Source: Longimicrobiales bacterium (GTDB lineage: Bacteria; Gemmatimonadota; Gemmatimonadetes; Longimicrobiales; Gaopeijiaceae). From it: a DNA stretch of 64,000 nt. The first letter of the stretch is position 1. Each line of letters opens with the position of its first letter. The stretch covers positions 192,001 to 256,000 of the forward strand of contig JAWLHJ010000004.1 in the NCBI GenBank assembly GCA_041690395.1. The letters run 5' to 3'. The notes below the pieces were generated by a model. It worked only from the letters and a program-made list of their open reading frames with translations, was not told the DNA's origin and made no database searches. Made by a program: the position numbers and the translations under genes. Shown in pieces: positions 1 to 64,000 of this stretch.

Positions 1-1127
1 GCGTAGCTCGGCCAGCGATCGGCGAGACCCGACGGCGTGCCTCCCTCGTCGGCGAGGTGCTGGAGGATGAGGGCCACGGCGAGCGGAGCGTCCCGCGTGT
101 GGTGGAGCGCCGGCAGGATCACCCCACCGTTCCCTTCCCCACCGACCACGGCTCCCTCCGCCTGCATGCGCCGGGCGACGTTGACCTCCCCGACCGGCGC
201 CCGGACGAGAGGCACGTCGAACGAGCGGGCCACGTCCTCGACGACCTGGCTCGTGGAAAGGTTGGTGACCACGGGGCCCGGCGTGCGGGCCAGCACGGCC
301 GCCGCCGCGAGCGCGAGCGTCAGGTCCTCTCCCATCGCCTCGCCGTTCTCGTCGACGAGCGAGAGTCGGTCCACGTCCGGATCGATTCCGAGCCCGATCG
401 CCGCCCCGCTTTCGCGCACCAGCTCTCCGAGGTCGCGCAGGTTGTCGGCCGTCGGCTCGGGGTCGCGTGGGAAGCGCCCGTCGGGCTCCATGCCGATCCC
501 GACGACGTCGCAGCCGAGGGCCTCGAGCAAATCCCGAACGGGAGGCCCGCCGGCGCCGTGCACGCAATCCACGGCGACCTTGAACCGCTTCTCGCGGATG
601 CGGTTCACCTCGATCACCTCCATCTCGAGGATGCGCTGGAGGTGCCGGGCCCAGGCCTCGTCGTCGGTGCTCACCCGCCCGATCCCGTCCCACGGAGCGC
701 GCGGAGGGTCTTCGCTGCGCAGGAAGTCCAGGAACGCCTTCGACCGATCCGCGTCCAGGAAGATTCCCTCCTCGGAGACCAGCTTCAACGCGTTCCACTC
801 CGCCGGGTTGTGGCTCGCCGTGATCCCCAGCGCCCCGGCGGCGCCCCGGTCCTCTACCGCCAGCAGGAGCGTGGGGGTCGGTACCACGCCGAGGTCCACG
901 ACGTCGCATCCCACGGATTGTAGCCCGGCGATCACGGCCCGGGAGAACATCGGCCCGGAGGTCCGGGAATCGCGCCCGACGAAGACCGGAGCCTTCCGAT
1001 CGCGCGTCATGAACGCGCCGAACGCCGCCGCCACGCCGGCCATGAGCTCGGGAGTGAGGGGAGCGCCCACGCGTCCGCGGACACCGGACACGCTAACCAT
1101 GAGGTCGTCGGGAAGCTGGATCGGCAC
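1..1127 (-). CDS. Phosphohexomutase (phosphoglucosamine mutase / PMM-PGM family), 3' end beyond window edge
   Basis: Not in ORF track because no stop lies in the window. Manual minus-strand translation gives (VPIQLPDDL)MVSVSGVRG...VGRDSRTSG...VPTPT...ITASHNP (catalytic Ser loop). Start is GTG 1127 or ATG 1100. Confidence 0.9.
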   Translation of the reverse strand, partial: MPIQLPDDLMVSVSGVRGRVGAPLTPELMAGVAAAFGAFMTRDRKAPVFVGRDSRTSGPMFSRAVIAGLQSVGCDVVDLGVVPTPTLLLAVEDRGAAGALGITASHNPAEWNALKLVSEEGIFLDADRSKAFLDFLRSEDPPRAPWDGIGRVSTDDEAWARHLQRILEMEVIEVNRIREKRFKVAVDCVHGAGGPPVRDLLEALGCDVVGIGMEPDGRFPRDPEPTADNLRDLGELVRESGAAIGLGIDPDVDRLSLVDENGEAMGEDLTLALAAAAVLARTPGPVVTNLSTSQVVEDVARSFDVPLVRAPVGEVNVARRMQAEGAVVGGEGNGGVILPALHHTRDAPLAVALILQHLADEGGTPSGLADRWPSY

Positions 1128-1320
1128 GAAGGGGTTTCTCGGGAACGAGGATCAGGGGCCGGGGGGAGCCCGGAGCGCCCGGAGCGGGGCTGCCCGAAGT
1201 TCGCCCCCCCGCCGCCGGAGCGTCAACGGAATCGCCCGGACGCGGTGGCGCTCGGTTCCGGGATCCTTCTAGATTCGGCCTCCTCGACGCCTATCACGCC
1301 TTCAGAGAAGGACTTCGCAC

Positions 1321-2484
1321 ATGGCCGATCAGCCAAAGGGCAGCTTCCGCTTCGACACGCTGGCGATCCACGCCGGAGCGCGCCCCGAGCCGGTCACCGG
1401 GGCGATCATGACCCCCATCTTCCAGACCTCGACCTACGTGCAGCCGGCGGTCGGCGAGCCGCTCCAGGGATCGTACGACTACGGGCGCACGGCCAACCCG
1501 ACCCGCGAGGCGCTCGAGGAGAACATCGCGGCGCTCGAGGGAGGGACGCGGGGCGTGGCGTTCGCGTCCGGGCTCGCCGCGATCGAGGCCGTCCTGAAGC
1601 GTCTGTCCGCCGGCGACCACGTCGTCAGCGAAGAGAACACCTACGGCGGCACGACCCGCATGTTCAACCACGTGCTGAGCCGGTTCGGGATCGAGTTCAC
1701 CTACGTCGACTCCCGGGACCTCGAAGCGGTGGCGGCGGCCATGCGGCCGAACACCAGGCTGGTGCATATCGAGACCCCGACGAACCCGATGATGCGGGTG
1801 AGCGACATCCGGGCGCTCGCCGATCTCGCGCACGCGAACGGCGCGCTTCTGTCGGTGGACAACACCTTCGCCTCGCCCTACAACCAGCGCCCCCTGGAGC
1901 TCGGCGCCGACTTCACCGTGCACTCGGCGACCAAGTACATCAACGGGCACTCGGACGTCATCGGGGGGCTCCTCGCGGTTCGTGACGAGGCGCTCGCCGA
2001 CGAGATCATGTTCATCCGCAAGTCGACGGGAGCCGTGCCCGGACCGATGGACTGCTTCCTCACGCTGCGTGGCGCGAAGACGCTGGCGGTGCGCATGCGG
2101 CAGCACAACGACAACGGCATGGCCGTCGCGCGCTTCCTCGAGGGGCACGCCAAGGTGGACCGGGTGCTCTATCCCGGGCTCGAGTCCCATCCGGACCACG
2201 AGCTCGCCAAGGCCCAGATGCTCGGCTTCACCGGGATGGTATCGGTCGACGTGGGGACGCTGGAGCGGGCCAAGGCGCTCACCGAGCACCTCCGTGTCTT
2301 CTCGCTCGCGGAGAGCCTGGGCGGGATCGAATCGCTGATCAGCGTGCCGGCGCTCATGACGCACGCTTCGGTGCCCGAGGACCGCCGCATGGAGATGGGG
2401 GTCACCCCGGGGCTGGTCCGGCTCTCCGTGGGCATCGAGGACATCGACGACATCATCGAGGACCTGGACAGGGTATTGGGATGA
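1321..2484 (+). CDS. Cystathionine gamma-synthase/gamma-lyase family PLP enzyme
   Basis: YGRTANPT, FASGLAA, ETPTNP, DNTF, HSATKYINGHSD (PLP Lys), LAESLGG, RLSVGIED motifs. Confidence 0.93.
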   Translation: MADQPKGSFRFDTLAIHAGARPEPVTGAIMTPIFQTSTYVQPAVGEPLQGSYDYGRTANPTREALEENIAALEGGTRGVAFASGLAAIEAVLKRLSAGDHVVSEENTYGGTTRMFNHVLSRFGIEFTYVDSRDLEAVAAAMRPNTRLVHIETPTNPMMRVSDIRALADLAHANGALLSVDNTFASPYNQRPLELGADFTVHSATKYINGHSDVIGGLLAVRDEALADEIMFIRKSTGAVPGPMDCFLTLRGAKTLAVRMRQHNDNGMAVARFLEGHAKVDRVLYPGLESHPDHELAKAQMLGFTGMVSVDVGTLERAKALTEHLRVFSLAESLGGIESLISVPALMTHASVPEDRRMEMGVTPGLVRLSVGIEDIDDIIEDLDRVLG

Positions 2485-2560
2485 GGCGCGCGGCGGAGGG
2501 AGGATCGACGACCGGAGGAGGGACGGTCCGGGGCCGGATCGCCCGGCGGCTCCCCCCTGA

Positions 2561-2589
2561 TGAAACCGCGGCCCGCCCGCCCGCGTAGG
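2561..2589 (+). promoter_or_regulatory. Putative ECF (SigW-like) promoter of the M48 peptidase gene
   Basis: TGAAAC(2561-2566)-N17-CGTAGG(2584-2589). Same motif and spacing at 10131 and 10870. Confidence 0.7.
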
Positions 2590-2627
2590 ACCCCGTATCC
2601 GAGACCCCGCCAGGAGCGTTACGAGAC

Positions 2628-3632
2628 ATGAGCGACCAGAACGGCCCGACCGACGATACCCGCTCCGGAAACGCCGGCGCGAAGCGCATCCTGACCGGCA
2701 TCGCGCCGCGTGCCTGGGAGCACCCGGCGGACAAGGCCGCGCTCCAGGCGCTCCGTCGCGTGCCCGTCTTCGACGAAGTGCTCCGTAAGGTGTTCGGCTT
2801 CTTCGGGGAGAAGCCCATCCGGCTCGCCTTCCAGGCGAACGCCGTCCAGGTCGGGCCGAACCAGTTCCCGAGGATCCACGCGAGCTACCTCGAGTGCCTG
2901 AAGACCCTCGACGCGCCCGAGGAGTACCCGCTCTTCGTCTCGCAGACACCCCTCGTGAACGCCGGCGCGTACGGGATGTCCCAGCCGTTCATCATCCTCA
3001 ACTCGGGGACGGTCCGCCTCCTCGACGACGACGAGCTCTCCTACGTCATCGGGCACGAGATCGGGCACATCCTGAGCGACCACGTGCTTTACCGCACGAT
3101 GACCGTGTTGCTGATCAACCTGGCGAACATGGGCTTCCCGATCGTCGGGCTGGCGGCCCGTGCCGTGCTGGTCGCGCTGCTCGAATGGTCGAGGAAGGCC
3201 GAGCTCACCGCGGACCGCGCGGGGCTTCTCGCCATCCAGAATCCCGAGAGGGTCATGCACGGGATGATGAAGATGGCCGGCGGCGGGACGAACGCGGAGA
3301 CGAACCTCCAGGCCTTCATCAACCAGGCCGACGAGTATCGCGAGAGCGGCGACGTCGCGGACCAGGTCTTCAAGGTCCTGAACCTCGTGTTCCAGACCCA
3401 CCCCTTCTACGTGCTCCGCGTGAGCGAGCTGAGGAGCTGGATCGAGGCGGGCGACTACGACCGGATCCTCCGGGGCGAGTACCCGAGGGCGGACGAGCCC
3501 AACCCCACGTACGACCAGGACCTCCGGGACGCGGCCAAGGCCTACAGCGAAGAGGCCCGGGACTTCCTCGACGTGCTGGGCGACGCGGCGAAGCGCATGG
3601 GCTCCGACTTCATGGGCGGTCTCCGTCGCTGA
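2628..3632 (+). CDS. M48 family (HtpX/Ste24-like) zinc metallopeptidase
   Basis: NAGAYG, HEIGH zinc motif, WSRKAELTADRAG, THP. Confidence 0.88.
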   Translation: MSDQNGPTDDTRSGNAGAKRILTGIAPRAWEHPADKAALQALRRVPVFDEVLRKVFGFFGEKPIRLAFQANAVQVGPNQFPRIHASYLECLKTLDAPEEYPLFVSQTPLVNAGAYGMSQPFIILNSGTVRLLDDDELSYVIGHEIGHILSDHVLYRTMTVLLINLANMGFPIVGLAARAVLVALLEWSRKAELTADRAGLLAIQNPERVMHGMMKMAGGGTNAETNLQAFINQADEYRESGDVADQVFKVLNLVFQTHPFYVLRVSELRSWIEAGDYDRILRGEYPRADEPNPTYDQDLRDAAKAYSEEARDFLDVLGDAAKRMGSDFMGGLRR

Positions 3633-3638
3633 TGCTCC

Positions 3639-3668
3639 GGGCGCGGCGCCGCTCCGCCCCTTTTCTTT
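3639..3668 (+). terminator. Possible intrinsic terminator after the M48 gene
   Basis: Imperfect GC stem 3639-3659 followed by TTTTCTTT. Confidence 0.4.
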
Positions 3669-3695
3669 CCGGGTCGGGCATGTAGACTCCGCGCC

Positions 3696-4982
3696 ATGCG
3701 CATTCTGATCGTAGGAAACGGAGGGCGTGAGCACGCCCTGCTCTGGAAGCTGCGGCGGGACGCTCCCGACGCCGAGTTCTTCGTAACGCGGCCGAACGGC
3801 GGCATGGTCGGCACGTGCCAGCCCGTCGACCTGGCGCCGAGCGACGTCGAGGGGCTCGCCGCCTGGGCCGAGGCCCGACGGATCGACCTGACCGTCGTCG
3901 GGCCGGAGGCCCCCCTCGCCGCCGGCATCGTCGACCGCTTCGAGGCGCGGGGACTCCGTGCCTTCGGTCCGAGCGCCCGGGCGGCCCGCATCGAGTCGAG
4001 CAAGGCCTACGCGAAAGCGCTCATGCGCGACGCTGGCATTCCCACGGCCGACCACCGCACCTTCACGAGCGCCGACGAAGCGAAGGCCTACGTGCGCGAG
4101 CGCGGGGCGCCGATCGTGGTGAAGGCCTCCGGGCTGGCGGCCGGCAAGGGAGCCGTGGTGTGCGAGACCGTCGACGAAGCGACCGAGGCCGTGGACGCGA
4201 TGCTGGCCGAGGGCGCGTTCGGCTCGGCGGGCGAGAAAGTCGTCGTCGAGGAGTTCATGCGGGGCGAGGAGCTCTCGGTGTTCGCCGTCACGGACGGCCG
4301 GAGCTTCACGCTCCTCGAGCCGTCCCAGGACCACAAGCGGGTCGGCGAAGGAGACACGGGCCCGAATACGGGTGGCATGGGTGCCTACGCGCCCGTCGCC
4401 ATGGCCGACGACGCCCTCCTCTCCGAGGCCGCTGAACGGATCATCGAGCCGACGTTGGCAGCGATGGCGGCGGACGGATCTACGTTCAAGGGGCTCCTCT
4501 ACGCCGGCCTCATGAAGACGGCCGAGGGCCTGAAGGTCGTGGAGTTCAACTGCCGTTTCGGCGACCCCGAGACTCAGGTCGTCCTCCCGCTGCTCGACGC
4601 CTCGCTACTCGACTTGATGACGCGCGTCGCGGAAGGCGGCACCCTCGAGCCGGGGAGGGCTCCGAGCCGTCCCGGGGCGGCCGTCACGACGGTCGTGGCG
4701 TCCGGTGGGTACCCTGGGCCTTACGAATCCGGAAAGCCGATCACCCTGCCTGCGGAGCTCGACAGGGACGACCTGATCGTCTTCCATGCAGGCACGAAGC
4801 TCGACGGGAGCGGCGCCCTGGTCACCTCCGGGGGGCGGGTGCTGGCCGTGACGGCACTGGCCCCGACCTTCGCGGAAGCAGCGGACGCGAGCAGGACCGC
4901 CGCCGGAAAGGTCGCCTTCGAGGGCGGGTTCTTCCGCGGCGACATCGGATGGAGAGAACGTCAACGTCAGGAGGGATCGTGA
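3696..4982 (+). CDS. purD: Phosphoribosylamine--glycine ligase
   Basis: [54 protein letters not shown]. Confidence 0.97.
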
Positions 4983-5299
4983 TCGTCACCACCACCCCGT
5001 CCGTCGAGGGGCGCCCGGCCAGGGAATACCTCGGCATCGTCATGGGCGAAGCCATCATCGGCGCCAACATCTTCAAGGACTTCCTCGCCGGCGTGCGCGA
5101 CATCGTGGGCGGTCGGTCCCAGGCCTACGAGAAGGCACTCCGGGGCGCGCGGCAGGAAGCGCTGCGAGAGATGGCCAAGCGCGCGCAGGACCTCGGTGCC
5201 GACGCCGTTCTCTCGGTGGACCTCGATTACGAGATCATCGGCAAGGCCGGCAGCATGTTGATGGTGACCTGCGCCGGCACGGCGGTAAAGCTGGGCTGA
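4979..5299 (+). CDS. YbjQ/UPF0145 family protein
   Basis: GTG start overlaps purD stop (GTGA). [10 protein letters not shown]...GANIFKD...[10 protein letters not shown]...GADAV...GTAV. Confidence 0.9.
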
Positions 5300-5320
5300 C
5301 AGCGCCCGCGCCGATCCCCC

Positions 5321-6175
5321 ATGCCAGAGCTACCCGAGGCGGAGACCATCGTGAGGGGCCTCCGCCCCCATGTCGTCGGTCGCGTCATCGAACGGATCGA
5401 CGTACTCCGCCCCGACGTGCTCCGCGAGGACGAGGCTTCGTTCCGTCGCTCTCTCGAGGGCCGGCGCTTCGACTCCGTCGAGCGCCGGGCGAAGAACGTG
5501 GTCGCGCCGCTGACCGGAAACCGGGTGCTGGCCGTGAACCTCGGCATGACCGGCCGGCTCCTCTTCTTCGCCGACCCGCCCGACGATGGCCGCGCGCCGA
5601 CCCATGCCGCCGTACGGTTTCACCTCGACGGGAACGCCCTGCTCGTGTTCGACGATGTCCGGAGGTTCGGCACGGTGGAAGCGCTCAGCCAGGAGGACTG
5701 GAAGGCGCGCTCCGAGCGCATGGGCCCGGAGCCGCTCGGCCGGGCGTTCACGGCCCGGTCGCTGCTCGACGGCCTCGGGCGATCCAGCTCGCCAGTGCGC
5801 AGCTGGCTGCTCGACCAGAGGCGCGTCGCCGGTGTCGGGAACATCTACGCCAACGAGGCACTCTATCACGCTGGTGTCGACCCACGGCGCCCGGCCCGAG
5901 ACGTCGGTGTCGACGAGGCGCGCAGGCTGCACCGCGCGCTCCGCGGGGTGCTGCGCAACGCGATCGAGGCGGGAGGAACCACGCTACGTGACTATCGAAC
6001 GGCGGATGGCGAGGAAGGCCGCTATGGGCGGGCGCTCTGGGTCTACGGCCGCGACGGCGAGCCCTGCGGCCGTTGTGGCGCCACCATCGAGCGCGTCGTG
6101 TTCGGCGGCCGCTCGGCCTTCGTCTGTCCCGGATGCCAGCCCGGCGAAGGTCGCGTGCCGATGGGCGCGGGGTAG
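5321..6175 (+). CDS. mutM: Formamidopyrimidine-DNA glycosylase
   Basis: N-terminal PELPE, LGMTG, RRFG, H2TH GVGNIYANE, C-terminal CxxC...CxxCQ zinc finger. Confidence 0.96.
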   Translation: MPELPEAETIVRGLRPHVVGRVIERIDVLRPDVLREDEASFRRSLEGRRFDSVERRAKNVVAPLTGNRVLAVNLGMTGRLLFFADPPDDGRAPTHAAVRFHLDGNALLVFDDVRRFGTVEALSQEDWKARSERMGPEPLGRAFTARSLLDGLGRSSSPVRSWLLDQRRVAGVGNIYANEALYHAGVDPRRPARDVGVDEARRLHRALRGVLRNAIEAGGTTLRDYRTADGEEGRYGRALWVYGRDGEPCGRCGATIERVVFGGRSAFVCPGCQPGEGRVPMGAG

Positions 6176-6230
6176 GCGGCCCGTGAGCGGATCGCTCGCC
6201 CCCCGGGTGCCTCCATCGGGCCCACGCACG

Positions 6231-7790
6231 ATGGCCTCACGCCTGACTGTCTCTCGCCTGGTCGTGTCGTCCCTCGGCGTCGCGGCCCTGATGCTCGCGT
6301 CCGGCTGCGGGTCCGGGCCACGCGCTCCGGCCGCCCGGACCAGCGGCGTGCCCGCTCCGGCCGCGACCCTCGCTCCCAGTCCGGGCGAGCGCCTTCCCGT
6401 GCGCGAGGTCACCCTCGACAACGGGATGCGCTTCCTCATCCTGCCGCGCGACGGGGCACCCACCGTCTCGTTCGTGCTCCAGTTCGGCATCGGCGGCGTG
6501 CACGAGCGCGAGGGACAGACGGGCATCGCGCATCTCCTCGAGCACATGCTGTTCAAGGGCACGACCACCATCGGGACCCGGGACCTCGACGCGGAGCTCG
6601 CCTACTTCGACCGCATCGACTCGGTGCACGACACGCTGCTGGTCGCGCGTGCATCGGACGACACCACGGCGATCGAGCGGCTCTCGAAACGCATCGTCGA
6701 GCTCGAGGACTCGGCCCGCGCGTTCGTGGACAGCAACGCCTTCGACCGGATCCTCACCCGCGAAGGAGCGCAGGGCCTCAACGCCACGACGACGTCCGAG
6801 GCCACGATCTACTTCGTCGAGCTCCCGGCCAACCGCGCAGAGCTCTGGTTCGTGCTCGAGGCGGACCGTATGCGTGACCCGGTCTTCCGGGAGTTCTACA
6901 GCGAGCGGAGCGTGGTGCTCGAGGAGCGCCGCATGCGTGTCGACGCGAGCCCGGGCGGGACGCTCTACGAGCGCCACCTGGCCGAGGCGTTCAGGGTGCA
7001 TCCCTACGGCCAGCCCGTGGTCGGGCACATGCGCGACCTCGAGCGTATCTCCCGGCGGGACCTCGAGCACTATTTCAGCCGCTACTACACGCCCGACAAC
7101 ACCGTCGCCGCGATCGTCGGCGACATCGATCCGGACCACATGGAACGCCTCGCGCGCCGGTACTTCGGCGACATCGAGGCAGGCGAGCCGCCCCCGGCCG
7201 TGACTGCGGTGGAGCCGCCGCAACGGGAGGAGCGGCGGGTGGAAGTCGGCTGGGACGCCCAGCCCCTGCTCCGCATCGGCTGGCGCGTGCCGTCCCAACA
7301 GGACGACGAAGCCGTCGCGGTGACGGTCCTGTCGTCGCTCCTGACCGGGGGGAGGAGCTCGCGGCTGCACCGCCGCCTGGTCACGGAGGAGCGGGTCGCC
7401 ACGGGCGTGTTCAGCTCGGTCGGCCCGGGGAGCCGCTTTCCCGGCCTCCTCCAGATCGACGCCACGCCCAGGGCGCCCCATCCACCGGAGACCGTCGAGG
7501 CGCTGATCTACGAGGAGGTCGAGCGTCTCGCGCGCGAAGGGCCCAGCGAGCGCGAGCTGGAGCGGGTCCGGAACCAGGTGGCCGCGGGCGCCGTGCGACG
7601 GATGACGTCGAATCTGGGCCTGGCCTTCCAGCTCGCCGAGTCGACGTCACTCGAGGGCGACTGGCGCGAGACGTTCCGAGGCGCGGAGCGCCTGCGGGAG
7701 CTGACACGGGAGGACGTGCGCAAGGCTGCGGCCCGTTACCTGACGGAGCAGAACCGCACCGTCGCCGTGCTACGCCGGGAGGAGCCGTGA
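6231..7790 (+). CDS. M16 (pitrilysin/MPP-like) zinc peptidase, catalytic subunit, probable lipoprotein
   Basis: GIAHLLEHMLFKGT (HxxEH), NATT, EERRMR, HPYGQPVVG. Lipobox-like LASGC. Start re-called from the over-long ORF 5586. Confidence 0.88.
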   Translation: MASRLTVSRLVVSSLGVAALMLASGCGSGPRAPAARTSGVPAPAATLAPSPGERLPVREVTLDNGMRFLILPRDGAPTVSFVLQFGIGGVHEREGQTGIAHLLEHMLFKGTTTIGTRDLDAELAYFDRIDSVHDTLLVARASDDTTAIERLSKRIVELEDSARAFVDSNAFDRILTREGAQGLNATTTSEATIYFVELPANRAELWFVLEADRMRDPVFREFYSERSVVLEERRMRVDASPGGTLYERHLAEAFRVHPYGQPVVGHMRDLERISRRDLEHYFSRYYTPDNTVAAIVGDIDPDHMERLARRYFGDIEAGEPPPAVTAVEPPQREERRVEVGWDAQPLLRIGWRVPSQQDDEAVAVTVLSSLLTGGRSSRLHRRLVTEERVATGVFSSVGPGSRFPGLLQIDATPRAPHPPETVEALIYEEVERLAREGPSERELERVRNQVAAGAVRRMTSNLGLAFQLAESTSLEGDWRETFRGAERLRELTREDVRKAAARYLTEQNRTVAVLRREEP

Positions 7791-9232
7791 AGAAGCGCCT
7801 CCCCCTTCGGGCGTGGGCTCTGGCCACGGCCGTGGCGGGTGCCATCCTGACGACCGTGCCGGGTGCCGCGCAAACCCCTCGCGAGCGGGTCGACGCCATG
7901 TCGTTCGGCCCCGTACGTTTCGAGCAGCCGACCCCCGAGCGTTACGAGGTGGAGGGGGTGACCGTGCTCCTCCTCGAGGACCGGGACCTCCCGCTCGTCA
8001 CGACGATGGTCGGCTTCGAGGGCGGTTACGGCCTGTTCCCTCGCTCGCGCTACGCCGCCGCGACGGCGCTGCCGGCGCTCATGCGATACGGCGGTGTGGA
8101 AGGCATGGCACCCGATTCGGTCGATGCCGAGCTGGAGACGTACGCCATTCAGCTTTCGTTCGGCAGCGGCGGGGGCGCGGTGTCGTCCAGCATGAACGTG
8201 CTCACCGAGCATTTCGGACGCGCCATGGCGCTCTGGGGCCGCATGATCGCCGAGCCCGCGTTCGATCCGTCCGAGGTCGAGATCTGGCGCGGCCGTCAGA
8301 TGGAGAGCGTGCTCCGTCGCCCCGACGACCCGGGCACCGTCGCGTTCTCGGAGTTCAACGCCCTCCTCTACGGCGATCACCCCATCGGGTGGGAGATGGC
8401 CGAGGCCGACCTGGACCCGGGCGCATTGACGCGTGAGCGCCTCGACGAGATCCACCGCCGGATCGTGTGCCGGGACAACCTGCTCGTGGGCGTGACCGGG
8501 GACGTGTCCTGGGCCGAGGCACGGCCCGTGGTCGAGCGCTTCGTCCGGCGCATACCCGAGTGCGCGGAGCCCCTCCCCGAGCCGCCCGTCCCGGACGTGC
8601 GCGCCCGTCCCGGCGTCTATCTCATCCACAAGGAGCTCGACCAGGCGGTCGTCGTCCTGGCGCACCCCACCGACCTTCCGCTCGCCGACGATCCCGAGTA
8701 CTTCGCGGCGACGATCGGGAACACGATCCTGGGCGCCGGAGGCTTCTCGAGCCGGATCATGGACAAGGTCCGCACCGAGCGGGGCTACGCTTACTCGGCG
8801 TCCTCCCTCTGGACGACGCCCCGGCGCTATCCCGGGCTCCTGGGGGCCGTGACGCGGACGCAGCCGGAAACCGCGGTGCCCGCCATCGAGGTCATCATGG
8901 AGACGATGCGCGGCCTCGGTGACGAGCCGCCCACCGACGAAGAGGTGAAGACCACGGTCGACCGGATCGTGAACGGCTTCGTCTTCAACTTCGAGAATCC
9001 GTCCCAGATCGTCTCACGAACGATGTTCTACCTGGCCCAGGATCTCCCCGAGGACTGGCTCGAGCGTTACCTGAACGGCGTGCAGGCCGTGGACGCCGAC
9101 GCCGTGGCGGGTGTGTTCGACGCGCATCTGCGCCCCGACGACATGACGATCCTGGTGGTGGGGGACACGGCGCGGATCGGGCGGGATGCCCTCGAGCGCC
9201 TCGGCGCGGTCACGGTGCTGCCCACGCCCTGA
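7787..9232 (+). CDS. M16 peptidase non-catalytic partner subunit, secreted
   Basis: Signal peptide, M16-like sequence without HxxEH, GGFSSRIMDKVRTERGYAY (R/Y pair). GTGA overlap with the upstream gene. Confidence 0.85.
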   Translation: MKKRLPLRAWALATAVAGAILTTVPGAAQTPRERVDAMSFGPVRFEQPTPERYEVEGVTVLLLEDRDLPLVTTMVGFEGGYGLFPRSRYAAATALPALMRYGGVEGMAPDSVDAELETYAIQLSFGSGGGAVSSSMNVLTEHFGRAMALWGRMIAEPAFDPSEVEIWRGRQMESVLRRPDDPGTVAFSEFNALLYGDHPIGWEMAEADLDPGALTRERLDEIHRRIVCRDNLLVGVTGDVSWAEARPVVERFVRRIPECAEPLPEPPVPDVRARPGVYLIHKELDQAVVVLAHPTDLPLADDPEYFAATIGNTILGAGGFSSRIMDKVRTERGYAYSASSLWTTPRRYPGLLGAVTRTQPETAVPAIEVIMETMRGLGDEPPTDEEVKTTVDRIVNGFVFNFENPSQIVSRTMFYLAQDLPEDWLERYLNGVQAVDADAVAGVFDAHLRPDDMTILVVGDTARIGRDALERLGAVTVLPTP

Positions 9233-9296
9233 GGTCCCTGTCGGACGAGACGCGGAACGGCGCGGGACACGGGACCCCGCCCCGCGGATCACGCCC

Positions 9297-10025
9297 TCAG
9301 GCCGATCCCCAGTGGATGGCGGCGATACCGAAGGTGAGCAGGCGCCACCCCACGTCGCGGAAGCCCACAGACTCGAGTAGCACCCCGAGCTCCGACGGAC
9401 CGGGGAATTCCTTCACCGACTCCGGCAGGTACGTGTACGCCCACGGGTGACCCGAGACGACCCGCCCCACGACCGGCAGGACACGCCTGAAGTAGAAGTG
9501 GTAGCCGGCTCGCACGACCGGGTTGGGCGGGGTGGTGAACTCCAGGATCACGAGGCGGCGTCCGGGCTTCAGCACCCTCCGAAACTCCGCGAGGCCCCGC
9601 TCCAGATCGGAGAGGTTCCGCACGCCGAAGCCGACGGTCGCCCCGTCGAAGGTGTCGTCCGGGAACGGAAGGCCCAGCGTGTCACCGCAAACGGGCTGAA
9701 CCCGTGCATCCGAGATCTTGCTTCCGCCCTGCACGAGCATGGGGTGCGCGAAGTCGGACGCCACGACCCGCCCGCCAAAGCCGTCCCTCCGCTCGAGCTC
9801 GAGCGAGAGGTCGAACGTACCGGCACAGGCATCCAGGTAGGTGCCGTCGGGAGCGGACTCCCAGTCGAGGCCGGCCACGGCCTTCTTTCGCCAGCGCCGA
9901 TCGATGTTGAGGCTGAGAACGTGGTTCAGCAGGTCGTAGCGCGGCGCGATCTCCGAGAAGATGCGCTGCACCTGGCGCTCCCGCTCGGCACCGGTCTTCG
10001 GTGCCGCGTCGGATGGGGATTGCAT
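9297..10025 (-). CDS. ubiE: Demethylmenaquinone/ubiquinone methyltransferase (UbiE/MenG)
   Basis: IAPRYDLLNHVLSL..DRRW, LDACAGT, GFGVRN, RVLKPG, AYTYLPESV. Confidence 0.93.
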   Translation of the reverse strand: MQSPSDAAPKTGAERERQVQRIFSEIAPRYDLLNHVLSLNIDRRWRKKAVAGLDWESAPDGTYLDACAGTFDLSLELERRDGFGGRVVASDFAHPMLVQGGSKISDARVQPVCGDTLGLPFPDDTFDGATVGFGVRNLSDLERGLAEFRRVLKPGRRLVILEFTTPPNPVVRAGYHFYFRRVLPVVGRVVSGHPWAYTYLPESVKEFPGPSELGVLLESVGFRDVGWRLLTFGIAAIHWGSA

Positions 10026-10091
10026 GACAGGGATGGTCCGGTGGGGTAGCTTCAGGGAGCCCCGAAGGCGCGTTCGGCCTCGTGTCGAGCA

Positions 10092-10120
10092 AAGCTAGGC
10101 GAACCCGAGGGGCGTCTCAA
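10092..10120 (-). promoter_or_regulatory. Putative sigma70-type promoter of ubiE
   Basis: Minus strand TTGAGA-N17-TAGCTT. Confidence 0.45.
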
Positions 10121-10130
10121 CGTCCGGAGC

Positions 10131-10159
10131 CGAAACCCGGGTGTGTGCGGTCGCGTAGG
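10131..10159 (+). promoter_or_regulatory. Putative autoregulatory ECF promoter of the sigma factor gene
   Basis: CGAAAC(10131-10136)-N17-CGTAGG(10154-10159). Confidence 0.7.
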
Positions 10160-10167
10160 GATGCACG

Positions 10168-10842
10168 ATGAATACGCTGACCGAACCGCTGCGGACGGCC
10201 CTGGTACGACGACTGGCCCACCCTGAGCAGGATAGACCGACGCTGGTCGCGACCGACTACGCCGCACTCGACGATCGCAAGCTGGCCGCGCTCGCCGCCG
10301 GAGGCCGCGAAGGCGCGTTCCGCGAGATCCTCCGTCGGTACGAGCGGCCCGTCTTCTCGCTCGTCTACCGCATGGTGCGCGACCGGACCCTGGCCGAGGA
10401 TCTGGCCCAGGAAGCCTTCGTCCGCGCCTTCAACGCGATCTCCTCCTACAAGTCCAGCTACAAGTTCAGCAACTGGATCCTGAAGATCGCGAACAACCAC
10501 ACGATCGATCATCTGCGGAAGAAGAAGCTCGATACGGTCTCCATCGACGGATCACCGCACGCCACCTCCGAGGAGGAGATGGGCCGCAGCCGGATGGTCA
10601 TCGCCTCCGAGGACGAGACGCCGCAGGAGTACGTGGAGAATCGGGAGCTCGGGGGTCAGATCGAGGCGGCCATCGGAACGCTGCGGGAGGAGTACCGCAC
10701 AGCCATCCTGCTTCGCCACGTCGAGGGCTACGCCTACGACGAGATCGCGGAGATCATGGACGTGCCGCTCGGCACGGTGAAGACCTACATCCACCGCGCG
10801 CGCGGCGAGTTGAAAGAACATCTCGCCCACCTGGCGTCATGA
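10168..10842 (+). CDS. ECF RNA polymerase sigma factor (SigW/RpoE-like)
   Basis: Region 2 AEDLAQEAF...FSNWILKIANN..IDHLRK and region 4 YDEIAEIMDVPLGTVKTYIHRAR. Exact start uncertain. Confidence 0.95.
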   Translation: MNTLTEPLRTALVRRLAHPEQDRPTLVATDYAALDDRKLAALAAGGREGAFREILRRYERPVFSLVYRMVRDRTLAEDLAQEAFVRAFNAISSYKSSYKFSNWILKIANNHTIDHLRKKKLDTVSIDGSPHATSEEEMGRSRMVIASEDETPQEYVENRELGGQIEAAIGTLREEYRTAILLRHVEGYAYDEIAEIMDVPLGTVKTYIHRARGELKEHLAHLAS

Positions 10843-10869
10843 GATCCGGCGCGTGGAGTCCTTTGGACT

Positions 10870-10898
10870 TGAAACTCGGGGCAGCGTCGCGTCGTAGG
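10870..10898 (+). promoter_or_regulatory. Putative internal ECF promoter driving the anti-sigma operon
   Basis: TGAAAC(10870-10875)-N17-CGTAGG(10893-10898) in the 88-nt gap between sigma and anti-sigma genes. Confidence 0.72.
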
Positions 10899-10930
10899 GT
10901 GGGACGTACGCAGGAAACCGGAGAGACCCA

Positions 10931-11866
10931 GTGAGCACGCACAAAGACCACGGACACTTGAGCGCCGAGCGCATCCAGGCGTTCCTCGAGGAGGATCTCC
11001 CCAAGCGGGAGCACCGTCTCGTCGAGGAGCACCTCGAGGCGTGCGGCCGCTGCTCGTCCGAGCTCGCCGCGTGGAAGGGGCTCTTCTCCGATCTCGGCGC
11101 GCTCCACGGCCACCGACCGCACGAGGGCTTCGCGGACCGCGTGATGATGAACGTCAGGCTCCCCGAGCCCCGCTCGCTCCCGGAGCGCATCCGTACCCGG
11201 GCCGCGGCCATGCTCGGTCTCGGGGAATCCGGGCACGTCGACGGCACGGTCGCGCAGGATCTGGTGGACGGGCTCCTGCCCGGCCGGCAGGCCGCGCGGG
11301 TACGCCGGCACATCGAGCGGTGCGGCTCGTGTGCCGACCAGGTGGAGGGCTTCGCCCGGATCGTCTCCGGGTTGGCCGATCTCCCCCGGTTCCAGCCGTC
11401 GGCCGCCTTCGCGGACCAGGTCATGGCCAGGGTCGACCTGGCTCCGCAGGTCGCGCCGGAGCGGGTGACCGAGCCGCGTGGTTGGGTGGCCGCCGTCCGC
11501 CGCCTGGTGCCGCGCACCCGCCGGGCCTGGGCCGCGCTCTCCGGAGCGGCGGTCACCCCGGTCGCCACGGTCGGGCTCGTGCTCTACGCCGTCTTCTCGC
11601 ACCCGACGCTCACGGTCGAATCACTGCTCTCCTACGTCTCGTGGCAGATCGCCGATCTGGCCGCGATGGGATGGGGCGCGATGGTCGGCCTGATGGCGCA
11701 GGGCGTCGCGGCGGTCGGGCTGAGAGACCTGCTCGGCGCGGCGGCTTCGGCCCCCATGGCCATCGCCGGCGCTTCAGTCCTGTACTCGGTACTCGTCGTG
11801 ATGGCCCTCCGGGTCCTCTACAAGAACCTCGTCACCGCTCGCTCGGTGGATATCGGAAATGCGTAG
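10931..11866 (+). CDS. Zinc-binding anti-sigma factor with two tandem zf-HC2 (ZAS) domains and C-terminal TM helices
   Basis: HLEACGRC and HIERCGSC, each followed by P..(A/G)FAD(R/Q)VM. Hydrophobic C-terminus. Directly downstream of the ECF sigma. Confidence 0.87.
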   Translation: MSTHKDHGHLSAERIQAFLEEDLPKREHRLVEEHLEACGRCSSELAAWKGLFSDLGALHGHRPHEGFADRVMMNVRLPEPRSLPERIRTRAAAMLGLGESGHVDGTVAQDLVDGLLPGRQAARVRRHIERCGSCADQVEGFARIVSGLADLPRFQPSAAFADQVMARVDLAPQVAPERVTEPRGWVAAVRRLVPRTRRAWAALSGAAVTPVATVGLVLYAVFSHPTLTVESLLSYVSWQIADLAAMGWGAMVGLMAQGVAAVGLRDLLGAAASAPMAIAGASVLYSVLVVMALRVLYKNLVTARSVDIGNA

Positions 11867-13469
11867 ACCAGCCGCTCTTTCCCACCTGCTCCCGGTCGTC
11901 CTCGCGGCGCTGGTGCTCCCCGTCCAGGGGAGCGCGCAGCTGCGGGAGGTCGTCTCCAAGCAGATCGCAGTCGGCGCCTCCGACGCCGAGCTCGTGCTCG
12001 AGTTCAGCGACGGCGAGCGCCTCTCGGCCGCCCTCCGGAACGGATCGGTGGTGGTCGACGATCGCACGCTCGGATCGTTCGAGACCGGCGACGCCCTCGA
12101 CGCCGCCTGGAGGTCGCTGCTCGGGCAGGCGATCGCGCTCGAGAACGGGCCGCTCGCGCAGGCCGTCCTCGACTGGGCTCCGCCGGAGTCGCTCTCGGGC
12201 GAGGTCGCGGAGGCGGCTTCCGCGCTCGACGAGACACTCGACGGCATCCTGAGCGCCCCCGCGAGCGATCCGGGCCAGGACGTCTCGGTATCGATACGCA
12301 ACGGAGACGAAGGCGCTCTGGCTCGCCTCCTCATCGGGTCGATGACCCGGCTCAGCGTGATCGAGGAAGCCCTCGAGGGGGTCGGGTCCCGGCTGTCCAT
12401 CCACATCGAGGAAGACCTCGACGTTCCGGCCGGGGAGGTCGTCGAGGGCACGGTGCTGGTCATCGACGGCGCGGCCAACGTGGCCGGAGAGATCCGGGGC
12501 GACCTCGTCGTGATCGACGGGGACGTGACGCTGGAGCCCGGCAGCATCGTCGGTGGCGAGCTGCGCCTGGCCGACGCGCGTGTCGTGCGGAACGAAGGAA
12601 CCGTGGAGGGCGGAGTCGTCGACGTGCTCGCCACGGAGCGGGCCGAAGTCTCCGACCTGCGGGACCGGATCCGCGAAGAGATCCGCGACGAGGTGCGGAG
12701 GGACATCCGCAGCGAGGTTCGCCGCGCCGCCCGCTCGAGCGACGACGGTTTCTCGCTGTTCGCGCCCGTCCGCTCCGTCGTCCGTGGGATCGGCGGCGTG
12801 ATCGAGACCATCTTCGTGGTGCTGGTGCTCGGGTTACTGGGCGCCGCCGCGGCGGCGTTCGCGGGGGAGAACCTCGAGGTCGTGGCCGAGACCGCGCGCA
12901 GGGCACCCGGACGGGCCGCCACAGTCGGGCTGGCCGGAACCTTCCTGGCCATTCCGGTCTGGATCCTGGGCGCGGTCGCCCTGGTGGTCTCCATCGTCGG
13001 TATTCCGGTGGCCATCGCCTGGCTCCCCCTCTTCCCCGCCGCCGTGGCCGTCGCCGCAATCTTCGGATATCTGGCGGTCGCCAAGAACGCGGGCGAATGG
13101 CTCGCGGACAGCGGGTACGAGTGGACGGACTGGATCCGTCCGAGCAACGCCGTGCACACCATCGCGGCCGGACTCATCGGCCTCTCGCTGGCCTTCGGCG
13201 TCGCGCACCTCGTCTCCATCCTGCCCTTCTTCGGCTTCCTCTCCGGCCTGCTGACGTTCATCGGTGTCATCGTGACGCTGGCGGCATTCCAGGTCGGCTT
13301 CGGCGCCGTGATCCTGACCCGGGGCGGACGGCGTCGCGAGTATTGGTCGACCGACCCCGACGAGGCCTGGGCCGCCGCCATGGACCTGGACTCCGACCTG
13401 GATGCCGCGGCCGAGGCCGGCGCGGGCCCCGGCGGAGACGCCCCGAACCGTGGAGGCCACGATGTTTGA
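11859..13469 (+). CDS. Membrane protein with signal peptide, bactofilin/polymer-forming-like beta-helix repeats and multi-TM C-terminus
   Basis: V-x-G-x-V-x-V repeats (VVEGTVLVIDG...IRGDLVVIDGDV...IVGGEL...VEGGV), charged helical linker, about 5-6 hydrophobic segments. Confidence 0.7.
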   Translation: MRRPAALSHLLPVVLAALVLPVQGSAQLREVVSKQIAVGASDAELVLEFSDGERLSAALRNGSVVVDDRTLGSFETGDALDAAWRSLLGQAIALENGPLAQAVLDWAPPESLSGEVAEAASALDETLDGILSAPASDPGQDVSVSIRNGDEGALARLLIGSMTRLSVIEEALEGVGSRLSIHIEEDLDVPAGEVVEGTVLVIDGAANVAGEIRGDLVVIDGDVTLEPGSIVGGELRLADARVVRNEGTVEGGVVDVLATERAEVSDLRDRIREEIRDEVRRDIRSEVRRAARSSDDGFSLFAPVRSVVRGIGGVIETIFVVLVLGLLGAAAAAFAGENLEVVAETARRAPGRAATVGLAGTFLAIPVWILGAVALVVSIVGIPVAIAWLPLFPAAVAVAAIFGYLAVAKNAGEWLADSGYEWTDWIRPSNAVHTIAAGLIGLSLAFGVAHLVSILPFFGFLSGLLTFIGVIVTLAAFQVGFGAVILTRGGRRREYWSTDPDEAWAAAMDLDSDLDAAAEAGAGPGGDAPNRGGHDV

Positions 13470-14310
13470 CCGCACCCTTCGACTCCTTCTGCTCCCGCTC
13501 GCCCTGGCCGTCGTGACGCCGGCGCACGGCGCGGGCCAGAGCTGGAAGGAAGTCACGATGTCGCGGCAGCTCGAGGGAGCCGGACCGATCGAGGCCCGGG
13601 TCTCTTACGGCGCGGGGACGTTCTCGCTCGCCGCGACGGCGGAGCCGCTCCTCTACCGGATGTCCGTCCGGTACGACGAGGAGTCGTTCGAGCCTCGTGC
13701 GGAGCTCTCGGGGAACCAGCTCGTGATCGGACTCGAGGGAAGCGGGCGCCGCTTCTCCTTCAACCGGTCGGCCACGGGCGGCTCGATGAACCTCGAGCTC
13801 GCGCGTGGGGTCCCCATGGATCTCGACCTGGAGTTCGGAGCGGTGAAGGCTGCGGTCGACCTGGGCGGCCTCTCGCTTACCGACCTCCAGCTCTCGACGG
13901 GGGCTTCCGAGTCCATCATCGAGGTCTCCGAGCCGAACCCGGTCCAGATGACCGAGGCGGAGTTCGAGGTCGGCGCCGCCGACTTCACGCTCACCGGCCT
14001 CGGGAACCTGGGAGCCGAGCGGATCAGCGTGGAGGCCGGGGTCGGCCAGGTCGCGCTCGGTCTGGACGGAGCGTGGCGCACGAACGCGCGCGTCTCGATC
14101 GACATGGGGCTCGGCGCGCTCGAGATCCGGGTGCCGGAAGGACTCGGCATCCGGATTCGGAAGGACAGCTTCCTGACGTCCTTCGACCCGGAGGGCCTCG
14201 TCAAGCGGGGCGACTCCTACTATTCGCTGGATTGGGAAGAGGCAGAGCGGAACGTGACCATCGATCTGAACGCGGCCTTCGGGAGCGTGCAGGTGGTCTG
14301 GATCCGCTGA
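13462..14310 (+). CDS. Secreted beta-solenoid protein (LiaF/DUF2154 or DUF4097-like envelope-stress protein)
   Basis: ATG 13462 with GGAGG SD. Signal peptide. Repeats of G-A/V-G-x-x-x-V/L-D-L, ending LNAAFGSVQV. Confidence 0.65.
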   Translation: MFDRTLRLLLLPLALAVVTPAHGAGQSWKEVTMSRQLEGAGPIEARVSYGAGTFSLAATAEPLLYRMSVRYDEESFEPRAELSGNQLVIGLEGSGRRFSFNRSATGGSMNLELARGVPMDLDLEFGAVKAAVDLGGLSLTDLQLSTGASESIIEVSEPNPVQMTEAEFEVGAADFTLTGLGNLGAERISVEAGVGQVALGLDGAWRTNARVSIDMGLGALEIRVPEGLGIRIRKDSFLTSFDPEGLVKRGDSYYSLDWEEAERNVTIDLNAAFGSVQVVWIR

Positions 14311-14342
14311 CGCATGCACACGGGACACACTGGAGGCATACG

Positions 14343-14579
14343 ATGCTAGGCTCACTCCTCACCTTCTTCGCCGTCGGCCTGATCACCCTGGTGGTGGCGG
14401 GCCTCGTTCTCGGCCTCATCGGCACCGTCTTCTCGCTGACCTTCGGGTTGGCCACGTTCCTGCTCTTCAAGGTCGCGCCGGTGCTCCTGGTCGGCTGGGT
14501 CGTCGTCAAGCTGATCGACAAGAGCCGTGGCGGCGGCGCGCTGTCGGACTCCGATCGACGCTGGCTCGAAGGCGACTGA
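14343..14579 (+). CDS. Small two-TM membrane protein
   Basis: GGAGG SD, MLGSLLTFFAVG... hydrophobic 78 aa. Last gene of the ECF operon. Confidence 0.75.
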   Translation: MLGSLLTFFAVGLITLVVAGLVLGLIGTVFSLTFGLATFLLFKVAPVLLVGWVVVKLIDKSRGGGALSDSDRRWLEGD

Positions 14580-15686
14580 TCAGCGCGGTATGGGCACCCC
14601 CACCGCGCCGCTCACCCGCTGGGCGACCGCGTCCAGCGCGACGCCGGCCGCGGAGTCCGGCGAAGACATCACGGTAGGCGCTCCCTCGTCCCCGGCCTTC
14701 GAGACCGCCGGGTCGAGGGGAACCTTGCCGAGGAACGGAAGCCCGAGCTCTTCGGCGAGCTTCTCCCCGCCACCGGACCCGAACACGTCCACGGTCTCAC
14801 CGCAGCCGGGGCACGCGAGGCCGCTCATGTTCTCCACGATCCCGAGCACCCGCGTGTTCACCCGCTCGAACATCTTCACGCCGCGACGGACGTCGCCCGT
14901 GGAGACGCGCTGGGGGGTCGTCACCATGACGGCCCCGTCGACGTCGATCGTCTGGACCAGCGACAGCTGGGCGTCCCCCGTTCCCGGAGGCATGTCCACG
15001 ATCATGACGTCGAGCGCGCCCCAGTCGACCTGCTCGAGGAACTGTTTGAGGATGCCCGAGATGAGCGGGCCCCGCATGATGGCCGGCTGATCCTTCTCGA
15101 GCAGGAAGCCGAGGCTCATCAGCTTCACGCCGTGGGCCTCGAGCGGCTCGATCATCTCCTTGCCCTTCGCCCCCGACACCTCGGGACGCTTATGCACCCC
15201 GAACATGAGCGGGATGTTCGGCCCGTAGATGTCGGCGTCCAACAGCCCCACGTTCAGGCCGGTCTTGGCGAGCGAAGCAGCCAGGTTCGCGGCGACCATC
15301 GACTTTCCGACGCCGCCCTTGCCCGAGCTCACGGCGACCACGTGCCCGACCTGGGCCAGGATTCCGGGCTTCGGGGTCGGCGCCGGCACGGACCCGGGCT
15401 TCAGCCCACCCCCCGGCTTGCCACCTCCGGTCGGCGCCATCTGCGGGAGCTGGACGTTGATCTTCACGTCCCGGACCCCGTCGAGCGCCTCCACGGCCGA
15501 CCGCGCCTGCTTCACCAGGTCGGAGGGGTCCTCGGGACGCCGGAAGAAGCGGAACCGGACGGACCCGGAATCGTCGACTTCCAGGTCCTGCACGTGGTTG
15601 CCGGATATGAGGTCCTGCCCGGATCCCGGGTGCGGGATGCGGGACAGGGTCGTGGTCACCGAGCGCTTCAGCTCGTCAGCGTTCAT
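14580..15686 (-). CDS. mrp: Mrp/ApbC (NBP35) Fe-S cluster carrier ATPase with N-terminal DUF59-like domain
   Basis: SGKGGVGKS, DADIYGP, DMPPGTGD, VTTPQ, ENMS..CPGC. Start re-called at ATG 15686. Confidence 0.93.
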   Translation of the reverse strand: MNADELKRSVTTTLSRIPHPGSGQDLISGNHVQDLEVDDSGSVRFRFFRRPEDPSDLVKQARSAVEALDGVRDVKINVQLPQMAPTGGGKPGGGLKPGSVPAPTPKPGILAQVGHVVAVSSGKGGVGKSMVAANLAASLAKTGLNVGLLDADIYGPNIPLMFGVHKRPEVSGAKGKEMIEPLEAHGVKLMSLGFLLEKDQPAIMRGPLISGILKQFLEQVDWGALDVMIVDMPPGTGDAQLSLVQTIDVDGAVMVTTPQRVSTGDVRRGVKMFERVNTRVLGIVENMSGLACPGCGETVDVFGSGGGEKLAEELGLPFLGKVPLDPAVSKAGDEGAPTVMSSPDSAAGVALDAVAQRVSGAVGVPIPR

Positions 15687-15718
15687 GGTCGAATGCGTTG
15701 AGCGAACGCCGGTCGCGG

Positions 15719-15949
15719 CTACCGTGCCTCGACGGAGGAGACCTGCGGCACCGACTCTTTCAGCCGTCGCTCGATCCCCTCCTTCAGCGTCCGCATGGAA
15801 ATCGGACAGGATTGGCACGCCCCCAGGAGCTTGACCTCCACGACGCCGTCTTCACTCGAGAAGCCCACGAGCTCGATGTCGCCGCCGTCGCTCCGGATGG
15901 CCGGGCGCAGCGATTCGAGCACTTCCTGGATCTTCTCTTCGGTGCTCAT
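15719..15949 (-). CDS. NifU/NfuA C-terminal domain Fe-S scaffold protein
   Basis: LRPAIRSDGGDIELV...LLGACQSCPIS..TLKEGIE. Confidence 0.93.
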   Translation of the reverse strand: MSTEEKIQEVLESLRPAIRSDGGDIELVGFSSEDGVVEVKLLGACQSCPISMRTLKEGIERRLKESVPQVSSVEAR

Positions 15950-16005
15950 GACGGGCGTGGGAGGGGGTCGGTCGGTCGCCGCACCGTCCCCGGGGGCGGC
16001 CGTCG

Positions 16006-16035
16006 AAGGTACCCGAGCGGCGGTGGAGGCGTCAA
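16006..16035 (-). promoter_or_regulatory. Putative sigma70-type promoter of nifU-mrp
   Basis: Minus strand TTGACG-N18-TACCTT. Confidence 0.45.
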
Positions 16036-16105
16036 CCGACCGGCGCCCGGCACCTCGATCCCCACGCTGATCGGCACGAGGCCGTTGGCAGGTCGGGACG
16101 TGACC

Positions 16106-16690
16106 TCAGAGAAGATGCTGGACGAGGTGGCTGAGCGCATGCACGCGCCCCGACACGGGACTCCGGAACGCGACCCGCCTCCGCACGAGCGCGTCGAGCC
16201 ACACCGGCTCGGGCGCGTCGGGGAAGGCGGCCGAACCCGGCTCCGGCGCGGGCACGTAGCCCAACCGCTCCAGGTCGCGCCACGCGCGCTCCTCCTCCCC
16301 CGACCGCTCGCCGAGCAGCTCGAAGGTGTCGGGCGCGGTTTCGGCCACGGCCAGGAGCCCCTGGCGCTCGAGCACGTACTCGACCTGGTCACGATGCGGC
16401 TCGTGCACGCCGCGGAAGACGAAGAACGCCTCATGGGGATCGGGCTCGAGGTACCGCTGGATCAGCTTGGCTACGACCTCGTCGGCGCACGAGAAGTCGA
16501 GGATCGCCACCTCAGAAAAGTCGATGAGCGAGAGGGACCGGGGCCCCGCCCCGTGCAGGCGGGTCTCGATCGCCATCCGGACGGCCCGACCCGTCGGGCG
16601 CGTGACGAGCTGGGCATACAGCGAGGTCTCGGTGTGCTGGAGCACCTGCCCGACATCGATGGCGATGGGGTCCACGGGTAGGTCCGTCAT
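16106..16690 (-). CDS. STAS-like (DUF4325-like) domain protein with possible C-terminal winged helix
   Basis: ATG 16690 overlaps upstream stop (ATGA). TRPTGRAVR...LIDFSEVAILDFSCADEVVAKL resembles STAS-like folds. Confidence 0.65.
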   Translation of the reverse strand: MTDLPVDPIAIDVGQVLQHTETSLYAQLVTRPTGRAVRMAIETRLHGAGPRSLSLIDFSEVAILDFSCADEVVAKLIQRYLEPDPHEAFFVFRGVHEPHRDQVEYVLERQGLLAVAETAPDTFELLGERSGEEERAWRDLERLGYVPAPEPGSAAFPDAPEPVWLDALVRRRVAFRSPVSGRVHALSHLVQHLL

Positions 16691-17574
16691 CCTTCTTTGG
16701 CCGGCAGGACGATTCCGATCTGAGCCCCGGGAAAGGGCGCGAGATGCTCGACCATGGGGGGCGAGTCGTCCCAGCTCGGGACCTGCGCGATGCGCGCCGT
16801 TCCGCTGCGCACCGAAATCGATCCGTTCCACCGTTGCACCTGCCGCCGCATCTGCTGAATGCCCTGGCCGCGCCCCGAATCCGGAAAGCGCGTGAGGCCA
16901 TGTAGGAACGCGGCCTCGAGCGCGGTCGCGTCGCCCCAGCGGTCGCCGTAGCGCGCCGAGTGCTGATCGCCGAGCGAACCCCGGAAGCCCCGACCCACGT
17001 CCATGACCGAGATCACCACGACGTAGCGCCCGAGCCTCCTGGCCCAGTTGTACGCCTGGGCCGCGACCCAACCCTCGGACTCGGAGTGCTCGAGGATGTT
17101 CTGGCAGACCTCGGAGAGGATCACCGAGAACTGTACGACGGCGCTCGGCGGATATCCGAGCCTGGACGACAGGATCTCCCCCGCCCCCCGCTGGACCCGG
17201 TCCACCACGGCGTGCACGTCGGCGTTGGCCGCGATCCGGGTGATCTCGAGGAGGACGTCCGAGCCGCCGGCCGAGGGTCGACGACCGGAACGCTTGGAGA
17301 CCTCGAAGACCTCCTGGGCCTGCTCGAAGAAGCCCATGCGGGCGAGGTACCCGGTCACGTCGGCACTCTCGGGCGGCTCGAGCCGCGGACGCTCCTCGCT
17401 CCCGCGCCCGGCCACTGCCCCCGCCACGAGCAGCGCGACCATGCCGTTCGGGTCCACCCAACGGACGTGGCGCGCGTCGAAAAGCGTGCGCTCGGCGTCC
17501 AGTCGCGAAACCTCGTCGAAGAATCCATCGACCGTCTGCTGGTCGAGGGACCCGGGGACCGACACCACCTTCAT
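16687..17574 (-). CDS. STAS + GHKL (HATPase_c) anti-sigma-kinase-like ATP-binding protein
   Basis: GGAGG SD and ATG 17574. N-terminal FDARHVRWVDPNG (STAS-like). N-box EVCQNILEHS, G1 DVGRG, G2 GRGQG. No HisKA H-box seen. Confidence 0.75.
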   Translation of the reverse strand: MKVVSVPGSLDQQTVDGFFDEVSRLDAERTLFDARHVRWVDPNGMVALLVAGAVAGRGSEERPRLEPPESADVTGYLARMGFFEQAQEVFEVSKRSGRRPSAGGSDVLLEITRIAANADVHAVVDRVQRGAGEILSSRLGYPPSAVVQFSVILSEVCQNILEHSESEGWVAAQAYNWARRLGRYVVVISVMDVGRGFRGSLGDQHSARYGDRWGDATALEAAFLHGLTRFPDSGRGQGIQQMRRQVQRWNGSISVRSGTARIAQVPSWDDSPPMVEHLAPFPGAQIGIVLPAKEG

Positions 17575-18572
17575 CGGCGCTCCTCCACGTGTGAGAGTCG
17601 TCCGGCCAGATGCCGGTACAGGCCTCGCGCGCCCCGGTGGCCGACGTTCAGCGCGGCCAGACGGTTCGCTTCCCGCATGGCGTCTTCCACGGGATCTCCG
17701 GCGAGAAGTCGCGCGAAGGTCGTGGCGCCCCAGACATCGCCGCACCCCGTCGGGTCGCCGTCTCTGGCCGCTCCATCCAACGGGACCCGTCCGCTCCGGG
17801 AGCGTGGCGCCCGTCTCACACGCCCCTCCGTGCGCCACAGCATGGGATCCGCCGCGAGATCCTGGTTCACCACGTACGCCGCGCCGCGCCCACCGAGCGT
17901 CACGGCCAGGAGCTTCAGCTCCGGGCCCATCGCCTCGGCGGCGAGCACCCACGGGTCGCCCGACGCACCGAGCCTGCCGAACTCGTCCTCGTTCATCTGC
18001 ACGGCGTCGAAGCATCGCATCCACGCCACCCACGCCTCGAGCGGACGAGGCACGCGCGTGCCCGACCGCGTGATGCCGAGAAAGAGCGAGTGGAGGTCCG
18101 CCCAGGTCGGGCCTCCGTACCCCATGTGGAGGGCGCGGGCCGTCTCGAGCTCCATCTCGAAGCCGGAGATGAAGTTGACGTAGAGCGCGTCGCTCAGCTC
18201 CGTGAACGGCGACAGCTCTGGCCACGTCCACGGCGGCACGCCGCCATGCATGCGCTCGGTGCGACGAGCCGTGTCCTCGTAACGGAGCTCGACGCGGTTG
18301 TTCGGCTCGGGGACCACCACGATGCCGCGGTCGTCCACCCGGGGGATCTCCAGCAGGAACCGCCGGCCCTCCTCGGCGAGGTCCCGCCCGACCTTCACGA
18401 TGGGGAGGATCCGCCAGTCGTCCGGGAGCGCGGCGCTGAGCGCGGAGAGGGCGTAGGCGATGCCGCCCCACTCCTCGACCGGCTCGCTCCGGCTGTCCCG
18501 GTCGAAGATCCGGTCCCAGATCAGGGTGCCGACCACGCCGAGCGTGCGGGCCTCGTCGGCCGACAACGTCAC
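17571..18572 (-). CDS. PfkB/ribokinase family carbohydrate kinase
   Basis: GGIAY, MNEDE, VTLGGRGA, DPTGCGD anion-hole motif. GTGA overlap with the ROK gene. Confidence 0.85.
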   Translation of the reverse strand: MTLSADEARTLGVVGTLIWDRIFDRDSRSEPVEEWGGIAYALSALSAALPDDWRILPIVKVGRDLAEEGRRFLLEIPRVDDRGIVVVPEPNNRVELRYEDTARRTERMHGGVPPWTWPELSPFTELSDALYVNFISGFEMELETARALHMGYGGPTWADLHSLFLGITRSGTRVPRPLEAWVAWMRCFDAVQMNEDEFGRLGASGDPWVLAAEAMGPELKLLAVTLGGRGAAYVVNQDLAADPMLWRTEGRVRRAPRSRSGRVPLDGAARDGDPTGCGDVWGATTFARLLAGDPVEDAMREANRLAALNVGHRGARGLYRHLAGRLSHVEERR

Positions 18573-19555
18573 GACGCGGCCTCCGTCTCGGACACGAAGA
18601 CGCCGACCGCTCCGATCACCCCTGCGGTCTCGGGAAGCTCCCCGGCCACGATCGTGCAGGCACGCGCGGCCCAGTCGAAGGCCCTCCGTCGGACTTCGGA
18701 GCGCAGCGGACCCATCAGGTGCTCGCCCGCCCGGGTCACGCCGCCGACCAGCACGACCCGCTCCGGATTCAGCACGTTGACGAGGTTGGCGATTCCCGCC
18801 GCCAGGAACTTCGCCGTCTCGAGCATGACCTCCTGGGCGTAGGCGTCGCCGCCGACCAGCGCTTCGTACACCGTGAGCGCCGTGATCGAGGAGAGGTCGC
18901 CGTCGACCAACTCCGGAATCGACGATCGGTATCCGACCTCGATCCCCTCCCGCGCGCGGGCCGCGATGTTCGGCCCGGACGCGTACGCTTCGAGGCAGCC
19001 GTAGTTGCCGCAGGCGCAGCGCCGGCCGTGCAGGTCGATCGTCATGTGCCCGACCTCGCCCGCCGAGCCGGAGGCGCCGCGCACCAGCTTGCCGTCGAGG
19101 ACGATCCCGCCGCCGATACCGGTGCCGAGGGTCAGCCCGACGAGCGAGCGCACCCCCCGCCCCGCCCCCATCCACCACTCGCCGTAGGTGGCGCAGTTGG
19201 CGTCGTTGTCGAGCGTGGCCGGCAGGTCGAGCGCGTCGGAGATCCGGTCGCGAATAGGGTAGCCGTCCCAGCCGAGGTTCGGCGTCTCGACGACCACACC
19301 GGCGTCGAGGTCGAGCGGCCCCGGACAGCCGATCCCCACCCCCACCACGTCGGCCCGCGTGCCCCCGTGTCGCGAGAGCGTCTCCTCGATGGCGGCGTCG
19401 ACCATGCGCGCCACGTCCGTGACCGCCGCGTCTCCACCCCGCGCGGGCTCCGTCGCCCGGGAGCGCAGTCCCTCGGGAGGGCCGCCCTCCGCGGGCACGA
19501 CCCCGACGACGAGGTTCGTCCCGCCGATGTCGACACCGACGACCCAGCGGCTCAC
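18569..19555 (-). CDS. ROK family sugar kinase (glucokinase-like)
   Basis: GVDIGGT, DNDANCA, LTLGTGIGGG, GEVGH, CACGNYGCLEAYAS. Confidence 0.93.
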   Translation of the reverse strand: MSRWVVGVDIGGTNLVVGVVPAEGGPPEGLRSRATEPARGGDAAVTDVARMVDAAIEETLSRHGGTRADVVGVGIGCPGPLDLDAGVVVETPNLGWDGYPIRDRISDALDLPATLDNDANCATYGEWWMGAGRGVRSLVGLTLGTGIGGGIVLDGKLVRGASGSAGEVGHMTIDLHGRRCACGNYGCLEAYASGPNIAARAREGIEVGYRSSIPELVDGDLSSITALTVYEALVGGDAYAQEVMLETAKFLAAGIANLVNVLNPERVVLVGGVTRAGEHLMGPLRSEVRRRAFDWAARACTIVAGELPETAGVIGAVGVFVSETEAAS

Positions 19556-19571
19556 GGGCGGCGCTCCGCGG

Positions 19572-20603
19572 TCAACGCGCGGTCTCCTGGAGCGCCCGCT
19601 CGGTCGCGGCGGCGACGTCGTCGATGGCGATGAGCTTCATGCACTCCTCATGCGCTTCGGAAAGCAGCGTACCAGCGCCCTTGCGGGGGCAGTGGTTCCG
19701 GTAGCAGGGCTTGCAGGGCAGATCGGCGCCGGTCACACCGAAGTCCGGCGCGCCCGTCTGGCGGACCTCGTTCGGATCGGACGACCCCCACAGGCTCACG
19801 GTAGGGGTCCCCACCGCGCCGGCAAGGTGCATCGGGCCCGTGTCGTTGGTGACGAGCAGGTCCACGACCGCCAGAACGGCCGCGAGATCGTCGATGCCGG
19901 TCCGTCCGCCGAGGTCGACGCAGCCCGGCGCGGCGGCGGCGACCCGGGCGGTCTGCGCCCGCTCGCCCGGCCCGCCGATGACGATCACCCGGTCTCCGGC
20001 CCGCACGCGTGCCTTCGCCAACTCCGCGAAGCGCTCCAGCGGCCACCGTCGGGCCGGCGCGTTGGCGCCGGGAAAGAGCCCGACCAGTCGGCGGCTCCCG
20101 TCCCGCAGCTCACCGCTCCATCGCGCGACCAGAGCGTCCGGCACCTCGAGTCGGTGCGAGATCGGCTCCACGTCCGTGTCCTGGCCGAGGAGCAGGCGGT
20201 ACTGGTTGATCCGGTGGAGCGACCAGAGCTCCGCGGCGTCGATCCGGTCACTGAGCATCCAGGTGCGCGAGTCGGTCGCGGTCCCGCGAAGCTCTCCCAC
20301 CCCGCCCCACCGCAGCATCCACGCAGCGGAGAAGGACGGCGTCATGAGCATGCCGCGCCGGTAGCCGCGTCCGCGGAGCATGCGCACGGCGGCCCTCCAT
20401 CCCCGGAAACCCCGCTCGAACGTGAGCACTCGCCCCGGACCCAGCGCCATCTCCAGGATGGGTGCGAGGCCGCGCACGACCAGGACGTCGGCCGATTCGG
20501 CCACCAGCGCGGGGAGCGCCAGGACGACGTCGCCCAGATGGTTCGGCGCGCGAATGATGGTCGAGCGGGTCCGGCCGCCCCCGGTCCCGGCCACCTCGCT
20601 CAC
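19572..20603 (-). CDS. Glycosyltransferase family 9 (LPS heptosyltransferase II-like)
   Basis: PNHLGDVVLALP, FPGA...RRWP, TNDTGPMHLAGAVGTP, PCKPC. GTG start at 20603. Confidence 0.9.
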   Translation of the reverse strand: MSEVAGTGGGRTRSTIIRAPNHLGDVVLALPALVAESADVLVVRGLAPILEMALGPGRVLTFERGFRGWRAAVRMLRGRGYRRGMLMTPSFSAAWMLRWGGVGELRGTATDSRTWMLSDRIDAAELWSLHRINQYRLLLGQDTDVEPISHRLEVPDALVARWSGELRDGSRRLVGLFPGANAPARRWPLERFAELAKARVRAGDRVIVIGGPGERAQTARVAAAAPGCVDLGGRTGIDDLAAVLAVVDLLVTNDTGPMHLAGAVGTPTVSLWGSSDPNEVRQTGAPDFGVTGADLPCKPCYRNHCPRKGAGTLLSEAHEECMKLIAIDDVAAATERALQETAR

Positions 20604-20605
20604 CG

Positions 20606-22408
20606 TCAGTCCGAGCCCAGGTTCAGCACCGCCAGGAACGCCTCCTGGGGGATCTCCACCGAGCCGACCGCCTTCATGCGCTTCTTCCCCTCCTTCTGCT
20701 TCTCCAAAAGCTTCCGCTTTCGGCTGATGTCGCCGCCGTAGCACTTCGCGGTCACGTTCTTCCTGAGCGCCTGAACGTTGCTCCGGGCGATCACGTTGTT
20801 CCCGATGGTAGCCTGTAGTGCGACCTGGAACTGCTGCCGGGGGATCAGCTCCTTGAGCTTGCTCACGAGGTCACGGCCGTACTCGTACGCCTTGTCCTCG
20901 TGGATGATGACGCTGAAGGCGTCCACCGGATCGCCGTTGAGGAGGATGTCGAGCCGGACGAGGTCGTCCTCCCGGTACTCGAGGAACTCGTAGTCCAGCG
21001 CGGCATACCCGCGAGTCCCGCTCTTGAGCCGGTCGTAGAAGTCGAGCACGATCTCGGAGAGCGGCAGCTCGAAGTCGATCTCCACACGCTGCGTGTCGAG
21101 ATAGCTCATCCCCTTGAAGACGCCTCGCCGCTCGTGGCAGAGCTTCTGGACGTTCCCGATGTACTCGGACGGGCACAGGATACGCGCACGCACGATGGGC
21201 TCCGAGATGCTGTCGATCTTCCCGGGGGGCGGCAGCGCCGTGGGGCTCTCGATCTCGAGCTCGGTCCCGTCCGTGAGCTTCACGTGGTACTCCACGTTCG
21301 GAACGGTGGTGATCAGCTCGACACCGAACTCGCGGTCCAGCCGTTCCTGGACGATCTCCATGTGCAGGAGCCCCAGGAAGCCGCACCGGAACCCGAAGCC
21401 GAGCGCGACGGAGGTCTCCGGCTCGTACTGCAGGCTCGCGTCGTTGAGCTTCAGCCGCTCGAGCGCGTCACGCAGCTCCTCGTACTCGTCCGAATCCGTC
21501 GGGTACAGGCCGGCGAAGACCATCGGGCGAGCCTCCTGGTATCCGGGCAGGAGCGTCGTCGCGCGATTGTCCGCGTCGAGGATCGTGTCGCCGACCTTGG
21601 TGTCGCCGACCTCCTTGATCGCCGCGACCACGTATCCGACCTCTCCCGGTCCGAGCTCCTTCGTCTGGACCCGGCCGAGCTTCATGTGCCCGACCTCGGT
21701 GATCTCGTACTTGGCTTCCGCGTTTCCGAAGGCGATACGCATGCCCGGGCGGAGCTTGCCGTCCATGACGCGGACGGAGGGCACGGCGCCCAGGTACTTG
21801 TCGTAGTACGAGTCGAAGATGAGCGCGCGGAGCGGGGCGTCCGGATCACCTTCGGGCGGAGGGACCCTCTCGACGACCGCTTCGAGGATCTCGGGGATCC
21901 CGATCCCTTCCTTGGCGCTGGCCAACAGCACGGAGTCCGGGTCCACCCCCAGGAGGTCGGCGATCTCGTCCCGACGCTTCTCCGGCTCCGCCCCCGGCAG
22001 GTCGATCTTGTTCACCACGGGGATGATCTCGAGGTCCGCATCGAGCGCCAGGAACAGGTTGGACAGCGTCTGCGCCTGCACGCCCTGGGTGGCGTCGACC
22101 ACCAAGATGGCCCCCTCGCACGCCGCCAGGGAGCGCGAGACCTCGTAGGTGAAGTCCACGTGCCCGGGCGTGTCGATCAGATTGAGCTGGTACTCCCGCC
22201 CGTCCTGTGCCTTATACGCCATGCGCACGGCGTGGAGCTTGATCGTGATGCCACGCTCGCGCTCGAGCTCGTTGTCGTCGAGCACCTGCTCGCGCATGCG
22301 ACGCTGGTCGAGGGTGCTGGTGCCCTCGAGCAGTCGGTCCGCGAGCGTCGACTTGCCGTGGTCGATGTGCGCGACGATGCAGAAGTTCCGGATGTTGGCA
22401 ATTTGCAC
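20606..22408 (-). CDS. lepA: Elongation factor 4
   Basis: [67 protein letters not shown] start 22408. Confidence 0.98.
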
Positions 22409-22776
22409 GGAAAGGAGTGCCGAATGAGTGAACGGAAGAGTCCGAAAAGCTAACGCAGGGGTCGAACCCCTCGAAGTGCCCCGGTCCGGACAGGGGCGCG
22501 GACGAGGGGCAACCCTCCTTGCGGCCCGCAGGCTCATAAGCACCTGTTGTGCAACCGCTTAACCGGACCAGTCGGGCACGCTCATGCCCGGAGCGGTCCG
22601 GTCGCCGCCCACCCGATCACCTGGGGACCTCTTCCCCCCGCGCGCCTACCGGTACGTCCCTTGCTTCCGGCGAGCCCGCCCCCGGTCGACGCCCAGGCCT
22701 CGCCGGGAGCACCCGGAATCGCCGGATCCTCGCTGGCGCCCCCCAAGAACCCAATGACCGTATCACGGAGTCACCT

Positions 22777-23793
22777 ATGAATTCTCCGCGCGCGCTGTTC
22801 GCGGCCGCGGCGACCATCGTCACGCTCTCGGCCTGCGACGTTCCGACCGAGCCCCCGATGTTCGAGCCGCGCTGGATCATCCCCGTCGAAGAGACCTCGC
22901 TCTCGGTCGACGAGCTCCTTCCCGCGAACGTCGCGGTGTCGGGCGACGCTTTCGACGTTTCCGTCGATCCCGTCTCGGCGCTCGAGACGCTCGGCGACCT
23001 GTGCCCCGGCTGCGCGGCCGCCGACGGCATGGTCGCGCCGGTGCCCGCCTTCAACGGCTCCTTCGTGTCGACCCAGGGCCTCCCGGCCGACGTCGCATCC
23101 GCGGAGGTGTCCGGCGGCTCCATCGACATCGAGGTCCTCAACGGCTTCACCTTCGATCCGCTCGACAACGGCGGGTCGGTGACGATCTCGATCGCGGACG
23201 ACGTCACCGGCGAGCTGCTGGGCCAGCTCGTCCTGGAGGATCCGACGGACGATCTGCAGCCGAACGTTCCCGTGTTCCGGAGCATTTCGGTCCAGCCCGG
23301 CTCGATCACGGGCCCGATCCGGGCCACCACGACGGTGGACGCCCCCGGCGGGCAGTCGGCGTTCATCGACGTCTCCGACCAGATCCAGGTGACCTCGACG
23401 GTTCAGTCGCTCCTGGTGAGCGCCGTGACGATCGACGTCGGCAACCGGTCGGTCACCCTCGACGAGCAGGAGGTCGAGCTGGAAGACATCGACCAGGAAG
23501 TCGCCGACCGGATCATCGAGGGTTCCATCATCCTGGACATCGACAATCCGTTCGGGGTCAGCCTCGACGGGACCATCGAGATCGGGAGCACGTCGAAGAG
23601 CCTGTCCATCACCGATGCGGAGACGTCGACCGTCACGCTGACCTATACCGGAGAGGAGCTCCGCTCGTTCATCGGCCAGCCCAGCGTGTTCTTCCGCGGC
23701 AGCGGCGTGGCCAACGGCACCGCGGTCACGATCGCACCCGGCCAGGTGATGCTCATCGAAGCGACGCTCGACTTCACGATTCTGATCGGCTGA
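22777..23793 (+). CDS. Beta-rich lipoprotein of unknown function
   Basis: GGAG SD, lipobox TLSAC, acidic beta-strand-rich sequence, CPGC pair. Confidence 0.75.
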   Translation: MNSPRALFAAAATIVTLSACDVPTEPPMFEPRWIIPVEETSLSVDELLPANVAVSGDAFDVSVDPVSALETLGDLCPGCAAADGMVAPVPAFNGSFVSTQGLPADVASAEVSGGSIDIEVLNGFTFDPLDNGGSVTISIADDVTGELLGQLVLEDPTDDLQPNVPVFRSISVQPGSITGPIRATTTVDAPGGQSAFIDVSDQIQVTSTVQSLLVSAVTIDVGNRSVTLDEQEVELEDIDQEVADRIIEGSIILDIDNPFGVSLDGTIEIGSTSKSLSITDAETSTVTLTYTGEELRSFIGQPSVFFRGSGVANGTAVTIAPGQVMLIEATLDFTILIG

Positions 23794-23804
23794 GGAAACG
23801 ACCC

Positions 23805-25100
23805 ATGACCATGAAGCACTTCTTTCGTGTTGTGATGGCGGTGGTCGTGTCCACCGCCGTCCTCGGCGCTCCGCGGACCGCGGACGCCCAGCTCGCCAAC
23901 GCGAGCGCATCGACCCTGGCCCTCTCGGGCGCCACCACGGCGACCGCCCGCGGCTTCGGCGCCATCAGCGTGAATCCGGCCGGGCTCGGCATGCCCGGCT
24001 CCGGGTTCAGCCTGGCCCTCCTCCCCATCCAGGCGCGAGCCGGCCTCGGTCCGGTGACCCTCTCCGACCTCAATGAATACCAGGGCGTGGTCGTACCCGA
24101 CGCCGTGATCGAGGAGTGGCTCACGCGCATCGAGGACGCCGGCGGGCAGTCGGGCCTCGTAGGTGTGGACGTGTCGGGGCTCGCGCTGACTTTCGGGAAC
24201 TTCGGACTGCAGGTCTCGACGACGGCGTCCAGCGACTTCGTCATCCCCGCCGGCGTGGCTGAAGCCTTCATGCAGGGGAACGCCGGCCGCACGGGCGACG
24301 CGACCGATCTGGACCTGACGGACCTCGGGATCGATGCCTTCGCCTCCAGCACGGCGGGCCTCAGCTACGCCTTCCCGGTCGGTCCGGCCATGTTCGGCGT
24401 GACCGGTAAGTACACGGTCGGCCACGGCCTGGCGGTGGCACGCGCCACCTCCGGATCGATTTCGACGGACCCGATCTCCATTTCGCTGGAGAGCCCGGCC
24501 ATCGCGCCCTGCGACGACGCGATTCTCGGAGGGTGCAATGAGAGCATCGGCAACAACGGGAGCGGCTTCGGCGCCGACGTCGGATTCATGATGGAGCTGC
24601 CGATGCTCACGGTCGGAGCGTCCGTCATCAACCTGTTCAACACCTTCTCCTGGGACCTCGCCACGCTGTCGTACCGGCCCGGCACCGCCCAGTATGAAGA
24701 CGGCACGTACGACTCCGAGTTCGACGAGGCTCCGCTCGCCGGAGCCCCCGCGGATATCCGGGCGATCGTCGACGAGTACACATTCAAGCCGACCCTGCGC
24801 GTCGGTGCGGCGATGGACTTTCCGATGGACCTCACCGTCTCGGCGGACATCCACCATCAGGTGAGTGACGAAGGGATCGCCCTCGGACCGCGCTCCCATC
24901 TCGGCGTCGGCGCGGAGTGGCGGGCTTTGAAGCTCATCCATCTCCGGGCCGGCCTCGGGCTCATCACGGGCGGCACGCAGTACAGCGGCGGCGCCTCCCT
25001 CGTGCTCGGCCCGGTGAACCTCTCCGTCGCCGGCGCCGCGCGGAGCGGGGACAACGAGGGTGCGCTCACGCAGTTCACGCTCTCGTTCGGGAACCGCTGA
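23805..25100 (+). CDS. Outer-membrane beta-barrel (FadL/TraF/DUF5723-like)
   Basis: Signal peptide (ADA/Q), N-terminal A..NPAGL motif, alternating amphipathic strands, C-terminal FTLSF. Confidence 0.7.
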   Translation: MTMKHFFRVVMAVVVSTAVLGAPRTADAQLANASASTLALSGATTATARGFGAISVNPAGLGMPGSGFSLALLPIQARAGLGPVTLSDLNEYQGVVVPDAVIEEWLTRIEDAGGQSGLVGVDVSGLALTFGNFGLQVSTTASSDFVIPAGVAEAFMQGNAGRTGDATDLDLTDLGIDAFASSTAGLSYAFPVGPAMFGVTGKYTVGHGLAVARATSGSISTDPISISLESPAIAPCDDAILGGCNESIGNNGSGFGADVGFMMELPMLTVGASVINLFNTFSWDLATLSYRPGTAQYEDGTYDSEFDEAPLAGAPADIRAIVDEYTFKPTLRVGAAMDFPMDLTVSADIHHQVSDEGIALGPRSHLGVGAEWRALKLIHLRAGLGLITGGTQYSGGASLVLGPVNLSVAGAARSGDNEGALTQFTLSFGNR

Positions 25101-25132
25101 CGGGTGAGCCGCATCCCTCGCGGGGTCGGGTG

Positions 25133-25180
25133 AAAAGAAGAGGGCCGGGGCGCGATGCGCGCCCCGGCCCTCGTTTCATT
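25133..25180. terminator. Bidirectional intrinsic terminator between convergent genes
   Basis: Perfect 15-bp inverted repeat GAGGGCCGGGGCGCG(25140-25154)/CGCGCCCCGGCCCTC(25158-25172) with a 3-nt loop, A-rich left flank and T-rich right flank. Confidence 0.8.
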
Positions 25181-26607
25181 CAGTGGAGCGTCCGGTTCCC
25201 ACCACCACCCGGGCGCCCGGTGGAAGCTCCGCCCCGTGGAGGTCGGGCTCCTCGGGCGGGACGGGTGCCGCGCGGGGGCGGAGCCCCACGCGTCGACGCA
25301 CCTCCTCGCGAAGGCCGTGCTCCGCGGGCCGGCGGTGCCGCTCGAGCGGGACGGGCGACCCGCGGCCGCTCCCGGTCGCCCACACCGGTGCGCGGAGCCG
25401 CCGAGGGTGGCGGCGCGGGCCTGCGCCGGTCCCTGGCCGCCGGCTGCGTCCGCCGGTCGGGTCCCGCCGGTCGGGCGCCAGCCGAAGGCGGGCCGGCAGG
25501 CGCCTTCCCGCGGTCGGCTGCCCGTGGGGTCCCTCGGGTCGGCGCGGTCCGGGCCGACCGACGTGCGTCGGCGGCCTCGGCGGCCGCTGCCGCCGCGCGG
25601 CGGGACGCGGCCGTGCTACCGCGGATACCGGTCGTGACCGGGCGATCTGCCGCCGAGCGCGCGCGGTCCCGGGCGGCCGGCGCACTCCGCGGGGTCGCCG
25701 AACGCGCGGGGACGATCCGCCCGGACGAGGCGCTGCCACGACGCGCCGACGCGTCGGCCGCGGCGCGGCGGCCGGGAGCCTCCTTGAACTCGACCTGCGG
25801 CGCGGGAGCCGACCTCACCCTCACGATGGGCGCCCAGGCCTCGGCGGGCCTCCTCGCGGCGACGTCGTAGCGAGGCCGGTCCGGAATCGGTCTCGGGAAG
25901 ACGACCCGGGTCCCGGCGTAGCGGTAGGCCGGATGGAAGTAGGGATCGTCGTAGATCACCACACGATAGGTGGAGCAGACGGTCTCGTAGGGATTCCACT
26001 CGGCGAACGTGCGGTAGGTATGACAGTCGTAACAGAGGAATCTGGGATAGCTGCGGGGCTCGTCCACGTGGTACGTGGCGAAGTCGAGCCCGTACGGCAC
26101 GTCCTGCCACCCCGGCACGATCGCCATGATGAAGTCGTCCATGGCGACGTAGGGATCGTCGTACACCACGCTCCCGACCGCCGACAGGTCCCATCCGAAA
26201 TCCCGATGGTACCGGAACGCGCTGAAGTCGAGGGGCTCGGGTGAGGCGACGAGGAACATGTACCCGACGCCCGGATCGTCCGCGACCATCCAATAGGGCG
26301 AGCGGGCGAGCACCAACTGGTGGTCGCGCCGTCCTCTCACGAAGCCGTCGTCGCCGGGTTGGGACGGGGAGACCAGGCGCACCCGACCGTCCGTGTCGAT
26401 CTGGAACACCGCCGCGTAGGCGTCTTCCGATGTCCGGTAGCGGATCCGCACGCGCTCGCCGCGGCGCACCACCGGCTCCTCGCCGTCTCCGAGCCAGAGC
26501 CGCGCCTCGACGACGTCCTCGTCCGCGGCCGTCTGAGCCGCTACCGGACCGCTCGCCAGGGCGACGAGCGTCGCTCCCGCGAGCCCCAGCAACATGCGGT
26601 ATCCCAT
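25180..26607 (-). CDS. Secreted DUF4384-like domain protein with CxxCH and long Arg/Ala/Gly/Pro-rich disordered tail
   Basis: Signal peptide. GERVRIRYRTSEDAYAAVFQIDTDGRVRLVSP...LVASPEPL is DUF4384-like. CYDCH motif. Low-complexity C-terminus. Confidence 0.72.
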   Translation of the reverse strand: MGYRMLLGLAGATLVALASGPVAAQTAADEDVVEARLWLGDGEEPVVRRGERVRIRYRTSEDAYAAVFQIDTDGRVRLVSPSQPGDDGFVRGRRDHQLVLARSPYWMVADDPGVGYMFLVASPEPLDFSAFRYHRDFGWDLSAVGSVVYDDPYVAMDDFIMAIVPGWQDVPYGLDFATYHVDEPRSYPRFLCYDCHTYRTFAEWNPYETVCSTYRVVIYDDPYFHPAYRYAGTRVVFPRPIPDRPRYDVAARRPAEAWAPIVRVRSAPAPQVEFKEAPGRRAAADASARRGSASSGRIVPARSATPRSAPAARDRARSAADRPVTTGIRGSTAASRRAAAAAAEAADARRSARTAPTRGTPRAADRGKAPAGPPSAGARPAGPDRRTQPAARDRRRPAPPPSAAPRTGVGDRERPRVARPARAAPPARGARPSRGGASTRGAPPPRGTRPARGARPPRGGASTGRPGGGGNRTLH

Positions 26608-26726
26608 GCCTTCCCTCCTGCCTGCCTGACCGATCGACGCACTACTCTACACGGGGATCGCCGCGAAGGTCACGCCGCGGGCCGCCCACGGGGCTCGCAC
26701 CGCCGCTCCCGGGCGACCACCGACCG

Positions 26727-26755
26727 TTGAGCTTGCCCCCCCTCCCCGGTAGCTT
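26727..26755 (+). promoter_or_regulatory. Putative sigma70-type promoter of the DUF58 operon
   Basis: TTGAGC-N17-TAGCTT, ending 11 nt before the ATG. Confidence 0.4.
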
Positions 26756-26766
26756 CACCCACTCCG

Positions 26767-27696
26767 ATGGACACCACGAAGAACCGCGCCGGCAGCGGCG
26801 CCCGGCTCGATCTGCTCGATCCAGCGGCCCTCTCGAAGCTGGGTGGGGTCGAGTTCGTCGCGCGCCAGGTGGTCGAGGGCTTCCTCATGGGGCTCCACCG
26901 TTCCCCGCACCGCGGCTTCTCCGCGGAGTTCGCGGAGCTGAGGGCCTACCAGACGGGAGACGATCTGCGCCACATCGATTGGCGTATGTACGGCCGCTCC
27001 GACCGTTTCTACGTGAAGCAGTTCGAGGAGGAGACCAACCTCAGGGCGTACCTCCTGGTCGACGTCAGCGAGTCGATGGGTTGGAGCTCCGACCCGGGCA
27101 CGCTCCCGGACAAGCTCTGGTACGCCAAACAGCTCGCGGCCTCGCTGGCGCTCGTCCTGCTCCGGCAGGGCGACGCGGTCGGCCTGACGGCCTTCCACGA
27201 CGAGGTGGTCGCCCGGGTCGCCCCGCGCGGCGGGCGGCGGCAGTGGAAGGAGCTGGCGCGCTCGCTCGACGACCTCTCGGCCGTGGGCAGCACGTCGGCC
27301 GAGGGCGCGCTCCGGGACGTGGCGGTGCGGCTCCGGCGGCGCGGGCTCGTCGTCCTCCTCTCCGACATGCTGGTGGCACGGGAAGAGACGCTGACGGCTC
27401 TCAAGTACCTCAGGCACCACGGGCACGAGGTGCTCGTGTTCCACGTCCTCGACCCCGGAGAGCGTGAGCTCCCGGCCGCATCCGAGGCCCGCTTCTTCGA
27501 TCCCGAGAGCGGCCGTGAGCTCCTCGTGAGCGTGGCCGACGTGCGCAACGAGTACCGAGAGGCGGTCGACGAGGCGCTCCAGGAGTGGCGGCGCGAATTG
27601 AAGCCCCAGGGGATCGACTACGAAGTCGTGCAAACGGACCGCCCTCTGGGCATCGCGCTCCGCGCCTATCTGCGGAAGCGCGAGCGCCTCGGATGA
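26767..27696 (+). CDS. DUF58 domain (MoxR-associated vWA-like) protein
   Basis: GLHRSPHRGFSAEFAELRAYQTGDDLRHIDW, KQFEEETNL, DVSESM. Confidence 0.92.
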   Translation: MDTTKNRAGSGARLDLLDPAALSKLGGVEFVARQVVEGFLMGLHRSPHRGFSAEFAELRAYQTGDDLRHIDWRMYGRSDRFYVKQFEEETNLRAYLLVDVSESMGWSSDPGTLPDKLWYAKQLAASLALVLLRQGDAVGLTAFHDEVVARVAPRGGRRQWKELARSLDDLSAVGSTSAEGALRDVAVRLRRRGLVVLLSDMLVAREETLTALKYLRHHGHEVLVFHVLDPGERELPAASEARFFDPESGRELLVSVADVRNEYREAVDEALQEWRRELKPQGIDYEVVQTDRPLGIALRAYLRKRERLG

Positions 27697-27709
27697 CCGG
27701 TAGCGCCCG

Positions 27710-29659
27710 GTGAGCCTGCTCAGCCCCTGGTTCCTCATGGCCTCCGCGGCCGTGGCCGTCCCGCTCTTCCTTCACCTCTTCCACAAGCGGAAGACCGTCC
27801 GGATCAGCTTTCCGGCGCTCCGGTATCTCGAGCGCACGGAGCGGGAGCATGCGCACGAGATCCGGTTCCGTCAGATCCTGCTGCTCCTGGCGCGGATCGG
27901 CGCGATCGTCCTGCTCGTACTTGCCGGCGCCAGGCCGCTGATCCCGGGCCCCGGCACGGCTCATCCTCCGACGGCCGTCGCCATCGTGCTCGACAACTCG
28001 ATGAGCAGCGGCCTGGTCGTGGGTGACGAGAGGCGGCTGGATCGGCTGAAGGCGATCGCGGAGCGGAGCCTGGACGCAGCGGGCCCCGACGACCTCTTCT
28101 GGGTGCTCCGCGCCGGCGAGCCTTGGCTCCCGGCCGCGCTGGGAACCGCGGACGATGCCCGCGAAGCCGTTCGCGCGTCCGAGGTGAGCGCCGCGCGCGG
28201 CGACGTCACGGCCGCGCTCCGGAGAGCCGTCGACCTGGTCGGCGCCTCGTCGCTCGAGCATCGTGAGATCCACCTGGTTTCGGATCTCCAGGCCACCGCC
28301 TTCGACCTCTCGGTGCCCGGGCCGGCCGGCTCGATACCGGTGGTCACTTGGGCGCCCGACGACGATCCGCCGCCGAACCGTGCCCTGGTCGAGCTTCTCG
28401 TCGGCAGCGGCCTCGCCCCTGTCGAGGGGCAGCGGGCCGACCTGTCCGTCCGGCTGTCCGAAGGTCCAGACGGCGCCGAGCCGATCGGCGTGCGTGCGCT
28501 TCTAGACGGACGGATCCGGGCCGCCGGAACGGCCCCGCCCGGAGCGGTCGCGACGCTGCCTCTTCCCTCGACGGGAGCCGGCTGGGTCGTCGGCGTGGTC
28601 GAGTCGGATCCGGACGCGCTCAGCCTCGACGACCGACGATACTTCGCGTTCCGTTCGCGGCCGCCGCCGGCCGTCCACGTCGTGGGAGAGCCGGGTCGTT
28701 TCGCGCGCGAAGCCCTCGGGGTGCTGGAGGACGCGCTCCGGCTGCGGACCGGGGGGGGCGGGGAGGGTGCGGAGCTGCGCGTCTCGGTGGGCGGAGCGGG
28801 GTTGTCCGAGGCGCCGACGGCCCGCGCCTACCTCGTGGTGCCGCCCGCCGATCCGACCCTGCTCCCTGCCCTCGACGTGCGTCTTCGCTCGGCCGGCGTA
28901 CCCTGGCGGCTCAGCGCGCGGGCGGCCTCGGGCGGAGCGGAGCTCGCTGGTTCCGGCCTCCCTCCCGGACTCGCGGGGGTCTCGGTCGACTCGTGGTACG
29001 CCATCGAGCCGACGGGGGAGGCGACGTCGCAGAGCCGCGTGCTCGCCGAAGTGGCCGGCGAGCCCTGGCTCGTCGAGAGCCGGACGGCCGCGGGCGAGCC
29101 CGTGCTCCTGCTTGCGTCCCCGCTCGACCCGGCGTCGTCGTCCCTGCCTGTCTCCGCGGGGCTGGTGCGGTTTCTCGACTGGGCGGCCGGCGGCTGGACG
29201 GGACCGGGGAGCTCGGGCTCCGAGCAGCTGGCCGGCCAGCCGCTGCCGGCCCCGGCAGGCGCCACCCACGTCGTCCTCCCCTCGGGCGACACCCTGGCGG
29301 TGGACGGAACCCGCACCGTCTCCGCCACCGGCAGCGTGGGTCACTACGGCTTCATCGCGTCCGACACGGTCGTCGCGTGGGTCGCGGTCAACCCCGCACC
29401 GGCGGAGTCGGACCTCTCACGCCTCGGTGACGACGAGCTGGAACGCGCCGCCGGGGACAACGTCGTGGTCGCCTCGAGCGAGGCCGCCTGGGCCCGCTCG
29501 GTGTTCCGCGAGCGCACCGGTCCCGAGATCTGGTGGCCGCTCCTGCTCCTGGCCGCGCTCGTGCTCCTCGTGGAGTCGCGGCTGGCCGCGGCCGGGACCC
29601 AATCGCCGACCCCTACGCGTACCTCGAACGACACCGTCCCGGCCCATGGCGCTTCCTGA
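27710..29659 (+). CDS. BatA N-terminal / vWA domain membrane protein
   Basis: PLFLHLF....ISFPALRYL (BatA), MIDAS-like DNSMSS, VSDLQ, VNP..ESDL and a C-terminal TM helix. Confidence 0.85.
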   Translation: MSLLSPWFLMASAAVAVPLFLHLFHKRKTVRISFPALRYLERTEREHAHEIRFRQILLLLARIGAIVLLVLAGARPLIPGPGTAHPPTAVAIVLDNSMSSGLVVGDERRLDRLKAIAERSLDAAGPDDLFWVLRAGEPWLPAALGTADDAREAVRASEVSAARGDVTAALRRAVDLVGASSLEHREIHLVSDLQATAFDLSVPGPAGSIPVVTWAPDDDPPPNRALVELLVGSGLAPVEGQRADLSVRLSEGPDGAEPIGVRALLDGRIRAAGTAPPGAVATLPLPSTGAGWVVGVVESDPDALSLDDRRYFAFRSRPPPAVHVVGEPGRFAREALGVLEDALRLRTGGGGEGAELRVSVGGAGLSEAPTARAYLVVPPADPTLLPALDVRLRSAGVPWRLSARAASGGAELAGSGLPPGLAGVSVDSWYAIEPTGEATSQSRVLAEVAGEPWLVESRTAAGEPVLLLASPLDPASSSLPVSAGLVRFLDWAAGGWTGPGSSGSEQLAGQPLPAPAGATHVVLPSGDTLAVDGTRTVSATGSVGHYGFIASDTVVAWVAVNPAPAESDLSRLGDDELERAAGDNVVVASSEAAWARSVFRERTGPEIWWPLLLLAALVLLVESRLAAAGTQSPTPTRTSNDTVPAHGAS

Positions 29660-32600
29660 TCCGATCCTGACCGCCCTTTCGAGCTGCGAGGCGGTCCGAG
29701 CCGTGGGAGGCTCCCTCCCCCGCCCCGGTATCGTCCTGACGCTCGGCGGGGTCCGCGGCGCGCTGGGTCCCGCCGTGGTGGCCGCGCTCCACGAGGCCGC
29801 CCCCGAGCGCATCTTCGTCTACATCGCGGAGGACCCGCAGGCGGCCTCGGCGGCCGAGGCGGACCTCGAAGTCCTGCTCGGCACGGACGGCTCGGCGCAC
29901 CTCTTCCCGCAGAAGGAAGCGCTCCCCTACGAGGAGCACGAGCCGCACCTCGAAATCGGTGGGCTTCGGGTCGAGGCGCTCGAAGCCGTCTTCTCCGGGC
30001 GCGCCCAGATCCTGGTCACCACCCCGCGAGGACTCCAGGAGAGGATTCCGGTGCCGGCCGACCTCGCGCACCTCCGGCGGACGATCCGGACCGGAGAAGA
30101 GACCGACTTCGCCGCCCTGATCGCCGACCTCGAAGCCTGGGGCTTCGAGCGGGTCGCCATGGTCGAGGAGGTCGGGCAGCTCGCGGTTCGCGGAGGCATC
30201 CTCGACCTCTTCTCGGTAGCGGCGGGGGAGCCCGTCCGGATCGAGTTCTGGGGCGACGAGGTCGTCTCGATCCGCACGTTCGACGTGCTCGACCAGCTAT
30301 CCACCGGGAAGCTCGAGGAGACACACGTGCTACCCGTCGACTTCCGTCGTTCGGCGGACGACGGGAACCTCGACGGCGGGGCGGTCACCCGCTCCCTCCT
30401 CGAGCTCCTCCCGGCCGACGCCGTCCTGACGCGCGGAGGCGACTGGGAGGTCTCCGAGGAAGCCGAGCACACCTGGGAGCGGGTCGTCACACTCCATGAC
30501 GACCTCGTCCACTCGGGCGCGACCCCTCCCGAGCCGGCGTCGCTCTTCGTGCCGCCCGACGAGATGGTCCGTCTGGTCGACGCCATGCCCCGACTGGTCC
30601 TGAGCGAAGGGGAGGACGCCGACCAGATGCTCGACTCCGGGCCGCCTCCGCTGATCGACCGGGACATGGGCAAGCTCGAGTCCTATCTCACCGACGGCGC
30701 CCGGGACGGCATCGAGACGCTCCTCCTTTGCGACAACGATGGTCAGCTGCAGCGGCTCGAGGAGATCCTCGGAGGCGTCGGCCGGATCCCGACCGGGACG
30801 CGGCTCGCCATCGGTTCGCTGCAGACCGGCTTCGAGCTCCGTTGCGGAGGGTCGATGCTGCGCGTGCTCAACGACCACGAGATCTTCCGGCGCCCGCGAC
30901 GGGTGCGCAGGAGCAGGAAGTTCCGGGGAGCCGTGGCCCTCGAGAGCCTCGCGCAGCTCACCCCGGGCGATCACGTCGTGCACATGGATCACGGGATCGG
31001 GCGCTTCGTGGGCCTCGAGCACATCGACGTCGCCGGCGACGAGATCGAGGTGCTGGCCATCGAGTACGCGGGCGGCGAGGTGCTCCGGCTGCCGGTCTAC
31101 CGGCTCGACCTGATCGAGCGCTGGGTGGGCGCCACCGAGGAGGCCAGGCCGACGGCGCTCCACCGGATCGGCGGGAAGCGCTGGAAGGCGCTGCGGAAGA
31201 AGACCGAGCAGGTCATCGAGGAGATGACGGCCGAGCTGCTCGAGCTCTACGCCCGGCGCGAGCATTCCGGAGGATTCGCGTTCAGCCCCGACACGCGCTG
31301 GCAGATGGAGATGGAGTCGTCGTTCCTCTACGAGGACACGCCCGACCAGCGGAAGGCCGCCGAGGACGTGAAGCGCGACATGGAGTCGTCCCGACCCATG
31401 GACCGCCTGGTGTGCGGCGACGTGGGGTATGGCAAGACCGAGGTCGCCATCCGGGCCGCCTTCAAGGCCGTCCAGGACAACAAGCAGGTGGCCGTGCTCG
31501 CGCCGACCACGATCCTCGCCGAGCAGCACCGCCACACGTTCGAGGAGCGGCTGGCGGACTACCCGGTCCGCATCGGCTCGCTCAGCCGGTTCCGCACCGC
31601 GGCGGAGCAGCGAGATCTCCTCGCGGGAGTGGCCGAGGGGTCCGTCGACATCGTGATCGGCACCCACCGGCTCCTGTCCGAGGACGTCGTCTTCAAGGAC
31701 CTGGGGCTCCTGATCGTCGACGAGGAGCAGCGCTTCGGGGTGAAGCACAAGGAGCGGCTCAAGAAGCTCAGGGCCTCGATCGACGTGCTCACCCTGACCG
31801 CCACGCCGATCCCCAGGACCCTCTACCTGTCCCTGTCGGGGATCCGTGACCTGTCGCTCATACGGACGCCACCGCGCGACCGCATGCCGATCTACACCCA
31901 CGTGCTCCCCTGGTCCGACCAGCTCCTGGCCGAAGCGCTCCACCGGGAGCTGGACCGGGGCGGGCAGGCGTTCTTCCTGCACAACCGCATCGAGACGATC
32001 TACACGATCGCCGAGGAGGTCCGGGGGCTGGCCCCCGAGGCGAAGGTCGGGGTCGCGCACGGCCAGATGACCGGTGCCGATCTCGACGAGGTCATGCGCG
32101 CGTTCGTGGACGGGGAGCTCGACGTCCTGGTCTGCTCCTCGATCATCGAGAACGGGCTGGACGTGCCGAACGCGAACACGCTGATCGTCGACGCGGCCGA
32201 CCGCTTCGGGCTCTCCCAGCTCTACCAGATCCGCGGCCGGGTCGGGCGCTCGGACCGGCGCGCGTACTGCTATCTGATCGTGCCGAACCAGGTGACCGAA
32301 GACGCCGAGCGCCGCCTGCGCGTGCTCGAGCACTACACCGAGCTCGGCTCGGGATACTCGGTCGCGATGCAGGACCTCGAGCTGCGGGGCGCCGGCAACC
32401 TTCTCGGCGCCGACCAGTCGGGCTTCGCGAACCAGATCGGCATGGATGCCTACATGCGGCTCTTGCACAAAACGGTGGACCGCCTGAGGAAGGGCGAGAC
32501 CGTCGACAGCTGGCCGGACCCGGACGTATCGCTCCCGGGTGCCGCGCTCCTTCCCGACGAGTACGTTTCAGATTCGAGCCAGAAGCTCCATCTTTACCGG

Positions 32601-32969
32601 CGCCTCTCCAAGGTGGAGGATCCGGCCGAGGTCGGGGCGGTCCGTGACGAGCTCATCGACCGTTTCGGCCCGCTCCCGGAAGAGGCCCGGCGTCTCCTCG
32701 ACGCGACGCTGCTCCGGGTGTTGGGACGTCCGCTCGGCGTCGAACGGATCCTCGTGCGACGCGAGTCGGCAAGGATCACATTCCGTGAGGGAGTGGTCCC
32801 GAAGCTGTCGGTGCTCGAGGGACCGCTCCGGAAGCGGCACGCGCATGCCGAGATCCTGCGGATGACTCCGTTGTCCGTGCAACTCGAGCGGGTCGGGTCG
32901 GACTCCATCATGGAGACGCTGACCGTCGCGCTCGAAACGCTCCGCGGCGGCCGTTCCGCCGCAGCATGA
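29646..32969 (+). CDS. mfd: Transcription-repair coupling factor
   Basis: RGGILD, VVHMDHGIG, GDVGYGKTEVA, DEEQRFG, TATPIPRT, QIRGRVGRS, DLELRGAGNLLG. Start re-called at ATG 29646. Confidence 0.97.
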   Translation: MALPDPILTALSSCEAVRAVGGSLPRPGIVLTLGGVRGALGPAVVAALHEAAPERIFVYIAEDPQAASAAEADLEVLLGTDGSAHLFPQKEALPYEEHEPHLEIGGLRVEALEAVFSGRAQILVTTPRGLQERIPVPADLAHLRRTIRTGEETDFAALIADLEAWGFERVAMVEEVGQLAVRGGILDLFSVAAGEPVRIEFWGDEVVSIRTFDVLDQLSTGKLEETHVLPVDFRRSADDGNLDGGAVTRSLLELLPADAVLTRGGDWEVSEEAEHTWERVVTLHDDLVHSGATPPEPASLFVPPDEMVRLVDAMPRLVLSEGEDADQMLDSGPPPLIDRDMGKLESYLTDGARDGIETLLLCDNDGQLQRLEEILGGVGRIPTGTRLAIGSLQTGFELRCGGSMLRVLNDHEIFRRPRRVRRSRKFRGAVALESLAQLTPGDHVVHMDHGIGRFVGLEHIDVAGDEIEVLAIEYAGGEVLRLPVYRLDLIERWVGATEEARPTALHRIGGKRWKALRKKTEQVIEEMTAELLELYARREHSGGFAFSPDTRWQMEMESSFLYEDTPDQRKAAEDVKRDMESSRPMDRLVCGDVGYGKTEVAIRAAFKAVQDNKQVAVLAPTTILAEQHRHTFEERLADYPVRIGSLSRFRTAAEQRDLLAGVAEGSVDIVIGTHRLLSEDVVFKDLGLLIVDEEQRFGVKHKERLKKLRASIDVLTLTATPIPRTLYLSLSGIRDLSLIRTPPRDRMPIYTHVLPWSDQLLAEALHRELDRGGQAFFLHNRIETIYTIAEEVRGLAPEAKVGVAHGQMTGADLDEVMRAFVDGELDVLVCSSIIENGLDVPNANTLIVDAADRFGLSQLYQIRGRVGRSDRRAYCYLIVPNQVTEDAERRLRVLEHYTELGSGYSVAMQDLELRGAGNLLGADQSGFANQIGMDAYMRLLHKTVDRLRKGETVDSWPDPDVSLPGAALLPDEYVSDSSQKLHLYRRLSKVEDPAEVGAVRDELIDRFGPLPEEARRLLDATLLRVLGRPLGVERILVRRESARITFREGVVPKLSVLEGPLRKRHAHAEILRMTPLSVQLERVGSDSIMETLTVALETLRGGRSAAA

Positions 32970-34447
32970 ACCGAATCACCTACCGAGGTCCTGACATCAT
33001 GAAGGCACTGTCCACCGGGAAGACGTACCGGCTGCTCCTCTGCGCGCTCGGCCCCGTCGCTCTGGCCGCGTGCGCCGACGACAGCACGGACGCCGAGACG
33101 GTCGCTCGCGTCGACGGATACCGGTTGACGGTCGACGAGCTGGTCGAGCTGACGGTCGACGACGAAGAGCTTCCCGTGAGCGCCGACGTCGTCGAAGCCC
33201 TCGCCGGCCTCTGGATCGACTACACGCTCTTCGCCGAGGTCGCGGCGAACGACTCGACGCTCGAGGCGATCGACTTCACGCCGCTGGTCCGGGCCCGGCT
33301 CGATCAGGAGGCGTTGGGCGCGTTGGGTGATTCAGCGATCCAGGCGGACACCATCGTAACCGAGGCGGACGCCCGGGCGTGGTACGAGACGTCCGGCGAA
33401 GGCGTGCGCTTCCGGGCGAGTCACATCATGCTCCAGTATCCGCCGCAGGCGACCCAGCCCCAGAGGGACAGCGTGCGCGAGCGGCTCTCGAGCATCCGAG
33501 ACGACATCCTCGGCGGTGCTTCCTTCGAGGCGACGGCCCGCGAGGTCAGTCAGGACCCGGGGAGCGCGCGGCAGGGCGGAGACCTCGGATACTTCTCGCC
33601 CGGCGACCTGGTGCGTCCGTTCGAGGAGGCCGTCGAGGCACTCCAGCCCGGTGAGATGAGCGACGTCGTCGCCACTCCGATGGGACTCCACCTCATCCGA
33701 TTGGAGGACCGAGAGCGGCCCGACTTCGCCGAGGTCTCCACCGATGTGGTCGCCCGCCTCCGAATGGAGCGGCTCCAGCAGGCCGAGTCGCTCTACGTGG
33801 CCGGCGTGGAGGAACGCGCCGGCGAGCTAACCGTGGTCGATGGCGCCGTCGAAGTGGCCCGCGACCTCGCACGGAGCCCGTCGGTCAGCCTGTCCGGGCG
33901 CGCCGCCCGGCGGCCACTCGTGGAGTGGGGATCCGGCTCGCTCTCGGCGGCCCGCTATCTCGAGCTGCTCAGGCTCGAGCCACCGGTCTTCCACGAGCAG
34001 GTCGCGAACGGAAGCGTGGAGGCACTGGAGGACTTCCTCGGCGCACTCGCCCGCAGGGAGCTGATCCTGGAGGAAGCGGAGGGCATGGGTCTCACCGCCT
34101 CCCGCGAGCGCGTCGATTCCCTCACCGCGGAGGCGGCGAGTCAGATCCGTGAGGCAGCGCGCCGGCTCGACCTGATCCCGTTGGAGCGCGCCCCGGGCGA
34201 AGACCTCGAGCGGGCCGTCCAGCGCGCGGTCCTCGGCGCGCTCGAGGACAACCTCTCGGGCGCCAACCCGTCGATCCCGCTCGGGCCGCTCTCGTACCAG
34301 CTCCGTTCGGGACATGCTCATTCGATCTCCAACGCCGGCGTGGGTCGCGCCGTGCTCGAGCTGGGACGGCAGCGCGCGGCGCGCGGCGCTTCGCCGATGG
34401 ACAACGCCGTACCGCTCGACTCGACGCCGTCCGGAGGTGGCTCTTGA
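32966..34447 (+). CDS. Parvulin-type peptidyl-prolyl isomerase, lipoprotein
   Basis: Lipobox LAAC, ASHIM, SQDPGSARQGGDLG, PFEEA, TPMGLHLI. Alternative start ATG 32999. Confidence 0.88.
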   Translation: MNRITYRGPDIMKALSTGKTYRLLLCALGPVALAACADDSTDAETVARVDGYRLTVDELVELTVDDEELPVSADVVEALAGLWIDYTLFAEVAANDSTLEAIDFTPLVRARLDQEALGALGDSAIQADTIVTEADARAWYETSGEGVRFRASHIMLQYPPQATQPQRDSVRERLSSIRDDILGGASFEATAREVSQDPGSARQGGDLGYFSPGDLVRPFEEAVEALQPGEMSDVVATPMGLHLIRLEDRERPDFAEVSTDVVARLRMERLQQAESLYVAGVEERAGELTVVDGAVEVARDLARSPSVSLSGRAARRPLVEWGSGSLSAARYLELLRLEPPVFHEQVANGSVEALEDFLGALARRELILEEAEGMGLTASRERVDSLTAEAASQIREAARRLDLIPLERAPGEDLERAVQRAVLGALEDNLSGANPSIPLGPLSYQLRSGHAHSISNAGVGRAVLELGRQRAARGASPMDNAVPLDSTPSGGGS

Positions 34448-34485
34448 GCCGGAACACCGCCCAGCGCGGAGGGTTACGAACGGCC

Positions 34486-35793
34486 ATGCTGACACGCGTT
34501 CTGTTGCTGGCCTCGTGCCTCGTCTCCATCGCCGTCCCCGCCTCCAGTCAGATCACCCCCGGAGAGGCGGTGGTCGACCGCGTCGTCGCCATCGTGGGAG
34601 ACTCGGTGGTCCTCCAGTCGCAGATCGAGGAGGAGATCCAGCGGATGCGGCTGCAGCAGGCCCAGGTTCCCGCCGACGGAGATCCGGCGTACGACCAGTT
34701 CTTCCAGGGCATCCTGGATTCCTGGGTGAGCCGCGTCCTGGTGCTCCACGCCGCCGCCCAGGACACCCTGATCAAGCCGGACGAGGCGACCATCGAGCAA
34801 CGCGTGTCGGCCGAGATCGAGCGGCTGATCGAGCAGTTCGGCGGCCGGCCGGCGCTCATGGAGGCACTCGGCGGGGAGGGGCTCACGCTCTCGGAGTATC
34901 GTGACATCCTCTCCAACCAGGCCCGTCAGGAGCAGGTGCAGCAGATGTTCATCCAGAGCCGGCTGCGCAACGCCAGGCCAGCGGACGTCTCCGAAGACGA
35001 GCTCCGGGCCCGCTTCGCGCAGGCGAGCGGCCAGCTCCAGCAGCGTCCCCGCCTGCTCACGTTCCGGCAGGTGGTCGTGCTGCCGGAGGCGTCCGAGGCC
35101 GCCCGGGAGGAGGCTCGCGCCCTCGCCGAAGACCTCCTGGAGCGCATCCGCGACGGTGAGGACTTCGAACAGCTGGCGCGGCGGTACTCCGAGGACCCCG
35201 GATCAGCTCAGCTCGGCGGCGACCTCGGCTGGTTCCGGCGGGGACGGATGGTCCGGGAGTTCGAGGACGTGGCGTTCGCGCTCCGTGACGGCGCCGTGAG
35301 CAACGTCGTCGAGTCGGATTTCGGCTACCACATCATCAAGGCCGAACGGTCGCGTCCGGGTGAGCGACAGGCACGGCACATCCTGATCATCCCCGACATC
35401 TCGGAGGACGATGTGGAGCGGGCCCGCGCCGTCGCCGAGCAGGTGGCCGCGGAGGCCCGGGCCGGCGCGTCGATGGATTCGCTCTATCTCGAGCACTCCG
35501 ACCTCGCTGCGCCGGACTCGCTCACGCTCACCTTCGACCAGATCGCGGAGCTCCCCCGGGGATACGGGGCCATCCGCACTGCCAGCGCGGGCGACGTCCT
35601 CGGTCCTCTGGACTACGAGGGTCAGGGCGAGCAGCGCTTCGCCGTGGTCAAGGTCCAGGAGATCCGCGAAGCGGGCGCGTACACGTTCGAGGACGTCCGG
35701 AACCAGCTGGCCAACCAGGTGCAGCAGGAGAAGCAGCTCGAGCGGATCATCAGCGACCTGCGAGAGCAGACGTACATCGAGATCCTGAGGTAG
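34486..35793 (+). CDS. surA: SurA-like periplasmic chaperone/PPIase
   Basis: VDRVVAIVG, SEDPGSAQLGGDLGW, SDFGYHII, ARHILI. Upstream of pdxA as in the classic surA-pdxA order. Confidence 0.85.
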   Translation: MLTRVLLLASCLVSIAVPASSQITPGEAVVDRVVAIVGDSVVLQSQIEEEIQRMRLQQAQVPADGDPAYDQFFQGILDSWVSRVLVLHAAAQDTLIKPDEATIEQRVSAEIERLIEQFGGRPALMEALGGEGLTLSEYRDILSNQARQEQVQQMFIQSRLRNARPADVSEDELRARFAQASGQLQQRPRLLTFRQVVVLPEASEAAREEARALAEDLLERIRDGEDFEQLARRYSEDPGSAQLGGDLGWFRRGRMVREFEDVAFALRDGAVSNVVESDFGYHIIKAERSRPGERQARHILIIPDISEDDVERARAVAEQVAAEARAGASMDSLYLEHSDLAAPDSLTLTFDQIAELPRGYGAIRTASAGDVLGPLDYEGQGEQRFAVVKVQEIREAGAYTFEDVRNQLANQVQQEKQLERIISDLREQTYIEILR

Positions 35794-35797
35794 CGCC

Positions 35798-36769
35798 GTA
35801 GCCTCTCCTCCTGGCCTCCGCGTCGCGATCACGCCGGGTGATCCGCGGGGTATCGGCCCCGAGGTCGCGTTGGCCGCCCTGCGGTCGCTCGACGTGGGAG
35901 AGATGGGGTTCGAGCCGATCCTGGTCGGCCCGGACCGAGCGGAGCCGTGGAGGTCGGGCGCCGAGCCGGCGGCCGGGACGTGGGTCCCGGATCGGTCCGT
36001 GCTGGACGACCGGAAGGCCGGCGGCTTTGCCGCGGAAGCGATCGAGCGCGCGGTGGCCATGGCGATGGACGGCTCCGTGCACGCGGTCGTGACGGCCCCG
36101 ATCCACAAGCCGTCCCTGCACGCGGCCGGGCGGCACTTCCCGGGGCACACGGAGATGCTCCAGGCGCTGGCGGGAGCTCCCGCCGTCGGCATGCTGATGG
36201 CCGCCGAGCGCACCCGCCTGGACGGGCCTCTCCGGGTCCTGCTCGCGACCACGCACGTGGCGCTGGCGAGCGTTCCCGAGCTGCTGTCCGCAGACGTCCT
36301 GGTCACCCAGACGACGCTGCTCCACGAGGCGCTCGCGAACGACTGGGGCATCGCGGTGCCGAAGATCGCCCTCTGTGCCTTCAACCCGCACGCTTCCGAC
36401 GGCGGGCTCTTCGGCGACGAGGAGGCCAGGGTCTACGGGCCCGCCCTCGAGCGCCTCGAGGCCGCCGGAATCCACGCGGCGGGGCCGTTGCCGGCGGACA
36501 CCGTGTTCCAGCGAGCCATCGCCGGCGCGTTCGATGCCGTCGTCGCTCCCTACCACGACGTCGGCATGGCCGCGTTCAAGACCGTCTCGTTCGGCACCGG
36601 CGTGAACGTGACCCTCGGCCTCCCGTTCGTCCGCACGTCTCCCGACCATGGCACCGCGTTCGACCTGGCGGGGACCGGACGGGCCGATTCCACCTCGATG
36701 CGAGAGGCCATCGAGCTCGCCGTCCGCCTGGCTCGCACGCGCTTTGACAGGGCCTCCGGGCGTGTCTAA
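35798..36769 (+). CDS. pdxA: 4-hydroxythreonine-4-phosphate dehydrogenase (start codon non-canonical, see findings)
   Basis: VAITPGDPRGIGPE, TAPIHK, GHTE, NPHA, PADT, YHD, NVTLGLPFVRTSPDHGTAFD. Confidence 0.93.
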   Translation, partial: VASPPGLRVAITPGDPRGIGPEVALAALRSLDVGEMGFEPILVGPDRAEPWRSGAEPAAGTWVPDRSVLDDRKAGGFAAEAIERAVAMAMDGSVHAVVTAPIHKPSLHAAGRHFPGHTEMLQALAGAPAVGMLMAAERTRLDGPLRVLLATTHVALASVPELLSADVLVTQTTLLHEALANDWGIAVPKIALCAFNPHASDGGLFGDEEARVYGPALERLEAAGIHAAGPLPADTVFQRAIAGAFDAVVAPYHDVGMAAFKTVSFGTGVNVTLGLPFVRTSPDHGTAFDLAGTGRADSTSMREAIELAVRLARTRFDRASGRV

Positions 36770-36772
36770 GCT
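36744..36772 (+). promoter_or_regulatory. Putative internal sigma70 promoter for ftsEX-envC at the 3' end of pdxA
   Basis: TTGACA-N17-TAAGCT. Confidence 0.55.
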
Positions 36773-36805
36773 TTCGCGTCACGGCCCCCTTCCCCGCCCG
36801 CTCCG

Positions 36806-37492
<687 letters not shown>

Positions 37493-37495
37493 CGC

Positions 37496-38350
37496 GTGTA
37501 CGCCATCAGGGAAGCCCTCGCCGCCTTCCGCCGCACTCCGCTCCTGACCGGACTTTCCGCCGCCATGGTTGGGCTCGCGCTCCTCGTGGTGGGGTTGTTC
37601 GGGCTCGCCGCCCATAACCTCGACCTGGCGCTCGCGTCGATCGAGGAACGTGTCGAGGTCGTCGCCTACCTCCGCGACGACGTGCGCCAGAACGAGATCG
37701 ACCTCGCGCTGCAGGAGATCTCCTCGTTGGAGCAGGTGCGCTCGGTCCGCTACATCTCGAAGCGCGACGCGCTGGAGCGCGCGCGCGCCGACCTCCCCGA
37801 CTTCGGAGCGCTCTTCTCGGACCTGGCCGTCAATCCCCTACCGCAGTCCCTGGAGATCGAGCTGAGGCCGGGGGCGCGTGACCCCGCCATGGTCGACCGG
37901 GTCGCCGAGGCGGCCATGGCCTACCCGTTCGTGGAAGACGCCCGCTACGGCCGGGAGTGGGTCGACCGGCTCTTCACCCTCCGACGCGTCGGCGCGGGCG
38001 CCACCGCGGTCCTGGGCGGGGCCTTCGCGCTGGTCGCCGCGCTCATCATCGCGACCGCGCTCCGGATCGCCATCTTCGCGCGTCGGGACGAGATCTACGT
38101 GATGCGGCTGGTCGGCGCGCGCAACGGCTTCATAAGGCGGCCCTTCCTCGTGGAGGGCGCCATGGCCGGCCTGTTGGGCGGGCTCATCGCGTGGGGCCTG
38201 ACCTACGCCGCCTACCGCTCCGTCTACGCGTCGCTCTTCGAGATCGCCTGGATCCCGGACCCCTGGGTCCTCGCCGGGATCGGTGGCGGGGTCCTGTTCG
38301 GCATCCTGTCCAGCGCGCTGGCGGTTCGACGGCACCTCCGGGAGATCTGA
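37496..38350 (+). CDS. ftsX: Cell division permease
   Basis: Four-TM pattern, NPLP, RRDEIYVMRLVGA..FIRRPFLVEG. Confidence 0.93.
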   Translation: MYAIREALAAFRRTPLLTGLSAAMVGLALLVVGLFGLAAHNLDLALASIEERVEVVAYLRDDVRQNEIDLALQEISSLEQVRSVRYISKRDALERARADLPDFGALFSDLAVNPLPQSLEIELRPGARDPAMVDRVAEAAMAYPFVEDARYGREWVDRLFTLRRVGAGATAVLGGAFALVAALIIATALRIAIFARRDEIYVMRLVGARNGFIRRPFLVEGAMAGLLGGLIAWGLTYAAYRSVYASLFEIAWIPDPWVLAGIGGGVLFGILSSALAVRRHLREI

Positions 38351-38353
38351 GCC

Positions 38354-39577
38354 TTGCCGGGATCGCGTACGGTCCGCGGATGCGTCTTCGCGCTGGCTCT
38401 GTTCGCCCTGGGCGCGTCCGGAGGCTCCGCACAGGATCCGAGCGCGCTCCGCCAGGAGATCGCGGAGAGCCAGAGGCGGCTCGAGCAGATCCGCGCGGAG
38501 CGGGAGCGGCTCGAGCGGGAAATGGGGGACGTGCGCAACCGCGTCCGCGACGTGTCGACCGAGCTCTCGAACGTGGAGCGGCGGCTCTCCGCCACCCGCT
38601 CGGTCCTCGCCGAGGTCGAGTTCCAGTCGGAAGCCACGGCCTCCCAGATCGAGGAGACCACGCGCAATCTGCTCCAGACACGGGAGCGAATGGCCGAGAG
38701 CCAGGCGATCCTCCACCGTCGGCTGCGTGACATCTACAAGATGGGGCCCCTCCGCACGGTTCAGGTGCTCCTGGGCGCGACCTCGTTCACCGATCTGCTC
38801 AATCGGTATCGGTACCTACAGCGGATCGCTCAGTTCGACCGGAGTCTCGTCGAGCGCGTCCAGGCGCTCGAAGCCGACCTCCTCGGCGTGAACGCCGAGC
38901 TCCAGCAGCGGATGGCACAGCTCGGGGCGCTGCGCCGCGACCGGCTCTCCGAAGTGGCGGAGCTGCGCGCCGTCGAATCCGAGCGTCAGGCCGCCCTGCA
39001 GCAGTTCCGCTCCCGGGAGCAGGCCGCCGCGAGTCGACTCCAGGAGCTCGAGGCCGACGAGTCCCGTCTGACGGGACTCATCGACAACCTGGAAACGCGC
39101 CGGCGGGAGCTCGAGGCGCGCAGCACTGCCCCGGCCGCCGCAGCCACGCTGACCGCCGACGACGCGGGGTTGCTCGACTGGCCCGTGGACGGACGCATCA
39201 TCTACCGGTTCGGCCGAGAGCAGCGCCCGAACGGAATGGTGCTCCGGTGGAACGGAATCGGGCTGGCCGCGCCCACGGGCACGCCGGTACGCGCCGTGAG
39301 GCCCGGGCGGGTGGTGCTGGCCGGACCGTTCGAGGGCTACGGCCCGACGGTGGTCATCAGCCACGGCGACGGCGTCTACACCCTCTATCTCTACCTCGAG
39401 GAGATCGGCGTGGTCGAGGGGCGCGACGTCGAGATCGGGCAGGTCGTCGGTACGGTCGGAGGGGAGGACACACCCGAAGGGCCACACATCGAGTTCCAGA
39501 TCCGGGCGCCTTCCGGGACCGGCGCGCCCCAGGCGCAGGATCCGATGGAGTGGCTACGCCCGCGGAGTCCGTCGTGA
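38354..39577 (+). CDS. envC: Murein hydrolase activator EnvC-like (coiled coil + degenerate M23)
   Basis: Signal peptide, long coiled coil, WPVDG, WNGIG and PHIEFQIR with degenerate zinc ligands. Follows ftsEX. Confidence 0.85.
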   Translation: MPGSRTVRGCVFALALFALGASGGSAQDPSALRQEIAESQRRLEQIRAERERLEREMGDVRNRVRDVSTELSNVERRLSATRSVLAEVEFQSEATASQIEETTRNLLQTRERMAESQAILHRRLRDIYKMGPLRTVQVLLGATSFTDLLNRYRYLQRIAQFDRSLVERVQALEADLLGVNAELQQRMAQLGALRRDRLSEVAELRAVESERQAALQQFRSREQAAASRLQELEADESRLTGLIDNLETRRRELEARSTAPAAAATLTADDAGLLDWPVDGRIIYRFGREQRPNGMVLRWNGIGLAAPTGTPVRAVRPGRVVLAGPFEGYGPTVVISHGDGVYTLYLYLEEIGVVEGRDVEIGQVVGTVGGEDTPEGPHIEFQIRAPSGTGAPQAQDPMEWLRPRSPS

Positions 39578-40742
39578 CGCTGCACCCGCTGTTCGGTCAC
39601 GACGAAGCCCGACGCATGGTGGCGCGCTCCCATCATGCCGGTCGGCTGCCGTCGTCGCTCCTCCTCCACGGTCCCAAAGGGGTCGGCAAGCAGCGCTTCG
39701 CCCTCTGGATCGCCCAACTGTCCGTCTGCGAGCAGCCCGACGCGGAGACCGGACCGTGCGACACCTGCCGAAGCTGCAGGCTCCTCCTGAGCCTCGAGCA
39801 TCCCGACGTGCACTGGTACATGCCGCTCTCCCGCCCGACCAGGGTGTCGGGTGACAAGCTGGTCGACGCGCTCGAGGAGGCCCGCCACGAGATGCTCCAG
39901 CACTACCGGGAGAACGGGCTCAGGTCCGGCCACTCGCCGGACGTCACGGGCCTCTACATCGGAACGATCAGGAGTCTCCGGAAGCGGGCCCACATCCGCC
40001 CGTCGATGGCGCCCGGGCCGGTCTTCATCGTGGGCGACGCGGAGCTCCTCGTGCCGCAGGAGGCGAGCCAGGAGGCGGCGAACGCCCTCCTGAAGCTCCT
40101 CGAGGAGCCGCCCGGTGAGGCGCGCTTCATCCTGACCAGCAGCGTGCCCGGAAGCCTCCTTCCCACGATCCGTTCGAGAACGGTCCCGCTTCTCTTGTCC
40201 CCGCTCCCCGACGAGACCATCCGTGAGGTCCTGGTGGAGCGGCTGGACGTGCCGGAGGAACGGGCCACGACGGTGGCCAAGCTCGGTCAGGGATCGCTCG
40301 GGCGCGCGCTCGGCTTCCTCCCTCCGGACGACGACGGCGACGCCCCGCTGAACGCACTCCGGCGCGACGCGTTCAACATCCTGCGGTCCGCGTTGGAGCG
40401 CCGCCGGCACGGCGCCCACCGGTTGGCCCTCGGCTACACCCCGGCGGGAGCTCGCGGCCTGCTCGACCTCTTCCAGATCCTGGAGGAATGGATCCGCGAT
40501 CTCGCCGCGGTCCTCGCTGGCGGCGAGACCCCCGCGTTCCACCAGGACACCACCGAAGCGCTCGGGAAGCTCGCGGCGCGGAGCGGCGTGGAAGCCGCGA
40601 GGGTCCCGCGGGCCCTGCATGCGGTCGAGCGCGCGCGGGAGCTCGCCAGGGGCAACGTGAACCCCCAGCTCGTCGTGGCGGGACTCGTGCTGGACCTCGG
40701 TGACGCCCTCCTTCCTCCCACGACTTCCGCCGCGCACCGCTC

Positions 40743-40746
<4 letters not shown>
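39574..40746 (+). CDS. holB: DNA polymerase III subunit delta'
   Basis: GTGA overlap. GPKGVGK, CDTCRSC, HPDV, AANALLKLLEEPP, LLPTIRSR. Confidence 0.88.
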
Positions 40747-41249
<503 letters not shown>

Positions 41250-41322
41250 CAGCCCGTGGTATAGAAATCTGGTGGGCCGGACCCGGGCTGCGCGGGGCCC
41301 GCGCTCAGGCGAGAGGCTGTAG

Positions 41323-42489
41323 CTATACCCCGGGGGCGACCGGCACCGTGAGCACGGTCCCGACCCTCAGGTAGCGCGGCCGCACCGAAGGATTCGCCTC
41401 GCGCAGATCCGCCACCCGGATCCCGTACCGAACCGCGATGTGGGAGAGCGTCTCCCCGTCGGCCACCCGATGCTCCATGAAGGTGACCCGCTCCTCCGGC
41501 GGGATCAGCGCGTAGGCTTCCTCGAAGCGCGCCCCCGTTCCTGCCGGCAGACGCAGCGTGACCCGCTCCTTCGGAGGGGTGAAGCCACGTAGCACATGAG
41601 GGTTCAGCCTGGCGACGATCTCGGGCTCCACGCCGGCCGCCCGCGCCACCACGTCCAACGACGTCGCGTCCGGCACCTCCACCTCGTCGAAGCCCGCAGC
41701 GCGCATGGGAGTGCGAGGGTGACCGAACGCGTCGGGACGCTCCGCGATCAGGATCGCGGCGAAGAGCTTCGGGACGAAGTCCCGCGTCTCACCCGGCAGG
41801 TGGGGGCGTATCCGCCAGTACAGGTCGTCCGAGAGCGGCTCCAGGGGAGCGTGGCGTGCGATGACCCTGCGCACCCTCGCCGGGCCGGAGTTGTAGGCGG
41901 CGAGGGCGAGGAACCACGATCCGAAATCCGCGTGCAGCTGATCCAGGAAGCGGAGCGCGGCTTCGGTCGACCGGGTCGGATGCCTCCGCTCGTCAAGCAA
42001 CCGGGACACACGCACGCCCAATCCGCGAGCGGTGCCTTCCATGAGCTGCCAGAGGCCCACGGCCCGCGCCGAGCTCACGGCGGTCGGACTGTATCCGCTC
42101 TCCACGATGGGGAGGAAGCGGAGCGAGGGGGGCATTCCGCGGGCGGCCAGGAGGGAGTCGACTTCGGGAACGTATCCTCCCATCCGCGCCAGATCCGCCG
42201 CGAACCATGGAGACGTGTCCGCCGACCAACGCTCGATCCAGCGGTCGACCTCGGCCCGGAACCCGGGATCGCGGAGCATGGGCGTCGTGCGGATCGGGTC
42301 GACCACCACCTCGCCGGAAGGCGCCGGAAGGTCGACGTCGGGAGCCACGACCGGCAGCGCCGGTAGCACCGCGGCTCTGGGCGCAGGATCGGGATGGAGC
42401 GGGCCCGGGGCCGCGCTGCGCCCACACCCCGCCGATCCCGCGAGGCAAGCGAGGACGATCAGGGTGCGGCCCACGCGGCGGGCAGGCAC
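41323..42489 (-). CDS. MltD-like lytic transglycosylase lipoprotein with LysM domains
   Basis: Lipobox-like SAGC, VESGY, GLWQLM, AYNSG, ETRDFVPK, C-terminal LysM. Start uncertain (42474-42558). Confidence 0.88.
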   Translation of the reverse strand: MPARRVGRTLIVLACLAGSAGCGRSAAPGPLHPDPAPRAAVLPALPVVAPDVDLPAPSGEVVVDPIRTTPMLRDPGFRAEVDRWIERWSADTSPWFAADLARMGGYVPEVDSLLAARGMPPSLRFLPIVESGYSPTAVSSARAVGLWQLMEGTARGLGVRVSRLLDERRHPTRSTEAALRFLDQLHADFGSWFLALAAYNSGPARVRRVIARHAPLEPLSDDLYWRIRPHLPGETRDFVPKLFAAILIAERPDAFGHPRTPMRAAGFDEVEVPDATSLDVVARAAGVEPEIVARLNPHVLRGFTPPKERVTLRLPAGTGARFEEAYALIPPEERVTFMEHRVADGETLSHIAVRYGIRVADLREANPSVRPRYLRVGTVLTVPVAPGV

Positions 42490-42532
42490 GGGGCGGGCGC
42501 GGACGGGGCCTACCGGCTCCGGCCGCCCGCCC

Positions 42533-44572
<2,040 letters not shown>

Positions 44573-44727
44573 TCAGACCCGTTGAAGTCTAATCGAGCCG
44601 GCCCGGGCACGCAGCCGCTCTAGCAGGTGCCGTCGTGGAGCGCCGTCTCTTCTTTGACGGCGCGCGCGGCCGTAGCTTGGGCGTCGAACACGCGACACCC
44701 AATTCACCGATCCGTCGGACCTTTCGT

Positions 44728-45549
44728 ATGGCATTCCACCCCCTTCGACCCGCGCCCATCACTCCCGACGTGGAACGACTCTACGACGGCTGGCTGACCG
44801 AGCTGGAGAACGCGCTCGCGGATCCCGCCTGTGACCGGAACGTGCTGTGCCGGGATCTGCTGACGGACATCTACTATCCCGGGCTTCGGGAAACGGAGAC
44901 CGACCGTCTCCCGACGGAGACCCGTGTCGCACTCGCGCAGATGGACCCGCGCAACGTGACACTCGAGCCCGAGTACTACGAGGACCTCGACCTCGAGCGG
45001 TACGCCCCCCGCAAGCCCCTCATCTGGCTCTGGGAGATGTTCGACCGGAGCCCCCTGGGCGAGAACGTGGCGCTCGGCGTGCGTTTTCGCCGTATTCTCG
45101 CGCCCCACGTGTTCGGTAGCTGCGGCAAGAACTTCAAGGCGTTCACGTTCGTGCGGGTATCCTTCGGATACAACCTGCACGTCGGTGACAACGTCGTGAT
45201 CCACCGGCACGTGCTCCTGGACGATCGCGGCGGGATCGAGATCGGAGACGGCGCCTCGGTATCGGACTTCGCGAACGTCTACTCGCACTCCCACGACATC
45301 GTCGACGGTCGGAACGTGAACCTCCCGACGACACGTATCGGAGCCGGGGCGCGGATCACGTACCACGCCACGATCCTGGCCGGCACCCATGTCGCCGAGG
45401 ACTCCATGGTCGGCGCCGGCTCGATCCTGACGAAGGACACCGAGCCCCACTGGGTCTACGTCGGCATCCCGGCCAGGAAGATCAAGGAGAAGCCGGCCGA
45501 AGCCCGGGCGAAGAAGGCGCCCCCGACGCCCGACCCACTGGCGGGCTGA
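44728..45549 (+). CDS. Hexapeptide-repeat (left-handed beta-helix) acyltransferase
   Basis: VGDNVVI, IEIGDGASV, SHSH, IGAGARI, VGAGS, GIPAR. Confidence 0.87.
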   Translation: MAFHPLRPAPITPDVERLYDGWLTELENALADPACDRNVLCRDLLTDIYYPGLRETETDRLPTETRVALAQMDPRNVTLEPEYYEDLDLERYAPRKPLIWLWEMFDRSPLGENVALGVRFRRILAPHVFGSCGKNFKAFTFVRVSFGYNLHVGDNVVIHRHVLLDDRGGIEIGDGASVSDFANVYSHSHDIVDGRNVNLPTTRIGAGARITYHATILAGTHVAEDSMVGAGSILTKDTEPHWVYVGIPARKIKEKPAEARAKKAPPTPDPLAG

Positions 45550-45564
45550 CGCCGCACGGGCGCG

Positions 45565-47529
45565 TCAGTCCTCCACGCCCTCCTCCTCGTAGCGTCCCTT
45601 CACCCGCTCGACCACCGCCGGGTCGGCCAGCGTCGTCGTGTCGCCCACCACGTGTCCGTCCGCGATATCGCGCAGCAACCGCCGCATGATCTTGCCGGAG
45701 CGGGTCTTGGGTAGATCCGCCGTGAACACGACGACCTCCGGCTTCGCGATCGCTCCGATGAGGGTGCCGACGTGGTCCCGCACCTCCCGCATGAGCTCGT
45801 TCGACGGGTCGTAGCCTTCCTTCAGCGAGACGAAAGCCGCGATCGCCTGTCCCTTGATGTCGTGCTTCTTCCCCACGACCGCGGCCTCCGCGACCGCGGG
45901 GTGGTCCACCAGGGCGCTCTCGACCTCCATGGTCCCGATCCGGTGTCCGGCCACGTTGAGGACGTCGTCGACGCGGCCGAGGATCCAGAAGTAGCCGTCG
46001 CCGTCCCGCTTGGCCCCGTCCCCGGGGAAGTAGGTGTCGGGCCACTTCGACCAGTAGGTGGCGCGGTAGCGGTCGTCGTCACCCCACACGGTGCGCAGCA
46101 TCGACGGCCAGGGGGAGCGGATGGCCAGGAACCCGGAATGGGCTTCGGTCCCCGAGCTGTCCAGGATGGTGGCGTCGATTCCCGGAAACGGCCGGGTCGC
46201 CGTCCCCGGCTTCGTCTCGACCAGGGCGGGGAGCGGGGTGATCATGATGGCCCCGGTCTCGGTCTGCCACCACGTGTCCACGATCGGGCAGCGCTCGCCC
46301 CCGATGACCTTGTGATACCAGATCCACGCCTCGGGGTTGATGGGCTCGCCCACGGTTCCGAGCAGCCGCAGCGACGAAAGGTCCGACTTCTCGGGCCACT
46401 GGTCGCCCCATCCCATGAAGGCCCGGATCGCGGTCGGCGCCGTGTAGAAGATCGTGACGCCGTAGCGCTCGCAGATCTCCCAGAAGCGCCCGCGGTCCGG
46501 CCAATCCGGAGCGCCCTCGTACATGACGACCTGCGCGCCGTTCGCCAGCGGACCGTAGACGATGTAGCTGTGCCCGGTGATCCAGCCCACGTCGGCCGTG
46601 CACCAGTAGACGTCGTCGTCACGGAGGTCGAAGACCGCCTTCGTCGTGGCGTAGACCTGGGTGAGGTAGCCGCCGGTGGTGTGCACCACTCCCTTCGGCT
46701 TCCCGGTCGTCCCCGAGGTGTAGAGGATGAACAGTGGGTCCTCGGCGTCCATCGGCTGCGCCTCGTGCTCGGCCGACGCGGAGTCGACGAGCTCGTGGTA
46801 CCAGTGATCGCGGCCCTCGACCATGCCGGCATCGGTCTGCTCGGAGAGCTCACCACCGCGCCGGACGACCACGACGCTCTCCACGGTCGGGGAGGTCTCG
46901 AGCGCCACGTCCGCGTTCTCCTTCAGGGCAACAACGCTTCCTCGCCGCCAGCCACCGTCGGCGGTGATCAGCACCTTGGCGGCCGCGTCGTTGTTCCGGT
47001 CGGCCAGCGATCCAGGGCTGAACCCCCCGAACACCACCGAGTGGATGGCGCCGATGCGGGCGCAGGCCAGCATCGCCACGGCCGCCTCCGGAACCATGGG
47101 CAGATAGATCGTGACCCGGTCGCCCTTCTCCACCCCGAGCCCCGCCAACGCGTTCGCGAAGCGGCACACCTCGTCCCTGAGCTCCGCGTAGCTGTAGGTG
47201 CGGCGGTCGCCGGGCTCGCCCTCCCAGATCAGCGCGGTACGGTCTCCGCGACCGGCTTCCACGTGCCGGTCCACGCAGTTGCGGGCCACGTTCAGCCGGC
47301 CGCCCAGAAACCACTTGGCGTGCGGCGGCGTCCATTCGAGCACACGGTCCCAAGGTTCGGCCCACTCGAGCTCCGTCGCCCACTCGGCCCAATACGCCTC
47401 GCGGTCGCTCGCCGCCCGGTCCCACACGTCCGGGTCCGACATGACGGCGCCCTCCGCGAAGCCTTCGGGCGGAGGAAAGCGGCGTTCTTCGTGTAGCAGG
47501 TCGTCGAGCGCTCCTGAATCCTGACTCAT
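45565..47529 (-). CDS. acs: Acetyl-CoA synthetase
   Basis: [47 protein letters not shown] 47529. Confidence 0.96.
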
Positions 47530-47618
47530 CGATCTCTTGGACTTGGGGGACGGTACCGGGAGTGCCCGGTAGGGCCTCGCCCAATGTGCACGGACCCACC
47601 CGCGAAGCAAGAGAGCGC

Positions 47619-47646
47619 TTGAGATCTCGCGGCCACTCCATATCTT
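47619..47646 (+). promoter_or_regulatory. Putative sigma70 promoter of the P1B ATPase
   Basis: TTGAGA-N16-TATCTT. Confidence 0.5.
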
Positions 47647-47668
47647 TATCGATAATCATTATTGATAA
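47646..47668. promoter_or_regulatory. Fur/PerR-type operator
   Basis: TTATCGATAAT-C-ATTATTGATAA, an 11-1-11 inverted repeat with one mismatched pair. Core GATAATCATTAT matches the Fur box. Very AT-rich against the background. Confidence 0.8.
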
Positions 47669-47676
47669 GGATGCGC

Positions 47677-49665
47677 ATGTCCGAGCTTCAGCCCTCGAAA
47701 CCGGCCGTCGAGCAGCACCGCTGGAAGCCGCAGGCAGTCTCCACAGGCGTTTGCCTCACGGCGACGGTCGCCGGATGGGCCCTTCCCCACCTGGGTCTCC
47801 CCGGACTCTCGCTTCCGGCCCTCCTCCTCGCCTACGCGGCAGGGGGGTGGGACAGCGTCATCCGCACCACGAAGGCACTCAGGCAGTTCAAGCTCGACGT
47901 CGACCTCCTCATGCTCATCGCGGCGGTGGGCGCCGCGCTGGTGGGGCACTGGATCGAGGGGGCCATCCTCCTCTTTCTGTTCTCGCTGAGCAACACGCTC
48001 GAGACCTATGCCTTCGGGCGCACGCGTCGGTCCATCCGCGCCCTGATGCAGCTGCGTCCCGAGGAGGCCTCCGTGGTCAAGGACGGGTCGGAGTCGTTGG
48101 AGCCGATCGAGCGCCTCCGCCCGGGCGACGTGGTCCGGGTTCGACCCGGGGAGCGGATTCCCGTCGATGGTCAGGTCGTCGCCGGCTCTTCGCGCGTTGA
48201 CGAGTCCACCCTCACGGGCGAGCCCACTCCGGTCCAGAAGGAAGTCGGCGGGGACGTCTTCGCGGGAACGCTCAATCAGGGCGGATCGCTGGACGTGCGG
48301 ACCAATAAGGCGGCCGACGACACGCAGCTCGCGCGCGTCATCGCATTGGTCGAGCAGGCCCAGGAAGCCAGGGCCCCGACCCAAAGCTGGATCGAGCGGG
48401 TGGAAGGGCGCTACGCCGCAGCGGTCATCGTCGGCGCGATGCTGGCCGTGCTGATTCCGTGGCTCGGGCTGGGGTGGAGCTTTCAGGACGCCCTGTATCG
48501 CGGGATGACGTTGTTGGTCGTGGCATCTCCGTGTGCCCTCGTGATCTCGATTCCCGCCACCGTGGTCTCCGCGGTCTCGAACGGGGCCCGACACGGGATC
48601 CTGTTCAAGGGTGGAGCGCACCTCGACGCCCTCGCCACGATCCGGGTCGCGGCGTTCGACAAGACGGGGACGCTCACCGTCGGACGGCCCGAGGTCGTCG
48701 GCGTGCGGGCGGAACGTGCCGTCGCGGCGGCGGTGCCGGACTCCACGGACGCCGCCGACGGGTCCGGATCGCACGTGGGCCTCGACGAGACGGATCGTCT
48801 CATCGAGCTCGCCGCCGCGGCCGAGTCCCGCTCGGAGCATCCCCTGGGCGCCGCGATCCTGCGTGAAGCCGAACGCCGCGGGCTCACCGTGGAGAGCCCC
48901 GAAACCTTCGATTCCTCGCCCGGCCACGGCGTGAGCGCCGACATCGGGGGACGCTCGGTCCAGGTGGGCCGTCGCTCCTGGATCGAGACCGTCGCAGGGG
49001 AGTCCGTGCCCCCCGGTCTCACGGAGCTCTTCGTCGACGACCTGGAGGGGGCGACGCCGGTCTACGTGGCGGTGGACGGGGCGCACGCCGGTGTGATCGC
49101 GATCGCCGACAAGCCGCGCGCCGGTGCCCGCGAGGTCGTACGCGCCCTCGCGGACCGGGGGATCCGGACGTCGGTGATGTTGACCGGCGACGCGTCCTCG
49201 GCGGCGCACGCGATCGGGCGGGCGGTGGGGCTCGAGGACATCCACGCAGAGCTCCTGCCCGAGCAGAAATCACAGGTCATCGAGGAGCTCCGTCGCCGTC
49301 ACGGGCCGGTCGCGATGATCGGGGACGGCGTGAATGACGCCCCCGCGCTAGCCTCCGCCGACCTCGGGATCGCGGTCGGCGCGGCCGGATCGGACGTCGC
49401 GCTCGAGACGGCCGACGTGGTCATCCTCGGCGACGACCTGGGCGCCCTCGGCCATGCCGTCGAGTTGAGCCACCGAACCCGCAGGATCGTTCGGCAGAAC
49501 CTCGTGTTCGCGGTAGCCGTCATGCTCACGCTGCTGGGTCTCGCGTCGTTCGGACTGATCGGCCTGACCACCGGTGTCATCGGCCACGAGGGGAGCACCA
49601 TCGTGGTGGTATTCAACGGACTCCGACTGCTGCGCGACGGAAAGTCGCTCAGGCGTCGAGCATGA
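47677..49665 (+). CDS. P1B-4 heavy-metal P-type ATPase (PfeT/CoaT-like Fe2+/Co2+ exporter)
   Basis: TGE, SPC in the TM segment, DKTGT, SEHP, GDGVND, HEGST in the last TM. No N-terminal CxxC domain. Start ATG 47671 or 47677. Confidence 0.9.
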
Positions 49666-50206
49666 CCGACTGGAGTCGATCTTCCCGGAGCAGACGCTCG
49701 AAAGCGCTCACGGCGGTTCCGGCGAGGGCCTCGATGGCGTCGGGCCCGGCCGAAAGCGCGGTCTTCGGAATGACCAACTTGAAGCGGACCTCGGCGGTCG
49801 CGTCCACCGCGGACGTCTCCATGTCGGCAAGGCGGAAGCGGAGTGACAGCGGCGTTCGGTACGCCGTCGGAAGGTGCGCCGCCCCGAGGCGGCCCAGCTC
49901 GGAGAGGAGATCGGGCACCGATGGCACCTTCCCGAGGTCGACGAGGTCCACGACGAGGGCCAGGTTCCCGGTGAGCCCGCGGCTCGTCTCGTCGAGATAC
50001 ACGTCGATGCTCACCGGTTCGTCCAGCTCCTCGCGATGGAAAAAGAGGTACGCGCTCCGGGTGGAGTCACCCTTCCAGCGCCCCTCGAACTCGTGGCTGG
50101 TGGTCTTCTGGAGACCCGAGAGGCTCCACCCCGAAGCCTCGAGCCCGACGCGGACGGCGTCGATGAGGGGTTCCAGCGTGAGCACGGACTCGTTGGACTC
50201 GGGCAT
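49649..50206 (-). CDS. Hypothetical protein
   Basis: 185-aa ORF with globular composition and GGAGGA SD. Fills the gap between the ATPase and the Fur-family gene. Confidence 0.7.
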
Positions 50207-50259
50207 CGAAAGATCCTCCAGGACCGCGTTTTACGGGGTTTTGAGCGGCTCTGATTCTG

Positions 50260-50289
50260 TTGACATCAGGACTCGTGAACGTGTACACT
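50260..50289 (+). promoter_or_regulatory. Putative sigma70 promoter of the PerR-like gene
   Basis: TTGACA-N18-TACACT. Confidence 0.6.
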
Positions 50290-50323
50290 ACGCTTATCCA
50301 TTCCGGTCAAGAAGGCGCGACGG

Positions 50324-50806
50324 ATGAAGGAAGATCAGAACATGGAAGCCACCCGGGAGCCCAGCGAGGCGGTGCTGCGTGAGGCCCTCGAAGAGAGCGG
50401 CCAGCGGTTCACCGAACAGCGGGCGGCGGTCTACCGCTACCTGACGAGCACGGACACCCATCCCACGGCGGACGAGGTGCTGGTCGCGGTGCGTCACGAG
50501 CTTCCGACGATCTCGCTCGCGACCGTGTACAAGAGCCTCGAGACCCTGGTCGGCTGCGGCCTCGCGGTCAAGCTCACGTATACCGACGCGTCATCGCGCT
50601 ACGACGGTCGGACGGACCCCCATCATCACGCACGCTGCCTGGGATGCGGCAAGGTGGCAGACCTCCCCGGCAAGCTGCCTCAGCGGGAGATCGACGATCT
50701 CCGCGACCGGGCCCGGAACTTCACGGTGGTCGGCTACCGATTCGAGTTGTCCGGCTACTGCTCCACGTGTGTCCCCGAAGGGGGCCCCGCCCCGTTGCAC
50801 GCCTAG
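50324..50806 (+). CDS. perR: Fur-family regulator, PerR-type
   Basis: HPTADEV, SLATVY, LTYTDASSRYD, HHHARCLGCGKVAD (Asp at the PerR D104-equivalent position), C-terminal CSTC. Confidence 0.8.
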   Translation: MKEDQNMEATREPSEAVLREALEESGQRFTEQRAAVYRYLTSTDTHPTADEVLVAVRHELPTISLATVYKSLETLVGCGLAVKLTYTDASSRYDGRTDPHHHARCLGCGKVADLPGKLPQREIDDLRDRARNFTVVGYRFELSGYCSTCVPEGGPAPLHA

Positions 50807-50837
50807 CCTGGCCGCGCGCCACGGCTCCCCCCGCCGC

Positions 50838-52619
50838 ATGGGCTTCCTGAAGACCCTCGCCCGATTCCCGTGCGCGGCGGTACTTTCGGCGGTCACTTGC
50901 ATCGCGCCGGGGCTCGCGGACGCGCAGGAGGCGGAGGAGTTCCGTTCCGCCGCCGAGACGTCCATGCTCCGAGCCGAGACCATCGAGCTCAGGAGCGGGC
51001 TGGACCGCCTGCTTCTCGCCCCGTCATGGCGTGACGCCGAATGGGGTGTGCTGGTCGTCTCTCTGGACCATGGTGACACCCTCTACGCGGTCGATCCGTA
51101 CAAGCCCCTCGCTCCCGCGTCGAACGTCAAGCTCATCACGACCGCCGCGGCCCTCCAGACGCTCGGCCCCGACTATCGCTTCGGAACGTATCTGATGACG
51201 AACGGGGAGGTGGAGGACGGCGTGCTCCACGGCGACCTCATCCTCTACGGGACGGGTGATCCGGGGATCTCGAGCCGTTTCCATTTCCGCCGCGACGAGG
51301 CCTTTCATCGCCTCGTCGACCAACTCGATTCGCTCGGAATCCGTGAGGTCCGTGGTGACCTGGTGGCCGACGCCTCCTTCCTGCCGGGCCCCCAGAGGCC
51401 CGAGGGGTGGGACCCGCGGGACCTGAACGACCACTTCACCGCAGCCGTATCGGCCCTCTCGTTCAACGAGAACGTGGTGTCCGTGCGCATCACCCCGGGT
51501 GACGTGGGCGCCCCTCCCCGGGTGCAGACGATACCCGACGATGCGGGGATGGAGGTTCTGAACCTCGCCGAAACGGTGCCGGGCAGCCGCCCTCGCGTGG
51601 CCATGCTGCGCGACGACCCGCTCGAGCCGGTACGCGTGGAGGGTACCCTCGGAGCGGGGGTCAGAGACGTGTGGCGTCAGTTCACGGTCTCCGACCCGAC
51701 CGTGTTCACTGCCTCGGTCTTCCGCGCACTGCTCACCGATCGCGAGATCGACGTCCGGGGCGTCACCCGGACCGTGTCCCGCCCGGGGCGGTCGGACCTG
51801 CCTCGACTGTCGGCTCCCTTCGCGGGGAAGCGGGGTGTTCGGGTGCTGGCCAGGCACACTTCCGAGCCCCTGCAGAGTTATCTGGAAGTCGTCAACAAGC
51901 AGAGCCACAACCTTTTCGCGGAGTTGGTCTTCCGTGTCGTCGGTCGCTCCGTCGAGGGCGTGGGATCCACCGACGCGAGCGCGCGGGCCGTCGCCGCCAC
52001 CCTCGCGGGCCTGGGGGTCGATACCACGGGCATGGTCCTCCTCGACGGGTCGGGGCTTTCGGCCGGCAACCGCGTGACCGCGCGCACGCTCGTCGACGTA
52101 CTCGAGCGCATGGCGCAGTCGCCGTCCTGGGGCTACTACTGGGCCACGCTGCCGGAGGCCGGGCGGGCCCGGGAGCTGGGTCGCATGTATCGGACCGCGG
52201 CAGCAGGCAACCTGCGCGCCAAGACCGGGACCATCGAGCGGGTTTCCGCGCTCAGCGGGATCGTGCGGGCGGCCGACGGTGAGCGCCTGGCCTTCTCGAT
52301 CCTACTGAATCAGGCGCCCTCGGTCGCCCGGGCCAAGGCCGTCGAGAACCAGATCGGTGCTCGCCTGGCCTCGTTCGCGCGAGGGATGGGCTCGAGCATG
52401 GACGGTGAGCGTCTCGCCCAGACCGAAGCCCCTGGTCCCCCATACGCCGGGACCGAGCGACATCGCATCAGGCCGGGCGAGAACCTGACCGTCATCGCGC
52501 GGCGGTACGGCATCTCCATGGAAGCACTGCTGGGTGCCAATCCGAGTGTCGAGGCCAACACCCTCTTCGCCGGCCAATGGCTCGTCATCCCCACGGTTCA
52601 GGAAGCGGGCGGCGGCTGA
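50838..52619 (+). CDS. dacB: D-Ala-D-Ala carboxypeptidase/endopeptidase (PBP4, S13) with C-terminal LysM
   Basis: PASNVK (SxxK), GDP, SHN (SxN), DGSGLS, KTGT, then HRIRPGENLTVIARRYG LysM. Confidence 0.9.
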   Translation: MGFLKTLARFPCAAVLSAVTCIAPGLADAQEAEEFRSAAETSMLRAETIELRSGLDRLLLAPSWRDAEWGVLVVSLDHGDTLYAVDPYKPLAPASNVKLITTAAALQTLGPDYRFGTYLMTNGEVEDGVLHGDLILYGTGDPGISSRFHFRRDEAFHRLVDQLDSLGIREVRGDLVADASFLPGPQRPEGWDPRDLNDHFTAAVSALSFNENVVSVRITPGDVGAPPRVQTIPDDAGMEVLNLAETVPGSRPRVAMLRDDPLEPVRVEGTLGAGVRDVWRQFTVSDPTVFTASVFRALLTDREIDVRGVTRTVSRPGRSDLPRLSAPFAGKRGVRVLARHTSEPLQSYLEVVNKQSHNLFAELVFRVVGRSVEGVGSTDASARAVAATLAGLGVDTTGMVLLDGSGLSAGNRVTARTLVDVLERMAQSPSWGYYWATLPEAGRARELGRMYRTAAAGNLRAKTGTIERVSALSGIVRAADGERLAFSILLNQAPSVARAKAVENQIGARLASFARGMGSSMDGERLAQTEAPGPPYAGTERHRIRPGENLTVIARRYGISMEALLGANPSVEANTLFAGQWLVIPTVQEAGGG

Positions 52620-52632
52620 CGCTCGTCCCGGG

Positions 52633-52884
52633 TCAGCGTGCCGGAACACCACCTCGCCCGACCGCCGAACGCAACCGACGGTGCAGTTCCACATCCGACA
52701 TGGTCTCGAGCGTGCGCTGTCCCGTTCGCTCGGTATTCCAGCGGATGTCTTCCAGGGGATACTCGATGGTGGGCTCGTCCGCAGGGCGGAGTACCATGTG
52801 GAAGCGGCCCTTGTAGTCCATTCCGGGCTCCTCGCGCACCAAGGCTTCCCAGATCCGGCCTTCACGATCGGTGAATGTCATCAT
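52633..52884 (-). CDS. Small hypothetical protein (83 aa)
   Basis: GGAAGG SD, MMTFTDREGRIWEA... Co-oriented, 17 nt downstream of the AraC gene. Confidence 0.65.
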   Translation of the reverse strand: MMTFTDREGRIWEALVREEPGMDYKGRFHMVLRPADEPTIEYPLEDIRWNTERTGQRTLETMSDVELHRRLRSAVGRGGVPAR

Positions 52885-52901
52885 GGTTCCTTCCCGGTTC
52901 G

Positions 52902-53702
52902 TCATGCCACCGAGCTGAGCGCCCGGGGACGAATCAGAAGATCGCATTCATCGACGAACCGTTCCAGAACCACACCGAATCCGCCGGCCTCGACGAGCTG
53001 TGTGGGCGTCATGCCGACATAGTTCCGTAGCGCCCGCCGGAAAGCGGATCCGCTCGAGTACCCGAGCTGACGCGACACGCTCTCGGCACTCCGCCCCGGC
53101 TCATCCAGCCACCGACCGGCGTGGAGGAGTCGCGACCAGACCAGCAGATGCCCGAGCGACGGCAGTCCGTGCCGCTCCAGACCCACGCTGAGGTGAGGGC
53201 GCGTGAGCTCCAGACGTTCGGCGACGTCCTCGGCCCCCCAGCCGCGCTGCGCCCCCTCGAGACACAGGCGAACCACCTCGGTCTCACGGCGTGGCAGCGA
53301 CGGGCTGACCACCTTGATCACTGCGGAGGCCGTGCTCCTGCCGAGCGCCCGCCGAACCGTCACCGGTAGCTCCCCGACCATCCCGTCGACCGGAAGCAGG
53401 ACCAGACCCTCGACTCCGGCCCTGCCCAGCCGAAAGAGCAACCGGGTGGAGAGTTCCTCTCCGGCGAGCAGGACGAACACGATGCTCGGATACAGCCGCC
53501 CCAGCTCGACCAGCGCGCCGTCGGGATCGTGGGCCGGGAGCGCGCGTCCATCGATGAGGGTGCACGTCACCGCGTGCTCCCTGAGCGTCCATGTGAGCCG
53601 GGTCCACGTGGCCACCCGGATCAGGGCGTGCTCCTCGCCGAGGGCGAGTGTGGTCGCCTGCAGCATGGAGGAATTCCGCGTCAAAACCGTCGTCAGGGCC
53701 AT
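52902..53702 (-). CDS. AraC-family transcriptional regulator with degenerate receiver-like N-terminal domain
   Basis: C-terminal AEDVAERLELTRPHL...RLLHAGRWL..PGRSAESVSRQLGYSSGSAFRRALRNYVGMTP. N-terminal TCTLID / YPSIVFVLL / AGVEGLV pattern. Confidence 0.85.
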   Translation of the reverse strand: MALTTVLTRNSSMLQATTLALGEEHALIRVATWTRLTWTLREHAVTCTLIDGRALPAHDPDGALVELGRLYPSIVFVLLAGEELSTRLLFRLGRAGVEGLVLLPVDGMVGELPVTVRRALGRSTASAVIKVVSPSLPRRETEVVRLCLEGAQRGWGAEDVAERLELTRPHLSVGLERHGLPSLGHLLVWSRLLHAGRWLDEPGRSAESVSRQLGYSSGSAFRRALRNYVGMTPTQLVEAGGFGVVLERFVDECDLLIRPRALSSVA

Positions 53703-53830
53703 CGATCTTCGAAAAAGACATAGCTACGGTCCAAAAGGATACGTCGCTCCGCCTGGCTTTCAGAAAACTTGAGTTCAGCGGAACGAAGAACCGCCCCTAC
53801 CGGGTTACCTCCAGACTAGGACCGCCTCGC

Positions 53831-53962
53831 ATGAAGACTCTCCGACGCTCCCTGCTCGTACTGCTCCTGACCGTCGGTGCCGCCGCCTGCGGCTCGTCCA
53901 TCACCGCGCCGGACCATACTCCGGATCCCGGTCTCTTCCACACGCCCGATCCGGGACTCTAA
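53831..53962 (+). CDS. 43-aa lipobox prepeptide with tandem HTPDPGL repeats (putative signalling peptide precursor)
   Basis: AGGA SD. MKTLRRSLLVLLLTVGAAAC-GSSITAPD-HTPDPGL-F-HTPDPGL*. Repeat copies differ only synonymously. Confidence 0.8.
   Translation: MKTLRRSLLVLLLTVGAAACGSSITAPDHTPDPGLFHTPDPGL
53915..53959 (+). repeat. Two 21-nt coding repeats (HTPDPGL x2)
   Basis: cat act ccg gat ccc ggt ctc (53915-53935) versus cac acg ccc gat ccg gga ctc (53939-53959). Confidence 0.9.
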
Positions 53963-53972
53963 GCCGGCTGCT

Positions 53973-55799
53973 TCAAACCGAAGCACCCGCGACAGCCCTC
54001 CGCATCTCTCGAAGTCCTTCGCGGACTTCCCGAGGTGCGGAGGGCTTCGTGTCTGCAGCCTTCTCGCTCTCGGTCGGCACATCTTCCTGAAGCAGCCGCT
54101 CGAGGGCTTCCTCCGAGCGGAAGAGCGTTCGGTTGAGTCCGAACTCCTCCGCGTGGCGGACCGCTCGCCGCAGCCACCTCTCCGCCGCGTCCCGCATGCC
54201 GAGCGCCTGGTACGACAGCCCCCGGTAGTACAGGATCTCGGCCTTCGCCGCTCTCGGACCCGACTCCCACCCGAGTGCGTCACACTCGGCCGCTCGCCGC
54301 TCGAAGTCACCGAGGTCCCCGCGTAGGGCCGCGAGGTACGCAAGTGCGTCGAGCGCGTACGTCCTGTAGTACACGTCGGTCGCGTCGCTGGCCACCACGG
54401 ACCAGGCGTCCTCGGCCGCCGCATGGTCGCCGAGATCCACGAGGGCGCCCGCCAGGTTCGCGAGGCACCGGACACGTCCCGCTGCGTCCTCGTACGAGCC
54501 GACCGCGATCCACCCGTGGCGCAGCGCCACATCGAGATTGCCCGCGGCGTGCTCCAGGGCGAGCAGGCCGTGATGGATGGACGCGATCACGTCGCGGCTG
54601 CCCGAGCGGCCTGCGAGGTCGAGTGCGTCCTGATAGCCCGAGCGAGCTTGGGGCAGATTGCCGAGCTCCTGGCGTACGGCCGCAAGACCACCGAGGGATT
54701 GGGCGGCCTTCGCCGCGAAGCCCGCCGCGAGCGCCACCTCGTAGGCGACCTCGTAGGCCCGCACCGACGCCTCCCACCGCGCCGCACGACGCAGGACCCT
54801 GCCCCGGAAACGGGAAGCGTCCACAGCCGCGTCGGCGTACATCACAGCGGCCGCGGCATCGAAGGCACAGCGGTACAGCTCCACGGCGCCGTGGACGTGG
54901 CCCTCCGCTTCAGCACGCTCGCCGGCGGCGACCAACCCGTCCGCGGACGCCTCGAGGTCGCGGCTCGCGAGCGCTCCGAGGAGCGGCTCCCAGGCTTCGA
55001 CCGGATCGCCACCCTTCCTGCAGCGACCAACCAGCTGGTCACGAACGGCATCGATGCGCGCGCACCAGGCCTCTTCTGCCGTATACCCCACGTCACCGTC
55101 GACCAATCCCCGGGCGAGCCGCACGACCAGGAATCGTTGCTCGACCTTCGCGCTGACCTCGGGGCGGTCTTCCCGTCCCTCACAGTCCTGAAGAACCGGG
55201 AATCCGACGAAGCCTCTCGCCTCCGGGGCCCGGAGCCGCACGATTCCGTCATCGGATCCCGCATCGAGATCCTGATGGAGGAGCGCGCTCGCGCACTCCC
55301 CGGAGAGGAAGAGCGCCCGCTGCCGGTCTTCCTCGCCCAGGCGTGGCCGCGGTCCGACGGAATCGCAGACGAGGAACCAAGAACGGGCGCCGTCGCTCCC
55401 GAGCGCCACGGTGAAGATGCTTCCGGCATCCCCCAACTTCCTGCCCGGCGCCCCGGCCGAGTCGTACACGCCCGGCAGGCCGATCTCCCAGGCCCGCTCG
55501 AGGGGCTGCGCCGGAAACGCTCGCCGTGGTCGGTCGCTCATCAGATCGAGCAGGACGTGCGGATGCGGCGAGGACTCGCCGTACTCGTCGATCCACACGG
55601 CGGCGGCCCGATCGGCACCCGTGATCTCACTGAGCTCACTGAGATGCGCGACGACCGCGAGCCGAACGGGATCACCCGAATGGATGGCGCGCGCAAGCTG
55701 GAATCTCTGCCGCCTCCGGCTACGATGCTCGGAGAGGCCGACGACTTGAGTCCGGCCGGTACGCACCGCCCCGGATTCAGCGATATTTGTCGGGAGCAT
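53973..55799 (-). CDS. GAF-like + tetratricopeptide repeat protein, cytoplasmic
   Basis: N-terminal ITGADRAAAVWIDE...VALG...WFLVCDS...EEDRQ...ECASAL is GAF-like. C-terminal TPR helices (LGGLAAVRQELGNLPQARSGYQDAL; LANLAGALVDLGDHAAAEDAW; YYRGLSYQALGMRDAAERWLRRA). No signal peptide or TM. Confidence 0.75.
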   Translation of the reverse strand: MLPTNIAESGAVRTGRTQVVGLSEHRSRRRQRFQLARAIHSGDPVRLAVVAHLSELSEITGADRAAAVWIDEYGESSPHPHVLLDLMSDRPRRAFPAQPLERAWEIGLPGVYDSAGAPGRKLGDAGSIFTVALGSDGARSWFLVCDSVGPRPRLGEEDRQRALFLSGECASALLHQDLDAGSDDGIVRLRAPEARGFVGFPVLQDCEGREDRPEVSAKVEQRFLVVRLARGLVDGDVGYTAEEAWCARIDAVRDQLVGRCRKGGDPVEAWEPLLGALASRDLEASADGLVAAGERAEAEGHVHGAVELYRCAFDAAAAVMYADAAVDASRFRGRVLRRAARWEASVRAYEVAYEVALAAGFAAKAAQSLGGLAAVRQELGNLPQARSGYQDALDLAGRSGSRDVIASIHHGLLALEHAAGNLDVALRHGWIAVGSYEDAAGRVRCLANLAGALVDLGDHAAAEDAWSVVASDATDVYYRTYALDALAYLAALRGDLGDFERRAAECDALGWESGPRAAKAEILYYRGLSYQALGMRDAAERWLRRAVRHAEEFGLNRTLFRSEEALERLLQEDVPTESEKAADTKPSAPREVREGLREMRRAVAGASV

Positions 55800-55853
55800 G
55801 CTTCAAGTTAGTGTCCTTCTCCGTGACGACACAACATCTTTGCTCATCCTCGC

Positions 55854-56789
55854 ATGAAGCCCTCCTCGCCGCCCCTGGCCGCCGACCTGGGACTCCTCGG
55901 GCTCGCGGCCATCTGGGGCGTGAACTTCTCCGTCGTCAAAGTCGTACTCCGCGAGATGGATCCCTTCGCGTTGAACGCCCTGCGATTTCCTCTGGCGGCC
56001 CTGGCGTTCTGGCTCGTCCTGCGCGCCCGTGGAGGCATCAAGCGTCCCGCCGCCGAAGACGTTCCCCGAATTCTCCTGCTCGGCCTGGTCGGCAACGTCG
56101 TCTACCAGGTCTGCTTCATCCAGGGGCTGGACCTGACCCTGGCGGGCAACGCGAGCCTTCTGCTCGCCACGACCCCGATCTGGACGCTCGTCCTTTCCTC
56201 CGTGGCCGGTCACGAGCGTCCGAATCTCCGGGTCATGGCCGGGATCGGGTGCACGCTCACGGGCATCGTCCTGATCGTCCTCGGGCGTGAAGGCGGATTG
56301 ACGCTGCAGGCCTCGACCCTCAGAGGAGATCTACTCATGCTGGGCGCCGCCGTCCTGTGGTCGGCCTACACCGTCTGGGGACGCACGCCCGTCGCCCGCT
56401 ACGGTCCCCTGAGGATGACCGCGTGGAGCCTCTGGATCGCCACGCCGGTGATCGTGCTCATGGGCATTCCGTCGCTCCGCTCCACCGAGCTGGCCGCGGT
56501 CTCACCGGGGGCCTGGCTCGGCGTGGTCTACGCCGGAGTCCTCTCGATCGCGGTGGCCTACGTGCTGTGGTACCGGGGCGTCCAACTCCTGGGCAACAGC
56601 CGCACGGCGGTGTACTCGAACCTCGTTCCCGTGATGGCCCTGGTCACCGCGTGGCTGTGGCTCGGTGAGACACCGGCGGGCGGGCAGCTGGCCGGAGCGT
56701 CCGTGATCCTGGCCGGGCTCTGGCTGTCGCGAACCGGTCAAGCACCCGGTCCGAGCTCCTTGCGGTGGCGGAGCTCCGGGAATTCGTAG
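55854..56789 (+). CDS. DMT/EamA family transporter
   Basis: IWGVNF, two EamA repeats, about 10 TM segments, YSNLVPV..LGE. Confidence 0.92.
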   Translation: MKPSSPPLAADLGLLGLAAIWGVNFSVVKVVLREMDPFALNALRFPLAALAFWLVLRARGGIKRPAAEDVPRILLLGLVGNVVYQVCFIQGLDLTLAGNASLLLATTPIWTLVLSSVAGHERPNLRVMAGIGCTLTGIVLIVLGREGGLTLQASTLRGDLLMLGAAVLWSAYTVWGRTPVARYGPLRMTAWSLWIATPVIVLMGIPSLRSTELAAVSPGAWLGVVYAGVLSIAVAYVLWYRGVQLLGNSRTAVYSNLVPVMALVTAWLWLGETPAGGQLAGASVILAGLWLSRTGQAPGPSSLRWRSSGNS

Positions 56790-57511
56790 TAGATCACCCC
56801 TTCCTGGGAGATCTCCGAGCGGACGCGGAAGTCGTCATCCATGCTCGTGAGGATCTTCTCGGCCGCGGAGAGTGAGAGGTTCAGGTCCGCGGCGACCTCG
56901 CTGACGGTGAGGGTCCCGCCCTTCTGCCCGGCGAGCCGCAGAATCTTACGCTGCAATCCTCGGATGACCGCTTCGCGGCGTCCCTGGAGGCCCTGCCAAC
57001 CCCAGTAGAACGTCAGCGACCCACCCATGCCGATGACGCTCCCGACGGCCAACAGGACCGCCTCGGCCTCCACGACGCCGATCAACATGACGAGCGTGGC
57101 GACGAGGACCATGGCCACACCCAGGATCCGGCGCTTGATCCCGCCGCTCGGAAGCGGCTCGTCCGGCTTCGACTCGATCAGCCGACGCTCGGGCTCCGGA
57201 CCGGTGACGCTCAGGACGCGCGCCGCGTTCTCCCAACCCAGCCCGCAGCGGGGGCACACCAGATGATTACGCCGCGCCAGCCAGTAGAGGAGTCCACCCA
57301 ACCCCCAGGTGAAGAGGCTCACGCCGACGGCGAGCGCCACGTGCCCCGACCTCCTGAAGTAGGGCATCCCTTCACCCTGGTACGAGCACCTGGGACATAC
57401 CTTCACGCGATCCACGCGCGGCACCAGGCCGCCGCGGAGCGCAACGGCCCCACACGTGGGACACCGCGTGTCGCCGGGCTCGAGAGTCTCACCACAGGTC
57501 GAGCAATGCAT
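56738..57511 (-). CDS. Zinc-ribbon membrane protein with C-terminal winged-helix-like segment
   Basis: CSTC..CPTC, CPRC-(hydrophobic)-CPRC, two more TMs, then GGTLTVSEVAADLNLSLSAAEKIL...GVIYYEF. Confidence 0.75.
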   Translation of the reverse strand: MHCSTCGETLEPGDTRCPTCGAVALRGGLVPRVDRVKVCPRCSYQGEGMPYFRRSGHVALAVGVSLFTWGLGGLLYWLARRNHLVCPRCGLGWENAARVLSVTGPEPERRLIESKPDEPLPSGGIKRRILGVAMVLVATLVMLIGVVEAEAVLLAVGSVIGMGGSLTFYWGWQGLQGRREAVIRGLQRKILRLAGQKGGTLTVSEVAADLNLSLSAAEKILTSMDDDFRVRSEISQEGVIYYEFPELRHRKELGPGA

Positions 57512-57577
57512 CGGATATCGGATCACGTTTCGGGGATCGCGGACGACCGGCATCCGAGCTTCCCCGGTCGCAGTTCC

Positions 57578-57605
57578 CCTACGACGGAGCGCGTCAGAAG
57601 ATTCA
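57578..57605 (-). promoter_or_regulatory. Possible ECF promoter variant upstream of the zinc-ribbon membrane gene
   Basis: Minus strand TGAATC-N16-CGTAGG, one mismatch and a shorter spacer than the other three copies. Confidence 0.45.
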
Positions 57606-57659
57606 CCGAGGTCCGGCGGCGGGTCGGCCGAACCCCCGACTGCACGCCGGCCGCGGTGC

Positions 57660-59900
57660 TCAGAAGCGCCGCACCACGCGGAGCGTGGCGCCGGCTCCGG
57701 AGGTGAACGGGCCACCGTGCGCACCGCCCATCGTCAGGGTCAGCGTCCCGCCGTCGGGCGGAAGGAGCCTGATGTACCGCATCGAGGAGGCGCGCAGCTC
57801 GGTCGTGAACGCGAAATCACCCGGTCCCCCCGTCGGCACGTTGAACACCAACGGACTCTGCAGGAAGCGCGGAAGGTCGAAGTCGGGGTAGGTGAACGGC
57901 CCGGTCGCGTCGTCTCCGCGATCGAAGAAGACGGCGGTGGTCCATCTCGAGAAGAGCTCCTCCCACGTCGTGCCGGTCTGGGCTTCGATGTTCGCCGTGC
58001 CGGTGAGCGTGGTCCGGGTGAGCCGCCCGAGCACGTCGGGGCCGTCCTGCTGGTGCAGGTAGAGCATGAAGAGGAAGCCGGCCCCGCGCTCCGCGAGGGA
58101 TCCGCTCCCGCTCGAGACGATGAGGCTGACCGTGTCCGGCTGCTCCAGGTAGAGCAACGAGCGGCGTCGGTTCCCGTCGCGGAACAGCTCGGCCTCCGCG
58201 GAGTCCGCGGGCGCCGTATAGTCACGCGCGACCAGCTCCTCGGCCATCTGCGCGAGTCCCTCGAGCACCCACAGGGCGTCCTGCGACCCACCCATCCTCA
58301 CCACGCGCTCGCTGAAGTGCACCATGTGCTGGAACTCGTGCGCGAGGATGGACGGCACGACATCCAGGACCTGCCGGCGGGTACGGGCATCCCCGTGCAC
58401 GGCGTTCGGGTCGGGCACGAGCGCGTAGAAGACCTCGCCGGCGTTGCTGTTCGACAGCTCCGGCAGGAGATCACGCCCGTAGAAGAAGCCACCCACGAAG
58501 CTGTTCGAGTTCCTCTCGGTGAGCCTGTTCACGACTGGTGTGAACAGGATGACGACCCGGTCGTTCCCGTCGAGGTCCGTCGGCGCGCCGAACGTTTGGG
58601 TGACTCTGGCGTGGATGGGCGCGTCGAAGCGAGCCCCGACGTCCTCGAGGTCGCCGGCTTCGAAGCCGCCCGCCGGCGATGCGTCGTCCACATACACCAC
58701 GGCCCTGGCGCTGACGTGACGAGCGGTCGCCGTAATCTGGTCGAAGCGGGCATCCGGATCGTCCGAGCCGTTGAAGACCCAGAACGTCCGGGACTCGCCG
58801 ACGGTCGGGACCGCGGCGGGAGCGCCCGGCGCACGAGCCGCGCCTACAGGTGTCGGGGCTGGCCCGCCCCCGGCGAGCCGACGCTCCAGCAACCCCGCCT
58901 CCTCCTCGCGCAGCCGGAGGTCGAACGTGCCCTGCGCGTCGGTCGCAGGCTCGAGCGAGGGGCGTGAAACGGGCGCGGTGAGTGTCGTGGCGGACGGGAC
59001 GGGCGGCGCCGTGGCCACCCCGCTGTAACCGAGCCAGGCCAGGCTCATCGGGTAGCGTGCGCCCGCGATCGTCCCCGTCATCTGGGGGATGATGATGTAC
59101 TCGGCCGGCTCCCCGTCGACCCGCTCACCCGGGAGCCGGACGCAGGCGCCCCCGTCCGGGTCGCTCAGGTCGACGTACTGGCCCGGAAGCATCGGCTCGA
59201 TGGGCCCGCCCTCCGTGACGGCGACGCCGATCGTGCCACTCGACACGGCCCCCAACGCGACACGAACCCTCACGTCGTCGCGCTGGGGAAGGCAGGTCGG
59301 CACCTCGACCTCGAGCCTCGTTCCCGACGCCTGGAGCACGCGGGCGCGGACGTTCGAGAAGTACACGAGGTTCTGGTCGGCGACCGGGCTGAAGTTCTGG
59401 CCACCGAGCACGAGCGTGGCTCCGACGGGCGCTTCGAGCGGCTCGACAGAGGTCAGGCGGGGCGTGCCAACAACCCAGGCCCGGAGTTCCGCCCTCGCAC
59501 TTTCCTGCTCGACGACGGTCGCGACGATGGTGACCTGACCCTCCGTCGACCCGAGCCGCAGCGTGATCTCGGTGGCGCCCGCTTCGTCGGTGATCGTGGC
59601 CTCGGGGCCCTGGAGCTCTGCGTCGCCACCCGTCACGACCCACCGGACCGTGATGTCCTCCGCCGGAAGCCCGGAATCGGCCTTACGCACGATCACGCGG
59701 AGCGGATCCGGGAGCTCGGTGCCGGCCGTGCCGTGCTGCTCCTCCCCTCCCGCGACGACGATCTCCAGGGGATCGAGGCCCGGGGTGACCGGCTCTCTGG
59801 CGCATGCGGCCAGGGTGAGGGAAACCGCCATGGCGAGGACCGTGCGGACACGGGCCGAACAGGCCGACCCGGCCGGCCTGGCTCCACGCCGGCCGGTCAT
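57660..59900 (-). CDS. Lipoprotein metallopeptidase: Ig-like + IPT/TIG domains + gluzincin (M30-like) domain
   Basis: Lipobox LAAC, Big-like TDEAG..LG, TIG-like GATLVLGGQNF, AHEFQH...WVLEGLAQ. ATGA overlap with the upstream gene. Confidence 0.8.
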   Translation of the reverse strand: MTGRRGARPAGSACSARVRTVLAMAVSLTLAACAREPVTPGLDPLEIVVAGGEEQHGTAGTELPDPLRVIVRKADSGLPAEDITVRWVVTGGDAELQGPEATITDEAGATEITLRLGSTEGQVTIVATVVEQESARAELRAWVVGTPRLTSVEPLEAPVGATLVLGGQNFSPVADQNLVYFSNVRARVLQASGTRLEVEVPTCLPQRDDVRVRVALGAVSSGTIGVAVTEGGPIEPMLPGQYVDLSDPDGGACVRLPGERVDGEPAEYIIIPQMTGTIAGARYPMSLAWLGYSGVATAPPVPSATTLTAPVSRPSLEPATDAQGTFDLRLREEEAGLLERRLAGGGPAPTPVGAARAPGAPAAVPTVGESRTFWVFNGSDDPDARFDQITATARHVSARAVVYVDDASPAGGFEAGDLEDVGARFDAPIHARVTQTFGAPTDLDGNDRVVILFTPVVNRLTERNSNSFVGGFFYGRDLLPELSNSNAGEVFYALVPDPNAVHGDARTRRQVLDVVPSILAHEFQHMVHFSERVVRMGGSQDALWVLEGLAQMAEELVARDYTAPADSAEAELFRDGNRRRSLLYLEQPDTVSLIVSSGSGSLAERGAGFLFMLYLHQQDGPDVLGRLTRTTLTGTANIEAQTGTTWEELFSRWTTAVFFDRGDDATGPFTYPDFDLPRFLQSPLVFNVPTGGPGDFAFTTELRASSMRYIRLLPPDGGTLTLTMGGAHGGPFTSGAGATLRVVRRF

Positions 59901-60982
59901 CTTCGGACTCCGCGTTCCAGCGCGAGCAGGTCGAGGATGGGCGTCGACGTGAGCGCGGACGACGCCCGACGAACCCGCGCCGTCACGCGGATCACCTCGA
60001 GAGGCGTCAGGCCTTCCACGGTCGAGAGCCGGTCCGGCGGGACCGCGACGTAGACGAAGGGCCCGTCGGCGCCTCCGGCCCGCCCCAGTATGAACGGTTC
60101 GCCTTCGTAGAAGTCGGTTCGAACCGCCTCGGCTCGTTCCAGCGAGATGAACTGCACCGTCCAGTCCACCCGTCGACCCTCGTGGCTCGCGCCGTCGGGC
60201 GCGGCCAGGTCGTCCGGAGTCAGGTCGGCCATGTCGGCCCCTCCGGACGGTGTCTCGGCGGCGCCGGCGTCCGAGGCCGGGCTCCACACCCACCCTTCGA
60301 GTCGCACCCGGACCCAGTTGCCCTCGCGCGCCAGTACCTCGAGATCTCCGCCGACCGTGGAGGTGCCGATCGTGTCACCGTCCGGCGCGCTCAGGATGGG
60401 AGCGCCCTCCCCGGGACGGAGAAAGGTGCGGGCGGGGTCGGACCCGCGGGTCGGCGTGGACGCGCCGCCGGCGGAGCTCGTGCGGGCTTCGGCGACCGCT
60501 CCCGGCGTGCTCTGCGCTCCCTGCTCGGCGGGGGTGACCGACGACGACCAGATCCAACCCGTGCGGCGCACCCGCGTCCACCCCGGTCGGCTCTCGATCT
60601 CCTCGAGCAGGGTCCCCTCCTCCAACCGGGCGACGATCGAGCCGGACGGCTCCGACCTCAAGTTCTCCCCACCCGACGCGGACACGGTGAGGTCCATCCC
60701 CTCGCGATCCGTGGTCCGGAGCGACGCGGTCCACACCCAACCTTCGAGGGACGCCTCCGTCCACGATCCCGAGACGCCCACCCTCAGCAGCTCGGCTCCG
60801 GCGTTCACACGCGCCAGCACCTGGCCCTGCGGCTCACGCCGGAAGTTCTCCTCGACGTCGGCGCGGACGGTAGCCTGTCCGCAGAGCGGGGCGACGGTGA
60901 GCAGGAGCGCCGCGAGCGTGCCCGTCGAGGCGCGCGCACCCGTCTTCCACCCACCTCTACACGACCTCGGAGACCCTGTCAT
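59897..60982 (-). CDS. Secreted protein with three SH3b-like repeats and a C-terminal beta domain
   Basis: Repeats ENFR/ENLR..P.G...W..V..(E/T)GW(V/I)W three times. Signal-like N-terminus. Confidence 0.7.
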   Translation of the reverse strand: MTGSPRSCRGGWKTGARASTGTLAALLLTVAPLCGQATVRADVEENFRREPQGQVLARVNAGAELLRVGVSGSWTEASLEGWVWTASLRTTDREGMDLTVSASGGENLRSEPSGSIVARLEEGTLLEEIESRPGWTRVRRTGWIWSSSVTPAEQGAQSTPGAVAEARTSSAGGASTPTRGSDPARTFLRPGEGAPILSAPDGDTIGTSTVGGDLEVLAREGNWVRVRLEGWVWSPASDAGAAETPSGGADMADLTPDDLAAPDGASHEGRRVDWTVQFISLERAEAVRTDFYEGEPFILGRAGGADGPFVYVAVPPDRLSTVEGLTPLEVIRVTARVRRASSALTSTPILDLLALERGVRR

Positions 60983-61114
60983 ATTGTCTTGAAACGATCC
61001 CGGGCGGGCGGTGTTACAAGGGGCGTTCGAGCGCTGCCGCTCGTCCTCCCAATCTGCCCGAGACGCATGGAAGCGTCAATCAATCCCGACCCCGAAGAGG
61101 AGCGCGGCACCCGG

Positions 61115-61810
61115 ATGCGGCACATTCTCCGTAGTTCGTTCCCGGCCGTCCTGGCCTTCCTGATCGTCGGAGGCTCGACCGTGGACGCCCAGACGGTGCC
61201 GTCCCCGTTCAACTTCATCGAAGGTCGCCAGGAGGTCGGGCTCATCTTCGGCGCGGTCGACGCTGCGACCGGGCGCTTCGGGTACGCCCCGAAGGGCGGC
61301 CGGCTGTTCGGCGGCCGTTACGGCATCGAGCTCTCGGGACCTTTGTCGCTCGAGGGCGTGACCACGGTCATCTCCGGGGAGCGGGACGTCATCAATCCGG
61401 GGCGAGACGAGGGCGACCGCGTGGTGGGCGAGGCCGATGCGCTGCTGGCCACCATCGACGCGCGCTTCAAGTTCACGCTCACCGGCGACCGGATGTGGCA
61501 CCGCATCAGCCCCTTCATCGTGGCCGGCGGCGGCGTCGTCTTCGACGCAGCCGGGGATTCCGAGGCGGACGAGCAGCTCCTCCCCGAGGACCGGTTCAGC
61601 TTCGGCACCAGCTTCTATGGCACGACGGGTCTCGGGGTGCGCTGGTTCATCACCGACCGCTTCGCGCTGCGGGCCGACGGCACGTTCTCGCTCTGGAAGG
61701 TTGGCACACCGCCCGGGTTCAGCGACCCGGTCAGGAACTTCCCCAATGTCGAGGAGGGCGAGTGGCTGCGGTCGCTCGGGCTCACGATCTCGACACTGAT
61801 CCGCTGGTGA
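61115..61810 (+). CDS. Small outer-membrane beta-barrel (OmpA-like transmembrane type)
   Basis: Signal peptide (VDA/Q), SPFIVAGGG, GLGVRWF...ALRAD, terminal Trp. Confidence 0.75.
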   Translation: MRHILRSSFPAVLAFLIVGGSTVDAQTVPSPFNFIEGRQEVGLIFGAVDAATGRFGYAPKGGRLFGGRYGIELSGPLSLEGVTTVISGERDVINPGRDEGDRVVGEADALLATIDARFKFTLTGDRMWHRISPFIVAGGGVVFDAAGDSEADEQLLPEDRFSFGTSFYGTTGLGVRWFITDRFALRADGTFSLWKVGTPPGFSDPVRNFPNVEEGEWLRSLGLTISTLIRW

Positions 61811-61829
61811 GATCCGGGAGCTCCTGACC

Positions 61830-63161
61830 GTGGCCGAGGGCTCTGCTCGCTTCGAGAGGCGCACCGCCGACTGGCTGGGCGTCGACGAGGCAAGGGTCCG
61901 GATCCTCGAGGTAGCACACCCACTCCCGGCCGAGGAGGCATCCCTCCGCGAGGCAGAAGGCCGCGTGCTCGCGGAGCGTCTGCTCGCCGGAGCCACGCTG
62001 CCGCCGTGGGACAACTCGGCCATGGACGGCTACGCCGTGCGCGCGGACGACGTCGCCGGCGCCACCGAGACGGAGCCCGTGACGCTCGATGTCGTCTCTC
62101 GGGTGCTCGCCGGCCACATGGACGCCGTCCCGACGGTCCTTCCCGGCCAGGCCTCCCGGATCATGACCGGCGCCCCCCTTCCTCCCGGGACCGACGCGGT
62201 CGTCCGGGTCGAGGACACGGATGCGGAATCCGAGACCGGCAAGGTCCGCGTGAGCGTCCCCGTCGAGGCCGGACGGTACGTGCGCCCCGCCGGCCAGGAC
62301 TTCCGCCGGGGCGACCCGGTGTTGGAGCCCGGACGGGTGGTCCGGGCCGGTGTGATCGGCCTGGCGGCCGCGATCGGCCGGGAGGCGCTGGCCGTCCACC
62401 GTCGCCCCACCGTCGCTCTGCTGGCCACGGGGGACGAGCTCCGGGGTCCAGCCGCCTACGAGGACGTCGTCCACGGGAGGGGCATCCCCGAGTCCAACCG
62501 GCCGATGTTGGCGGCCATGGTCCGGGATGCGGGCGCACGCGTCGGACGGTCCGCGCTGGCGGCGGACGACGAGCGGGACCTGGCGACACACCTCGAGCAG
62601 TCCGGCTCCGACGACGTCCTCGTCACCATCGGAGGGGCGTCGATGGGGGAAGCCGATCTCGTCAAGAGAGTCCTCGACCGGGCGGGCTTCCGCCTGGTGT
62701 TCTGGAGGGCCCGCATCCGGCCGGGGAGCCCGTTCAGCTTCGGGCTACTTCCCCGCGGCGACCGGCTCCAACCCGTATTCGGGCTACCCGGAAATCCCGC
62801 CTCGGCGTTCGTGACCTTCGAGCTCTTCGTACGCCCGTTCCTACGCCGGCTCGCCGGCCATTCCGCCTGCTTCCGGCCGGTCGTGAGCTGCGTGGCCGCG
62901 GACGACCTGCGGGGTCCGACCGATCTCGCCGCGTATCTGAGGGTATCGCTCGATCGTAAGACCGCGCCGTGGACCGCGACGCTCACGGGGCCCCAGGGCT
63001 CCGGCCTGGTACGGGGACTGGGCCACGCCGACGGGCTGGCGGTACTTCCGGAGGGGACGGGAGAGATCCCGCGGGGATCGTCCGTGGACGTGGTCCTGCT
63101 CACCGGCGACGCGAGCGACGAGCATACGCGGAACGATTACGGCGCGGGGGCGCGGCAGTGA
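61830..63161 (+). CDS. moeA: Molybdopterin molybdotransferase
   Basis: PPWDNSAMDGYA, IMTGAPLP, TGDEL, GGASMGEAD, GLPGNP, QGSG. Confidence 0.95.
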   Translation: MAEGSARFERRTADWLGVDEARVRILEVAHPLPAEEASLREAEGRVLAERLLAGATLPPWDNSAMDGYAVRADDVAGATETEPVTLDVVSRVLAGHMDAVPTVLPGQASRIMTGAPLPPGTDAVVRVEDTDAESETGKVRVSVPVEAGRYVRPAGQDFRRGDPVLEPGRVVRAGVIGLAAAIGREALAVHRRPTVALLATGDELRGPAAYEDVVHGRGIPESNRPMLAAMVRDAGARVGRSALAADDERDLATHLEQSGSDDVLVTIGGASMGEADLVKRVLDRAGFRLVFWRARIRPGSPFSFGLLPRGDRLQPVFGLPGNPASAFVTFELFVRPFLRRLAGHSACFRPVVSCVAADDLRGPTDLAAYLRVSLDRKTAPWTATLTGPQGSGLVRGLGHADGLAVLPEGTGEIPRGSSVDVVLLTGDASDEHTRNDYGAGARQ

Positions 63162-63610
63162 GGGCGACTCGCCCGATCCTGGTCGTGGCTCTCCTCGCCC
63201 TGGGCGTGACTGGATGCGGACTTCCCCGCTGGCCCGTCCAGGCACCCATGACCTCCGCCTACGGCCTACGCTTCTCGGGTATCATCCCCGGAACCCACCG
63301 CGGTGTCGACCTGAACGTGCCGCACGGGACACCCGTCCGGGCCATGGCCGACGGACACGTTCGCTACGCGGGAAGCATGAGCGGATACGGGAACGTGGTC
63401 TGGCTCGACCACGGCGGGTCGGTCCTCACCGTATACGCCCATCTCTCGGAGATCCACGTCTCCGTGGGCACCGTGGTGCGCGGCCAGTCGGTCATCGCGC
63501 TCAGCGGAGCGAGCGGCGACGTGACGGGGCCCCACCTCCACTTCGAGGTGTGGAGGTGGGGCCGACCCGTCGATCCGGTCCCTCTGTTGGGTGGCAGACC
63601 CGGGACCTGA
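63158..63610 (+). CDS. M23 family metallopeptidase, lipoprotein
   Basis: GTGA overlap, lipobox VTGC, HRGVD, YAHL, GPHLHFEV with intact zinc ligands. Confidence 0.9.
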   Translation: MRATRPILVVALLALGVTGCGLPRWPVQAPMTSAYGLRFSGIIPGTHRGVDLNVPHGTPVRAMADGHVRYAGSMSGYGNVVWLDHGGSVLTVYAHLSEIHVSVGTVVRGQSVIALSGASGDVTGPHLHFEVWRWGRPVDPVPLLGGRPGT

Positions 63611-63635
63611 GGTCGGTCGGGCGAGCCGACCTCAG
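63607..63635. terminator. Hairpin between convergent genes, spanning both stop codons
   Basis: CTGAGGTCGG(63607-63616)/CCGACCTCAG(63626-63635), a perfect 10-bp stem with no U-tract. Confidence 0.45.
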
Positions 63636-64000
63636 CCTCCGGACTTGAGCGCCTTGATCTCGTCGGCGAGTCGCGGTACGACCTCGAAGAGATCACCCAC
63701 GATCCCGTAGTCGGCCACACCGAAGATCGGCGCGTCGGCATCCTTGTTGATCGCCACGATCGTCTGCGACGTCCGCATACCGGCCAGGTGCTGGATCGCG
63801 CCCGAGATTCCGATGGCGAAGTACAGCTTGGGCGCCACCGTCTTTCCGGTCTGCCCGACCTGCTCGCCGTGGGGCCGCCATCCGGCGTCCACGACCGCGC
63901 GGGAGGCGCCCAGCGCGGCGCCCTGCCCGATCGCGTCCCGTAGCGTCTCGAGCAGCTTCCAGTTCTCGGGATCCTTCATGCCCCGCCCGCCCGACACGAT
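63632..64000 (-). CDS. etfA: Electron transfer flavoprotein alpha subunit (5' part beyond window)
   Basis: [40 protein letters not shown]. Confidence 0.95.

Follow-up and report, generated by a model that had tools for sequence, protein, structure and literature searches.

In enterococci, the intracellular TPR-fold receptor PrgX reads cCF10, a 7-residue peptide derived from a lipoprotein precursor, and the enterococcal sex pheromones are cut from the hydrophobic signal peptide of a lipoprotein encoded elsewhere. Activators of the AraC/XylS type use tandem half-sites, which are direct repeats spaced by 21 bp and overlapping the -35 region. LGN is known to bind extended peptides in its groove. 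As outlined in passages of PMC10075063, intracellular peptide-receptor quorum sensing has been described in Bacillota, and Pseudomonadota and Actinomycetota typically employ enzyme-made small molecules. The cassette described here, found in a 64,000-nucleotide stretch of a Longimicrobiales contig (the window), would likely place a kind of loop so far described in Gram-positive bacteria in the diderm Gemmatimonadota, judging from its sequence. Across this phylum, a TPR gene is kept together with a convergent lipobox micro-gene and a divergent receiver-AraC gene as one conserved unit. The features of the locus are as follows.

52902..53702, minus strand, AraC regulator gene, 266 aa
53709..53725, plus strand, half-site 1 of the predicted AraC operator, consensus TCGRAAAAGRYATAC, ungapped in 55 loci
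53730..53746, plus strand, half-site 2, with AAA.GA conserved at +21 bp from half-site 1
53765..53770, plus strand, predicted -10-like box facing the peptide gene, A at position 2 and T at position 6
53831..53962, plus strand, prepeptide gene, 43 aa
53831-53887, plus strand, lipoprotein signal peptide
53888-53890, plus strand, Cys20 codon of the prepeptide
53915-53935, plus strand, first HTPDPGL unit, residues 29-35, after a linker
53939-53959, plus strand, second HTPDPGL unit, residues 37-43
53973..55799, minus strand, TPR gene, 608 aa
54348..54350, minus strand, Asp484 codon, at TPR position 5 in helix 476-492, predicted to pair with residue 1 of the peptide
55854..56789, plus strand, DMT/EamA transporter gene

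On re-examination, the open reading frames and coordinates of the AraC regulator, the 43-aa peptide, the 608-aa protein and the DMT transporter were all as originally described. The peptide gene is divergent from the AraC gene and convergent with the TPR gene, the two stop codons lying 10 nt apart. A terminator scan at the locus found nothing, and none of the three cassette proteins matched the PADLOC anti-phage models. A PBP4-LysM gene adjoins the fixed cassette locus. The small gene beside the AraC gene most likely starts at 52884 and encodes 83 aa, with homology beginning at Met22. It had been noted beside the AraC gene; we rejected it as a specific member of the cassette, since it is a core gene carried by 186 of the 201 family genomes; it may share one transcript with araC. 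The DMT transporter, considered as a candidate peptide exporter, lies near the TPR gene in 44 of 97 loci (short flanks), all 44 from the source family. Both appear to be ordinary neighbours.

The consistent adjacency that the original prediction called for was indeed observed. Among 80 usable Gemmatimonadota loci, the TPR gene has a lipobox peptide gene next to it in 79 and an AraC gene in all 80. This linkage is not due to chance because, among 1186 ordinary gene ends in the source genome, the same peptide detector fires at just 19 (1.6%). Within the 201 family genomes, TPR and AraC are both present in 69, both absent from 124 and found one without the other in 8, so that the cassette is missing from about two thirds of them. 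In one genome (L251), a single deletion has left the 5' end of the TPR gene next to the 3' end of the AraC gene; no AraC-TPR fusion was seen among 150 representatives. Among ten weaker TPR paralogues, seven are accompanied by a peptide gene but by no AraC in the flanks covered, and hence AraC is not an obligatory target. The host is diderm and lies outside Bacillota, as had been proposed: it is a member of Gemmatimonadota with 5 Omp85-family matches. No description of a TPR/lipobox peptide/AraC cassette was found in the literature searched, although supplementary tables could still list it.

The N-terminus of the prepeptide consists of a K/R n-region, a hydrophobic core and a lipobox, called by pattern, in which AAA precedes C20. 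Met1 and Cys20 are invariant across 25 aligned homologues, and the source genome encodes LspA. Peptide length varies from 29 to 98 aa (131 peptides), with 1-10 copies of the 7-residue unit per peptide and 66 unit types in 92 loci; the L104, L155 and L204 genes mix units. The two HTPDPGL copies in the window differ at 5 of 7 codons, every change being synonymous. Over 39 genes (791 codon pairs), the repeat copies show 273 synonymous versus 5 non-synonymous differences. The peptide gene is therefore translated and under selection, and the small ORF proposed earlier is a real gene. Extra cysteines come in pairs (two in 58 peptides, one in 1 and none in 72 of the 131), the pattern that extracytoplasmic disulfide formation would produce, which points to export. 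Two soil RNA runs, both from a single study, contain contigs of relatives spanning the TPR and peptide genes; such contigs cannot show transcription.

The N-terminus of the 608-aa protein is not signal-like. Its AF2 model (pLDDT 91) comprises a GAF-like domain (22-175), a helical linker, about seven TPR helix pairs (282-571) and a C-terminal helix, with helices 200-278 preceding the TPRs. The TPR half of its earlier assignment as a GAF/TPR protein stands, as Pfam TPR_12 scores above cut-off and is matched by 53 of 54 homologues. The GAF half is weakly supported: the matches, to GAF_2/GAF_3, are weak, with GAF_2 reaching E<=1 in 10 of the 37 homologues of one set (best 0.003) and 2 of 54 homologues of a second set reaching E<=0.01, and a PDB sequence search with this domain gave no match. 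The alpha/beta order of the domain in the AF2 model fits GAF. It is absent from other families, whose open frames are about 420-450 aa; it is lineage-specific and therefore not core to the system. Foldseek matches of the whole protein include LGN/GPSM2, MalT and Rap. The protein is the predicted peptide receptor.

An indirect indication of binding comes from covariation. We ranked about 700 columns (GAF, TPR and AraC) against 8 peptide traits, taking TPR ligand positions 2/5/13 from PMC1261162 and leaving out five loci of ambiguous register. For 6 of the 8 traits the best column fell on a TPR A helix, and four of these were at ligand positions. At residue 484, a canonical groove position, 77 of the 78 loci with His/Tyr1 have Asp, against 0 of 9 loci with Gly/Ile/Val/Leu1. 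The tree-aware, column-corrected P is 0.0013 for this pair, a trait noticed post hoc, 0.005 for unit position 3 versus TPR 481 and 0.04 for unit position 4 versus TPR 445. The remaining five traits were not significant (P 0.09-0.51), two of them having their best column outside the TPR, and independent-pair sign tests, which are underpowered, never reached significance (median p 0.125-0.5). Three of the omitted loci (L036, L037 and L087) combine Gly1 with Asp484 under the register used and would weaken the position-1 signal. In held-out loci, Tyr1 occurs with Gly/Ser487 in 9 of 15 and His1 with Ala487 in 15 of 17, and Pro5 is paired with Asp370 in 0 of 14. Between L129 and L204, which are separated by 59 TPR differences, His1/A487/Y488 switches jointly to Tyr1/G487/H488. 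The anticipated co-variation of peptide and groove residues was thus recovered. We regard it as probable from these patterns that HTPDPGL would bind the TPR groove with His1 near Asp484/Ala487/Tyr488, Pro3 near Tyr481 and Pro5 near residue 370.

The AraC protein (266 aa) carries an atypical REC domain (1-120) and an AraC/XylS HTH (~138-250; Pfam HTH_18 above cut-off, E=5e-12). Its N-terminus had been called a pseudo-receiver, and three lines of evidence agree with this: an alignment profile matching the CpaE and HupR receivers, a (beta/alpha)5 domain in the AF2 model (pLDDT 92) and Foldseek matches to REC domains at an rmsd of ~2.8 Å. Of 88 homologues, 84 retain Asp51 and 75 have Asp10, the latter being Asn in the window protein. 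Normal phosphorylation of a receiver needs a Thr/Ser and a Lys. Here, Arg/Gly occupies the Thr/Ser position after beta4 and no Lys is conserved after beta5 (88 homologues), and the canonical response-regulator set of an acidic pair, phospho-Asp, Thr/Ser and Lys is therefore incomplete.

Half-site 1 of its predicted operator is located 6 nt from the AraC start codon and was recovered in 34 of 34 held-out loci. When the source genome was scanned with a matrix from which its own locus had been left out, the cassette gave the best full-motif score, 53.3 against 12.6 for the next site, and no second full operator was present. Elsewhere in five genomes, the 15 sites scored that carry one mismatch are without half-site 2 plus the -10 box. 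The lag-21 identity peak appears in 58 loci of the source family and again in 18 loci of GAF-less families. Half-site 2 overlaps the predicted -35 region of the peptide promoter, and the -10-like box, at a fixed distance, has A in 50 and T in 54 of 55 loci; a simple scan of the locus found no consensus sigma-70 promoter. The 21-bp direct repeat and the -10-like box before the peptide gene suggest AraC-driven positive feedback. There is a good chance that AraC binds the repeat and activates the peptide promoter by overlapping its -35 region, probably repressing its own gene.

We put the probability that the three genes work as a Rap-Phr-like peptide signalling loop at about 0.58. The micro-protein would leave the cytoplasm as a lipoprotein. 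Cleavage would release its 7-residue units, which would re-enter the cell and dock in the groove of the TPR protein; this protein would in turn control AraC. By analogy, we somewhat favour a peptide-free TPR protein that would hold AraC inactive via the atypical receiver and be relieved by the peptide, closing a positive feedback. With several units in tandem, each precursor would yield a larger dose of signal, and the variety of unit types would provide channels specific to strains. No protease or importer gene lies within the cassette; the source genome has one family-5 peptide-binding protein gene. The broader proposition of an independently evolved, phylum-wide Gram-negative peptide quorum sensing, with multi-copy lipoprotein pheromone cartridges, dozens of pherotypes, a TPR-groove residue code and pseudo-receiver AraC positive feedback, has in our estimate an even chance.

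Alternatively, the TPR protein could read the cell's own peptide, either failed-export precursor or fragments recycled from the periplasm, and report the secretion or envelope state rather than cell density. In favour of this, the precursor would be held back by its lipid anchor, the outer membrane adds a further barrier, the cassette has no linked machinery dedicated to release, and a PBP4-LysM gene is its neighbour. Nevertheless, we consider such a timer unlikely, as 66 units in 92 loci and the existence of mixed-unit genes fit kin-specific signalling better, and the cassette's absence from most family genomes also speaks against it. It is less likely still that peptide and TPR protein are ligand and receptor but the TPR protein acts on another protein through the N-terminal helices or the GAF-like domain, or serves as co-activator or as a phosphatase for Asp51, with AraC merely driving peptide synthesis. 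The near-invariance of Asp51, the peptide-TPR pairs without AraC and the failure of operator scans to find an AraC regulon favour this, but gain and loss of AraC and TPR go hand in hand, the L251 deletion has left the ends of these two genes side by side, and the receiver is without the Thr/Ser and Lys that normal phosphorylation needs.

Multi-core RiPP precursors have repeated cores resembling the peptide repeats here, and the RiPP-associated TPR model HaaT is weakly matched by 17 of 54 homologues (best E 7e-9). The lipopeptide might then itself be the product, a surface lipoprotein or RiPP-like precursor, with the TPR protein, itself controlled by AraC, serving as chaperone or maturation factor. 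This is very improbable, given that none of the loci examined has a linked modifying enzyme or transporter, that the TPR gene is convergent on the peptide gene and shares no promoter with it, and that the HaaT match is at the generic TPR level. Finally, short ORFs are frequent at 70% GC, but the linkage, together with the counts of synonymous changes, has already refuted the idea of chance neighbours or a spurious ORF, which can practically be discounted.

If the signalling loop is real, its linked receptor, peptide and activator, spread across the Gemmatimonadota, would extend peptide signalling to double-membrane cells in a phylum that is common in soil and sediment but poorly studied. It would also raise the question of how a precursor anchored by lipid could be set free and taken up again. 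Since the signal, the predicted contact residues and the operator can be read from the sequence, the loop is testable with synthetic 7-mers and purified protein even for an uncultured host, and the 66 natural unit variants would serve as ready receptor-ligand pairs for specificity studies.

By E-value, the best structural and sequence matches of the TPR protein are TPRs of the LGN/GPSM2 and MalT type, and the eukaryotic LGN TPRs outrank Rap as a fold match. This is a generic repeat similarity (12-20% identity), and the gene context is not shared. Rap-type Foldseek matches are 6t46, 6t3h, 4gyo and 8rsv (TM 0.40/0.63 versus Rap), with the pLS20 Rap with Phr (6t46) having the top query TM-score among the matches listed, 0.40; the profile match to 6t3h is weak (E=2e-4) and ranks below other TPRs. 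The TPR homologues matched no RRNPP-specific or subfamily HMMs, nor RapH_N among the families listed. In the Rap subfamily, an N-terminal three-helix bundle acts on a response regulator; in the cassette protein, it is helices 200-278 that come before the TPRs. The cassette AraC resembles AraC/XylS activators in its HTH_18, tandem half-sites and divergent layout, but its sensing domain is an atypical receiver fold instead of a cupin, and its apparent target is the peptide gene. Similar to cCF10/PrgX, the cassette has a 7-residue unit, a lipoprotein precursor and a predicted intracellular TPR receptor. Unlike in enterococcal pheromones, the unit is C-terminal to the lipidated Cys, polar and repeated, and its gene is linked.

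With regard to RRNPP(A) systems, the 43-aa propeptide at 10 nt lies within the ranges used for such genes (10-100 aa, -60 to 400 bp), and the receptor has TPR repeats; the host lies outside Bacillota and their mobile elements. The Sec/SPII lipobox passes at the relaxed level alone, the strict one calling for Sec/SPI; according to PMC9765709, 211 of 2,734 RRNPPA propeptides with a predicted route are Sec/SPII. At 608 aa, the receptor exceeds the default RRNPP_detector length of 250-500 aa given in the PMC10075063 passages, but its GAF-less relatives would fit. The cassette differs from Rap-Phr in its diderm host, convergent orientation, invariant lipobox, up to 10 copies of acidic Pro/Gly-rich units, a GAF-like N-terminus, the 608-aa length and a linked receiver-AraC with its own operator. 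As in Rap-Phr, a TPR protein without its own DNA-binding domain stands beside a short exported propeptide with a short C-terminal unit, and in phage Rap systems, as reported in PMC11343458, the pheromone unit is tandemly duplicated as it is here. The cassette is best read as a Rap-Phr-like circuit and as a candidate, rather than an established, member of RRNPP.

Re-reading the window sequence bore out the coordinates and layout of the three open reading frames of the cassette:

52902-53702, - strand, receiver-AraC gene (266 aa)
53831-53962, + strand, lipobox peptide gene (43 aa)
53973-55799, - strand, TPR gene (608 aa)

The TPR protein matches Pfam TPR_12 and the regulator HTH_18 above cut-off; the peptide matched no Pfam family above cut-off, and none of the three proteins is named by an NCBIfam or PADLOC model.

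The original prediction, that peptide and AraC genes consistently accompany TPR homologues, held. Among 80 usable loci (L001-L090 minus three duplicates and L043, each retaining the 3' end of the TPR gene plus 500 nt or more past it), a convergent lipobox ORF was present at 79 and an AraC homologue at all 80; the background of the ORF detector was 19 in 1186 ordinary gene ends. At L038-L040, which belong to one family, the AraC gene lies upstream of the TPR gene instead. A second set of 143 further loci, partly from genomes already in the first, contained 93 usable ones, with AraC in 92. The detector called a peptide in 90, wrongly in two cases; inspection by eye found the peptide gene in L163 and in the three loci that the detector had missed.

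Across the 201 genomes of the bacterial family, the TPR protein is matched in 93 at E<=0.001. With cut-offs of E<=2e-40 for TPR (72 genomes) and E<=1e-30 for AraC (74 genomes), 69 genomes have both, 124 neither and 8 only one. Phylum-wide, the TPR profile finds a match at E<=1e-8 in 216 of 401 genomes, many of the weak matches being possibly unrelated TPRs; this count takes in one unpublished genome, G341, which is used for no other claim. The names of the homologues place the TPR family in Gemmatimonadota, many in Longimicrobiales; one homologue labelled Thioalkalivibrio sp. (P0059, 61% identical) lies on a 3.8-kb contig that is probably misbinned. In families other than the window's own, the TPR protein is shorter and lacks the GAF-like domain, and most peptides carry a single unit. 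The examined flanks of ten weaker TPR paralogues lacked AraC, and seven had a peptide gene. In three AraC-less pairs (L091, L093, L097) the peptide gene begins, by eye, just 3' of a tRNA-like sequence, which suggests insertion at a tRNA site. Another paralogue (L096) is adjoined by two near-identical peptide genes in tandem.

The cassette, present once in the window's genome, occupies a fixed site from which it is often absent; L251 and L252 hold decayed remnants. The adjacent small gene (52633-52884, - strand; 83 aa, motifs DYKGR and WNxERT, no family match above cut-off) is an unnamed core gene, present in 186 of the 201 family genomes, and it remains close to fur in genomes without the cassette. 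Also nearby, 3' of a fur-like gene, is a PBP4 (peptidase S13) with a fused C-terminal LysM domain (50769-52619, + strand).

In the window's own family the mature peptide consists of Cys, a short linker usually with G/A-P, sometimes a Cys-Cys loop, and 1-10 copies of a 7-residue unit, with 66 distinct units across 92 loci. Between adjacent copies in 39 genes (791 codons compared) there are 273 synonymous changes and 5 non-synonymous ones; the unit-picking pattern prefers similar units and thus lowers the latter count, but the synonymous excess cannot arise from this bias. The window's two HTPDPGL copies differ in 5 of 7 codons, all silently. Extra cysteines come in pairs (58 of 131 peptides, single in 1), as would suit export to an oxidising compartment. 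Many peptides of GAF-less families (L042, L045, L049-L060) end in Cys-x5-8-Cys around a C-terminal motif, a segment that could form a disulfide-closed ring. In the peptide gene of the identical L008 and L105, an in-frame TAA falls at the first codon of the repeats, while TPR and AraC are intact; this may be a "listener" allele that makes no signal, or else an error of assembly.

A first pass for covariation between peptide and TPR protein, over 51 loci, singled out TPR residues 487/488, 481, 445 and 370, which were fixed before new loci were examined. In the held-out set (39 loci under 85% identity), Gly/Ser487 accompanied Tyr1 in 9/15 and Ala487 His1 in 15/17; in the alignment, Asp370 occurred with Pro5 in 0/14 and Asp/Glu370 with Ser/Thr5 in 10/16. 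Asp484, a post hoc pattern seen in the held-out table, is present in 77/78 loci with His/Tyr1 and 0/9 without, with 5 changes on the tree; five loci of ambiguous register were omitted, three of which oppose this rule under the register chosen. When the best of ~700 columns was compared with simulated traits having the same number of tree changes, P was 0.0013 for position 1/residue 484 (post hoc trait), 0.005 for position 3/481, a trait with just 2 changes, and 0.04 for position 4/445. Against this, five other traits gave P of 0.09-0.51, two with their best column outside the TPR, and sign tests on independent pairs of loci found no significance. We take the signal at position 1 of the unit to be real; at the other positions it is suggestive. 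Four of the traits' best columns sit at TPR positions 2, 5 or 13, which touch ligands in HOP structures (PMC1261162). Three peptide genes (L104, L155, L204) contain both His1 and Tyr1 units; intermediates of a specificity switch via duplication and divergence would be expected to look like this.

The AlphaFold2 model of the TPR protein (pLDDT 91) has an alpha/beta domain at 22-175 followed by a helical solenoid. The assignment of the alpha/beta domain to GAF is weak, even though most of the invariant residues lie there. In Foldseek, LGN/GPSM2 came first by E-value; the highest query TM-score among the matches listed, 0.40, belonged to peptide-bound Rap of pLS20 (target TM-score 0.63), and RapJ and phage Rap ranked near it. 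At the sequence level there is weak support for kinship with Rap, and the TPR homologues matched none of the RRNPP subfamily models. The window's genome also encodes a stand-alone GAF-like homologue of ~165 aa (G000:C1:542026-542526, locus L244; likewise L245-L250), from which the domain joined to the TPR in the window's own family may have come. It is flanked by genes for a small membrane protein and a coiled-coil protein, presumably PspA-like, with an M20-type peptidase gene nearby.

The regulator's N-terminal domain does show the receiver fold claimed for it, with Asp51 kept and the Thr/Ser and Lys missing. The 128-nt region between the AraC and peptide genes carries an ungapped motif across 55 loci:

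half-site 1, adjoining the AraC start
half-site 2, +21 from half-site 1
-10-like box, facing the peptide gene

AraC/XylS activation from a site overlapping -35 has such a layout. The motif recurred in 34/34 held-out loci, and its 21-bp periodicity stands out still more in GAF-less families. The full motif occurs once in the window's genome, and no second was found in five others. The receiver-AraC proteins form a large family, with 795 clusters at E<=1e-30, which includes a tandem double (P0301), a protein joined with peptidase S13 by fusion or read-through (P0348) and a paralogue in the window's genome (G000:C1:107774-108664) with no TPR or peptide gene nearby.

The most likely mechanism is one in which AraC would activate the peptide gene, the precursor would be lipidated and exported, 7-residue units would be freed by unlinked proteases and re-imported, and their binding in the TPR groove would free AraC from inhibition. 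The genome encodes Omp85-family proteins, LspA and one family-5 peptide-binding protein. A cell-autonomous sensor of export or of the envelope is an unlikely main rival, and a TPR protein acting on a different target is a distinctly improbable one. Within the preferred export-and-reimport circuit, several elements are inferred by analogy with Rap-Phr: how units are freed and taken up again, a contact between the TPR protein and AraC, whether regulation is positive or negative, and any effect of one cell on another.

Literature searches yielded no description of the cassette among the papers they listed, and a term search of PMC12700828 found no mention of Gemmatimonadota. As defined in PMC10075063 and PMC9765709, strict RRNPP systems differ from the cassette in length, signal type and host. 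In its apparent working, tandem copies included (PMC11343458), the cassette may nevertheless be likened to Rap-Phr.
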